A stretch of 64,000 bases of DNA from Octopus sinensis (lineage: Eukaryota), in assembly GCF_006345805.1 (NCBI RefSeq), contig NC_043021.1, positions 14,508,001-14,572,000 of the forward strand, read 5' to 3'. The position numbers and the translations under genes were made by a program. The notes under the pieces are model-generated. The model ran no database searches, was not told the origin of the DNA, and saw only the letters and a list, made by a program, of their open reading frames with translations. This document shows, piece after piece, positions 1-64,000 of this stretch. Numbering within the stretch: the stretch's first letter is position 1; every line of letters begins with the position of its first letter.

Positions 1-725
1 AGGTCATTCTGTCAACATTACTGGGCAGAAATCTTATCAATGTGGATGACTCAGTTTACCTGGGTATATGTCAATTATATTGAACAGATAATTAATAACA
101 ATGAGTTAGAGTTTGTTTTTTTAATTCTAGTTCATGGTTCATTAAAAATAAATGCTAACAAAAAAGTATACTTAATTAAAGAAACAAAAAATAGTTGGAA
201 AATAGTTGGGAATTCTTTAGAATATAGTGCGAAAAATCGATTTTTATAAAAAACAATATAACATAGGCATAGGAGTGGCTGTGTGGTAAGTAGCTTGCTT
301 ATGAACCACATAGTTCCAGGTTCAGTCCCATTGCATGGCACATTGGGCAAGTGTCTTCTTCTAAAGCCTCGGTCCGACCAAAGCCTTGTGAGTGGATTTG
401 GTAGACAGAAACTGAAAAGAAGCCCGTCGTATATATGTATATATATGTGTGTGTTTGTGTGTCTGTGTTTGTCCCCTCAACGTCGCTTGACAACCGATGC
501 TGGTGTGTTTACTTAGCGGTTCAGCAAAAGAGACCCATAGAATAAGTACTAGGCTTACAAAGAATAAGTCCTGGGGTCGATTTACTCGACTAAAGGCGGT
601 GCTCCAGCATGGCCTCAGTCAACTGACTGAAACAAGTAAAAGAGTAAAGAGTATATATTCACTGTGTGTTTATTATACTAGCTACATAGTTAATATTTTA
701 CTAACTATATATTTATTATACAGGT

Positions 726-942
726 GGCGAGCTGGCAGAAACGTTAGCACGCCGGGCGAAATGCGTAGCCGTATTTCGTCTGCCGTTATGTTCTGAGTTC
801 AAATTCCGCCGAGGTCGACTTTGCCTTTCATCCTTTCGGGGTCGATAAATTAAGCACTGGGGTCGATATAATCGACTTAATCCGTTTGTCTGTCCTTGTT
901 TATTCCCCTCTGTGTTTAGCCCCTTGTGGGTAGTAAAGAAAT
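726..942 (+). mobile_element. tRNA-derived SINE family C (~220 bp, Meta-like domain GCCTTTCATCCTTTCGGGGTCGATAAA..GTACCAG)
   Basis: B box GAGTTCAAATTCC. Copies near 5050-5360, 8960-9280, 12760-12990, 13165-13395, 27635-28150, 31840-33350, 45520-45720, 50085-50284. Confidence 0.88.
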
Positions 943-1232
943 ATATATATTTATTATACATCATCATCCCTCTCTCTCTTTCGGAGATGCACAAGCACCT
1001 ACACGCACATATACACACACGGCAGTAACTTCCGCCTGCTGAATTCAATCACAAAGCTTCGGTCGGCTCGGGGCTATAGCAGAAGACACCTACCCAAAGT
1101 GCCACGCAGTGGGACTGAACCCGAAACCATGTAGCTAGGAAGCAAGCTCCCTAACCACACAGCCATGCCCGCGCCTATACATATTGTGTATATTTGTTAA
1201 ACTTACTGAATATCAATTTTATTTCTCGGTAG

Positions 1233-2104
1233 CCCTTCAAAAACAAGGACAAAGTTGGAAGAGAAAGTATGAAGAAACATCACTGGAACTTGTCTCAGAG
1301 CGCCAGAAACTTCTGGACAGTCAGCATCAACCTGACTTCAACACCAAAGCGGAAAATAAGAAGCTCAGAAAAGAACTGATGTCAATAGAAAAACAGCTGA
1401 AAGAGGTTCAGTCTCAACATGAAATCCATTTGATCACCATGGAAACGGAAAGGATGACGAAAGAGTTGATCGAGGAACGTAAGCGCAGCGAGGACCGTCA
1501 TCTGCAAGAGGACATGTCGAGGTTACGGCATCAGTTGCAGCTGGCGAAAGAAAACAGTGAAAAATATTCAAAGCTTAAAATCGAAGTGGAATTATTGAGG
1601 GATGAGAATAATAATCTAAAGAAAGAGAAATTAGATGTTCCAGTTGATGATAAAGTAGATGAGGATAAAATAGATAAGGATAAAGATAAGCGGGATTGTA
1701 AATCCAGTAAAGAAGACATGGATTTAGGTGACATGTCAACGGCTAAAGGGAAGGAGGATTCGGAGGAGACATCAAAGGCAACAGTTGCTACGCAGACGGA
1801 TCTCGACAACAAGGAAACCTGCGATGTGTGTGAACTGATGAAGACCGAGAAGCAACAGTTGGCCGAAAAACTCAAAGTAAGTCAGAAAAAGATCCTTGCT
1901 TTCGAAGAAGACGTGGACGTTGCAGAAACTCCGCCATTCAGTCGAGTCGGTAGCAGTCGGCAGCTGCGGCGGGAGAAGATTTTGGCAGAAACTGCCAAGA
2001 TGGAAGCGGAATTTGCTCTGAAAGTTGCACAAGAGAAAATTCTCACGCTGACCAAAGACCTTGAAAAGCTTCAAGAGACTAAATGCCAAGAGCCTTCTCA
2101 AAAG
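1233..2104 (+). CDS. Host gene exon, 872 nt, coiled coil
   Basis: Acceptor tttctcggtAG, donor AAG|gtaaga; open frame ALQKQGQSW...EPSQK; phase 1 to 0. Confidence 0.9.
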
Positions 2105-2250
2105 GTAAGATTTCTTTTTTTTTTTTTTTACATTTTTAATGATGAGTTTTAATCGTTAGTGATCAGAATTTGCATTAAGACTTTTTGTTTTTTGTTTAAT
2201 TTGAAATTTAAAATATAATTCTGGAATCATCATTGTGTCCTATGTTAGAG

Positions 2251-2291
<41 letters not shown>

Positions 2292-4106
2292 ACCACCACC
2301 ATCACTACTACTACTACCATCACTACTACTACTACTACTGTTGGGTCTCTCTTTCTCTTTTTCTCTTTTACTTGTTTCAGTCATTTTGACTGCGGCCATG
2401 CTGGAGCACAGCCTTTAATTGAGCAACTCGACCCCGGGTCTTATTCTTTTGTAAGCCCAGTACTTATTCTATCAGTCTCTTTTGCTGAACCGCTAAGTAA
2501 CGGGGACATAAACACACTAGCATCGGTTGTCAAGCTATGTTGGGAGGACAAACACAGACACACAAACACATACACACACATACATATACATATATACGAC
2601 GGGCTTCTTTCGGTTTCCATCTACCAAATCCACTCACAAGGCTTTGGTCAGCCCAAGGCTATAGTAGAAGACACTTGCACAAGGTGCCACGTAGTGGGAC
2701 TGAACCCAGAACCATGTGGTCGGTAAACAAGCTACTTACCACACAGCCACTCCTACGCCCTCTGTTTTTGTTCTCTCTAACTTTTTATCTAAATTCTTTG
2801 TCACCCAGGAAGTTTGGTCGGTGCCATCAAAGTCCTGCAGTTGCCAAACGAACGACATTTCTCTCATTGAAGACAAAAATGAAGAATTCAAGAAACTAAA
2901 AGATGATCTTGAAATGGAAAGAAGACGAATTGTCACATCACAACAAGGTATGTATTTAGCAATTGTTCTCTTTCTCTTTGAAAATATGAGCCTTTGAACA
3001 TTATTTACATTATTTACAATTGACGGATATTTGTCCTCATCATGTTTGTTGTTAACACAATGTTTCGGCTGATATACCCGCCAGCCTTCATCAGGGGTCT
3101 TGGGGAAATTTCAATCCTGGGTTCTCATTCCTAAGGTGTTTTTGGATGTTATTATTATTATTATTCAGGATATCATCATCATTGTTTAATATCTGCTTTC
3201 CATATATATACAATAATAATAAAGGACGTTGTCGTATACATTTTTACAAACCAAGGACGTTATATAGACCTCCTTGACTAAAGTTAGAGAAGGGGTGCTT
3301 ATTATACACAAGGTTTAGGTTTTTCAGAGGTACAGCCCCCTAAAAATTCCCTGCGTATTATACTCAAGGGCAGACTATACTCGAGGATTTACGGTATATT
3401 AAATACATGACATACAAAAAAATGTATACATATAAAAATGTCCAACTTACACAGAGTACAAATGATATAGGAAATTAAAGGGGTGGTAGAAAGGTATTAC
3501 AAATCCAACAGCTTCCGTCTCGGGGCTCGGCAATCCATTATAATGTTTGTAATCTTATATAGTTACTTTTCTCTGTATTTTCATCTGCTTTGGTCTCTTC
3601 TTTCCTCTGTAGATCTTCAGCAGAAGTCCTCTATTATTGAAACCCTGAAAATGTCCCTAAAAGACCAAGATGACACCATTGTAGAGTTGGAAGATATTAT
3701 GAAGAGGAAGGAGTCCAAGATCAATACTCTTGAAGAAGGTATGTAGTTCAACGTATAGCAGACTTTCCAGATAATCCTTGCTGATCCAAGAAAACAATTT
3801 TCTACTCAGCTCTACATCCACTCCCAGACTAAGATTTAATTTTCCAAGGTCTATTCTCAAAATCTTTGTTATTAAGTGTCACTAAATGGCAGATTCAGTA
3901 GAGCTTCACATATGTGTTCAATGTTCTATTATATACACACACACACATATATATTACTCTGCGGAGTGGGTGGTGTAAGGAAGGGCATCCAGCCATAAAA
4001 ACCCTGCCAAAACAGACACAGTATCCTGGGATAGACTTCTACATGGCCAGCTCCTGTCAATCCATCCAGCCCATGTCTGCATCATGGAAGGTGGGTGGTA
4101 AATGAT

Positions 4107-4140
<34 letters not shown>

Positions 4141-7100
4141 TACATGCATACATACGTATGTATGTATATATATATATGTATGTATATATCATCATCATCA
4201 TCATCGTTTAACATCCACTTTCCATGATAGCATGGGTTGGACGATTTGACTGAGGACTGGCAAACCAGGCTCCAATCCGATCTGGCAGAGTTTTTACAGC
4301 TGGATGCCCTTCCTAACGCCAACCACTCCGAGAGCGTAGTGGGTGCTTTTATGTGCCACCGGCACGAGGGCTAGTCAGGCGGTACTGGCAACAGCCGCGC
4401 TCAAATGGTACTTTTATGTGCCACCGGCACGAGGGCTAGTCAGGCGGTACTGGCAACGGCCGCGCTCAAATGGTGTTTTTTATGTGCCACCTGCACAGGA
4501 GCCAGTCCAGCAACACTGGCAACAACCTCACTTGAATGTTTTTTCATGTGCCACCGGCACAAGTGCCATATATATATAGGACGAGCATTCTGCCAGTTAT
4601 GACAACGAGGGTCCCAGCTGAGACGATCAACAGAACAGCCTGCTCATGAAATTAAAGTGCAAGTAGTTGAGCACTCCACACCCACATGTACCCTTAACGT
4701 CACATGTACCCTTAACGTAGTTCTCAAGGAGAGTCAGCGTGACACAGAGTGTGACAAGGTTGGCCCTTTGAAATACAGGTACTACTCATTTTTGCCAGCT
4801 GAGTGGACTGGAAGCACCGTGAAATAAAGTGTCTTGCTCAAGGACACAACATGCTGTTGGGAATTGAACTCGCGACCTTACAATCATGAGCTGAATACCC
4901 TAATCACTAAGCCACTATTTCATTTTTATATCGCTCTTTCCTTGACTATTTGGCAAAATGTCACAAAAACTACTGGAATCTCTTGTTATGAAATAAGCCC
5001 AAAAGACTTGTGATATTAATTTCAAATTTTGGGTGGGGGATGTAAGTTGATTCATTTTATTGACCCCAAAAGGATGAAAGGCAAAGCCTACTCTGGCAGA
5101 ATTTGAACTCAGAACATACCATTAAGTATTCCACCCAGCATGTTAACAATTTTGCCAGCTTGCTGCCATTAAAAGACTTGTAATATTCTTCTCTACTCTA
5201 GGCACAAGGCCTGAAATTTTTGGGAAGGGGGCCAGTCAATTAGATCAACCTCAGTACACAACTGGTACTTAATTTGCCGACCCCGAAAGGATGAAAGGCA
5301 AAGTTGAACTCAAAACATACCACTAAGCATTCCACTCGGCATGTTAACAATTCTGCCAGCTTACTATTATCAAAGTGGAGGCGCAGTGGCCCAGTGGTTA
5401 GGGCAGTGGACTCGCAGTCGGAGGATCACGGTTTCAATTCCCAGACCGGGCGTTGTGTGTGTTTATTGAGCAAAAACACCTAAAGCTCCATGAGGCTCTG
5501 GCAGCGGGTAGTGGCGACCCCTGTTGTACTCTTTCGCCCCAACTTTCTCTCACTCTTTCTTCCTGTTTCTTGAGTAACGCTGCAATGGACTGGTGTCCCG
5601 TCCAGCTGGGGGGAACACATATGCTACAGGAACCGGGAAACTGGGCCCATGAGCCTGGCTAGGTTTGAAAAGGGCGCATGATAAATAAAAAAAACTGCTA
5701 TCGAAAGACTTGCAATATTAGATATTGTTTCCATCCATAACTTTTGCGTGTGTTTCTGTTTTTTCTAAAGAATTGCTACAAAAAGACGAAAAAGATAGAA
5801 AGAGAGTTGCTGCAACATCCGACAAATGTGAGCAATGCAGGTTATCACTTGTTGAAGGAAACGCACCAGAAACGATGGAGTCTTCCAATGGCTCGGAGGG
5901 CACCAGCAAAGATAGCAATCTTCAAACTGTTGTTTCGCACCAAACGAAAACCATCCAAACATTGAGTCACGAGAAATCCCAAACGGAACTCACTTGCAAA
6001 AACATGAACCTGGAAATGCAGCACATGAAGATGGCTTTGGCAGGTAAATTAAATTTATTAATTAGTGCTGCTTATTCTATAATGCCCTCGTTGGTTTCAG
6101 CCACTGGTTTCATGCCCTGGGGCATTTGTCTCTCTCTCTCGCTCTTAATTTTGGTTTGTATTTAAAACTGTATACAGCTATGGTACGACCACACTTGGAA
6201 TTCGCATCATCAGTTTGGAACCCCTATCTTGCTCAGAACATTGACCTCCTGGAATCTGTCCAGAGACGTGCAACCAAATGCATACCCTCCATCAGACACC
6301 TACCATATTCTGAGCGCCTTGTTTCCCTGGGCATGGATTCACTGAAGCTCCGGCGTCTGGCGACGGACTTGGTAAATGCCCACAAAGTTATCAACCACCT
6401 CACCAACAACAACACTGAACACCTTTTTGATCTCCATGTGTCTAACACACGTGGACATGCCTACAAAGTCAGAAAACAACACAGCTCCCATGACTTTCGG
6501 AAACATTTTTTCACGCTCAGAGTTGCTGAAGCATGGAATAAACTGCCTGCGTCAGTTGTTGACTGTCATGACACTGCATCCTTTAAGGCCCTCATGCTTT
6601 CTAAAATCCCCTAAAACTACACCTGATTATATATACACTTTAGATGAGTTGTAGTGCACCTGAGCACTGTACACAATGTTTTATTATTATTTATAAGTTA
6701 CCCATTTGCTTTATGTTTCTTTGTGGATAAAGGTGTGGCTGTGTGGTAAGAAACTTGGTTCCAAAACACATGGTCCTGGGTTCAGTACCACTGTGTGGTG
6801 ACTTTGCATGTGTCTCCTGCTATAGCCTCAGACCAACCAAGGCCTTGTGAGTGGATTTTGTAGACAAAGTTACCCATTTGCTTTATGTTTGTTTCTGGAG
6901 AAAGGAATGAGGATGGAGGCCTTCTATTCTGGTGAAGATTCAACGAAGTATGAAACATGTTGGGACAATATAAATATAAATATTGTGTGTGTGTGTGTGT
7001 GTGCATATGTATATATTATATATATGTGTGTATATGTATATATGTATGTATATATATATGTGTGTCAGTATGTGAGTATGTATATGTTATAAACCCAAAC

Positions 7101-8448
7101 TGGAATGTCTAAGTTTAAAAGGTTTTAACTAAAAATACAGCAATCTACAACACAAATAAAGATTGTTAAATTGTAAGCAAAACTAAACTTATATATATAT
7201 CCCTCTCTCGCTTTCGGAGAGGCACTGAGCAGCTATACGCACACATACACACACGGCAGTAACTTCCACCTACCGAATTCAATCACAAAGCTCCGGTCGG
7301 CTCGGGGCTATAGTGGAAGACATGTACCCAAAGTGCCACGCAGTGGGACTGAACCCGAAACCATATAGCTAGGAAGCCAGCTCCCTAACCACACAGCCAT
7401 GCCCGCGCCTATATATATATATAACCTTTTAAACTTTTAGACTTAGACATTCCAGTTTGGGTTTATAACAAGTAGAAAACATTTGCTGAAGGTTCCATGC
7501 GTGGAACTGAATCTGGAATCACGAAGGACTGAATTTGGAATCATGGAAGTAAAATTCTTACCACACAACCACTCCTGCGCCTATAATGTGTCTACATGTT
7601 TTGCACCTAATTTCCTCTAATTTTCTCTAATTACACTACTGCTATTAATAAAACTGGAGCATGTGACAATAATTCTCATTATGTGACATGCTGACGAGTC
7701 TCCAGCAGAGGGTGGTGGCGATCCCTGCTGTACTCTTTCACCACAACTTTCTCTCACTCTTTCTTCCTGTTTCTGTTGTACCTGTATTTATATCATCATC
7801 ATCATCATCATCATTTAGCGTCCGTTTTCCATGCTAGCATGGGTTGGACGGTTCAACTGGGGTCTGAAGCCGGAAGGCTGCATCAGGCCCAGTCAGATCT
7901 GGGAGTGTTTCTATGGCTGGATGCCCTTCCTAACGCCAACCACTCCGTATAAATATGTATGTGTGTGTGTGTGTATATGTCTATGTATGTGTATGTATAT
8001 GTGTGTTTTATATATATATATGTGTTTGTATATGTATATATGTGTGTGTGTGTCTGTATGTATAGAAAATAAATTTCTAAGAATTTGAAGCATGAAACTG
8101 TTGTTTTTAAAGAAATCTTTTGTTTCTCTTTGCTTTAGTGATGGAATGTGAAAGAGATTCACTGCGAAAGCGGCTGGAGATGGTTTCCGGAAAATCAGTG
8201 CAAAGTCCAACCACAAATACACAGGGAGCTGCTACAAAATCTCACCAAAGTCCCATGGTGAGTGCCCATTCAGCTGCTGGGAGATCTTTCCAAAGTCCTG
8301 CAATAAAATCCTCAATCGCTTCTGCAAAGTCTCAGCCAAGTCCTTCAAGGCTGATGCCACCACCACCATCATCATCATCATCATCTTCAGAGGTAATATT
8401 ATTCTTCCATTCCTCATTTAATCCAACATTGCAATTACAGACACACAC

Positions 8449-8501
<53 letters not shown>

Positions 8502-8508
8502 TATATAT

Positions 8509-8541
<33 letters not shown>

Positions 8542-8618
8542 ATAATAATATGAGGGAATATTATTCCAAACTTACAAGGAAAAATTCAATTTAGAAATAC
8601 TAAATCAAATTTCATAAA

Positions 8619-8664
<46 letters not shown>

Positions 8665-8808
8665 AATTAGTAAAAAAACCCACCTAATTTTGCACATTAC
8701 TTAATCATCGTTATATGTTCTTACATTTAATCTTTCTATAATATGTAATTTTCTAGATGGTATAATTTAATTTTTCATTATTGAATTGATAGGTGGTTTG
8801 TTTTTCTA

Positions 8809-8849
<41 letters not shown>

Positions 8850-10927
8850 TATACATATACACACAGAGTAATACCTCGCCATATTGCAGTTCACATATCA
8901 CGATTTATTATTTAAGCTTACGTCGATTCCTCTGTGGTGTTGTTTCATTGTGGTAATTAATTCATTGACCCCAAAAGGATGAAAAGCAAAGTCGACCTTG
9001 GTGGAATTTGAACTCAGGATATACAGATGGGCAAAATACTGCTAGGCATTTTGTCCAGCATGCTAACAATAATAATAATAATAATAATAATGATAATCCT
9101 TTCTACTATAGGCACAAGGCCTGAAATTTGTGGGGGTGGGGGTAAGTTGGTCTTATTGACCCCCAGTACTTAAGTGGTACGTAATTATGAACCCCAAAAG
9201 GATGAAAGGCAAAGTCAACCTCAGTGGAATTTGAACTCAGAACATAAGGGTGGATGAGATATTGCTAAGCATTTTGCATGGTATACTCTCTTTTGTTTTA
9301 CTCTCTTTTTACTTGTTTCAGTCATTTGACTGTGGCCATGCTGGAGCACCGCCTTTAGTCGAACAAATCGACCTCAGGACATAGTCTTTGTAAGCCTAGT
9401 ACTTATTCTATCGGTCGCTTTTGCCGAACCGCTAAGTTACGGGGACATAAACACACCAGCATCGGTTGTCAAGCGATGTTGGAGGAGACAGACACAGACA
9501 CACACAAACATATACACACACATACATATATATATACATAGATATGACAGGCTTCTTTCAGTTTCCATATGCTGACAATTCTGCCAGCTTGCCTCCTTAG
9601 TTAATAATAATAAGAAAAAGAAGAATAACAACAACAACACTGATAATTGTTTCGGATTTTGGGCACTAAGCCAGCAATTTTGAGAGAGGGGAGGATTAGC
9701 TGATTACATTGTAATCAGCTAATCCATTCCCCAGTACTAGATTGTACTTCATTTTATCAACCCTGGAAGGATGAAAGGTAAAGTTGATTTTGATGGGATA
9801 TGAACTCAGAATGTAAAAGGTTGTAACTAAATACTACAAAGCAATTTGTCCATCACTCTAACGATTCTGTATTTTAATGGTTTATAAAATAACCACAAGG
9901 CCACAGTCTTTGAATGAAGGGTCTTGTCAATTATGCCCAGTTATGCTTGTATTAACCTCACTTACTTCTTCCATAAGAAATGAAGGGCAAAGTTCAAAGT
10001 TGGCATTGACAGAATTATGAGGACATGAGAACCTTTTTGGATCTGGTGCCATTTTAAATATTTCAGGGCATTTTGTCTCTGATGTTTCTTTGTAAAAATA
10101 AAGCTCCTTCCTGCATCTTAGCCCCTTAGGGCCAGTTTCCTGGATTCTGGGATGTATATATTCCCCACCCAGTCCATCGCAGGATTACTCATTTCTGACA
10201 GCTGAGTGGACTGGGGCAATGTGAAATAAAGTGTTTTGCTCAAGAACAGAACATATTGCCTGTTCCAGGAATTGAAACCACAATCTTAGGATTTTTCCTA
10301 TTTAATCAGCCATGACCCATGTTTGATTCGAGAAGATCTAAGAGGCCACTCTGTTTTCTTAAATTTCCTAGTACAAAAGGTGAGAGCAATAGGTTGAGGA
10401 CTTGTAGGAAACTGGATTCGGTTTCGAATCCTGGCTTAAATATTTGGTAGCTGTTCAGTATATCCTAACCACTAAGCCATGTGCCTCCATGTTCCTTTGA
10501 TATGGTTTAAATAATATTCACTCTTTTAGTTATGTTTATCTTAATTTCTGCCTCACAGAGGAAAGACAATGGAAATGGTGCTGCCCAAAATACAAAATCC
10601 GTGGAAGAGACTACGCCTGGAAAAGGTATAATGTTACGAAATGTTGAGGTGAGCATGTTTATATTTCTTCTTTCAGGTTGAACATAAATGCATGGTACCT
10701 TGGGCAAGTCTCTTTTACTATAGTTCCAGGCTGATCAAAGCCTTGTGAGTGGATTTGGTGGATGGAAACTGAAAGAAGCCTACAATATGTGTGTGTGTGT
10801 GTGTGTCATTTAATGTCCATGTTTCATACTGGCAAGGATTGGATGGTTTGAAAAGATTTGATGTGTCCATCAAGATCCAGTGTCTGCTTTGGCATGGTTT
10901 TTATGGTTGAATGCCCTTCCTAACACC

Positions 10928-10972
<45 letters not shown>

Positions 10973-13900
10973 ATATATAAAGATAATATGTAATGGTTAA
11001 GTAGTGATTATATGAATCAGATAAATAAGTTAAAAACAATATTAATTGCTTGTTGAGATGGCCATTTGACACTCTGTCGGTTACGATGAATGTTCAAGTT
11101 GATCCAATCAGCAGAACAACCTGCTTTTGAAATTAACGTGCATGTGGCTGAGTACTCCACAGACAGGTGTACCCTTAATATAGTTCTCAAGTAGATTCAG
11201 CATGACACAGAGTGTGACAAGGCTGGCCCTTTGAAATACAGGTACAACTCATTTTTGCCAGCTGAGTGGACTGGAGCAATGTGAAATAAAGTGTCTTGTT
11301 CAAGGATGCAACACATCGCCAGGGATTGAACTCACAACCTTTCGATCGTGAGCTGAATACTCTAACCATTAAGCTACACACCTTAAGCTACAGATGGCTA
11401 TTTATTTATATGATTGTTATGATGGTCATTACAATATAGAAGACACAACTGCTTTGAGTTGTTTGTGTACATTGCTTGCTTGTTGTAGCAGTAAACAAAT
11501 TGTCTTTAGTTTCATGGTCCAGTGTGTTTGTAAGCTTCATCTGTTTGTGACTACTAGAGAGAGAAAGAGTAAGATGGTCTAGGCAAGTAGAGAGTATAAG
11601 CAGTGTGTTGCTTCTCCATCGGTACCAGAAGGAAGGAGAAGAGACAGAGATGTGCTCTCTGATCAGAAGCAGCAACTAAAGAGAATGAAACCGATTTGAC
11701 TTTGCTTCATCATCATCATCATCATCTTCGTTTAGCGTCCGCTTTCCATGCTAGCATGGGTTGGACGGTTCAACTGGGGTTTGGGAAGCCAGAAGGCTGC
11801 ACCAGGCCCAGTCTGATCTGGCAATGTTTCTACGGCTGGATGCCCTTCCTAACGCCAACCACTCCATGAGTGTAGTGGGTGCTTTTTACGTGCCACCGGC
11901 ACAGGTGCCAGGCAAGGCTGGCAAACAGTCACGATCGGATGGTGCTTTTTACGTGCCACAGGCACGGGGCCCAGGCAAGGCTGGCAAACAGCCACAATCG
12001 GATGTTGCTTTTTACGTGCCAACGGCACGAGGCCAGTCAGGGCGGCGCTGGCAATGGCCACGTTCGGATGGTTATCTTACATACCACCGGCACTGGTATC
12101 ACAGCTGTAATTTCCATTGATGTTGATCGATTTCGATTTTGTAGTATTCCTAACCAAGCTAGATCAAGCAAAAACAAAGGATTTTTCCTCTCTAATCAGC
12201 CATGACCCATGTTTGATTTGAGAAGATCTAAGAGGTCACTCTGTTCTCTTAAATTTCCTAGTGCAAAAGGGTGAGAACAATAGGGCGAGGACTTGTAGGA
12301 AACTGGATTCAGTTTTGAATCCTGTCTTAAATATTTGGTAGCTGTTCACTATGAATATATCCGATGTGTGTGCATGTGAATATTTCGGTCTCCTTGTCTT
12401 GACATCACATGATGGTTGTAAACAAGTGCCACCATCATGCAAACAATGTCTTTCAGTCTTTCATTTCCAATCTTGCATAAAAACATGTCTGGTCATGGGG
12501 AAAATATGACATTGCTTGGAAACAGATGAGAGTTGGTGATAGGAAGGACATCTGGTCATAGAAAACCTGTCTCAGCAAATTCCATTTGACCCATGCGAGC
12601 ACCGAAAAACAAAATGGATGTTAAAAGGATGCTGGACAAGTGCCTTGTGGAATTTTTTCTGGTTCCTCACATTTTAAGTTCAAATCCTGCTGAAGCCAAC
12701 TTTGCCTTTCACCCATTCTGTGTTAATAAAACAAATTACTGGGGGACTATGTACCTATTTCTTTACTACCCACAAGAGGCTAAACACAGAGGGGACAAAC
12801 AAGGACAGACAAACAGATTATATCGCTCCCCCCCCCCCCAGTGTGTAACTGGTACTTATTTAATCTACCCTGAAAGGATGAAAGGCAAAGTCAACCTCGG
12901 CGGAATTTGAACTCAGAACGTAACGGCAGATGAAATACCGCTAAGTATATCGCCTGGCATGCTAACGGTTCTGCCAGCTCGCCGCCTGGGGGACTATGTA
13001 CCATCTATCAAATGTTGCTGGCCTTGTAATTAAAGTAGAAACAATTAACTCTAATTGCCAAACTCATCATCATCATCGTCATTTAACATCCGTTTTCCAT
13101 GCTCACAAAGGTTGGATGGTTCGACCGGAGTTAGTAAGGCCAGGGACCGCACCTGGCTCCATTATCTTATTTCTTTATTGCCCACAAGGGGCTACACACA
13201 GAGGGGACAAACAAGGACAGACAAACAGATTAAGTTGATTACATCGACCCCAGTGCATAACTGGTACTTATTTAATCAACCCCGAAAGGATGAAAGGCAA
13301 AGTCAGCCTCGGCGGAATTTGAACCCAGAACATAAAGACAGATGAAATGCCGCTAAGCATTTCACCCGGCGTGCTAACGTTTCTGCCAGTTTGCCTCCAT
13401 TATCTGTTCTGACATAGTTTCTACAGCTGGACACCTTTCCCTAATGCCAAACATTCCACAAAGTGTACTGGGTACATTTTATGTGGCATCAGCACCAATG
13501 TTTTTAATGTGGCACCAGCCTTCAAAATAATTAATTAGAATTTTTTTTTTTTCTCTTTGCTCTCTTCTTTTCACAGCAATGGCGCAAACAGAAAGCTCTT
13601 GTGGTAAACAGCATAAAGAAAGCTAATGTAGAAAAAATAGCTACAACTCTATCAAATTCTCAAGCACCCAAGACATCACATTCGGTTCATAAGCACAACA
13701 GCCCTGCACCAAACTCTGCGGTCCCATCGCGTCTTTGCAACAATGTCACTAGTTCTTTGCATAGATCACCTTCCACCTGCCGTACCCAGCGTCTGTGTAA
13801 CATGAAGCAAAATACTAATACTGGCACCAGCAGCCCTGTTCCATCAAAGAAAGTAAGTCAGTTCCGGTTCTTATTTCATCTAATATAATAAATGCCAATG

Positions 13901-15976
13901 TCAGAGTGCCATATTTTTTCAACTTTACTCCTAGAGGCCGTAACCCTACATATACCATTTTGGAATCAGGCTGACTCTATGAGTAAATTAAAAAACATTC
14001 CGGGTCGAATCCAGACCTGCAACCCTCAAATTTTGGATTCCCAAGTTTTCATTATTGCAGTTGTTTTCAGCAATTTTTTTTACATGATTTTTTACAACAA
14101 ATTTTTTTTGTACAATAACAGTTTTCATAACTTGGAAATAAATTTTGGGAATAATTGAAATTGATAGCAAAATCAATGATTATTTTTGGCAATATTTTAC
14201 ATGATTTTTTGCGACAAATATGATCATCTTTGGAGAAAACAATTGCAACAAATTCTCCAAAACAAGTCAGAAATCTGTTTGAGATCTTCCCATTTGGGGT
14301 CAGTAGCTTAAAAGCTATACACTGGCTTAAAATACAAGATATACATTAGCATAAAAGGAGGCGATTTAGGTGACTATCTGCTGCCCATTAAAAATTGTTG
14401 GTCTTGTAATTAAATTAGAAGCAGTTAATTCTAATTGCCAAAGTCATCAGCCTTCAAAGTAATTTAACTAGAAGTCTTGTAAGACATTAACACTGTTGAG
14501 CAGTAGTTCTCAACTGTCGTCCATGTAGCCCCTGAGGGTCCATATAAGATTTTGTGGGGTCCACACAACAAAATAGTAAATTGAGGATTCACAATAGTAT
14601 TTTAAGGGCCCCTGAAAACAATTTTGCTTTCGATGTATGTATTGGTAATTATTGCAAGAAACAGCTGGGTTTCTTTTTCTAAGATTTTACATAGTTCAAC
14701 CTCCACAAGTTAATGCCCAACGTCCGAAGATCCTTTCTCCCCACTTTGTACCATGTCTTCCTGGGTTTATTCATAACTCCATGTCCCCCTACAAAATAGG
14801 AATTTGAAAGAAGTTTCTATAAAACTAGTTTTTAAGCATAAAATGGCTATGTGGGGGCTGGGGGCGTCCACCAGAATAAAATAGTAATTGAAGAGGTCTA
14901 TAGGTAAAAAATGACGGAGAACCCCTACTGTAAGTATTTCTGCTTCAGTGTACCGATTTTTACCTCACACTGATAACAACACACCTGTACACATACACAC
15001 ACACATGCATGTGTGTGTATATATATATGTGTGTGTGTGTGTATGTGTATCATCATTGTCATTGTTTTAACTAGTTAGTTAGTTAATTTTTTTGGCCTAA
15101 AAAGCAAGGCCATGTAGGGGGACATGGAGTTATGTGCAGGGTTGTGTTCATGTAAAGAGTTCAGGCCACTTGTGGTCAAGGGAGACTTTGAACCGAGCGG
15201 TCGTCGGCATCTTCACCATCTCGTCCGGCAGCTTATTCCACGGTTCCGCAACCCGGACGGAGAAAGCCCCTCTCCTTAATATCCACCTTTCCATGATTAC
15301 ATGGGTCACGTGATATTTTTGAGGCAGATTTTTCTTCTATGGCTGGATGCCCTTCCTGTCCCCAACCCTTACTTGCATCCATCATCATCATCGTTTAACG
15401 TCCGCTTTCCATGCTAGCATGGGTTGGACGGTTCAACTGGGGTCTGGGAAGCCCAAAGGCTGCACCAGGCCAGTTAGATCTGGCAGTGTTTCTACAGCTG
15501 GATGCCCTTCCTAACGCCAACCACTCCGTGAGTGTAGTGGGTGCTTTTTATGTGCCACTGACACAGGTGCCAGACGAGGCTGGCGAAATGGCCACGCTCG
15601 GATGGTGTTTTTCGTGCCACCGACACAGGTGCCAGACGAGGCTGGCGAACAGCCACGCTCGGATGGTGTTTTTTACGTGCCACCGGCACGGAGGCCAGGC
15701 GGGGCTGGCACGGCCACGATTGGATGGTGTTTGTTACGTGCCCACAGCACATCCAATCAAAGTAATATTTCCCCGTGGCTGGACAAGTTTATCTTTGAAG
15801 ATTGGAAAGAAACAACAACGCTTTTATTGGCGGTGATGTCCTGTTACGATCATCACATGATGTTAAGACAACGGTACACACAAACACATGCATACATGCA
15901 CACACACACACACAAGCGTGCACTGACACAAACATACACACACTCACAAACACACACACTCATTCTCACTCACACA

Positions 15977-16025
<49 letters not shown>

Positions 16026-16441
16026 TTCTCTTTTGCTCTCACACACACGCATAAATGATAGATTTCTGCACACAATCACATGCATGCATGCACACACAAA
16101 CACATACATGCATGGACAGACACACACACACAAACAAGCATGCACTCACTCAGACAAACATACACACACTCACAAACACACACACATTCTCACAGTCACA
16201 CAGACACAAACACTCTCTTTCGCTCTCACATGCATAAACGATAGATTTCTGCATACAAACACATGCATGCATACACACAGACACACACACACACACAACA
16301 CACACACACAAGCATGCACTCACTCACACAAACATACACACACTCTCAAACACACACACTCACACACACACACACACACAAACACTCTCTTTCGCTCTCA
16401 CATACATAAACGATAGATTTCTGCATACAAACACATGCATG

Positions 16442-16486
<45 letters not shown>

Positions 16487-19044
16487 AAGCACGAACTCAC
16501 TCACACTCACAAACACACACACACATTCTCACACTCACACATACACAAACACCCTCTTTCGTCCTCACACACACACACACATAAACGATAGATTTCTGCA
16601 TAGATTCCGTCAACTAAATTCTCCATACATACATGACAAAGTGTAAAAGATTTAAGAGGAAAACAAGGTATAAGAGGCATCGGATGTTGTGTGCAAGAGA
16701 GGAGACTGCACTGGTTTGGTCTTGTGATGCATATGGATGAAGACAGCTGCATAAAGATATCATCATCATCATTTAACGTCTGCTTTCCATGCTAGCATGG
16801 GTTGGACGATTTTGACTGAGGTCTGGCGAACCAGATGGCTGCACCAGACTCCAATCTGATCTGGCAGAGTTTCTATGGCTGGATGCCCTTCCTGACGCTA
16901 ACCACTCCGAGAGTGTAGTGGGTGCTTTTACGTGCCACCGGCACGAGGGCCAGTCAGGCAGAAACCATTCTTACCTACAAAGTTTAATGACCAATTCACC
17001 AATTTGGCACTTAAGGTTTAACGAGATTAAAAATCATATATTTTAATTTCCGTATGTCTTTTTGGCCTCTTGTCCATTTGGTTTTATGTCAGTTTGGCAT
17101 TCTGTCCAAGCTCTAATTGTGGAGGGGACCTGTGGAAGAATAAACCCAGGAAGACATGGTACAAAGTGGGGAGAAAGGATCTTCGGACGTTGGGCCTTAT
17201 TGAAGAAATGACAAGGAACCAGGTGATGTGGCAATTTGCCGTACTTGATAAGACATGTCAAGCTAAGTAAAATCGTTGTCTTCCATACAGGCTTGTCCTT
17301 CCAGGGGCCGGTGCCACACAAAAAGCAGCTGTGCTGGTGCTGCATAAACACACCCATGCTGTTGGCATGTAAAAGGCACCCAGGGCTCTCTGTAAAGGGG
17401 TTGTTATTAGGAAGAGCATCCAGCCATAGAAACCATGCCACAACAGACAATTGGAGTCTGGACCACTCCCAGCTGGCCAGCTTGATGTCAAACTGTCCAA
17501 CCTATGCCAGCATGGAAAATGGACATTAACCCTTTCATTTCCAACCTGGCTAAAACCGGCCCTGGCTCTGTAGTACAAATGTCTTGTTTTCATAAGTTTT
17601 GAATTAAAATCTTCCACCAAACCTTAGTCACAATTTATGTTCCTAACACTAGCTGAATGATAACGAAGTCATTTTACTAAATTCTTTGTTATATTTAAAG
17701 TAATTGAAAGAAACACAGAGCATCATCATCATCATCATCACTTAACGTCCGTTTTCTGCGCTAGCATGGGTTGGACGGTTCGACTGGGGTCTGGGGGGCC
17801 AGGGGCTGCTCCAGGCTCCAGGCTGATCTGGCAGTGTTTCTACAGCTGGATGCCCTTCCTAACGCCAACCACTCCGTTGTTACCATATTTTGTCAACAGA
17901 AATATGGTAACAAAAGGGTCAAGGCATTAACCCTTTCATTACCGACCCAGCTGAAACTGGTTCTGTCTCTGAGTACAAATGTCTTGTTTTCATAAGTTTT
18001 GAATTAAAATCTCCCACCAAACTTTAGTCACAATTTATGTTCCTAACACTAGCTGAATGATAATTAAGTCATTTTACTAAATTCTTTGTTATATTTAAAA
18101 TTAATTAAAAGAAACACAGAGCATCTCAACAGAAATATGGTAACAAAAGGGTCAAGGCATTAACCCTTTCATTACCGACCCAGCTGAAACTGGTTCTGGC
18201 TCTGAGTACAAATGTCTAATTTTCATAAGTTCTGAATTAAAATCTCCCACCAAACCTTAGTCACAATTTATGTTCCTAACACCAGCTGAATGATAACTAA
18301 GTTATTTTACTAAACTCTTTGTTATATTTAAAGTATTTGAAAGAAATACAGAGCATCTCAACAGAGATATGGTAATGAAATGGTTAAATGATGATACAAC
18401 TTTAACAGGAGGCATATTCCCCAAAGTGCTGTACAGTGGGATTGAACTTAGAACTACATGATTGTTAAGCAAACTTCTGAACCATTCAGCCACAGCCATA
18501 CCTCCATATCCACCATGGGACTCTGTTCATTTTGTTTTCATTTTTGAATCATCAAAATATTTCTGTGACAAGCATGCAACATGTCATCGCTGTCAAATAA
18601 TATTATTTATTTATTTATTTTTAAAATTCGTCAGGAGAACAAGGAAGGGATGAAGTCGGGGCAGTGTCCTTGATCTTTAAAGAAGGCCCTTACCCTCACC
18701 TTCCTTGGTTTGATTGACGTCCATTCTGAACAGGTAACGTGTGTAGGTGATAGCAGAACAGCTGTTGGGACTGAACTCGAAACCATGTGGCTGGGAAGCA
18801 AACTGCTTAACCACACAGCCATAACTGCCAAAATAATGCTACAAAATTTCTGGTATAGTCACAGCCGTAGCTGTGTGGTTAAGAAGCTTGCTTTCCAACC
18901 CTATGGTCTTCAGTTCAGTCCTAGTGTGTGGCACTTGGGGTGTTTTCTATTCTAGCCTGAGCCCAACCTAGGCATTGTGAGTGAATTTGGTAGACAGAAA
19001 CTATATATATATGTATGTGTGTGTGTGTGCGTGCGTGCGTATAC

Positions 19045-19106
<62 letters not shown>

Positions 19107-19469
19107 AGTGACTGTTTACTAAGTAGCTTGTTTACCAACCACATGGTTCCAGGTTCAGTCCCACTGCGTGGCACCTTGGGCAAGTGTCTTCTACTATAGC
19201 CTCGGGCTGATCAAGGCCTTGTAAGTGAATTTGGTAGACGGAAACTGAAAGAAGCCCGTCGTATATATGTATATATATGTGTGTGTTTGTCCCCCTAGCA
19301 TTGCTTGACAACCGATGCTGGTGTGTTTATGTCCCCGTAACTTAGCGGTTCGGCAAAAGAGATCGATAGAATAAGTACTGGGCTTACAAAGAATAAGTCC
19401 TGGGGTTGAATTGCTCGATTAAAGGCGGTGCTCCAGCATGGCCGCAGTCAAATGACTGAAACGAGTAAA

Positions 19470-19510
<41 letters not shown>

Positions 19511-22500
19511 ACAATATTAAGGAATGGCCTTGATAGGCCATTCGACTCACTAGAAAGAGCAGCTAAACTCAAACCGCTAAATAGTTTTAATTCAGAAACC
19601 AAAGGAAAATAAAAGCATTTACCCGTATCATCTTTGGACTATGCATAGTTTCGACATACATATTGGCAAACTGATTTAATTAAATTAAATTAAATCTATT
19701 TGCCACTGGCCTGTCTCGTCAGCAAAGAAGCCAGGGAAATATATATCCACGAGGCGACAGCATCAACGCCTCGAGAATATATATTCTAAATTTTCAAAAT
19801 CTACCATCCCCGCGCCAAATTCTCCGCAGCAAATATAAACTGCTGATTTAATATCAGAATTAGCCAAAAAAAAATTAATTAATCAATATCAGGGTAGCAA
19901 AAAATTCAAAATCTGTGTGTGTGAATGTGTTTATGATTGTGTTGTGTTTGTTCCCTACCACAGCTTTGCAACCAGTGTTAGTTTGTTTACATCCCCATAA
20001 TTTGGATATATATATAGCCACCTCATTATTACTGTTTTTAACAGTAATAATACTTTACATATTTACTTTTTTATTGTTTACGACAGTTTCTTTTTAAACG
20101 GAGCTGGGACGTTTAAAGTTAGAAACACACATGAGTTGACATAATGAATATTTTAGAAATAGATGTTAAATACTATCTGCAACTGAGGATTGCGAAGCAT
20201 GTTTCTCATGCACAGCATGAAATCACTACCAGTCAAGTAGTGGGGTCAATGTAATCAATTGTCCTCCTACCCACCAAATTGCTGGCCTTGTGCCAAAATT
20301 TGAAACCATTATTATTATATCTGTACATCAATGAAATCAGATAAATCATTCAATGCTGGAAAAAGTAATGTTTCAAAAGGTCCCTGAATAAGGTTTTTTT
20401 TAAAGATGTATATATACATATATACATACATATACATACATACATATATATGTGTGTGTTTATATATATATATATATATATGAATGTATGTATGCTTGTA
20501 TATATGTAGGTGAGATAATAGTTTCAGTATTAATAGTGAAACTATTAAAACTGAAAGTATTACCTCACATTACAATAGAGATGTTATTGTTTCACTTTTG
20601 ACACTTAATACTGAAATAGTGAAAGAGACAAGAGATTGCTCCGGGCTCACATTTGGCAAGAAGTATAAAAGTTTTTGGGTCCATGACACCACATGGACCC
20701 AAAGTAAGGCATGTGTACAATTTGAATGAAATCGGTTGGGTAGTTCTCGAGTTTTAGTGATGCACACATACAGACAGACACACATTCTCAGTTTTATATA
20801 TATAGATAAATGAAACACCTATCTTTCCATAGGTGAATTATTCAAACTTAAAGAATTACGCTCAACACATGGCTACATGGCTATGATGCTCTCCCACTAC
20901 TCCTGCTTGTGATCAAAGATGCACATATCATCATTCGCTGTGCTCGACTGGTTAAAATCAAACAACTGATAAGCAAATCTGTGGTTTAGAACAAAAATGT
21001 TTCTGCGTTTGTTCGTTTTGGCAATGAAGTTTTTCAGGAGGATGTTCAAAGCATTTTTATTGCCCCTGACAAAAGTTTTAGGGGTGCATTTGACACTAGT
21101 GCATTCCCTGTTCCCAAGCCAACAAGAGAAAGTGAGAGAGATTTTGTATATGTGTGTGTAAAAGAGAGAGCTATTTGCATGAAAGTTTGTGTACATAAGG
21201 AAAAGAGTGGGTGTGTGTATACATGTTGAGAGAGAGAGATAGTGTGTTTGTGTGTGTGAGAGAGAGAGAGAGAGACAGATAGTGTGTGTGAGAGAGGGGG
21301 AAAGAAAGGCAGAGAGAAATAGATATAGACACTTCATGTGTAAAAGAGAGCATATATATGAGTATGTGACAGTGTGTGTGTATGTGTGTGCTTATGCATG
21401 TGTAAAAGAGAGAGAGAAAGGGTGTTTGTGTGTGTGTAAGAGAGAGAATATGGACAATACATGTGTAAAAGAAAGAGAGAAAGGGTGTTTGTGTGTGTGT
21501 AAGAGAGAGAATATGGACAATACATGTGTAAAAGAAAGAGAGAAAGGGTGTTTGTGTGTGTGTAAGAGAGAGAATATGGACAATACATGTGTAAAAGAAA
21601 GAGAGAAAGGGTGTTTGTGTGTGTGTGTAAGAGAGAGAATATGGACAATACATGTGTAAAAGAAAGAGAGAAAGGGTGTTTGTGTGTGTGTAAGAGAGAG
21701 AGAATATGGACAATACATGTGTAAAAGAAAGAGAGAAAGGGTGTTTGTGTGTGTGTAAGAGAGAGAATATGGACAATACATGTGTAAAAGAAAGAGAGAA
21801 AGGGTGTTTGTGTGTGTGTAAGAGAGAGAATATGGACAATACATGTGTAAAAGAAAGAGAGAAAGGGTGTTTGTGTGTGTGTAAGAGAGAGAATATGGAC
21901 AATACATGTGTAAAAGAAAGAGAGAAAGGGTGTTTGTGTGTGTGTAAGAGAGAGAATATAGACAATACATGTGTAAAAGAAAGAGAGAAAGGGTGTTGGT
22001 GTGTGTGTGTGTATGAGTAAGAAAGAGAATGCCTAGAAACGACATCGATGGTCACCAACGGTTAATAATAATTTGTGCAATAAATAATAACAATATTGTT
22101 TTGATGTTAATATCAGGTGACAGCAATCTCAAGTGAAACCCTTTGTCAATAATAAGCAGAGCTGCACAGCTTTGTCACAAACATGCAGAGAACAACATCT
22201 GTTTAAGTTTAACCATTCATTATAGATTTTAGACGGCTTAATCAAGAGGAAGTGCTGTAAACATGACTCCGTTGCAGGGTTACACAGTCTGCTGGTATTG
22301 GTGGTGGTGGTGGTGGTGATAATGGCAGGGTATGTAAAAGCAGTATTACCTGCAGGGTTAATCCCAAGGTACTGCTGGTACCCATTTACAGCTGAGTAGA
22401 CTGTGGCAATGTGAAATGAAGTGCCTTGCTCAAGAGACACAACACACTACTTGGCCTGAGAATTGAACTCACAACCTAATAATGGTACAAAGAGAAGTCA

Positions 22501-24190
22501 AAAATTATCCGCACTTTCACCATTACATATCTTTATTAATGTCACATTGCCTTCTGTGCATTCGTGCTTATAATTGGTATTAGTGTGATCATGTGATCAA
22601 AGCCACGAGAGCCAGTACCTGGTATTGCATCAGGGCATATCTTTATTTATAAAAGTGAAGTTGTGTGTCTGTCTCCTACGATTTAGATTCCTAACTACTC
22701 CCACATTTTGCGGTGCAGTGTAACCAAAAGCGGGTATCTTATAGTCGTGATTCATATCGAGCCCTTCTGGGTATTAGTGCGCGTCTACGATGAGTCTACA
22801 ATTTAAAAAAAAATTTACCATCATTTTTTTCCATTTTTAATGCATTTTTTTGCTATTATATAAGGGAAGTAACTCTCTAAAAATGTATTATTAAATCTCA
22901 GGACGTAAAAAGCTACAGTAACACCCCCCATTTGTGGTTAGCCATATTGAGATGGCTATTATACTTTACATCTCTAAAATGCTTATATAGTTATTTCCCT
23001 TACAAACCTGAGCAACGCCGGGCGATACTGCTAGTTATTATTATTATTCTATGTTTGACTTTTGCTTTACATTTGCACAAGCTGGCTCCAAGTCTCACGC
23101 AGAGACCTCAAGAGACAACAAGTTGGAAGTTCATGTTGGTGTTATGCCTAGCGTGCCATATATTTGGTTTTGTACTTAGTGTTGTACTAGTGAATGCCTA
23201 AAAAACCATACGAAAATTATGTTTGTTTTAAAATTGAGATTACAAAGAAAGTATTTTGCGTAGAATATGAGCAGTTCCCATGAGCACTATCTTTTGAATT
23301 TCTGCCATTTTGGGGTTTCCTGGTATCTGAGTTAGGTAGCAATCAGCCCCTTTTGCTATCATCCCCAGGGCACCTATGACAAGAGGTATTGTTTTAGTCT
23401 TATTATTATTATTATTATTATTATTCAGCACTGGGGTCGATGTAATTGCTGGTCTTATGCCAAATTTTGAAATCATTATTACCTCTGTCAAGGAAGGTGG
23501 TTAGGTTTTTATTGGTATTGGTTTGTCTGTCTGTGTGCAAAATAACTCAAAAAGTTGTGAATGGTATTTGATGAAACTTGCAGGAAAAGTTGGTAATGAC
23601 ACAAAGAACAGATGATGAAATTTTGGTAGTAATCCGGGAATTTTTATGGATTCTTGAAGGATTTTTCATGTGTTATATTTACTTTTCATGAAATAGTTAC
23701 GTTCTTTGATTATCTCCCTTGAAAACACGTTCATCGTTTCCAGTTAACCTATGGTGGCGTTGCTATTTCCAAAGTTTATTTTCGTTTCTCTATTAGTAAT
23801 TTTACTTGCGTATCTCTCTTAAAATTAGCTGCTTGGCGGAAGTCTGCGGAGGATGACATGACAAGCCTTGACTATTGGGATCGACTCAAAGAGCTCAGGC
23901 TTTGCTCCCTCCACCGCCGCTGTGAGCTCCATATCATCTGTATGATGAGGGAAATATTCCATCAACATTACCCATCTTTAAAATTCATCCGAGGCCTATA
24001 ATGAATTAAATACCAGTGAAACACTATTGTTTATCTAATCAACTATCCTCCTCCCCCAAAAAATTTCAGGCCTTGTGCCTATAGTAGAAAGGATTATTTT
24101 CATCACCACCACCACCACCACCACCATCATCATCACCATCATCACCATCATCATCATCACCATCATCATCATCACCATCACCATCATCAC

Positions 24191-24244
<54 letters not shown>

Positions 24245-24882
24245 CATCATTATTATACCTGTATTTGTTTTGATATTAAGGTTGAGAAACATCAATGCCG
24301 TTCATAAAAAAAGCTTTGGACCTGGGTTCACTCGCCATTTGCAAATATTGTTCCTTACACTGTCCTTTTCACAAACATGCTCTCTTCCCATCTTTCTCTT
24401 ACATCTGCATTCTCTTATACACTAACTCTCATTCATACATCCACACTATCTGTCTGTCTGTCTGTCTCTCTCTCTCAGGCCTACATAGTCCTATACACAC
24501 AAACTCAATCATACACACACACACACTCTTTCTTTCCCTCACTTTCCTTCTCTCTCTCATGCACACACATATACATTCTTTCTCATACACAAACTTTCCT
24601 ACAAAATACACACACATTCACAGAATTCTTCATTCTCTTTCAGATACGCACATGCTGTCTTCCCAGCTCCCTCACACACCTCTCCAATCCATACACACAC
24701 ACACACACACACACACATACACACACACACACACTCTCATACAAACATACACATTATCTCATTTTTTTTTTTACACATACGCATACACTTACTTTCCCCA
24801 TCTTTCTTTCTCTCTCACTCTGGCTTTCACAGATTCTGAGGCTGTAAACAATACTTCCATCTTCCTCTCCCTCTCAATCTCT

Positions 24883-24914
<32 letters not shown>

Positions 24915-25291
24915 TGTATCTCTCTGCCACTCTTTCACTTACACACACTCTTTCTTTCCATCACTTTCCTTCTCCCTCTCATGCACACACATATACATTC
25001 TTTCTCATACACAAACTTTCCTACAAAATACACACACATTCACAGAATTCTTCATTCTCTTTCAGATACGCACATGCTGTCTTCCCAGCTCCCTCACACA
25101 CCTCTCCAATCCATACACACACACACACACACTCTCATACAAACATACACATTATCTCATTTTTTTTTTACACATACGCATACACTTACTTTCCCCATCT
25201 TTCTTTCTCTCTCACTCTGGCTTTCACAGATTCAGAGGCTGTAAACGATACTTCCATCTTCCTCTATCTCTCCCTCTCAATCTCTCCCTCC

Positions 25292-25365
<74 letters not shown>

Positions 25366-25477
25366 ACCACACACACACACACCACACACACACATACACA
25401 CACCACACACACACACCATACACACACACATACACACAACACACACACACACACAACACACACACATACAACACACA

Positions 25478-25544
<67 letters not shown>

Positions 25545-28500
25545 ACATACACACACCCTCTCTCTTTCATCATCATCATCATCATCATCATTTAAAATCT
25601 GTTTTCCATGCTGACTTGGGTTGGGCAGTTTGACCAGGGCTGGCAAGCAAGGGAACTGCTCCAGTCTGGTTTGACTTCGTTTCTATGGCTGGATGCTCTT
25701 CCTGATGCCAACCACTCCAAGAGTGTAGTGGATGCCTTTTACACGTCTTATTTTTATAATGTGCTTTTACTGCACTACTGAGCGCAGCTTTGTGAGCTTC
25801 GCTTTCTTGTGGTGCTCTTACTTTCGCTGTATTGAAAGTGTTTTACGTAGGAAGTGTACGGTGCCTAGTAGTGCCCTGCACACATCCTACGTAAGACACT
25901 TTCAATACAGTAAAAATATTATTATTATTGAGTGAGAGAACAGTAAATGCCATCAAAGTGACACTGGGGTAAAATATACGAAGCCCAGTATACCCATCAT
26001 TACTACCCGTCTGATAAGGGTACACTATGCACATGCATCACAACCATATGTGCACGACATAGCGATCTTATATCAAGATAAACAGCGCATGACCTTGCAG
26101 GTGGGGCCCAGTTAGAATTGTTCTTCTGGTCGAGTAACCCATCCCGCTGAAAAGGTCCCTGAATAAGGGTTGTTTAAGGATGTTGAACAAAACACCCATG
26201 TTTCCAGAGGTGAATTATTCAAACCCCAAAGAATCCCTCTCAACACATGGCTGCGATCTTCCCCCACTACTTCTGCTCGTGATCAGAGATGCACATATCG
26301 TCAGCCACTAAGGGACATGCTCAACTGGTTACGGTCCAACAACTGACAAGCAAATTTGTGGTATTGAGCAGAATATTTGCTGTGGCCCATCTTTTATACC
26401 AAGACAAAACAATGTACATGATAACACTTCCAATCAGTTAAGATCAGAAGCCACAAGAGCCACTTATTATTATTAATATTATTATTATTATTATTTTTTT
26501 TTTCTTTTTCGTAACAGGTGATAGTTTCCAGTGAACCAAGTAAAACTCCACAAGTTGAGGGACCCCCTGAATCTGCTGAATCACCACCAATGTCACCAGG
26601 GATACCAACAGACCGAAAGAACTACAGAGAAATCGATGTGACCCCACCGGTAGCTATCCGGGCCTTGAGAAGGAATCGCAAGCGAAAGCCATTGGAGACC
26701 TCCCCTCAGGTAAAATTTCAGACAATCTATGGGTAATTATTACAAAAGTAAGTGGTCTGTTTTGGTCCCTGGGTTTCAAACAGCTGGAACTCTGCTTTGA
26801 TTTGAAACAGCTGCTTCATAGCTAGAGTTATTTAATTGTTGTGAGAAGCTATTTTAATTATCTATTCTTTTTACGATTTATAACTCCTGTTTTACAGTCA
26901 CTGAACTGTAGCCATGCTGGAGCACTACCATTAAGAGGTGTTTAGTTGATCATAGCTGCAGCAATCTCACTGCTTATATTAGTCTGGTCCTTTTTTTCAT
27001 CAAATTTTATTCATTAAATTGTTTCTTTTTTTTCTTTTTGTGTCTTGCAAGTACTTGGTGACCCTGTCAGTGCAGGTGCCACTGAAAAGCACCCAGTCCA
27101 CACTGTAAAGTGGTTGGTGTTCGGAAGGGCATCCAGCTGTAAAAATCTTGCCAAAACAGTCAGAGAAGTCTGGTGCAGGCTTCTACTTCGCCGGCTCTTG
27201 TCAAACCGTCCCACCCATGTTAGCAAGGAAGGTAAATGTTAAATGATGATGATGATGATGATGATTTAATTATCATCAGTCATTGCCACCACAAACACAA
27301 CCACCAAGCACCAAAGAGCAACCCACAATTTGGTCACTCGTGTCTGCAAGAAACAGCAGCTAAATGTTTCTCAAATCACATGCATAACTCATCATCATCT
27401 TTGCTATCGTTTAATGTCCACTGTCCATGGGTTGGACGATTTGACTGAGGGCTGGCAAACCAGAAGACTAAACTAGGCTCCAATCTGATCTGGCAAAGTT
27501 TCTACAGTTGGGTGCCCTTCCTAATGCCAACCATTCCGAAAGTGTAGTGGCTGCTTTTTACATGCCACTAGCACGAGGGCCAGTCAGGTGGTACTGGCAT
27601 GAAAAAAAAGGATAATATTGAATAATGTAGTAAGGTGGTGAACTGGTAGAATTATTAGCACGCTGGGCCAACAATTTGTCTTTACATTCTGAGTTCAAAT
27701 TCTGCTGAGGTCAACTTTGCCTTTCATCGTTTCAGGGTTGATAAAATAGGTACCAGTTAAAGACGGCGAGCTAGCAGAAACGTTAGCACGCCGGGCGAAA
27801 TGCCTAGCGGTATTTCGTCTGTCGCTACGTTCTGAGTTCAAATTCCGCCACGGTCGACTTTGCCTTTCATCCTTTCGGGGTCGATTAAATAAGTACCAGT
27901 TACGTACTGGGGTTGATATAATCGACTTAATCTGTTTATCTGTCATTGTTTGTCCTCTCTGTGTTTAGCCCCGTGTGGGCAGTAAAGAAATAGGTACCAG
28001 TTATGCACTGGGGCCAATGCAATCGATTTACCTCCTTCTGCAAAATTGCTGGCCTTGTGCCAAAATTTGAAACCAATATTGGCTAATGTAGTAAGGCAGC
28101 AAACTTGACAGAATTGTTAGCATGCTGGGAAAGACGCTTAGTGGCATTTCATCTGTCTTTACGTTCTGACCCAATTTGCTGACTTTTCCGATGGCATACA
28201 GGTGTTGATGACTGGTTGACTGACCAAATCCAAGCTTCTCTGCTAGTTCCTCAACAGTTATGATGGGATTTTGTTCCGCCAGGATTTGCAGGACGTCTTT
28301 GTCGAGCTCTACAGATCTTCCAGGATGTGGCTCATCTTCTAGGCTGCAGTTTTTGACTCTGAATTTCTAGAACCACTGTTGACACTGGCATACACTTATC
28401 GTCTGCTCCCCATGTACTGCATTGATATTCCCTATGCTTTCCGTTGTGTTCTTGCCTTTATTGAACTCAGAAAGCAAAATATGCAGAATATGCTCTTTTC

Positions 28501-31500
28501 TCACTTGCATTATAGCTTTGTCTGGGGTGCCGGTGTTATATGTATGTATATTATTGTAATTATCAGTTTAGTAAATAAATAAATAAGTTAACATAATATA
28601 ATGTCTAAAAGTTGATGAACCACCCATTGATACCCTCCATTTTCTTATTGCTATATATATATGTACAGTGAAGAATTCCGGGTAGAGGTAGGGGTCCACC
28701 AAGGCTCAGTCCTCAGCCCCCTCCTATTTATCATAGTCCTCCAGGCAATAACGGAGGAATTCAAGACAGGATGCCCTTGGGAGCTCCTCTATGCTGATGA
28801 CCTTGCTCTAATTGCTGAGTCACTATCAGAACTGGAGGAGAAGTTTCAGGTGTGGAAGCAAGGATTAGAATCGAAGGGCCTTAGAGTCAATCTAGCTAAA
28901 ACCAAAATCCTAATAAGTAGGAAGGTAGACAAATCACAAACGCCTTCAGGTAGATGGCCCTGCTCGATCTGTAGAAAAGGTGTAGGTAGAAACTCTATAA
29001 GATGCACCAAGTGTAAGCTATGGACACATAAGAGGTGCAGCAATGTCAAAGGAAGGCTAACTAGGAAGATGGTTTTTGTATGTGGCAGATGCTCAGGAAC
29101 AATAAACACTGAAAATGCTCTGAGAAAAACTAGAAATAGTTGATAGCTTCCATTACCTAAGTGACCAAGTTAGCAGCGGGGGTGGGTGTGCTGAAAGTGT
29201 AACTGCTAGAGTAAGAATAGCTTGGCCAAAGTTCAGAGAGCTCTTACCCCTGCTGGTGACAAAAGGCCTCTCGCTCAGAGTAAAAGGCAGACTGTATGAC
29301 GTGTGTGTACGAACAGCCATGCTACATGGCAGTGAAACATGGACCGTGACTGCTGAGGATATGCGTAAGCTCACAAGAAATGAAGCCAGTATGCTCCAAT
29401 GGATGTGTAATGTCAGTATTCATACTCGACAGAGTGTAAGTACCTTGAGAGAAAAGCTGGACCTAAGAAGCATCAGATGTGGTGTGCAAGAGAGACGTTT
29501 GCGCTGGTATGGGCATGTGGCGAGAATGGATGAAGATAGTTGTGTGAAAAAGTGCCACACCCTAGCGGTTGAGGGAACCTGTGGAAGAGGCAGACCCAGG
29601 AAAACCTGGGACGAGGTGGTGAAGCACGACCTTCGAACTTTAGGTCTCACTGAGGAAATGACTAGAGACCGAGACCTCTGGAAGTATGCTGTGCGTGAGA
29701 AGACCCGGCAGGACAAGTGAGACCATAACCTGTGGCCTTCTACATGGGATGTAGCCAGCCCACTTATGCATACCTTCCCTTCTTGGGACACAAAACTCTA
29801 CTTGTGAAGACCTGTTGAGGCAAGTGAGAATCAGAATCAGAATCGAAATCGATCAATTGAAATTGCAGCTGAGATACCAGTGCCGGTGGCACGTAAGAGA
29901 ACCATCCGAACGTGGCCGTTGCCAGCGCTGCCCCAACTGGCCTCGTGCCGGTGGCACGTAAAAAGCACCATCCGTTCGTGGCCGTTGCCAGCCTCTCCTG
30001 GCCCCCGTGCCGGTGGCACATAAAAAGCACCATCCAATCGTGGCCATTTTCCAGACTCGTCTGGCACATAAACAGCACCCACTACACTCATGGAGTGGTT
30101 GGCGTTAGGAAGGGCATCCAGCCGTAGAAACATTGCCAGATCAAACTGGGCCTGGTGCAGCCTTCTGGCTTCCCAGACCCCAGTTGAACCATCCAACCCA
30201 TGCTAGCATGGAAAGCGGACGCTAAACGATGATGATGATGAGATAGATAAAACTTACTTAGAAATGGATGCGTGCGTTCCGTCATATAATAACAAATTAA
30301 TAAATAAAACATATGCATATATACATACATATATGTACGTACCTACATCTATATGTATATATACATGCATATATGGGTATAGGACATATATGTGTCCTGT
30401 ACCCATATATGCATGTATATATACATATAGATGTAGGTACGTACATATATGTATGTATATATGCATATGTTTTATTTATTAACTTGTTCATCATCATCAT
30501 CATCATCATCGTTTAGCGTCCGTTTTCCATGCTAGCATGGGTTGGATGGTTCTACTGGGGTCTGTGAAGCCAGAAGGCTTCATCAGGCCCAGTCAAATCT
30601 GGCAGTGTTTCTACGGCTGGATGCCCTTCCTAACGCCAACCACTCCGTGAGTGTAGTGGGTGCTTTTTACGTGCCACCCGCGTTATATATATATATATAT
30701 ATATATATACGTTTAAATATTTGTTGTGCAAGATTTATAATTTGTTATTTATTGGCTAAACTGGCAATATGACCATTCCGAAATATAACGATATATATAT
30801 ATATTTATATATATATCAGCATATAAAGTAACAGATATTTAACTAAATCTTTAGAATTTCAGTTATATTGCTAAATCAATTGAAACTCATAAGCTTTTTC
30901 CTTGAAGTTTATTCAAGAAAATAGGTTAAGGATTAAAATGCAACAGGTGGCTTTATAGTCAATGGGTATGTGTACAAGGTGGGCGAAGAGAGTGATGCCA
31001 AAAGATGAAGTGGAGGGTAAGTGGGCACCTTTTTCTGGTCCCTTTTGCCAAACAGCTCAATGAAGAATGATAATGAATGTTGATGATTGCTAATGATAAT
31101 TTTTTTTTGGTTTCTATACAGAAAAATCTTCTGAACAGTAGTAAATATTCCATTTCATCAAAAGCTCTAAACCTGTGCCACAAAGCAAATGTATCGGATG
31201 AGCAACCTAATTCATCAGCTCAGGTGTGTGTGATTTTAATTATTCATCATCATCATTTAGCATCTGTTTTCCATGCAGGTATGGTTCAGATGGTTTGACC
31301 AGAACTGGTAAGCCAGAGAGCTGGCTTACCAGGCTCCAATCTGGTTCGGCTTGGTTTCTACGGCTGGATGCCCTTCCTAACACCAACCACTTTGCAGAAT
31401 GTAGACTGGGTGCGTTTTACATGTCACCGGCACAGGTGCCTTCTGCGTGTCACCAGCATCTGGAGAGAAGGTAAAGTTGTTGATGACAAGGTGTCAGACA

Positions 31501-34500
31501 AGATGAGCATAAGAGAATACAGAGGATCAGTAAGGGTGGGTGAGAGGAAAATGAGAGATGGCCAGAATTGTGGATAACAGTAAGTATAATGAAAGTTGGA
31601 CAAGAGTGCAGTGGCAGAAAATGGAGAATATCAGTATGGGGGGAGGGAGGTGGAAGACATAGGGATGGCTTAAGGGGGAGGAGGTTTATATATATATATA
31701 TATATTATATCATACCGTGATACTGTGTGGTCTAAGATTTCTGTTGACAGGCCGCTGGTATTTATTGTTTGTTAAACACTTTTGGTATGTAAATTAGGGA
31801 CTCCTTCTTAGAGTAACTGCTGCATTTATATAAGGTCAGCTTTGCCTTTCATTTTTTGGGGGTCCATGAAATAAGTACCAGTTATGCACTGGGGTCGGTG
31901 AGCTGGCAGAAACGTTAGCATGCTGGGCGAAATGTGTACCCGTATTTCGTCTGCCGTTACGTTCTGAGTTCAAATTCCGCCGAGGTCGACTTTGCCTTTC
32001 ATCCTTTCGGGGTCGATAAATTAAGTACCAGTTACGCACTGGGGGTCGATGTAATCGACTTAATACCTATGTCTGTCCTTGTTTGTCCCCTCTGTGTTTA
32101 GCCCCTTGTGGGTAGTAAAGAAATAGTTATGCACTGGGGTCGATGTAATCAACGTAATCCCTTCCCCCAAATCTGAGGCCTTGTGCTTTCAGTAGAAAGG
32201 ATTATTAAATTCTGCTGAGGTCAACTTTGCCTTAATCCTTTCGGGATCGATAAATGAAGTACCAGTGAAACACTAGGGTCGATGTAGTTGATTAGTCCCC
32301 TCCCACAAAATGGCTGCACTTGTGGCAAAAATTGAAACCCTGGCAGAAACGTTAGCATGCCGAGTGAAATGCGTAGCCGTATTTCGTCTGTCGTTACGTT
32401 CTGAGTTCGAATTCCGCCGAGGTCGACTTTGCCTTCATCTTTTCGGGGTCGATAGATTAAGTACCAGTTACGCACTGGGGGTCGATGTAATCGACTTAAT
32501 ACCTATGTCTGTCCTTGTTTGTCCCCTCTGTGTTTAGCCCCTTGTGGGTAGTAAAGAAATAGTTATGCACTGGGGGTCGATGTAATCAACGTAATCCCTT
32601 CCCCCAAATCTGAGGCCTTGTGCTTTCAGTAGAAAGGATTATTAAATTCTGCTGAGGTCAACTTTGCCTTAATCCTTTCGGGATCGATAAATGAAGTACC
32701 AGTGAAACACTAGGGTCGATGTAGTTGATTAGTCCCCTCCCACAAAATGGCTGCACTTGTGGCAAAAATTGAAACCCTGGCAGAAACGTTAGCATGCCGA
32801 GTGAAATGCGTAGCCGTATTTCGTCTGTCGTTACGTTCTGAGTTCGAATTCCGCCGAGGTCGACTTTGCCTTTCATCTTTTCGGGGTCGATAGATTAAGT
32901 ACCAGTTACGCACTGGGGTCGTTGTAATCGACTTAATACCTATGTCTGCCCTTGTTTGTCCCCTCTGTGTTTAGCCCCTTGTGGGTAATAAAGAAATAGG
33001 TATTTCATCTGTCTTTACGTTCTGAGTTTAAATTCTGCTGAGGTCGACTTTGCCTTTCATCTTTCATACTGGGGGTCCATCTAATCGACTGGTGCCCTCC
33101 CAAAAATTTTGGGCCTTGTGCCTAGAGTAGAAAAGAATCATTAGCAAGCTGGGCAAAATGCTTAGCAGTATTTCGCCCATCACTCTGTTTTGAGTTCAAA
33201 TTCTGCCAGGGTCATCTTTGCCTTTCATCCTTCTGGAGTTGATAAAATAAGTACCAGTTGAACACTGGGGCCAGTGGATTTGACTTCTTCCCCAACTCAA
33301 GATTGCTGGCTTTAAACTGGCAGAATTGTTAACATAAACTTTTCTTTTTTCTATGCTAGGCACAATGCTCGAAATTTTTGAGGAGGAGGCCAGTCGATTA
33401 GATCGACCCTCAGTATGCAATAGGTACTTAATTTATCAACCCTGTAATCAATGCTCTGTTGAACTTGCTGGATAAATTCAGGTGTTATGATGATTTCAGA
33501 ACATTTAGAATGTTTTTTATGCTTTGATACTGGTGATATGTTTCCATCTTCAGTCTCTAACTCCTTACAAATTTTGTAGACGAAACATCTGGCAACTTTT
33601 AAAAATTGAGATATTTCTAAATGACTATGCTCAGCCTTTATAACCATGTTAACAGCATGCCTCTTCATTTCTTGAGTAAGCTGAGGACCTGCTACTATTA
33701 TTTTCTGAAACAAAGATTATACAGAGTTAGCAAAAAATGCAGCAATGACCCAAATACCTTATGTACCCTGTACAGACATACATACATACATACAAACATG
33801 TATGATGGGCTTCTTTCAGTATCCGTCTTGCAAATCTACTGAAGTCTATAGTTGATTTGAAGCTGCAGTAGAAGACACTTGCCTAAGGTGCCACACAGTG
33901 GGACTGAACCTGGAACCATGTGGTTCATCATCATCATCATCAACATTTAATGTCTGTTTTCCATTCTGGCATGGGTTGGGTGTTTTGTCAGGAGCTGGCT
34001 AGGCAGAAGACCGCACCAGGTTTCCCCTGTCTGTTTTGGCAGGTTTTTTATGGTTGGATGCCCTTCCTGATACCAGCCACCTTACATATATATTTAATAG
34101 GAGTTATGGAACTGAGACAAACTGTTATTAAGTTTTACACACACACACACAGATATATATGCCATGCACCTATATGCATACACATGCACACATATATCAT
34201 CGTCATTTAATATCTGCTTTCTATGGTGGCTAGAGTTGGAGGGCTTGACAAGAGTTAGTAATCTGGAAAAAAAAAAACGATTTTTTTGTGGCTGTTGCCA
34301 GTACCGCCTGACTGGCCCTTGAGCCAGTGGCACGTAAAAGCACCCACTACACTCTGGGAGTGGTTGGCATTAGGAAGGGCATCCAGCTGTAGAAACTCTG
34401 CCAGATCAAGATTGGAGCTTAGTGCAGCCATCTGGTTTGCCAGTCCACAGTCAAATCGTCCAACCCATGCTAGCATGGAAAGTGGACGTTAAACGACGAT

Positions 34501-35826
34501 GATGATGATGATGAAGATGTTTGCCTTGGTATGGTTTTTACGGCTTGATGCCCTTTCCTAACACCAAGCACCTTGCAGAGTTGTTAGAAAGTAAGTATCT
34601 CAACCACAGTCCCACCCATGCCAACATGGAAGGCAGACGTTAAAGAATGACAATGATGGCAACTATATCTATATGCAAAAAACAAAACAAAAACAATGAT
34701 GATAATAATAATAATAATGAAATTATTGTATACAGTGCTCAGGTGCACCACAACTTGTCAGAGTATATGCAGTAATGTACAAATGTCTGGAAAGCGAACA
34801 ATGTATGAGTCAGATACATGCCTGTGTGTGTATGGAGGGGAGAAAATCAGGTGTAGTGTTGGCGGATCTCAGAAAGCATGGAAGTTATGAAGGATGCAGT
34901 GCTCCAACAACTAACAACTGATGCCGGGAGTTTGTTCCATGCTTCAGCAACTCTCAGCATGAAAAATTGTTTCCTAAAGTCATGGGAGCTGTGCTGTTTT
35001 CTGACTTTGTAAATATGGCCACGGGTGTTAGATGGGTGGAGTTTGAAAAGGTGCTCAGAGTTATTGTTTGTAAGATGGTTGATAATTTTATGGGTGTCTG
35101 CCAAGTCAGCTGCCAGACGTCGAAGTTTCAATGTGTCCATGCCAAGTTTCAATGTGTCCATGATGTTTTGGGTTTGTTGATTTCTTTGCAGGGAGAAGAA
35201 GGTGAAGCAGTTAGACAATTGCCTCCAAGACGTTCGAAGTCCGTAGCTATAAAGAAAATCCAAAGCCAAAACAGTTTCTTGAAGAACTCTCCCGTCTCAG
35301 TAGACTCTCCAGTCTCGAAGAACTCTCCAGTCTTGAAGAAGAAGAAAGAAAGCGACTCCGAAGACATTTCTCTAGAGACCGGCACTCCGCAAGGATCTCC
35401 GCAGAAGAGTACAATGGATCGGATCCGTAACCTGAAAAACAGCTTCCGCTCCTCTTCTTTCCGCAAAGGTAGGCATTAGTATGGTACCTTTTTTTGGTAT
35501 TTGTGTGGGATTTGGATGAAGGGGGTGGGCCTCAATTTTTTCTACTTTCCTCCTCCTCCTCTTCTTGAAGCTGCTGCTGCTTCTTCTTTTTCTTCTTCTT
35601 CTTCTTCTTCTTCTTCTTCTTCTTCTTCTTCTTCTTCTTCTTCTTCTTCTTCTTCTTCTTCTTCTTCTTCTTCTTCTTCTTCTTCTTCTTCTTCTTCCTC
35701 CTCCTCCTCCTCCTCCTCCTCCTCCTCCTCTTCCTCCTCTGCTACTAGTAGTAATGGTGGTGGCAGTGGTGGTGGTGGTAGTCAAGTGATGTTGGGGAGA
35801 CAAACACAGACACACAAACATATACA

Positions 35827-35880
<54 letters not shown>

Positions 35881-35914
35881 CAACGGGCTTCTTTCAGTTT
35901 CCGTCTATCAAATT

Positions 35915-35973
<59 letters not shown>

Positions 35974-37776
35974 TATACAACGGGCTTCTTTCAGTTTCCG
36001 TCTATCAAATTCACTCACAAGCCTTTGGTCGGCCTGAGGCTATAGTAGAAGACACTTGCCCAAGGTGCCACGCTATGGGACTGAACCTGGAACCATGTGG
36101 TTCATAAACAAGCTACTTACCACACAACCACTCCTACGCCTAGTTTCATATTTTTTTGTAATTAAGATCTATATATATGAATGTTAATATATGAATGCGA
36201 AAGAGTTGAATAACTGTAAACCTCCTTTCGGCCACCTTGTATATTAAATATTTACAGTTAATCCATATTATCACTTAAATATAAGATATTCATAGTTAAT
36301 CCATGTCTTCTGACTTTTTACCATTACAGCTCGGAATTTACTGAAACCAAACAGCAATGTCTCCTCCCCAGTTTATGATTCTCCGAGAAATCAAACAGTG
36401 AAACCGAGTGTAGCCTCGACAACAAAGCCCTCCAAAACGGCCATCACCTCAGATACAGAATCTTCCAACAACAAGAATCTACAAAACATTCTCACAAACA
36501 CCACTACACGTTCAAGGCGGCGACTGTACAAGGATCAGATTGTCGGACCGATGGACTTTGTGGTAATGTTATGAATCTTGATGCTAATGCTTTTGGTTTT
36601 GTTTTTTGTTGTTTTGTTGTTGTTGTTGTTTTATACTTGTTTCAGTCATTGAACTACAGACATACTGGGACAGTGCCTTGAAGGGTTTTAGTAGAACAAA
36701 TCAACCCCCCAGGACTTATATATGTATATGAGGGGGTTTCTTCAAAGTTCTTGGCTTTAAGGGTATCGTGAAAGAATTGGTTGGAGGCCCAACCTTCTGA
36801 GTTCCTTTACAGGGCTTAGAAAAACTGAAGGACCTCTGCAATAAGTGTGTGAATCCGAGGGGGGCAATATGTTGAATAAAATCATAATTAACTGATCCTG
36901 CAGTATTTTCTTTTACCTAAAGCCAGGCACTTTCCAGCATGTGTGTGTGTGTGTGTGTGTGTATGGGCATGTATGTATGTATATAAATGTTTATGTGTAT
37001 ATCTGTATGTAGATGTGTGTGTGTGAGATTGAATCAAATTCGAAGACTGGCACCCGTGCCAGTGGAGCGCTAAGAGACCATCCGAGCATGAATGTTGCCA
37101 GAGCAGCTGACTGGCTTCCGTGCCGGTGGCATGTAAAAATGCCAGTGGCACGTGAAAAAACATTCGAGCGAGGTCGTTGCCAGTGCTGCTGGACTGGCTC
37201 CTGTGCAGGTGGCACATAAAAAACACCATCTGAGCGTGGCCGTTGCCAGTACCACCTAACTGGCCCTCGTGCTGGTGGCACATAAAAGCACCCACTTCAA
37301 TCTCAGAGTGGTTGGCATTAGGAAGGGCATCCAGCTGTAGAAATTCTGCTAGATCAGATTGCAGCCTGGTGCAGCCATCTGGTTTGCCAGTCCTCAGTCA
37401 AATCGTCCAACCCATACCAGCATGGAAAGGGGACATTAAACAACGATGATGATATATATATATATATATATATATTATAAAAATTTTGTCCAACTCATGT
37501 GAGCATGGAAAGGCAGGCATTAAAACATTGACAACAATGATGATGATGATAATAAAAGGGAAGGAGGAAAGGTTTAGTGTTTTGTCAGTTTGAGAACAGC
37601 TCGCTTCCCCTACTCCCTTAGTTGACACGTTACTATTACTGTCCCCTTTTCATGCCCCTTTTTTCTCTTTACAGAACGTCACAGCAACAACAACTCTAAA
37701 ACCAAAAGATGATGTCTTCAACAGTCTCATGCATCAACTTCGAAACAGACGTAGAGAAACTCAATACAAATCTTAA
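1233..37776 (+). CDS. Multi-exon gene, 5'-incomplete: large coiled-coil protein with a Ser/Thr/Pro-rich basic C-terminal tail (about 977 aa visible)
   Basis: Twelve exons with AG/GT boundaries and continuous phase: 1233-2104, 2809-2947, 3613-3738, 5771-6043, 8139-8392, 10559-10648, 13577-13852, 26518-26709, 31122-31223, 35192-35468, 36330-36562, 37675-37776 (TAA). Total 2936 nt = 2 + 978 codons. The N-terminal part is E/K/L/Q heptad-rich. Extra phase-0 exons in the large introns cannot be excluded. Confidence 0.85.
2809..2947 (+). CDS. Host gene exon
   Basis: tcacccAG|GAA ... CAAG|gtatgt; EVWSVPSK...TSQQ; phase 0 to 1. Confidence 0.88.
3054..3099 (-). ncRNA. Degenerate minimal hammerhead within a Penelope-type terminal-repeat remnant (about 3020-3160)
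   Basis: GACCC CTGATGA A GGCTG..CAGCC GAAAC ATT GTGTT; the stem III palindrome AACGTT has decayed to AACATT. Confidence 0.62.
3613..3738 (+). CDS. Host gene exon
   Basis: tttcctctgtAG ... GAAG|gtatgt; DLQQKSS...TLEE; phase 1 to 1. Confidence 0.88.
4190..4565 (-). mobile_element. RTE 3'-UTR copy, representative of about 20 in the window
   Basis: (CAT)n-gtttaacatccactttccatg...ggatgcccttcctaacgccaacc matches the 29721-30240 UTR. Other copies near 3962, 7793, 11709-12140, 15380-15750, 16760, 17722, 25568, 27040, 27390, 30489, 31245, 33925, 34275, 37028-37450, 38896, 42345, 44530, 50450-50975. Confidence 0.88.
4577..4915 (-). mobile_element. tRNA-derived SINE: head F plus tail E; also 11065-11385 - and 62007-62310 +
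   Basis: GTCCTTGAGCAAGACACTTTATTTCAC..CCAGTCCACTCAGCTG module joined to the TTCAAAGGGCC..GAGAACTACGTTAAGGG tail. Confidence 0.85.
5376..5685 (+). mobile_element. tRNA-derived SINE: head D plus the CTGCAATGGACTGG tail module
   Basis: GGAGGCGCAGTGGCCCAGTGGTTAGGG..GGTTTCAATTCCC head. Confidence 0.85.
5771..6043 (+). CDS. Host gene exon
   Basis: ttttctaaAG ... GCAG|gtaaat; ELLQKDEK...MALA; phase 1 to 1. Confidence 0.88.
6160..6692 (+). mobile_element. CR1/L2-group LINE 3' end with (ATT)n tail
   Basis: LYTAMVRPHLEFASSVWNPY..LESVQRRATK..LRRL..RGH.YK..FFTLRVAEAWNKLP. Confidence 0.9.
7201..7409 (-). mobile_element. SINE family A2 (~205 bp, family-A-like head, different tail); second copy at about 968-1174
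   Basis: TA|GGCGCGGGCATGGCTGTGTGG ... CCGAAAGCGAGAGAGGGA|TA. Confidence 0.85.
8139..8392 (+). CDS. Host gene exon
   Basis: ttgctttAG ... GAG|gtaata; VMECERDS...SSSE; phase 1 to 0. Confidence 0.88.
10559..10648 (+). CDS. Host gene exon, 90 nt, absent from the ORF track
   Basis: ctgcctcacAG ... GAG|gtgagc; RKDNGNGAAQNTKSVEETTPGKGIMLRNVE; phase 0 to 0. Confidence 0.75.
13577..13852 (+). CDS. Host gene exon
   Basis: cttcttttcacAG ... AAA|gtaagt; QWRKQKALVV...PSKK; phase 0 to 0. Confidence 0.85.
14501..14927 (+). mobile_element. hAT (Charlie-like) MITE
   Basis: CAGTAGTTCTCAAC ... GGAGAACCCCT ends; the 8-bp TSD is only partly conserved. Confidence 0.55.
15070..15277 (-). mobile_element. CR1-group LINE 3' end with (TAAC)n tail, a different family
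   Basis: RRGAFSVRVAEPWNKLPDEMVKMPTTARFKVSLDHKW*. Confidence 0.8.
15875..16600. repeat. Higher-order ~175 bp repeat built on (CA)n
   Basis: Anchor TAAACGATAGATTTCTGCA near 16052, 16235, 16407 and 16582. Confidence 0.8.
17120..17527 (+). mobile_element. Older RTE 3' fragment
   Basis: Diverged GTCGR.KPRKTW..V..KDLRTLGL.EEMTRNQ..W followed by the RTE 3' UTR. Confidence 0.8.
17526..18387 (+). mobile_element. Three tandem ~233 bp TTAA-flanked (piggyBac-like) MITEs; the first is interrupted by an RTE tail
   Basis: TTAA|CCCTTTCATTACC ... GGTAACAAAAGGG ends; units start at 17526, 17927 and 18160. Confidence 0.75.
19631..19728 (-). ncRNA. Type I hammerhead ribozyme with an intact core
   Basis: - strand: TCTTTG CTGACGA GACA..(55 nt)..TGTC GAAA CTATGCATAG TC CAAAGA. 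Stem I is 6 bp, G10.1-C11.1 is present, stem III is palindromic, and the cleavage triplet is GUC. Confidence 0.88.
20510..20806 (-). mobile_element. Helitron 5' fragment
   Basis: A|TCTATATATATAAAA followed by (CTGT)n; 3' end not found. Confidence 0.6.
21397..22012. repeat. 63 bp minisatellite, about 10 near-identical units
   Basis: Unit CATGTGTAAAAGAAAGAGAGAAAGGGTGTTTGTGTGTGTGTAAGAGAGAGAATATGGACAATA; two units are 65 bp. Confidence 0.95.
22640..23034 (+). mobile_element. Non-autonomous Helitron, 395 bp
   Basis: A|TCTTTATTTATAAAA start, subterminal hairpin CCTGAGCAACGCCGGG, CTAG|T end. Confidence 0.85.
23476..23848 (+). mobile_element. Helentron-associated (HINE/DINE-1-like) element
   Basis: TTATTACCTCTGTCAAGG...(CTGT)n..AAATAACTCAAAAAGTT...CTTGGCGGAAGTCTGCG with subterminal inverted repeats. 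Confidence 0.65.
23850..24000 (+). mobile_element. CR1-group LINE fragment
   Basis: LDYWDRLKELRLCSLHRR-like C-terminal motif. Confidence 0.6.
24519..25340. repeat. ~422 bp tandem duplication of CT/CA-mosaic sequence, followed by (CT)n and (CA)n
   Basis: Units start near 24519 and 24941. Confidence 0.85.
25915..26460 (-). mobile_element. Unclassified ~540 bp interspersed repeat with an (AAT)n tail
   Basis: A second, diverged and interrupted copy lies at about 20375-20400 and 20830-21005. Confidence 0.6.
26518..26709 (+). CDS. Host gene exon with an NLS-like RRNRKRK
   Basis: tttttcgtaacAG ... CAG|gtaaaa; VIVSSEPS...ETSPQ; phase 0 to 0. Confidence 0.85.
28170..28520 (-). mobile_element. Mariner transposase N-terminal fragment
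   Basis: EFNKGKN..INAVHGE..CQQWF.KFR..LEDEPHPGRS..TVEELAEKLG (frameshifted). Confidence 0.75.
28661..30240 (+). mobile_element. 5'-truncated RTE-clade LINE: RT C-terminal half, PHD-like finger, 3' UTR, (GAT)n tail
   Basis: GVHQGSVLSPLLF and LLYADD RT motifs; frameshift near 29125; second frame ends RLRWYGHVARM...GRGRPRKTW, stop at 29720; tail aaacgatgatgatgatg. Confidence 0.93.
30291..30488. repeat. 198 bp loop-less palindrome
   Basis: Arms differ at 3 positions. Confidence 0.92.
31122..31223 (+). CDS. Host gene exon
   Basis: tttctatacAG ... CAG|gtgtgt; KNLLNSSK...SSAQ; phase 0 to 0. Confidence 0.75.
33440..33730 (-). mobile_element. Tc1-like HTH fragment
   Basis: KRHAVNMVIKAEHSHLEISQFLKVARCFVYKICKEL. 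Confidence 0.6.
34695..35161 (-). mobile_element. CR1-group LINE 3' end, antisense, ending 30 nt before the 35192 acceptor
   Basis: MDTLKLRRLAADL..TRGHIYKVRK..WNKLPASVV plus a long 3' UTR and (ATT)n. Confidence 0.9.
35192..35468 (+). CDS. Host gene exon
   Basis: tttctttgcAG ... AAAG|gtaggc; GEEGEAVRQ...SFRK; phase 0 to 1. Confidence 0.87.
35580..35735. repeat. Long (TTC)n(CTC)n triplet run about 110 nt after the 35468 donor
   Basis: Seen directly. Other long triplet runs: (TAC)n 2253-2340, (CAT)n 24105-24250, (GAC)n 55900-55925. Confidence 0.95.
36330..36562 (+). CDS. Host gene exon, absent from the ORF track
   Basis: ccattacAG ... GTG|gtaatg; ARNLLKPNSN...RRRLYKDQIVGPMDFV; phase 1 to 0. 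Read-through would stop at 36574. Confidence 0.82.
36729..36939 (+). mobile_element. Mariner-derived MITE, empty-site copy
   Basis: TA|TGAGGGGG..AAAGTTCTTGGCTTTA / TAAAGCCAGGCACTTT; remnant LEKLKD.CNKCVNPRG.YVE*. Confidence 0.75.
37675..37776 (+). CDS. Probable terminal coding exon
   Basis: Long pyrimidine tract ending tttacAG, then NVTATTTLKPKDDVFNSLMHQLRNRRRETQYKS* in phase 0. Confidence 0.72.
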   Translation, partial: NVTATTTLKPKDDVFNSLMHQLRNRRRETQYKS

Positions 37777-38197
37777 AACAAAGGAAACGTTTTATTTCTC
37801 TTCCTCTACTTTCTGTTTTATTATTTGTTTCTTTGCGCGATTATTTTATGCAAGAAAACATAATTTACATTGTTTGTTTTTTTATTTTTATATTGTATTT
37901 TTAAATCAATCCTGCCTTGTCGTTCACCTCCTCTTCCTTCTCCCACTACTCCTTTCCAGTATCTTTTCCCTCCTATGTATTTGTTACATTCTTTTCTTCT
38001 TCCTTCATTACTTCTTGCCTTCTCTTGTCTTTCATTTCACCTTCACTTCTTTTCAATACTTTCTCTTTTGCAAACACATACACACATACATTCAGACGTT
38101 TACATACATATATACACAGACACATGCATTCACACACACACACACATGTATAATAACTTACGCTCACAGATACACAGTATGTGCATGTGTACATAAA

Positions 38198-38203
38198 AAT
38201 AAA
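38198..38203 (+). terminator. Candidate polyadenylation signal
   Basis: AATAAA about 420 nt after the stop codon; no transcript evidence. Confidence 0.35.
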
Positions 38204-38228
38204 TAACATATATATATATATATATATA

Positions 38229-38343
38229 TCACGTGATCACGTGACCGACCAGACCATCAGATGTTGTTACACATCGCTGGTCACAATGCGCTTCGCATTG
38301 TTTTAGCCTTCAAACGATGCCACCCCGCTGGCTAAGTGAGCTG

Positions 38344-38346
<3 letters not shown>
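38229..38346. mobile_element. 118 bp (TA)n-embedded repeat; inverted second copy at 47084-47202
   Basis: Two copies about 90% identical; terminal TCACGTGATCACGTGA palindrome. Confidence 0.8.
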
Positions 38347-38384
<38 letters not shown>

Positions 38385-39330
38385 GTAAATGTAATATGTG
38401 ACAATTATTCGGTAGTCATGATAAAACTCCGAGTTTCGGATGCCGAGGTGGAAATCCACGCCGCCGAGTTTTATCATGGCTACCGAATAATTGTCACATA
38501 TTACATTTACAGATAAATTCCTCTATTTACATAATATCGAGGTCTCTTTCTTTCATTTGTTGTCTTACCATTTTTATCAATATATATATATAGATATCTT
38601 TTACTTGTTTCAGTCATTAGACTGCAGCCATACTGTGGTATATACATATATAGGGTGTCCCCTACAAAAATGTATACACACTTTGAATAACTGTAAAAGG
38701 AATATTTATTAAAATGCGCATCCTTTTCTGAAAATACAATGATCTAGAGACATTATTTAATTGCATTTAACACCCACCCACCCCAAATGTGTACATAATT
38801 TAAGCGATGCATATAAAGGTAGATTTAATTAAAATACCTTTTTTTAGAGATTATGTTATCGTCTGTTCCCAAACTGATGTCTGTTCTTGACCAGATCATC
38901 ATCATCATCATCATCATTTAACGTCCGTTCTCCATGCTAGCATGGGTTGGACAGTTCGACCGGGGATCTGGGAAGCCAGAAGGCTGCACCAGGCTCCAGT
39001 CTTATCTGGCAATGTTTCTACAGCTGGATGCCCTTCCTAACGCCAACCACTCCGTGAGTGTAGTGGGTGCTTTTTACGTGCCACCTGCACATTGTTGACA
39101 ATATAAAACAATGGAATTGCAATCAACAGGTAACATTTCATTAGGTATTTGAGTGTTTTCTCATTCAATGGCAGCTCTCAGTTCAGCCACTGTTGCTGGG
39201 TTTGTGGCACACACTTTATCTTTTAAGTATCTCCATCAAAAACAAAAGTCTAAAGGGGTGACGTCTGGTGAATGAGGAGGGGTTATTTTACAAACCCTCT
39301 TCTTCTAATCCACCTGTTTGGCAAGATCTC

Positions 39331-39956
39331 ATTAACCCTTTAGCATTCAAATTTCTCTAATCAATGTAATCCTTATTCATTCACAATGTTCTGAATTAAT
39401 CATGTTCTGTCTTCTCACTTTGAGATGTCAATGGTGTGATTGTTTATCTTTTGAATAACATTGTAGATAATACAGGTAGATTATTGTAGTAAAAATTAAT
39501 ATTAATTAAATTAATATCAATTTAAACCAGTGGCCTAGCATATTTAAAAAGGATCTGATGATTCAGAAAAACTATATTACATACATATAAGAGGAATGAC
39601 CACTAGGTGGACTCCTAATATGCTAGAGGTAGAGCCCATATGGTCTGACCTCTGAGGGAAATTGTTCTCAAGAAAATTCGGCAAATGCCAAAATGTAAGG
39701 CGAGCAAGACAAATGAAAAGATACAAAAATTGGTGATAAGTCACCTACCCAGGTTTCATTGTTACCATTTACAATTACGTAAATGTCCGCAAACCTTCAG
39801 TGTGACCATCAAAAATATAATTGACAGAACTATAGATGAGATGTCCTCACAAGAGAAAACATACATATAGGGTCTATTTCTAGCATATTAGGAGTCCACC
39901 TTATAGGTAGATTATCGTAGCCGGATATGGCCGGTTTAATTGCTAAAAGGTTATGG
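39331..39956. mobile_element. Second piggyBac-like TTAA MITE family; other copies at about 44795-45190 (two) and 49953-50325
   Basis: TTAACCCTTT.AGCATT..AAA ... GCTAAAAGGTTA ends; inserted at a TTAA in the transposase (YL|NEILPNRW). Confidence 0.7.
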
Positions 39957-40339
39957 TTGGATCATACATCGCAATGATAGTGTGGTGGTGCTCCATCTTG
40001 CTGAGGATAAAATAAAATTCCTCATCTTCAAAGACTTCCCTAATGCTTAGCACAACTGACTGTTGCAACATGTTCAATTAAATGGGACCAGTCACAGTAG
40101 AATCAAAAAGGAATGGTCCAATTAACCCTCTTGAAATAATGGCACACCACGCTGTAACTCCTGGTCAATTAACTTCATATTCCACCTTAATGGATTTTCA
40201 GGCCCCCAGTACATGTAACTGTGATGGTTAACTGAAGCAGTTAATTTAAATTTAACCTCATTGCCCCACGCAACTTTTGCTGGAAACTGTGGGTCTTCTA
40301 AGCATTTTGCCAAACACCATTCACAATATTATATATATA

Positions 40340-40815
40340 ATATATAATGAAATTATTGTATACAGTGCTCAGGTGCACCACAACTTGTCAGGAGTGCATA
40401 TAAAGTACATGCAGTAATGGAGAAATGTCTAGAAAGTGAACAGTGTATGAGTCAGATACATGCTTGTGTGTGTATGGAGGGGAGAAAATCAAGTGTAGTG
40501 TTGGCGAATCTCAGGAAGCATGGAAGTTTTGAAGGATGCAGTGCTCCGACAACTAACAACCGATGCCGGCAGTTTGTTCCATGCTTCAGCAACTCTCAGC
40601 GTGAAAAAATGTTTCCTGAAGTCATGGGAGCTGTGCTGTTTTCTTACTTTGTAAATATGTCCACGGGTGTTAGATGGGTGGAGTTTGAAGAGGTGCTCAG
40701 AGTTATTGTTTGTGCGATGGTTGATAATTTTATGGGTGTCTGCCAAGTCAGTTGCCAGACGTCGGAGCTTCAATGTGTCCATGCCCAGGGAAGCAAGGCG
40801 TTCAGGATATGGCAA
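40340..40815 (-). mobile_element. CR1-group LINE 3' end nested in the Tc1/mariner transposon
   Basis: LPYPERLASLGMDTLKLRRL...EIRQHYT*; same family as the 34.7 and 63.3 kb copies. Confidence 0.9.
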
Positions 40816-41914
40816 TTCCGTTCTTCTGTCTGAATCTTCTTTATCAACAGCATGGACTAACATTGCGATATAACTTTTCCAATGGTAGCACTTCAAAATG
40901 CGATGGACAGACGTTTTTAAAATCCCTACATCATAGCTTGCTTGCCACACACATTTTCTCAAACTTCTTTGAAAACTTTGCATTACTCTTTCTAACTTTC
41001 TGAGGCAAATTGATGTCTGTGGTCTTCTGGAACGGTTCCTGTACAGTTCCATCAGATTCGAATTTATTCTTGGTTCAATACACAGATGGTTACATGTGCA
41101 GGTGGACCTGATTGCAACTCTGTTCTATACTAGTCTTTGGGCTTCAACTGTGTTTTCATACTTCCAGTAGCATTTTAGAATGAATTTCCTTTGTTTAAAG
41201 CCAAGTTTTGATGCCATTATTAATTGTAATCGGTGAAATCTGAAAAGAAAGAAAAATTGTATACAATTTTATGGGACACTCTGTATATATATATATATAT
41301 ATATATGTATACATACATAAATAAATATATATATATATATAATGTCAAGTGCACATGTACACACACACACAGTCAATCCAAACATGAACAAGCAAGAAAA
41401 TACAATGCGAGACATAATATTCTGGAAAGAAGATACACATCGTTATCAAGAAATCCAGAGAGGTGTGAAGAATTCAATACAGGCAGTAAAGTATGTATTA
41501 TGTATATTTGATTTTGTTCTGAAATTACTCAGACTGCGACTCTTAGTTCCACATTTATCGATTTTCAAGCTATCAATGCTATAAACAAAACAATTTTGCA
41601 TATATACCCAAGATAAATTGTAGAAACTTTTCAGTAAGTATGTTTATGACATAAATTGATAATTAAATAACCATATCAAATGATTAGGATATCAAAGTAC
41701 TTGATATATATTTGGAATGTTATATTGTAAAGTAGTCATTCATACAACTATAATGATCTTTTTTTTTCATTCATGTTAATGTATATGTGTGAGAGAGAGA
41801 GAGAGAGAGAGAGAAAGAAGGAAAGCAGGATATATGTGTATATGAATGTATATGTGTGTATATGTATGTATGTATGTATGTATATGTGTGTGTGTGTGTA
41901 TATATATATATATA

Positions 41915-42326
41915 GGCGCAGGAGTGGCTGTGTGGTAAGTAGCTTGCTTACCAACCACATGGTTCCGGGTTCAGTCCCACTGCGTAGCATCTTGGGCAAG
42001 TGTCTTCTGCTATAGCCTCGGGCCGACCAATGCCTTGTGAGTGGATTTGGTAGACGGAAACTGAAAGAAGCCTGTCGTATATATGTATATATATATATAT
42101 ATATGTATGTGTATGTATTTGTGTGTCTGTGTTTGTCCCCCTAGCATTGCTTGACAACTGATGCTGGTATGTTTATATCCCTGTCACTTAGCAGTTCGGC
42201 AAAAGAGACCGATAGAATAAGTACTGGGCTTACAAAGAATAAGTCCCGGGGTCGATTTGCTCGACTAAAGGCGGTGCTCCAGCATGGCCGCAGTCAAACG
42301 ACTGAAACAAGTAAAAGAGTAAGAGT
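41915..42326 (+). mobile_element. tRNA-derived SINE family A (~390 bp, CORE-like segment, internal TA/TG microsatellite)
   Basis: A box TGGCTGTGTGG, B box GGTTCAGTCCC, tail ..CAAGTAAAAGAGTA. Other copies: 266-652 +, 2346-2759 -, 9285-9565 -, 19105-19471 +, 35780-36139 -, 53395-53535 -, 53828-54126 -, 59325-59729 -, plus fragments near 6727, 10690, 18865, 33790, 60170-60860, 61262. Confidence 0.9.
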
Positions 42327-42894
42327 ATATATGTATCTCATCGTCACTATCATTTAATATCCATCTTCCATGCTGGCATGGGTGGGACTGTTTGACTGAA
42401 AACTAGTAAGCTGGGGAGCTGTACCAGGTTCCAATTTAATTTGGCAAGGTTTCTGGGTGCCCTTCCTAACTCCAACCACTCTGAGAGTGTAGTGGATGCT
42501 TTTTACATGCCACCAGCATGGGTGCCAGTCAGACAGCACTGGCATCGTCCATGATTACAATCTCACATATAGGCATTACTAGTTACTTTTATACATTTAT
42601 ATATAATTTGCTTTGTACTTATACCCTTAAGTATATTTATGTGTATACAATAGCTGTAAGTTGACAATTACTTTATATATATATATATATATATATAAAA
42701 AGGAAATGAAGAAAATGCTGACAAAATAATTTAAGTAAGGGAGAGTGTATTTAATTAGGTGAAAGTTCTTTTTACCGGTTGCACATTTGTTATGCTTATC
42801 AAAAGATATTTTTTAAAGAGAGATAGAGTTCCTTTCTGATAGATTTTTTTCTCTTATCTGACTTTATGTTGGGTTTGCTGTCTCTTATATGTGA

Positions 42895-43200
42895 AAAAAG
42901 AGGCTCCAGAGTTGTTTAAGATTTGCTTGGTTTCACGCCTAAAATTTCTTGTGGACAATGGTCAATACAATTTTGATTGGTCATTATAAAGGGGTCACGT
43001 GAATGTTTGAATGGAAGTTGGTGTTGGGGTAAGAAAATAGGCTCCAGAGATGTTAAAATTTGGCTAGTGTCGCGCCTAAAATTTCTTATTGGTCATAATA
43101 AAGAGGTCACGTGGATGTGGTCATAATAGAGAGGTCATGTGAATGTTTAGAATGAATGTTGATGTGGGTGGTGTATGGAGTTTTCGAAAATAGTTGTTGA
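42895..43200. repeat. Degenerate ~140 bp tandem subrepeats downstream of the Penelope ORF, possibly its pseudo-LTR
   Basis: ggctccagag..cgcctaaaatttctt..attggtcat.ataaag.ggtcacgtg occurs twice, with CCAAT-, TATA- and E-box-like motifs. Confidence 0.4.
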
Positions 43201-43664
43201 AAATTCTTATTGTTCAGGCTGGTCAGTAGACGTCATGTGGATATTTTAAATAGCTTTTTAGCACGTAGTTAAGGAGTGTATTTTCCGCTTGACTGAATTT
43301 GAGCTGGATAAGTAAGTTCGTTTAGGACAGGAAGAGCTATATGTATGTATGTGTGCGCGCGCGCGCGTGTGTGTGTGTTTATATGTATGTTGGGGCGCGC
43401 GCGCGTGTATATATGTGTGCGTGTGTGGGTACAATTTTCAATATTTATAGTTCTGCTGGCCTTGTGCCTGTATCGGGAAGCAACATGTTTGTGTGAAGTC
43501 AATATTTACAGTCATTTCCAAAAAATAGTGTTGGATGTTTTGCACCCGTATCAAATTATGTGTATGTGTGGAACCATATATTTGCGTGTGTCATGGTGTT
43601 AATATCTGGGTAAAAGTGTGTGTAGGGTGTGTGCAGGTGTAAGTGTGTTTGTTGTGGGTTCGTG

Positions 43665-44376
43665 TTAGGGGGATGTGTTTAGAAGTGGTCTGTATTTATT
43701 AATAAGGTGGGATTCCATGGTTATTCGCTGGGTATGAGTGGCATTGTCTTTAAATTTGTAGAGGGGAAAGATTCTAAAATTGGGATGAAGTTGTGTGGCA
43801 CAGGTATCAATATGTGCACTAAGTGCTATTTTTCTGTATTCCTGTATTTTTATTTGGGATCTGTGGACAGTCATGCGTTGGCGGAGGCTGTTTTTAGTTT
43901 GGCCTATGTAGTGTTCATTACAGCCCGAGCAAGTTAAGACATATACTAGGTTTTCTGATGCGCATGTGAAGTTGTGTTTTACTGTGAAACGTTGTCCTTG
44001 TTTAAAAAGGAATTCCGGACCTTCTATTAGGTTGATGCATATACCACAGTTGGGTCTATTGCATTTGTTTACTGTGGGTTTAGTTGTTGTGGTTGGCAGT
44101 ACTTTGGCATTTGTTAGGATGGTTTTCAATGATTTGGGTTGCCTTTTGCTCTTTATGATTTCGTGTGTTAGGAGGATTTGGTTCGTTCTATGGTCCTTTT
44201 TTAATACAGGAATGTTCTGGAGGATGGTGTCAAAAGCTTCATTGTTGAGGGGGTTGTGTGTAGAGATGTATGGTAGAGTATGGGGTTTCGATGTAACAGG
44301 TTTAGGGCGTCTAAGTTCCTGTGTGCTGAGTTTTAGGGCGCGTTGGATCCCATTGTCAATTAGTGACGTGGGGTAA
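43665..44376 (-). mobile_element. Penelope-like element 3' fragment: linker, Zn finger and GIY-YIG endonuclease
   Basis: LPYISTHNP..IIKSKRQPKSLKTIL, KCNRPNCGIC, LVYVLTCSGCNEHYIGQT..RQRMTVHRS, MESHLINKYRPLLN; one frameshift upstream. Confidence 0.92.
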
Positions 44377-46194
44377 TCTCTCTTCCATTACTCCTCCTCT
44401 ACCACCTCTTGTCTCTATTAGTCTGTTTCTCTCATTCTTTTGTTTTTCATCCTTTTATCCTGGTTCTTCTGTCTTTCCTTTCTCCTATTCACATTCACAG
44501 TCACATTGCCTTGAACAAACAGAATCAACAGAGTGGACCTTTTAGACTTGCAAGGGATAGAGCAACCCTTGCAGTGCTGGTGCCACACGTTGTAAAGTGG
44601 TTGATAAATGAGTGGAAACAACATCGGTTTGAAAGGACGCTTTAGTCTTGCCAAGGACATGGTTGCCTCTCTAAAGCAGACGCCATGGTAAGAGATATCC
44701 AGCACATTCTGTAAAGCGGATGCTGGAAGGAAGGGCATCCAGCCATAGAAGCCATGCCTGAAATAGAACAAAGAAGCAAAATTGATCCCTGATCTATTGA
44801 ATCCTTTCGCATTCGGATCACTTTGTTAAATGTAATGCTTATTGATTCACATTGTTTGGAATTAATAATTCATTATTGCATGGCTTTGAAATTTCATAAA
44901 TTCAATTATTTTTTAGAATGACATTGTAGGGTAGGTGTGAGAGTCTGGCCCTGACCAGTTAAACTCTTAAGCATTCAGATTACTCTATCACATGTAATGC
45001 TTATTTATTCACATTGTTTGGAATTAATCATGCAATTATCTCATAAATCCATGATTTCAATGATGTGGTTATTCATTTTTAGAATGACATTTTTGAGTCA
45101 TTGTGCAAGGCCAGATCTGGTCAGTTTGAACATAAAACATACAGAATATTTTGGCCAGATGTGGCCTGTTCAAATGCCAAAGTGTTAACTCTTTTGATTT
45201 CAGTACACCTAAGACTGCCCCCTAGTTCCCGGATACAACAAATTTACAGTTTTAATACAATCTAAATTATTCAGTTAAAAAGGTAAAAAAGAAATTAAAT
45301 AATCAAAAATCTATGTTACCAAACTTTTGCTACTTCTCTTGAATTCTAGAGTTTTGAAATTGTCTCCTTGAAACAAGCCTAGTTCGTTGCAGTTCTTCTG
45401 AAAGCTTTTCGAGTCTTTTTTCTCTTTTTTTTACAGTAAAAAAATCCATACAACAGGTAATTTTATTGAATGCTAGAGTTTTTGAATTGCTTATATATAT
45501 ATGTATGCATAGAAATATTATTTCTACTCTAGGCACAAGGCCATGAAAATTTTTGTGAAAGGAGGCTAGTCAATTATATCGAACCCAGTACATAACTGGT
45601 ACCTGTTTTATTTACCCTGAAAGGATGAAAGGTAAAATCGACCTTGAACTCAGAACATAGTAGCAGATGAAATATTGCTAAGCATTTCGCCTGGCGTGTT
45701 AACGATTCTGCCATTTCGTGGCCTTTGTTTGCATAGAAATATCAATAGATTATTGTTTTCCTGTAGACCCAGCTGGGGCATGGTATTGAGTGATAAACCT
45801 GACACTTCTACCATCTAGGGTCAGCACCAACACTACCACTGCCATCGCCAATACTACCACCTCCACCTCCACCCCCATCACAAGCACAACTATCGCTGCC
45901 ACCACCACTATCACCACAGCTGCTATCACCACCACCACCACCAACTGTCATAAACACCAATGCAAATACAGGTAGCAAATCCTTCCCCCACCATCATCAC
46001 AAGAACAGCTGTCATCAACACAGCCACCTCCATCACCTCCACCTGTACAAATACTGGTACAACACTCACCACCACCATTTCCCTCACTGCTGCCATAAGC
46101 CCACTGACACCATTGCAACAATGACTACAATTGCCCCCCCCCCTCTTTCCCTCCATCACTGTCATTTTATTATTTAAGCAGACTTATCACACAG

Positions 46195-47007
46195 GATGAG
46201 ACATAGGTCACTACTCTGCGCTGGTCCCAAAAGGCTGTGAGCATCACCTTGCCTGCTGAGGGTTGGACATGAGCCTTCTTTAGAGGTGCTGAGTTGTCAT
46301 GCTTCCATTGCTTCGACTGGACTCAGGATCATAGCGATGGACCCATGTTTCATCCTGTGTGATAAGTCTGCCAAAAAAGTCCTCATTTTCTTGGCATATT
46401 GCCAAAAGAGACTGGGAGCAATTGACTCGTTCCTGCTTCTAAAAAGGTGTGAGCATCTGGGGAATCAACTGCGCAGACAACTTCCTCATGTGCAAAAGGT
46501 CATGAAGGATTTTTTTTCCACAGACCCTACACTTATCTTCATTTCTTGGGCTTGTTGCTGAATAGTTACGCAGTGATCCTCTGAAATGGCAGCTTCCACT
46601 TTGTGGATGGTGGCTGTCATCAATGGCAGAACGTGGTTGTCCAGGAAGAAGAGCAGTTTCCACCAATGTCCAACCACATTGGAACTGGTGGTGGCAGTGC
46701 TTAAGTACATCGTATGATGGTGCATCATCACCATAAGTTTCCTTCATCTCGTTAAGTTCTCTTTTGATGTTCAACCTTTCAAGTATAAGAGCCTGAGCAT
46801 TGATCTGTATCCAGCTGCCTCCATTATAACCCGTTTGTCCACTTTAGCAGTGGTCAAAAAAAAAAAAAAAAAAAAAAACCAAATACAAGGAGAAAGCTAA
46901 AATTTACAACGTGACATGAAGAAACATGTATGCTTATATCCGTACAAGTTCAGTTTCCTGTAATAACCAGAAGTAGGTCAGGAGAAATCTTTAATAAACA
47001 CCCCTCG
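46195..47007 (-). mobile_element. Mariner transposon 5' half
   Basis: TA|CGAGGGGTG left end; TYGDDAPSY, VEAAISED..T, LITQDETWVH.YDPE. Confidence 0.85.
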
Positions 47008-47229
47008 TATATATATATATATATATATAACCCATGCTAGCATGGAAAGCAGACGTTAAACGATGATGATATATATATATATTGGCCTGCTCGCTTAGCC
47101 AGCGGGGTGGCGTCATTCGAAGGCTAAAAAACAATGCGAACGCATTGTGACCAGCGATGCGTAACAACATCTGATGGTGTGGTCGGTCACGTGATCACGT
47201 GATATATATATATAGTATTATTATATATA

Positions 47230-47528
47230 GTCTCTTCGGGTATGTCAATAAAAAAAAAGTCTCACTAGAACATTCCTGGGTCAGCTTACGCACCCTTATG
47301 TGTCCTTCAAATTCGAGAATGAGTAAAATCAAACAAAAATTATTGAACTGGAAAAAATTCAAATACGAACACCGAAAGTATACATTCCGTGTTCATATTT
47401 GAATTTTTTCCGGTTCAATAATTTTTGTTTGATTTTACTCATTCTCGAATTTGATGGACACATAAGGGTGTGTAAGCTGACCCATGAAATCTCTAGCGAG
47501 ACTTTTTTATTGATGTATGTGAAAAGAC
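47230..47528. repeat. ~300 bp fold-back (MITE-like) palindrome
   Basis: Arms about 90% identical around a central GTATAC at 47378-47383. Confidence 0.85.
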
Positions 47529-47618
47529 CCAGAACGACGGGTTGAAACATGTTGTACTCAATAAAATCTATATTACATTCCATCTCCTATCTTATTAATA
47601 CTATTTACCCCAACCGCC

Positions 47619-47662
47619 ACTACAACGTTCCAGCAGTAAATTTATGGATAACATCAGGTAGC
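47619..47662 (-). ncRNA. Degenerate minimal hammerhead
   Basis: GCTAC CTGATGT ... GGAAC GTT GTAGT; stem I and the AACGTT palindrome are kept, with two core substitutions. Confidence 0.5.
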
Positions 47663-47719
47663 CTAAACTGTACCGGTGCTTTACTCATCATCTATTTATA
47701 CATTTTGTATAATTTTTCC

Positions 47720-47757
<38 letters not shown>

Positions 47758-47819
47758 TACAATTGTTTGTTTGTTTTCCACCTGCCTTTGTCTTTTGTCT
47801 ATTTTCATAAAGCTTCCCG

Positions 47820-47854
<35 letters not shown>

Positions 47855-48105
47855 TGCAGGAGTGGCTGTGTGGTAAGTAGCTTGCTTACCAGCCATGTGG
47901 TTCCAGGTTCATTCCCACTGTGTGGCACCCTGGGTAAGTGTCTTCTACTATAGCATCGGTCCGACCAAAGCTTTGGTTGGCCGGACGCTAGAGTAGGAGA
48001 CATTTGCCCAAGATACCACGCAGTGCAACTGAACCTGGAACCATGTGGTTGGTAAGCAAGCTTCTTACCACATAGCCACACCTACGCCTATATTCATATA
48101 TATAT

Positions 48106-48178
<73 letters not shown>

Positions 48179-49248
48179 GCTCTTAATAGATTTCACAATA
48201 ACAAGAAAATCCATTTAGGATTTTTTAGACAAATTCCTCCTCCTCTACTCCCACCACCTCTTCCTCCTCCTTCCGACCCTCAACGTAGTTCTCAGGGAGA
48301 TTCAGTGTCACAACCACCATTACACTCACCATACCACCATGTCACCCAGCACCATTACCACTGACCCCCCCACACACACACACACCTGCCACTGCTACAG
48401 CTGTCACCTCCATCACTACCGCTGCCACCACCATCGCTAAATAGTGCATACAAATCTATATTTGTTTATGGATGGAATTAACACAAAATATAGTTTTATA
48501 TAGTTATTGATCAATGTCATCCTGTCTGGTTAACGACTGTAAACATCGACTAGCTTATTTTTCTATTATTTTATTTACATATGCCTTATGGTTCTTTTGT
48601 CCCTTGTCCATTTAAACCAATTACATTCCCTCAATTTGTTAACACTTGGAATAAATGCCTCATCAGATTGTACACGAAGGCCAGGGTCTCATAGATTGCT
48701 TGTGCAATTCACCGTTCACTGGTCTCTCTATGGAAGATTAACCTCTGTCAATCAGTTTCTGAAAGTGGACGAATGGTTGTAGAACTGGGTTTGAAACAAA
48801 ACAAATATTTACTGGTCTGGTTGGGAAGGTCGCAGTGTCTGTTTGGCAGAGTAAATGACCTGTTAGTGGTAGGCATGGTTGGCTAGTTAAGAAGTTGGCT
48901 TCTCAACCAGTTGGCTTCAGCATCGGTCCCGCTGCATGGCAACTTGAACAGGTTTCCTATACTTCAGCCCTTAATTGGCCAATACGTTGTGAGTGAAGTT
49001 CATGAGCGGAAACTACAAAGCTAATGTGTGTGTGTGTGTGTTTTATTTGTTTCTGTCATTGGGCTGTGGTCATGCTGGAGCACTGCTTTGAAAAATTTAG
49101 TCAAAAGAACCAACCCAATAATTATTTTATTTTTAAAGTTTAGTCCTTATTCTGTCAGTTTTTTTTTTTTTTTTGCTAAGTTATGGGGACATAAACAAAC
49201 CAGCACCAGTTGTTAAGTAGCAGTGGGGACAAACACAAAAATATACCT

Positions 49249-49286
<38 letters not shown>

Positions 49287-51492
49287 ACACACACACACAC
49301 ACACATGATTGGTTTCCACACAGCCTCCATCTACCAAATTCACTGAAATGGCATTGTTTGGTCCCAGGGCTATAGCAGAAGACACTTACCCAAAGTAGCA
49401 TGCAGTGGGGCTGAACCCAAAAGCATAAGGGTTGCAAAATGAGCTTCTTAGCTAGATAACCATCCGTCCCTGCACCATGCAGGTACCCCGTGTAAACTTT
49501 ATGCTTTGCACATAAAAAGTGCCGGGCCAAAGTGATGTTTGTTAAAATTTTCCTGTCGACAAAATCATCCGCTAGTCTTGTTCTTTCGAAGACTAGAGGA
49601 ATTAAAACACCCTTACTTGAAAAACAGGTAAGGGTTAGTGACGGGAAGGGCATCCAGCATTCATCTAGCCCATGCTTGCATGAAAAAATGGATGTAAACC
49701 AAATGAAGTGCAATCGCGTGGTTTCAGGTTCAGTCCCACTACACAGCAGCTTGGGCAAATGTCTGCTAATGTAGCCCCAAGCTGATCAGTACATAGTGAG
49801 TGAATTTGGTAGCTGGAAACTGTGTGGAAGCTCATCGTGTATATGTATATATGTATGTATGTATATGGTGTATGCCTTTTTGTTTGTTTGTCCCCCACGT
49901 CTCCATAACTTAACAGTTAGGCAAAGGAGACCAACATAATAGGTACCAGGCTTAACCCTTTAGCATTTAAACCAGTCATATTTGGCCTCTTTTATGTTCA
50001 AACTGGCCAGCTCCAACATCTCATACCTACCCTACAATGTCATTCTAAAAATATACAATCACGTCATTGAAATCTCAAAGCTATAAGCAAAAGGCCTGAA
50101 ATTTGGTGGAGGGGGATAGCCGATTACATTGACCCCAGTACTCAACTGGTACTTAATTTATTGACCCCGAAAAGATGAAAGGCAAAGTCGACTGTGGCGG
50201 AATTTGAACTCAGAATGTAGCAACAGGCAAAATACTGTTATGCATTTTGCCCAGCGTGCTAACGGTTCTGCCAGCTCACCGCCTTCAAAGCTATTAGATA
50301 ATGCATGATTAATTCAAGACAATGAGAAGACAAGGTAATTCCTCAGCATGGCCACAATTCAAGACAACTGTTTCTGTCTCCCTGTCACACTCTAGCCTTT
50401 CATCACCTGGCACAAGATCCCTTCCTCCGATGACCCCTTCCCTCTCAAAGGATCTTTGTCTTGCAATTTACTTGGTGACCTTGCCAGCGCTGGTGCCATG
50501 CAAAAAGCGTCCAGTCCACATTGTAAAGTGGTTAGTGTTTGGAGGGGCTGTGGAAACCTTGCCAAAACTGATCTTGTCTATTGCTGGTGCCTCACAAAAA
50601 GCACTCGTTCCATTCTGCAGGGTGGTCAGCATTTGGAAGGACATCCAGCTATAAAAACCTTGCCAAAACTGACCTTGTCTGTTGCTGGTGCCTCCTAAAA
50701 AGCACTCATTCCATTCTGCAGGATGGTCGGCATTAGGAAAGTCATCCAGCTATAAAAGCTATGCTAAAACTAACCTTGCCTGTTTCTGGTGCCACTTAAA
50801 AAGCTCTCATTCCACTCTTCAGGGCGGTCGGTGTTAGGAAGGGCATCCAGCCATAAAAACCATGCCAAAACCAACCCTGAAGCCTGGTGCAGTCTTGTAC
50901 CCTGGCAGTTCCTGTCAAACTGTCCAACCCATGCCAGCATGGAACCTGGACATTAAATGATGGTGATGATGTTGATGAAAGCTTAATTGGTGAATTTGTA
51001 AATGTTATTCTGTGTCTGTTGGACTGTCTGAGAAAAAAAAATGAATGCTTGTTGGAGCGTCAGTGAAATGAAAGAGCTCGTGATGTGGCTTTGAAAATAA
51101 GTCAGCCTGTGTTTGTGAAATAACCTTATCTGGATTACCTGCTTGTGGAGTTGAATGTGTACTGGAATGATTGTGAAGCTGGATGCTGTTAAACTGTACC
51201 CAATAATCAATATTAATTCATTGGACTGCTCTCAAAAAGTCAAGTGGTTGCTACTCTTTGAAAACCTGTTGAATACAGCAATGTTTGTTTTGTTATTAAG
51301 CTTAATGTCAAACAGTTTATAGTTGCACACAATTATATATGTGTGTATTTATGTATATACATGTATAAACTTTATATATATATTTATATGTAGATATAGT
51401 TATAAATATGAATATATTAATAAAGTGTATGTAAATATTTTACTCAAGGTCTTTTTTATTTTTTCAATAAAATGAACATTCTAATTGTTATA

Positions 51493-52059
51493 TTGGGTTG
51501 TCTGGAAAGTTCGTACCGATTTATACTAGCTTACCTTTTGACTTATTTTAGAACATGGTTGAGTCCATAAAATAGGATTTGACTACACCTCCATTTAGTG
51601 CACAGTTTAAGCTATCTTTTCATGGAAGAAGGTTTATGTTCCTATAACCTGTGTTAATTCTGTAACCCTTTAAAATGGAAGATAAGAAAGTTCATTTTTG
51701 GCAATTGATGCTTTGGGAACCAGACAAAAATTGCTGCAACTCGGCTGGGATGTGTTAGCCACCCTCCAAATATTCACCAGATATTGCTCCTTTGGATTTC
51801 CACTTATTCAGTTCTCTGCAGAATAGTCTTAATGGTAAAAATTTCAATTCCTTGGATGACGTAAAAAGATACCTTGATGAATTCTTTGCCATGAAACCAC
51901 CTCAATTCTGGGAAGAGGGTATTTTCAAGTTAAAGGAAAGATTGAGATGCATTGTGCAACAAAATGGTTCATATTTGTTTGATTAAAAATGTAATGGCAA
52001 GTATTTATTGACCTTTTTCTTTCCTTTAAAAATCGGCACGAACTTTCCGGACAACCCAA
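51493..52059 (+). mobile_element. Internally deleted mariner (Hsmar1-like), TA-flanked
   Basis: TIRs TTGGGTTGTCTGGAAAGTTCGTACCGATT / AATCGGCACGAACTTTCCGGACAACCCAA; C-terminal DFHLFSSLQNSLNGKNF..FWEEGIFKL..NGSY. Confidence 0.9.
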
Positions 52060-52195
52060 TATTTTGGGATGGTATTTGTTTCTTTTTTTTTTTTTGCCAA
52101 ATAAACACATACACTATATATTCGTTTTTCACTTCAGATCTATTATTGTTCTTATATTTGTCGTTTGTTTGGACAGGGTGCCAAAGTGATTCTCA

Positions 52196-52980
52196 TTGAA
52201 TTGTGAGGTACTGAATGACCAGTTCAAAAGTGTCTTTACCAGCCTGTTGGAACACAGACAAGTGAATGAACCAGTGGCCTTCTTTGCCACCTCGCCTATA
52301 ACCAGCGAGGCAGTTACGATGGAATACATCGACATTAGCGAAGAAGATGTACTACTAGCGATAGATGAGGTGGATGCAAACTCAACTGCTGGTCCTGATG
52401 GTTTCCCAGCAATCATCTTCAAATCATGTACGCATGCCCTGGCAAAACTCCTCCATATTCTCTTCCAGAGCTTTGTTGCAAATGGCAGACCGCCAAGCAA
52501 GCTGAAGGAGGGAATAATATGCCCAATACATAAAGGGGGAAGTAGAGCAGATGCCAAAAACTATAGGCCTATCTCTGACTTCACACATCAGCAAAGTCAT
52601 GGAACGGATAGTCAGAGGGAAACTAATCACATTCCTTGAAGAAAATAATTTGCTGAGTTATACCCAGCATGGCTTTCAACCAAGTAGGAGCTGCCTGACC
52701 CAGCTCTTACAACATTATGACTGGGTGTTGAGGCAGTTACTCAACAACTCAAATGTGGATGTAATATACCTTGATTTTGCAAAAGCTTTCGATAAAGTGG
52801 ATCATGATATGATATGCCACAAACTGTGTGATCTCGGCATAGCTGGAAAACTTGGAGAGTGGTTACATAACTTTCTGAAAAGTCAGGCAGTGGTGGCCAA
52901 TGGAGCCACCTCAATGAAAACACAAATAGCGGTGTTCCACAGGGCACTGTCTTGGGACCACTGCTTTTTATAGTGACCAC
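52196..52980 (+). mobile_element. CR1/L2-group RT fragment, frameshifted
   Basis: GPDG, PIHKGG, NYRPIS|LTSHISKVMER, QHGF..RSC.TQL, YLDFAKAFDKVDH, GVPQGTVLGPLLF. Confidence 0.9.
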
Positions 52981-53268
52981 TAGGCCACACACAGTAATTA
53001 TATCCATCTATCTCTTGATCTGTCTATCTAGCAATCTATCTATCTATCTCTATATATATATATATATATATATACATTATTATATGTAGAAAAATACAAA
53101 CTGGGACAAGAACGTAAAACATTTAGAAGACGATACAAAAAACACGGATGGGACATTCGAAGCCTTCAATCTTCAGTCAAAAACCGGATCATCATAGCAA
53201 TTTCGGCTGATTTTTCAGAATGAGATAAAAAACCAAGGCTGTGAAGATTTTAGAACATTTATAAATAG

Positions 53269-53316
53269 GTCTTACAGCTGTTTCCAGGATATTTATTATA
53301 TCCCTTTATCGGAGAC
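53269..53316 (-). ncRNA. Degenerate minimal hammerhead in a Penelope-type remnant (about 53075-53390)
   Basis: GTCT CCGATAA AGGGATA..TATCCT G GAAAC AGCT GTA AGAC; palindromic ACAGCTGT, core CTGATGA changed to CCGATAA. Confidence 0.55.
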
Positions 53317-53687
53317 GGTATGAGAAAATTGTTAAGATATGGAATAGAGAGTGAAGTGAAGGAATGAAAATAGATGTGAGGTATACAGGGATACTCTTTT
53401 ACTTGTTTCAGTCATTTGACTGCGGCCATGCTGGAGCACCGCCTTTAATCAAGCAAATCGACCCCGGGACTTATGCTTTTGTAAGCCCAGTACTTATTCT
53501 ATCGGTCTCTTTTGCCGAACCGCTAAGTAACGGGGATATTTGATTTGTAGATCCATTATTTAGGCAGAATGGTATACATATAAGATTCCATTACCTTGTG
53601 AGTAAATTCCAATAGTACTTAAAATTGGTCATTCCAAAGCAATAGTTAATTTAGATAAGATATGGAATACACACACACAAAGATATA

Positions 53688-54205
53688 TGAGAGGGTACTG
53701 AAAAATTACTGGTTTTAAAGGTGTTGCAAAAAGCTTGATTAGAAGTCCAACCTTCCCAGTTCGTTTTACAGGACTTAGAAAAACTGAAGGACTGCTGCAG
53801 TAAGTATGTGAATCCGAGAGGGGAATATACTCTTTACTCTTTTACTTGTTTCGGCCATGCTGGAGCACCGCCTTTAATCGAGCAACTCGACCCCGGGACT
53901 TATTCTTTGTAAGCCTAGTACTTATTCTATCGGTCTGCATATATATATATATATATATATATACGACGGGCTTCTTTCAGTTTCTGTCTACCAAATCCAC
54001 TCACAAGGCTTTGGTCGGCCCGAGGCTATAGTAGAAGACACTTGCCCAAGGTGCCACGCAGTGGGACTGAACCCGGAACCATGTGGTTGGTAAACAAGCT
54101 ACTTACCACACAGCCACTCCTACGCCTATGTTGAAAAGATCATAATTAACTGATCCTCCCCTATTTTAGTTTACCCAAAGCCAAGAACTTTTCAGCACCC
54201 TCTTA
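53688..54205 (+). mobile_element. Same mariner MITE, interrupted by a family-A SINE (53828-54126)
   Basis: TIRs TGAGAGGGTACTGAAAAATTACTGG / CCAAGAACTTTTCAGCACCCTCTTA, with TA on both sides. Confidence 0.85.
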
Positions 54206-54358
54206 TAAGATGGGCTTTTATCTTCTGTCAACTAAATCCACTCACATGGCTTTGGTTGGCCCAGGGCTATAGTAAAAGATACTTGTACTTGCCCAAGGTG
54301 TCATGCAGTGGAGCCTAACCCAAAACCATGTTATTTTGAAGCAAGCTTCTCTTTTCTT

Positions 54359-54652
54359 AAAGGTTGGAGTTCAATTATATCGAACAGGTTGCCAGCCGAC
54401 GACTATTCACAGGCGCGATCCCACTACTGCTCGACACGGGGCCTTTTGCCTGCTGCGTTTCCGCTCTGGGCCGAAGCGACCCGCCTTAGACAACCTGGTC
54501 CTGATGAGCTCCCTCTCCAGCACCATATTGATGCCGAGCTTAGCGCAGACACCCGATCACCATAGAAGACCAACTGCCAGGACTCCCATCCTCAAACCGG
54601 TCAACCAACCAAGCCTCCGAGTAGCTGGATTACAGGAGCACGCCACACCACA
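54359..54652 (-). ncRNA. 7SL: 7SL / SRP RNA, near full length (gene or retropseudogene)
   Basis: The + strand carries blocks matching the reverse complement of human 7SL as I recall it: CTATTCACAGGCGCGATCCCACTACTG, CACCATATTGATGCCGA.CTTAG.GC.GACACCCGATC, GAGTAGCTGG.ATTACAGG. Helix 8 on the - strand reads CCCAGAGCGGAAACGCAGCAGG. Alu-domain helices can still pair (GGTTGG/CCAACC). Confidence 0.9.
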
Positions 54653-54808
54653 TTACCATGTCTGCATTCCACAAATTCTTCCTCAACGGCAAAGTGGCAG
54701 AGTCATTAGAGCACCATTAGAGCAGAATGCTTTGAGGTATTCGTTTCAACTCTCTGTAGTGACAGTTCAAATCCAGCCTTTCATCCTTTCTGGGATCAGT
54801 GGTAAAGT

Positions 54809-55187
54809 GGAAGCACTCCGTCGGTTGCGACGACGAGGGTTCTGGTTGATCCGATCAACGGGACAGCCTGCTCGTGAAATTAACGTGTAAGTGGCTGAGC
54901 ACTCCACAGACACGTGTACCCTTAACGTAGTTCTCGGGGATATTCAGCGTGACACAGAGAGTGACAAGGCCGGCCCTTTGAAATACAGTTACAACAGAAA
55001 CAGGAAGTAAGAGTGAGAGAAAGTTGTGGTGAAAGAGTACAGCAGGGATCACCACCATCCCTGCCGGAGCCTCGTGGAGCTTTAGGTGTTTTCGCTCAAT
55101 AAACACTCATAACGCCCGGTCTGGGAATCGAAACCGCGATCCTACGACCGCGAGTCCGCTGCCCTAACCACTGGGCCATTGCGCCTC
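54809..55187 (-). mobile_element. tRNA-derived SINE: head D plus tail E, with a 12-bp TSD
   Basis: TSD CAGTGGTAAAGT at 54797-54808 and 55188-55199. Confidence 0.88.
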
Positions 55188-56504
55188 CAGTGGTAAAGTA
55201 ACCAGTCCAAGGTAGTGGATTGGTAGAAAGAAGTGTGAAAACGTTGGAGCAAATGTCTTTTGGAAGTCGTCCTGTTTCTTTGCATTCTGAGTCAAAATAC
55301 CACCTTGGGCCTAGTTGGGTGGTAGACTTAACCAATCGTCGAGTTTAACACCACTGCCTGGCTCTTTGGGGGCTTTTGACTCTGTCACAAGCACACTAAG
55401 GCTGGGTTTCTCGTTTGCAGACACCGGCCCTGAGAGGGCCTGTGTATGGGCATTGCCTTGCTTTCTGAATAAAAGATTAAAAGGAAAAAAAAAAAAAAAA
55501 AAAAGAAGCGAAACATTGAAATACACAAGAACAAAAACAAAAACAAACAAAAAAAGTAGGGAGGAAACTCAACTTGAACTCACTATCATTACCCTCGGGA
55601 TTTAACCAATGCTTTAGCTGACTGAACTACACTGATAAATCAATTCGTTCGTCTTTCCTTCATTCTATCAGTTATGAGATAAGGAAACCTCCGGTTGAGC
55701 AAGCAACTCCCCAGAGTTTACTTAAAGGACAGGAGTCAGCAAAAACGACAACCACCCCCATCGACAATAAGACATTGCTTGCTATCAAGTGTTATTAAAT
55801 ATATAAGAGCCATCTGTTACGTATCGATGCCATTTGAGAAGCAATTAAGGAAAAGATAAATAATAATAATACGAGTGAAGACGACGGCGACGTTGACGAC
55901 GACGACGACGATGACGACGACGACGATGATAATGTCATCGTTCTTAAATAACTATGCTACAGTTAGGAGCTGAACTAAGTTTCAGCCTGGACGTTTGTTT
56001 TAAAACACGTTTGAACGAACTTACATATAACAGTCTCTAGGGAACGGACCTAATGGCAGGTGTAGCAGGAATTTATTCTCCATGAACGAAGAAGCTTTTA
56101 TTTACCAAAAAGAGAAAATCTCCAGTGATGTAAGCCGCCCGTTTTTCGGGGATTTTTCCTTCGTATTTTATTCCCCCAAACCTCCAATTGGTTTGTTTAT
56201 TTCGTCTTTGTATCCGCCTTTATTATGAAATGTCACATTTTTATTGCTGCTATTTGTCAAGCTCCAGTTTAAGCTCTATGATGAAAAAAAAAAAAAACGT
56301 TCCAGCCATGACCATCAAATGTTTTTATTCCGACACAACAGAGTAATCCAGGACTACATCATCCGATGTGTCCAACACGTTTTGTTTTTTTTGTATTTTG
56401 AGGATATTAAGGTATGTGATTTGAGGTAGATTTCGTCACCTTTTCGTTAGTTCATAATTGTTTTGTTTCTATCGAATCATTTCCTTCCCTCCTCTATCTA
56501 TCTG

Positions 56505-56542
<38 letters not shown>

Positions 56543-56755
56543 CATCCATCCGCCCACCCGGTTTACGGGCACCCAATTTAGAGGAATCCAAACTATTAGT
56601 TCTATCAACATGTTTCTTTATGTTTCCATGTCTGTTTTTCCATAAATCTCTTCCGTGGTAAACCCACCACAACCACAACCATTTGTGTAATTTATCCTTC
56701 GATCATCTTTTCCTCCACCCTTCTAGCATATAACAGAAATTATCCTCACTATTAA

Positions 56756-56795
<40 letters not shown>

Positions 56796-57487
56796 GCTTA
56801 TAACAGTTGACAAAAGCGAGTATTGGGGGTAACCAAGACAGTTTTTGTATCCAATTTAAATGCACCACATAGCACCATCGAGATGGAATTTCGGCTCCGC
56901 CAGAATTTCTTGTGTTGCTGTTCAACCCTAGGCTGGTTGCTATTGAGCAGAGCTTTGACTAAATTAAAGGCCTTCGAAGCATGACAAACCTGCAGTTTTA
57001 TATGTTTATTATTATTTCAGGAACGGTCTACCTTGGGTTACATTATCAAATGTATATGTAGTTTAAGGGACAGTTTTTTGTTTGTTATTTGTAGCAGTTC
57101 GGAACACCTCAGAGAGGTTTCCTTGTCTGTTCGTCCAACGCAAGGAATGTCACACTTGCGTCGGTTCCTCTTACCATTTCAAAGACAGCAAACACTGCAA
57201 AAACTACGATTTCAACTCCCAATTACGGTATGTGTCTCGGTTATGGAGGTGATTATTGTTGTTTAAAATCCGGGTTACAAATGATCCAGCATCCCTATGA
57301 TTAAAAGGAGTTTTCAGTCATAATGTATCTAGGACTATACCAACCAAAGCAACCTTGCGTTGTTTTATTCATTCATTATTTTTTTTTTTTTGTCTTGATT
57401 CCTAAAGACGGTAGGATATGATTCAAAGAAAATTTGGCTGCTATTTCGAGCAGCGCAAGCAACCACAGATGTTTCCACGATGTCTGA

Positions 57488-58210
57488 AAATGTGTGTGTG
57501 TGTGTGTGTGTACGTGCGTTTGTGTGGATGTGGTTGTGTGTCTTTCTGTATGTGCATGCGTGTTAGCCTGTATATATATATATATATATGTATATGTATA
57601 TGTGTGTGTGTGTGTGTGCATGCTTGTGTGTGTGTGTGTGTGCATGCTTGTATGTGTGTGTGTGCATGCTTGTATGTATGTGTGTGTGTGTGTGTGTGTG
57701 CATGCTTGTATGTGTGTGTGTGTGTGCATGCTTGTATGTGTGTGTGTGTGTGCATGCTTGTGTGTGCGTGTATGTATATGTGGGCATGCGTTCGTATTTT
57801 TTGTGTATACATGTCTGGGTGCGTGTGCATATATGTATGCATTATGTTTGTGCGTGCGTTTCATCATGTGTGTGTGTGTGTGTGTGTGTGTTCACACGTA
57901 TGTGTGACTGTGTGTAAGTGTGTTTGTGTGTACGTGTGGGTTTTGTTCATAGCTTTTTCTTCGACTTTAGCGACGTAAACGAAGTAAAAAGTAGGACAAG
58001 CTTTCGCCGAAAACTGAATTTCACTTTGGTACCCGGTTGCCCCAATAACTCACCCTGTTGTCGTTGCCTGTTTCACCACATGTCTACAGAATTGTGATCC
58101 GAGGAATTTCCGCTGTGACCATTTCGTCCTTCACCTATGCGCAAGGAACCCAAATATGCATTATCCAACTTTTTTTTTAATGTAAATATGTATGTTTGCA
58201 TGTATGTATG

Positions 58211-58242
<32 letters not shown>

Positions 58243-58632
58243 TGTATGTATGTATGTATGTATGTATGTATGTGTGTATGTATGTATGTGTGTATATGTG
58301 TGTATGTGTATGTATGTGTGTATATGTGTGTATGTGTATGTATGTATGTATGTATGTGTGTGTATGTATGTGTGTGTGTAGATAGGTAGGTATGCATGCA
58401 TTTATGTATGCACAGATGAATGTAGCTAGGCGTGCATGTATGTGTATGCGATATGTGTATGTATCTATAGGTATTTGTGTGTATGTGTGTATATATACAC
58501 ACACACACACACACACAACATATATATATATATATACACACACATACAGATATATCTATATATGTGTATGTGTGGATATATATATATATATATACACACA
58601 CATACAGATATATCTATATATGTGTATGTGTG

Positions 58633-58667
<35 letters not shown>

Positions 58668-58705
58668 AGATATATCTATGTATGTGTATGTGTGGATATA
58701 TATAT

Positions 58706-58743
<38 letters not shown>

Positions 58744-58745
58744 CT
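57488..58745. repeat. Compound (TG)/(TATG)/(TA) microsatellite fields around a short unique island (57960-58170)
   Basis: Seen directly. Confidence 0.9.
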
Positions 58746-58833
58746 TGATAACTGTAAGCACCTGTATATGCCAGTTAGTGGTGTAGGTGATAGGGTATAT
58801 TTATCAAAAGAAAAACAGGATGCAAAGGATTTA

Positions 58834-58920
58834 GCGGTACATATGTTTCTGGCTTTATTGGACAGTTTATATCAATGCATAATTGATGTAACATGTATGT
58901 CAATAGCCTTCTTCAGCCGC
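58834..58920 (-). ncRNA. Type I hammerhead ribozyme, near intact
   Basis: - strand: GCGG CTGAAGA AGGCT..AGCCA GAAA CATATG TA CCGC. Stem I is 4 GC pairs, stem III is the palindrome ACATATGT, the triplet is GUA, and 10.1/11.1 is an A-A mismatch. Confidence 0.72.
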
Positions 58921-60684
58921 GCACAATTACCACACCAAAGACATGTATTACATTATAGCAGGTTTGAGAAGTTTGGGAAAAAGACGAGTTTCGTTGGGGT
59001 TGCAAATCCTCATAGTCGTATACAGCAGAGCGAGACACCAAAACAAAAACAAAACGTCCATACCGTTTTTCACTCGATATAGAATGAGGAGGTTGGATGT
59101 TGAGGGAAGGAGTGGAAGGGGGTGAATCTTTAATGAGTTTGGGATCACAAAGAGGAAAAAAAATAAGTGCAAAATGTAATAAAAGAGTAAAAATGTAAAA
59201 AAATAAGTATATAAGTATATAAAGATAAAGAAGCGAAAAAATAAAAGACGAAAGATAAAAGTATAAAGGGATATAAAAGGGATATAAAAATAAAAAGGTG
59301 GCCCGTAAAGATAAAGTGATACTCTTTTACTCTTTTACTTATTTCAGTCATTTGACTGCGGCCATGCTGGAGCACCGCCTTTAGTCGAGCAAATCGACCC
59401 CGGGACTTATTCTTTGTAAGCCCAGTACTTATTCTATCGGTCTCTTTTTGCCGAACCGCTAAGTGACGGGGACGTAAACCCGCCAGCATCGGTTGTCAAG
59501 CAATGCTAGGGGTACAAACACAGACACACAAACATACACACACATACATATATATATACATATATACGACAGGCTTCTTTCAGTTTCCGTCTACCAAATC
59601 CACTCACAAGGCATTGGTCGGCCCGGGGCTATAGCAGAAGACACTTGCCCAAGATGCCACGCAGTGGGACTGAACCCAGAACCATGTGGTTGGTAGGCAA
59701 GCTACTTACCACACAGCCACTCCTGCGCCTATTATGTTTTTTTTTTTAATCTTTGTACTTCACATACAAGATTAGATAACTCTAAAATCAAACACATTAA
59801 TCGAACCATTGATATCTCTTTATCAATAAATGGTTTGTCGTGGGGGTAATTGACGAAGTAGAGTAAAAGTACAAAAAAAAAAAAAGACACACACGAACTA
59901 ACAAATGAGCCTCTACGTGGTACCTCGGCCTGCTAGAAATAGCAGCTAAATCTCTCACGAGCCACACCACCCTCTTCTCTTAAAAAATTAAGACTAAACA
60001 GAAAAATAAACAAGCCCCCCTTCCCCCCCAACAACAACAACTGTGGCTCACTCATGATAAAGAACTGATAATTCAGAGACAAGTGTTCAAATCCTATGGT
60101 TTGCTACAAAGCTTTTCTTTTATAAGCCCAAGGTTATTCTGGTGATTGAAGACAATAACATACAGATGCAGACGTGGGTGTGTGGTAAGAAGCCTGCTTC
60201 CTAACCACATGCTTCTGGGTTCAGTCCCACCGTGTGGCACCTTGCGCAACTTAGCAGTTCGGCAAAAGAGACCGATAGAATAAGTACTAGGCTTACAAAG
60301 AATAAGTCCTGGGAGTCGATTTCTTTGACTAAAGGCGGTGCTCCAGCATGGCCGCAGTCAAATGACTGAAACAAGTAAAAGAGTATAGCCTCAACCTGAC
60401 CAAAGCCTTGAGAGCGGATTTGGTTGATAGAAACTGAAAGAAGCCCTGTCATATGCGTGTGTGTGTGTTTTTTTCATCACCACTTTTCTGTTGGAGTCGG
60501 TTTGTTTACATCACAGTAACTTAGTGGTTTGATAAAAAGAAGAAAAAAAGAGATTGCCTTCTAACCACATGGTTCCAGGTTCAGTTCCACCTTTGTGGTT
60601 CCTTGGGCAAGTGTCTTCTACTTTAACCTCGGGCTTACCAAAGTCTTGTGAGTGGATTTGGTAGACAAAAACTGAAAAATCTGT

Positions 60685-60721
<37 letters not shown>

Positions 60722-63302
60722 GCATGTGTGTGTGTGTTTGTCCCCCCCCCCTTGATAACTGGTGTCAGTTTGTTTTCATCCCTGTAATTTAGCGATTCAG
60801 CAAAAGTGACTAATAAAATAAGTACCAAGCTTAAAAAAGAAAAAAAAAATTAGTACTGGAGTTGGCTTATTTGACTAAAAGTTCTTCAAGGCAATGCCCC
60901 AGCATGGCCACAGCCTTATGACCAAAACACACAAAAAAGATAAAAGATTAAAAATAAAATTTTATATGATGCATGGACGACAGGGAAAACATGTCCTATG
61001 TATCGCACGTCATACGCAGAAAAAGCTAAGTTTGTTAATTATTCTAAGTGTTAATTATTCAGTCAGTTTTATTAGGAAGGTGTAATATGGAATGGATTTC
61101 ATGTATTCTAAGCAAAATCCAGCTTTGTGTTAGATTTGATGCTGCTGGCCAAACTTTATCAAACTTATGATCAAAACAAATTTATGATCAAACTTATGAT
61201 CAAAGTCATTTGTCATTCATTACCAATTGTCTTTTTTTTTCTTTTCCCAGACATAACAGATGCAGGTATGGCTGTGTGGTTAAGAAGTTCGCCTAGTAAC
61301 CATGTGGCATCGGGTTCAGTCTCAGAGTGCTGCACCTTGGGCAAGTGTTTTCTACTATAGCCCCAGGCTGACCGATTCTTTGAGAGTAGATTTGGTTGAT
61401 GGAAACTGTGTGGAAGCCCATTGTATGTATGCATGTATGTATAATACACATGCACATACACGTGTGTGTATGTGTATTGTGTGTGAATGTGTGTGTTTCT
61501 TCCCTCACCACTTTTCTACTGGAGTTGGTTTGTTTACATCCCTGTAACTTAATGGTTTGATAAAAAAAAAAGGACGATAGAATAAGTACCAAATAAGAAC
61601 AGGGGGCCATTAGTTCAACCAAACCCTTCAAGGTGGTGCCCCAGCATGGCCAGAGTCCTATGCATTGTGCGTTCTTCTTCTTAAGACAGTAAGAATGTGA
61701 ATCAAGGGAAATCTGGTTGTTATTTCTAGCAGATTGAGTGACCACATAAGAGTTCTTTCATTGGCTGTTTGGGGTTTGTGAACATAGCGGGGTCATCCCT
61801 AAAAGATAGTAAGGGGCACAGAGGGGCCCCTTTATAAATAATAAATAACCCCGCTATTCGGGAGCTAGAAGGATTGTTCTGGAATGATGGAGCGAGTTCT
61901 GATGGACTGACACACTCTTTGGCCCAGAAGCAGATATTTAATGTGGTCACCACTGTTGGCAACTCATATGCTCCAACTTATGTCTTTGTTGCTAGGGCAG
62001 AGGTATTAGTTGTTAGGGTATTTAGCTCATAATTGTAGGGTCATGAGTTCAGTATCCAGTGGCATCTTGTCTCCCTGAGCAGTGCCCCTTATTTCACATT
62101 GCTCTAGTCCACTCCGCTGGCAAAAACGAGTAGTGCCTGTAATTCAAAGGGCCAGCCTTTTCATATTCTGTGTCATGCTAAATCTCCTTGAGAACTACAT
62201 TAAGGGTATGCATGTCTGTGGAGCGCTCAGCCACTTGCACATAAATTTCATAAGCAGGCTGTTCCATTGACCGGATCAACTCGAACAATCATTGTCATAA
62301 CCAACAGAGTGGCATATATATTATAGACACCAGAACATTAAGAGTATGTATGTCTGTGGAGCACTCAGCCACTTGCACATTAATTTCACAAACAGGCTGT
62401 TCCATTAATCGGATCAACTGGAACCCCCATTGTCATAACCGACAGAGTGGCATATATATTATAGACACCAGAACATTAAGAGTATGTATGTCTGTGGAGC
62501 ACTCAGCCACTTGCACATTAATTTCACAAGCAGGCTGTTCCATTGATCCGATCAACTGGAACAATGATTGTCATAACCGATGGCGTATCAGTATTGCTTC
62601 CGTCACCGAACGAAATATGGCAACAATCTACTGGTGAACGACAGTTGTCACCCTGTGGCTTTTGACATATCTGGGGACAAATGACAAAGAAGGTTCTACT
62701 TTATTTCTCCTTTTAGCTTCATTAGTCTCCCGCATTAGTCAGGTGATACTTCGGAGAGTACCTGGTCGTTTCCAGCACTTTGGTCTCTCAAAGGACCTTT
62801 TTCAAAAAGTTTATGATGGGCAACATCAGTTTCCCTTGACACCATGTATGAATAACGGATAGTGTGCATGCCCCTTTTTTCTTGTCCCTTTATTTATTGG
62901 TTTCTTGGATTTTAAAATTTTATTTTATTTTTTTAAATTTTTTTATTTCTTTTTTTATTCATATATTTTATTGGGATGGCCATTTACTTGCTGTTTCTGT
63001 TTTTGTAACACATGTACTTTCTCACGGAATTGTAACACTGCATTTACATCTGAACTATTACTTGCTTTTATTCTCAAACTAAAAGTTCATAAAATATGAA
63101 TCTATGCCTGTTAGCCCTTTAATATCATCTATAAATAGGTGAGCCAGTAGACAGCTGAGGTCGAACAGTGAGAGCGTTAGTCTCATTATTGATCCTGTGT
63201 TGGAGTATTGGATTGTTTTTGTATGAACCAATTATAATAAGATAACCAACTCTTGTTACATTGCTTACTTGTTTCTTTATTAGGCACAAAGGCCCGAACA
63301 TA

Positions 63303-64000
63303 GTAATAATGAAATTATTGTATACAGTGCTCAGGTGCACCACAACTTGTCAGAGTACATGCAGTAATGTACAAATATCTGGAAAGCGAACAATGCATGA
63401 GTCAGATACATGCTTGTGTGTGTATGGAGAAGAGAAAATCAGGTGTAGTGTTGGCGAATCTCAGAAAGCATGGAAGTTATGAAGGATGCAGTGCTCCAAC
63501 AACTAACAACTGATGCCGGCAGTTTGTTCCATGCTTCAGCAACTCTCAGCGTGAAAAAATGTTTCCTGAAGTCATGGGAGCTGTGCTGTTTTCTGACTTT
63601 GTAAATATGTCCACGGGTGTTAGATGGGTGGAGTTTGAAAAGGTGCTCAGAGTTATTGTTTGTAAGATGGTTGATAATTTTATGGGTGTCTGCCAAGTCA
63701 GCTGCCAGACGTCAGAGGTGTAGTGTTGGTGAATCTCAGAAAGCATGGAAGTTTTGAAGGATGCAGTGCTCCGACAACTAACAACTGATGCCGGCAGTTT
63801 GTTCCATGCTTCAGCAACTCTCAGCGTGAAAAAATGTTTCCTGAAGTCATGGGAGCTGTGCTGTTTTCTGACTTTGTAAATATGTCCACGGGTGTTAGAT
63901 GGGTGGAGTTTGAAAAGGTGCTCAGAGTTATTGTTTGTACGAGGGTTGATAATTTTATGGGTGTCTGCCAAGTCAGCTGCCAGACGTCAGAGGTGTAGTG
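63303..64000 (-). mobile_element. CR1-group LINE 3' end amplified as ~275 bp tandem units, running off the window
   Basis: Identical junction gccagacgtc|agaggtgtagtg at 63713 and 63988. Confidence 0.9.

What the first reader, a model, noticed from the sequence alone, without database searches (positions are those of the whole stretch)
19631..19728. Intact type I hammerhead ribozyme with a 63-nt extended stem II in an intron, antisense to the host gene
Seen: on the - strand every core nucleotide is canonical. Stem I UCUUUG/CAAAGA, core CUGACGA, stem II GACA/UGUC with G10.1-C11.1, GAAA, stem III from the palindrome ACUAUGCAUAGU, and a GUC cleavage site between 19637 and 19636. Stem II continues past an internal loop into a second helix (UGGCAAA..GAUUUAAU/AUUAAAUC..UUUGCCA). 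Stem I can extend past an internal loop (UGGCU/UGAUAC) into CCC/GGG, and another hairpin lies just upstream (19736-19787). Known: metazoan type I hammerheads occur in Penelope repeats, retrozymes and a few conserved introns, usually with a short stem II. Inference: the sequence is not repeated in this window and shows no decay, so it may be a functional self-cleaving RNA of an unannotated antisense transcript or retrozyme.
Basis: partly seen in the sequence, partly recalled or inferred. Interest (0 to 1): 0.88.

Follow-up and report, generated by a model that had tools for sequence, protein, structure and literature searches.

The report
Hammerhead ribozyme in an octopus retrozyme
The hammerhead ribozyme motif is real and complete, but it is one slightly shortened copy of a roughly 470-base mobile repeat (a "retrozyme" spread by Penelope-like retrotransposons) present hundreds to thousands of times in this genome, not a unique gene-specific ribozyme.

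Summary

Rfam's Hammerhead_1 model does not detect it, even at E<=10. I attribute this to the 63-nt helix II, but did not test that.

The sequence is not unique. A 201-nt query finds at least 47 scored copies at 91-98% identity, with 760 first-look candidates, in the 2.72-Gb genome.

The repeat unit is about 470 nt, non-coding, 35% GC and strongly self-paired. The window copy (19909-19493, -) is 0.89 of a unit.

The 62 copies examined show these features:
- 87% of 3' ends fall at two fixed sites, both abutting (TA)n.
- 5' ends are scattered.
- Eleven copies are longer than one unit.
- Head-to-head inverted arms are frequent.

This is the insertion signature of Penelope-like elements (PLEs). 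Intact PLE ORFs (RT plus GIY-YIG) are present in the genome. A second, sequence-unrelated family has the same long-helix-II hammerhead in 534-nt tandem repeats, with at least 40 copies 100% identical.

Dispersed copies show no detectable selection on the ribozyme.

Verdict: a solitary copy of a non-LTR retrozyme family. It is a new member of a known kind, with an unusually extended helix II. Self-cleavage, circRNA formation and the intron context remain untested.

The parts
19493..19909 (-). Solitary copy (0.89 unit, monomer positions m70 to m15) of the roughly 470-nt family-A retrozyme-like repeat
   Evidence: blastn against 19 and then 50 other genomic copies. It is the only family-A segment in the window.
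19631..19728 (-). Type I hammerhead ribozyme motif, from helix I 5' strand to helix I 3' strand
   Evidence: Sequence reading, descriptor hit with 6/4/4 bp helices, and the HHR-constrained fold within 2.1 kcal/mol of the MFE in a 123-nt context.
19716..19722 (-). Catalytic core C3-A9 (CUGACGA)
19653..19715 (-). Helix II, 63 nt. It has a 4-bp proximal stem GACA/UGUC, an internal loop GGCCAG/AUAUGUA and a distal hairpin at 19664-19705.
   Evidence: The distal hairpin is also picked up as a spurious mir-23-like hairpin. The length is 63 nt in 20 of the 21 copies with a recognisable HHR; a 71-nt variant is seen in L069.
19650..19652 (-). Core G12 A13 A14
19638..19649 (-). Helix III, the 12-nt perfect palindrome ACUAUGCAUAGU. 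It forms 4 bp plus a UGCA loop as a monomer, or could form a 12-bp intermolecular helix in a dimer.
   Evidence: Palindromic helix III is typical of metazoan type I HHRs (PMC4209133).
19636..19637 (-). Predicted cleavage site, between C17 (19637) and C1.1 (19636)
   Evidence: Position of the GUC triplet relative to the core. Cleavage itself was not tested.
19729..19736 (-). 5' side of the helix I extension: CCC plus the internal-loop strand UGGCU. CUGGC (19734-19730) is complementary to GCCAG (19710-19706) in the helix II internal loop.
   Evidence: No covariation is available.
19622..19630 (-). 3' side of the helix I extension (UGAUAC plus GGG)
19737..19786 (-). Stable hairpin upstream of the ribozyme, part of the repeat unit
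19472..19508 (.). (TA)n microsatellite at the 3' junction of the copy, the presumed target and priming site

Best explanation
The motif is the ribozyme of a non-autonomous retroelement. The element is a non-LTR 'retrozyme' of about 470 nt that I call family A, and the window holds one solitary, 5'-shortened copy of it.

Inferred life cycle:
1. Loci with more than one unit are transcribed.
2. The type I hammerhead folds while the RNA is nascent and cuts after GUC, leaving a 5'-OH and a 2',3'-cyclic phosphate.
3. Unit-length RNA is probably ligated into a circle.
4. A resident Penelope-like element (RT plus GIY-YIG endonuclease) nicks (TA)n microsatellites.
5. The nick primes reverse transcription on one of two AU-rich patches of a multimeric or circular template.
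6. This produces 5'-truncated copies, copies longer than one unit, and head-to-head inverted copies.

The long helix II is a tolerated, and perhaps structurally useful, extension. The canonical geometry is kept: 6 bp in helix I and 4 bp in helix II before the loops. An internal loop stands where loop 2 normally sits.

At this locus there is only one ribozyme. A - strand transcript could at most be cut once, at 19637|19636. No host function is implied.

Shown here: the motif, repeat status, unit size, insertion architecture, (TA)n junctions, presence of PLEs, and a second family with the same architecture.

Inferred: self-cleavage, circularisation, mobilisation by PLEs, and any role of the helix II extension.
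For: - Motif: complete core and helices. Chance expectation is well under 0.01 per window at this stringency.
- Repeat status: at least 47 copies at 91-98% identity with 760 candidates for the ribozyme region, and 1798 candidates for the 3' part.
- Unit: 470 nt, found from tandem junctions.
- Insertion architecture in 62 unique copies: 33 3' ends at m5-24 and 21 at m94-105; 11 copies longer than one unit (maximum 1.65). All but one of the 19 m94-105 junctions I inspected abut (TA)n or TA-rich sequence. Recurrent head-to-head inverted arms. These are the PLE hallmarks described in PMC8557442.
- 5' ends are over-represented just 3' of the cleavage site (8 of 62 against 2.6 expected, p=0.005, post hoc).
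- Ribozyme retention: recognisable in 21 of 24 copies that span it.
- Monomer RNA: 35% GC, no ORF, circular MFE z = -7.1.
- Autonomous partners: intact RVT_1 plus GIY-YIG ORFs of 765 and 867 aa, with 4846 GIY-YIG candidates.
- PLE fragments adjoin 3 of about 45 family-A loci at TA-rich junctions.
- Family B: different helix sequences (GUUUUGG/CCAAAAU, GCUA/UAGC, ACAAUUGU), the same core, and a 51-nt helix II. It occurs in 534-nt tandems with at least 40 copies 100% identical.
- A canonical short type I HHR in 431-nt tandems is also present.
- The features match published non-LTR retrozymes (PMC7229834; bioRxiv 10.64898/2026.07.22.740005).
Against: - Rfam Hammerhead_1 does not score the motif.
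- No cleavage, transcription or circRNA data could be obtained.
- Family A shows only partial tandems (up to 1.65 units) in the sample, not the long arrays typical of classical retrozymes. Its unit (470 nt) exceeds the published 170-400 nt range.
- No sequence similarity to the 3' region of the one PLE family sampled.
- In a 417-nt transcript the predicted MFE excludes the hammerhead, by 10.5 kcal/mol. While the RNA is nascent the gap is 2.7-5.4 kcal/mol.
- No excess conservation of the ribozyme among dispersed copies.
- Sampling is limited to the best-scoring, youngest copies.
Confidence: 0.8

Rival explanations
1. The copies are solo pseudo-LTRs, or 3' fragments, of an autonomous Penelope-like element that carries this hammerhead. 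They would then not be an independent non-autonomous retrozyme family.
For: PLE hammerheads lie in pLTRs, and most genomic hits are truncated PLEs (PMC4209133). PLE C-terminal coding fragments lie within 1.5 kb of 3 family-A loci. Only one PLE family's 3' region was examined.
Against: None of the 62 copies is colinear with an RT/EN ORF. In L075 the family-A copy starts at m195, after about 330 nt of unrelated sequence and a TA-rich run. There is no blastn similarity to 30 PLE loci or to L088/L089. Tandem junctions close the unit at 470 nt with no coding insert.
Confidence: 0.08
2. The hammerhead-like motif is a non-catalytic sequence coincidence inside an ordinary SINE-like repeat.
For: Rfam does not score it. 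The MFE of long transcripts excludes the core. There is no selection signal among copies. By my extrapolation, a 2.7-Gb genome would hold some tens of chance matches to a loose descriptor.
Against: All invariant core positions are present, together with G10.1-C11.1, A15.1-U16.1, GUC, the canonical 6-bp/4-bp geometry and a palindromic helix III (PMC4209133). A sequence-unrelated second family keeps the same core with different, still complementary, helices. The carrier repeat has exactly the insertion behaviour of the element class known to carry type I hammerheads.
Confidence: 0.08
3. A host-domesticated, locus-specific intronic ribozyme, like the conserved amniote HH9/HH10 motifs, that acts on an antisense or host transcript.
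For: The copy is intact and may lie inside a gene. + strand coding exons occur at 1139-6162.
Against: It is one of hundreds of near-identical copies. It differs from the family majority at 14 of 401 positions, as expected for neutral decay. It lies on the strand opposite the only recognisable gene. No gene model or conservation data support it.
Confidence: 0.03

Closest known systems
Metazoan non-LTR retrozymes (Cervera & de la Pena 2020, PMC7229834; Li, Clavereau & Pollet 2026 preprint, 10.64898/2026.07.22.740005)
   Same: One type I hammerhead per non-coding, AT-rich, highly self-paired unit of a few hundred nt. Head-to-tail repeats. Co-occurrence with autonomous PLEs. Helix I of 6 bp, helix II of 4 bp and a palindromic helix III.
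   Different: The unit is larger (470 nt against 170-400 nt). In the sample it occurs mostly as dispersed single, partial-tandem or inverted copies at (TA)n, rather than long arrays. Loop 2 is replaced by an internal loop leading into a distal hairpin of about 20 bp (helix II = 63 nt), so Rfam misses it. Expression as circRNA is not shown.
Penelope-like elements and their pLTR hammerheads (Cervera & de la Pena 2014, PMC4209133; Craig et al. 2021, PMC8557442)
   Same: Insertion architecture: 5' truncation, partial tandems, an adjacent inverted 5'-truncated copy, an extra 'tail' at one end, and a (TA)n target bias. Type I hammerhead with palindromic helix III.
   Different: No RT/GIY-YIG ORF and no similarity to the sampled PLE. 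The hammerhead is canonical, not the minimal dimer-dependent variant with a 1-bp helix III. The 'tail' here is about 85 nt rather than 30-40 bp.
Rfam Hammerhead_1 (RF00163) loci in cephalopods (for example 235 loci annotated in the giant squid, PMC6962438; seven scored hits in this genome)
   Same: Same core and topology.
   Different: Those have a helix II plus loop of about 14-16 nt and score 34-48 bits. This one is not reported even at E<=10.
Amphibian satellite 2 and Schistosoma Sm-alpha hammerheads
   Same: Type I ribozymes in repetitive, transcribed, non-coding units. Palindromic helix III that allows dimeric action.
   Different: Helix III here has 4 bp, so monomeric activity is plausible. 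Helix II is extended. The genomic distribution is dispersed rather than satellite-like.

Membership tests
Hammerhead ribozyme, type I | Invariant core C3 U4 G5 A6 N7 G8 A9, G12 A13 A14, the A15.1-U16.1 pair, and H17 (not G) | tested here: met
   CUGACGA 19722-19716, GAA 19652-19650, A 19649 paired with U 19638, C17 19637
Hammerhead ribozyme, type I | Three helices around the core with helix I open. Canonical metazoan geometry: helix I about 6 bp, helix II about 4 bp, short palindromic helix III. | tested here: met
   Helices of 6/4/4 bp, with a 12-nt palindrome in helix III. Geometry as described in PMC4209133.
Hammerhead ribozyme, type I | Scores above the Rfam RF00163 gathering threshold (34 bits) | tested here: not met
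   No hit at the gathering score or at E<=10. I attribute this to the 55-nt insertion in place of loop 2, but could not test it by deleting the insertion.
Hammerhead ribozyme, type I | Tertiary contact between helix I and helix II loops | tested here: inconclusive
   Internal loops lie at the expected distances. CUGGC and GCCAG are complementary, but the same pairing forms a competing hairpin. No informative covariation in 26 copies.
Hammerhead ribozyme, type I | The catalytic fold is energetically accessible | tested here: inconclusive
   2.1 kcal/mol above the MFE in 123 nt, 2.7-5.4 kcal/mol while nascent, and 10.5 kcal/mol in 417 nt. Tertiary energy is not modelled.
Hammerhead ribozyme, type I | Mg2+-dependent self-cleavage at the predicted site | not testable with these tools
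   Requires an in vitro transcription assay.
Non-LTR retrozyme | Non-coding, low-GC unit of a few hundred nt with one type I hammerhead | tested here: met
   Unit of 470 nt, 35% GC, no ORF of the element's own.
Non-LTR retrozyme | Head-to-tail tandem arrangement, dimers to multimers | tested here: inconclusive
   11 of 62 copies exceed one unit, with a maximum of 1.65. One locus (L013) holds two ribozyme positions. No long arrays were seen, but only the best-scoring copies were sampled. The window copy is solitary.
Non-LTR retrozyme | Highly self-paired monomer RNA | tested here: met
   Circular MFE -143 kcal/mol, z = -7.1. Window copy z = -4.7.
Non-LTR retrozyme | Co-existence with autonomous PLEs | tested here: met
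   147 scored GIY-YIG hits and 4846 candidates. ORFs of 765 and 867 aa with RVT_1 plus GIY-YIG.
Non-LTR retrozyme | Expression as linear and circular unit-length RNA | not testable with these tools
   No transcriptome data were available.
Penelope-like element (autonomous) | ORF encoding RT and GIY-YIG endonuclease within the element | tested here: not met
   No such ORF in or next to the window copy. The nearest PLE remnant is 24 kb away, at 43668-44387.
Penelope-like element (insertion mechanism) | 5' truncation, partial tandems, an adjacent inverted 5'-truncated copy, an end 'tail', and microsatellite targets | tested here: met
   compared with the description in PMC8557442.
Conserved intronic hammerhead (HH9/HH10 type) | Single-copy locus conserved at orthologous positions | tested here: not met
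   Multi-copy, 91-98% identical repeats. Orthology could not be tested.

The most novel reading that the evidence does not exclude
Octopus genomes may carry a structurally distinct subclass of type I hammerheads. In it, loop 2 is replaced by an internal loop and a long distal hairpin, giving a helix II of 50-63 nt. The subclass would be present in at least two sequence-unrelated retrozyme families, one of them currently active (100%-identical 534-nt tandem copies). It would be invisible to Rfam-based annotation and would yield abundant circRNAs of about 470 and 534 nt. In family A, the CUGGC/GCCAG complementarity would act as a switch between the catalytic fold and a stable inactive fold.
Probability: 0.3. 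Interest if true: 0.5.

Novelty: new member of a known kind. Interest (0 to 1): 0.33.

Why it matters
The result turns an apparently unique 'intronic ribozyme' into what it is: one copy of a mobile ribozyme-bearing repeat.

It also shows that standard covariance-model annotation misses whole families of hammerheads in cephalopods because of a long helix II. Counts of Hammerhead_1 loci in these genomes are therefore underestimates.

The junction data are two fixed 3' ends at (TA)n, copies longer than one unit, and inverted arms. They give sequence-level support for the proposal that animal retrozymes are copied from multimeric or circular RNA by Penelope-like machinery.

If the families are expressed, octopus would be a new system for ribozyme-derived circRNAs.

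Tried and rejected
- Rfam at the gathering score and at E<=10 gave no hammerhead hit at the locus. The only hits were spurious miRNA-like matches to hairpins and inverted arms.
- I first took the unit to be 401 nt starting at window 19909. That was an artefact of using the window flank in the query. Tandem junctions showed a 470-nt unit.
- An apparent two-fold lower substitution density in the ribozyme disappeared when copies were ascertained on the 3' part instead. It was an ascertainment bias.
- I looked for an autonomous PLE sharing sequence with the unit and found none: blastn of the unit against 30 GIY-YIG loci and two 8-kb PLE loci, and comparison of regions downstream of PLE ORFs.
- Rfam on 20 PLE loci gave no hammerhead.
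- I tested whether truncated copies start exactly at the cleavage site. They do not. They cluster 4-15 nt downstream, and 351 is the commonest start.
- I looked for covariation supporting a loop-loop pairing and found none that was informative.
- I tried to define the host gene. A homology search with the 337-aa exon returned only three unnamed proteins, Pfam gave nothing, and no downstream + strand exons were recognisable.
Full report
**Observation**

Reading the - strand of 19500-19900 shows the motif exactly as described.
- Helix I: UCUUUG (19728-19723) pairs with CAAAGA (19636-19631).
- Core: CUGACGA (19722-19716).
- Helix II: GACA (19715-19712) pairs with UGUC (19656-19653).
- G12-A14: GAA (19652-19650).
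- Helix III: the 12-nt palindrome ACUAUGCAUAGU (19649-19638), which gives 4 bp plus a UGCA loop.
- Cleavage triplet: GUC, with C17 at 19637.

Helix II totals 63 nt. After the internal loop GGCCAG/AUAUGUA it continues into a hairpin of about 20 bp at 19705-19664. Helix I extends past UGGCU/UGAUAC into CCC/GGG. The upstream hairpin is at 19786-19737.

A structure descriptor I wrote finds the motif with helices of 6/4/4 bp. It finds only one other candidate in the window, a weak chance-level one at 31222-31142. In 150 dinucleotide shuffles of the window the loose descriptor hit 0.067 times per window and the 6/4/4 criterion never hit.

Rfam reports no hammerhead at the gathering score or at E<=10 on 19400-20000. 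Rfam Hammerhead_1 does find short canonical hammerheads elsewhere in this genome. I therefore attribute the miss to the 55-nt insertion where loop 2 would be, but I could not test this directly.

**It is a repeat**

The window is G000:C25:14508001-14572000 of a 2.72-Gb assembly. That size agrees with the published Octopus sinensis assembly (PMC12564688). This is an inference from the size alone.

A 201-nt query (19600-19800) has at least 47 scored matches at 91-98% identity out of 760 first-look candidates. The 3' part of the element alone has 1798 candidates, as expected if many copies are 5'-truncated.

Alignment of the flanks first suggested a 401-nt unit. Tandem junctions then showed that a conserved segment of about 70 nt joins the end of one unit to the start of the next, so the unit is 470 nt. 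I number the unit from the first base after ...AATATTGTTG. In these coordinates the ribozyme is m251-348 and cleavage follows m342.

The window copy runs from m70 (19909) to about m15 (19493), which is 0.89 of a unit. It ends in the (TA)n run at 19472-19508. It is the only family-A segment in the window.

**How the copies are built**

Among 62 unique copies in the loci I held:
- 3' ends fall at two sites, m5-24 (33 copies) and m94-105 (21 copies).
- For the m94-105 class I inspected 19 junctions; all but one abut a (TA)n or TA-rich run, at short AU-rich patches of the element. The m5-24 class ends in a TA-rich stretch of the unit next to (TA)n where I looked.
- 5' ends are scattered.
- Eleven copies exceed one unit, up to 1.65.
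- Many loci consist of two arms joined head to head. One arm usually ends at m15 and the other at about m100.

Two alternative 3' ends 85 nt apart, together with copies longer than a unit, mean the template continued past the 'end'. The template was therefore multimeric or circular.

5' truncation, partial tandems, an adjacent inverted 5'-truncated copy, an extra tail at one end and a (TA)n bias are the features listed for Penelope-like elements (PLEs) in PMC8557442. L1-type twin priming does not fit, because both arms carry the same 3' terminal sequence.

5' ends are over-represented at m347-358, just 3' of the cleavage site (8 of 62 against 2.6 expected, p=0.005). The window for this test was chosen after looking at the data, and the commonest start is m351, not m343. 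This fits reverse transcriptase running off, or stalling, at a cleaved or folded ribozyme. It is only suggestive.

**Autonomous partners**

The genome has many GIY-YIG hits: 147 scored and 4846 candidates, several in ORFs of 600-880 aa. Two ORFs, of 765 and 867 aa, carry RVT_1 followed by GIY-YIG. This is the canonical PLE layout.

The 470-nt unit shows no blastn similarity to 30 PLE loci or to two 8-kb PLE loci. None of the 62 copies is colinear with a PLE ORF.

PLE C-terminal fragments nevertheless lie within 1.5 kb of three of about 45 family-A loci. In L075 the junction is a TA-rich microsatellite. Shared target sites would explain this. A PLE remnant also lies in the window at 43668-44387.

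**Other hammerhead families in the same genome**

- Canonical short type I hammerheads sit in 431-nt tandem repeats.
- Next to a PLE in L089 I found family B. Its sequence is GUUUUGG-CUGACGA-GCUA...UAGC-GAAA-CAAUUG-UC-CCAAAAU. It has the same core as family A, different but still complementary helices, a palindromic helix III, and a 51-nt helix II that again passes through an internal loop into a long hairpin.
- Family B has at least 40 copies 100% identical over 201 nt, 919 candidates, and tandem spacings of 533-535 nt. It looks recently active.
- A third candidate with a helix II of about 59 nt and an extra A after A9 lies at L089:5537. I did not evaluate it further.

Two unrelated families with the same architecture argue that the motif is a working ribozyme and that the long helix II is a recurrent design in this genome.

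**Selection and age**

The ribozyme is recognisable in 21 of 24 copies that span it. An apparent deficit of substitutions in the ribozyme (1.25% against about 2.9%) was an ascertainment artefact. In copies found through the 3' part, the density is 1.9% in the ribozyme against 2.6% in the 5' part (p=0.18).

The window copy differs from the family majority at 14 of 401 positions, one of them in the distal part of helix II. Its intactness is what a young neutral copy would show.

**Folding**

- In a 123-nt context the hammerhead fold is 2.1 kcal/mol above the MFE.
- With the upstream part of the element included, the gap is 2.7-5.4 kcal/mol while the RNA is nascent.
- Once the downstream UCCUUUGG is made, the gap is 10.5 kcal/mol. 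That segment captures CAAAGA, and CUGGC/GCCAG closes a hairpin over the core.
- The monomer as a circle is very stable (z = -7.1).

A stable non-catalytic conformation alongside a transient catalytic one is familiar from viroid and retrozyme RNAs. I therefore do not count this as a refutation, but it lowers confidence in efficient cleavage of long transcripts. The CUGGC/GCCAG complementarity could instead be a loop-loop contact in the active fold. The copies carry no informative covariation on this point.

**Context of the locus**

Recognisable + strand coding exons (a coiled-coil protein with unnamed homologues) lie at 1139-6162 only. I could not establish whether 19.6 kb is intronic. Nothing suggests a function for the host.

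**Comparison with known systems**

The element works like, and fits most tested criteria of, the metazoan non-LTR retrozymes of PMC7229834. A 2026 preprint derives these from PLE pLTRs (10.64898/2026.07.22.740005).

It differs in three ways:
- unit size (470 nt against 170-400 nt);
- a mainly dispersed rather than arrayed distribution at (TA)n;
- the extended helix II.

My full-text searches for hammerhead ribozymes in octopus or cephalopods returned only Rfam-type counts, such as 235 Hammerhead_1 loci in the giant squid, and general PLE surveys.

**Verdict**

This is a real, complete hammerhead motif that belongs to a mobile repeat. It is a new member of a known kind with a notable structural variation. 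Catalysis, circRNA formation and the mobilising PLE remain to be shown.

Noticed in passing
window 54359-54656 (-): Full-length metazoan signal recognition particle (7SL) RNA, 209 bits against a gathering score of 70. It is probably a genuine SRP RNA gene.
   Followed up: no
window 43668-44387 (-): Remnant of a Penelope-like element. A 240-aa open frame carries a GIY-YIG domain and is 62% identical to the C-terminal third of an intact PLE ORF from L089.
   Followed up: partly
window 28631-29140 (+) and 52518-52970 (+): Reverse-transcriptase fragments (RVT_1; the first is followed by a PHD-like finger) from other retroelements.
   Followed up: partly
window 1139-2149, about 2850-2960, about 3620-3743, about 5760-6162 (+): Exon-like open frames encoding a charged coiled-coil protein. 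Unnamed homologues exist (best 78% identity) and there is no Pfam domain. This is the only recognisable host gene, and it is on the strand opposite the ribozyme.
   Followed up: partly
L089:6622-6705 (+), L089:6136-6053 (-); tandem loci such as G000:C2:111935326-111936595: Family B, a second sequence-unrelated type I hammerhead with a 51-nt helix II. It sits in 534-nt tandem repeats with at least 40 copies 100% identical over 201 nt, so it is probably a currently active retrozyme.
   Followed up: partly
L089:5537-5640 (+): A third hammerhead-like motif, with a helix II of about 59 nt, an extra A after A9 and a 1-bp helix III with the palindromic loop CAUAUG (PLE 'minimal' style). It lies about 340 nt beyond the apparent 3' end of an intact PLE.
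   Followed up: no
L090:3366-3838 (-) = G000:C16:25146363-25146839: Canonical short type I hammerheads (Rfam 34 bits) in a 431-nt tandem repeat, a classical retrozyme arrangement in the same genome.
   Followed up: partly
L075, L008/L076, L015: PLE C-terminal coding fragments lie within 1.5 kb of three of about 45 family-A loci, more than the GIY-YIG density would predict. In L075 the junction is a TA-rich microsatellite.
   Followed up: partly
family-A copies, monomer positions m347-358: Hot spot of 5' truncation points 4-15 nt downstream of the predicted cleavage site (8 of 62 copies). Four copies, from three loci, start at exactly m351.
   Followed up: partly
window 21331-22138: Minisatellite of 63-65-bp units (at least 9 copies), rich in GT/GA.
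   Followed up: no
window 15380-15548, 16758-16929, 17727-17896; also 19120-19500: Several copies of other short interspersed repeats. The one at 19120-19500 abuts the same (TA)n tract as the hammerhead element and recurs in other loci in various orientations.
   Followed up: no
window 31142-31222 (-): A weak hammerhead-like match (helices 4/6/2 bp with G-U pairs, 55-nt helix II) at the level expected by chance.
   Followed up: no
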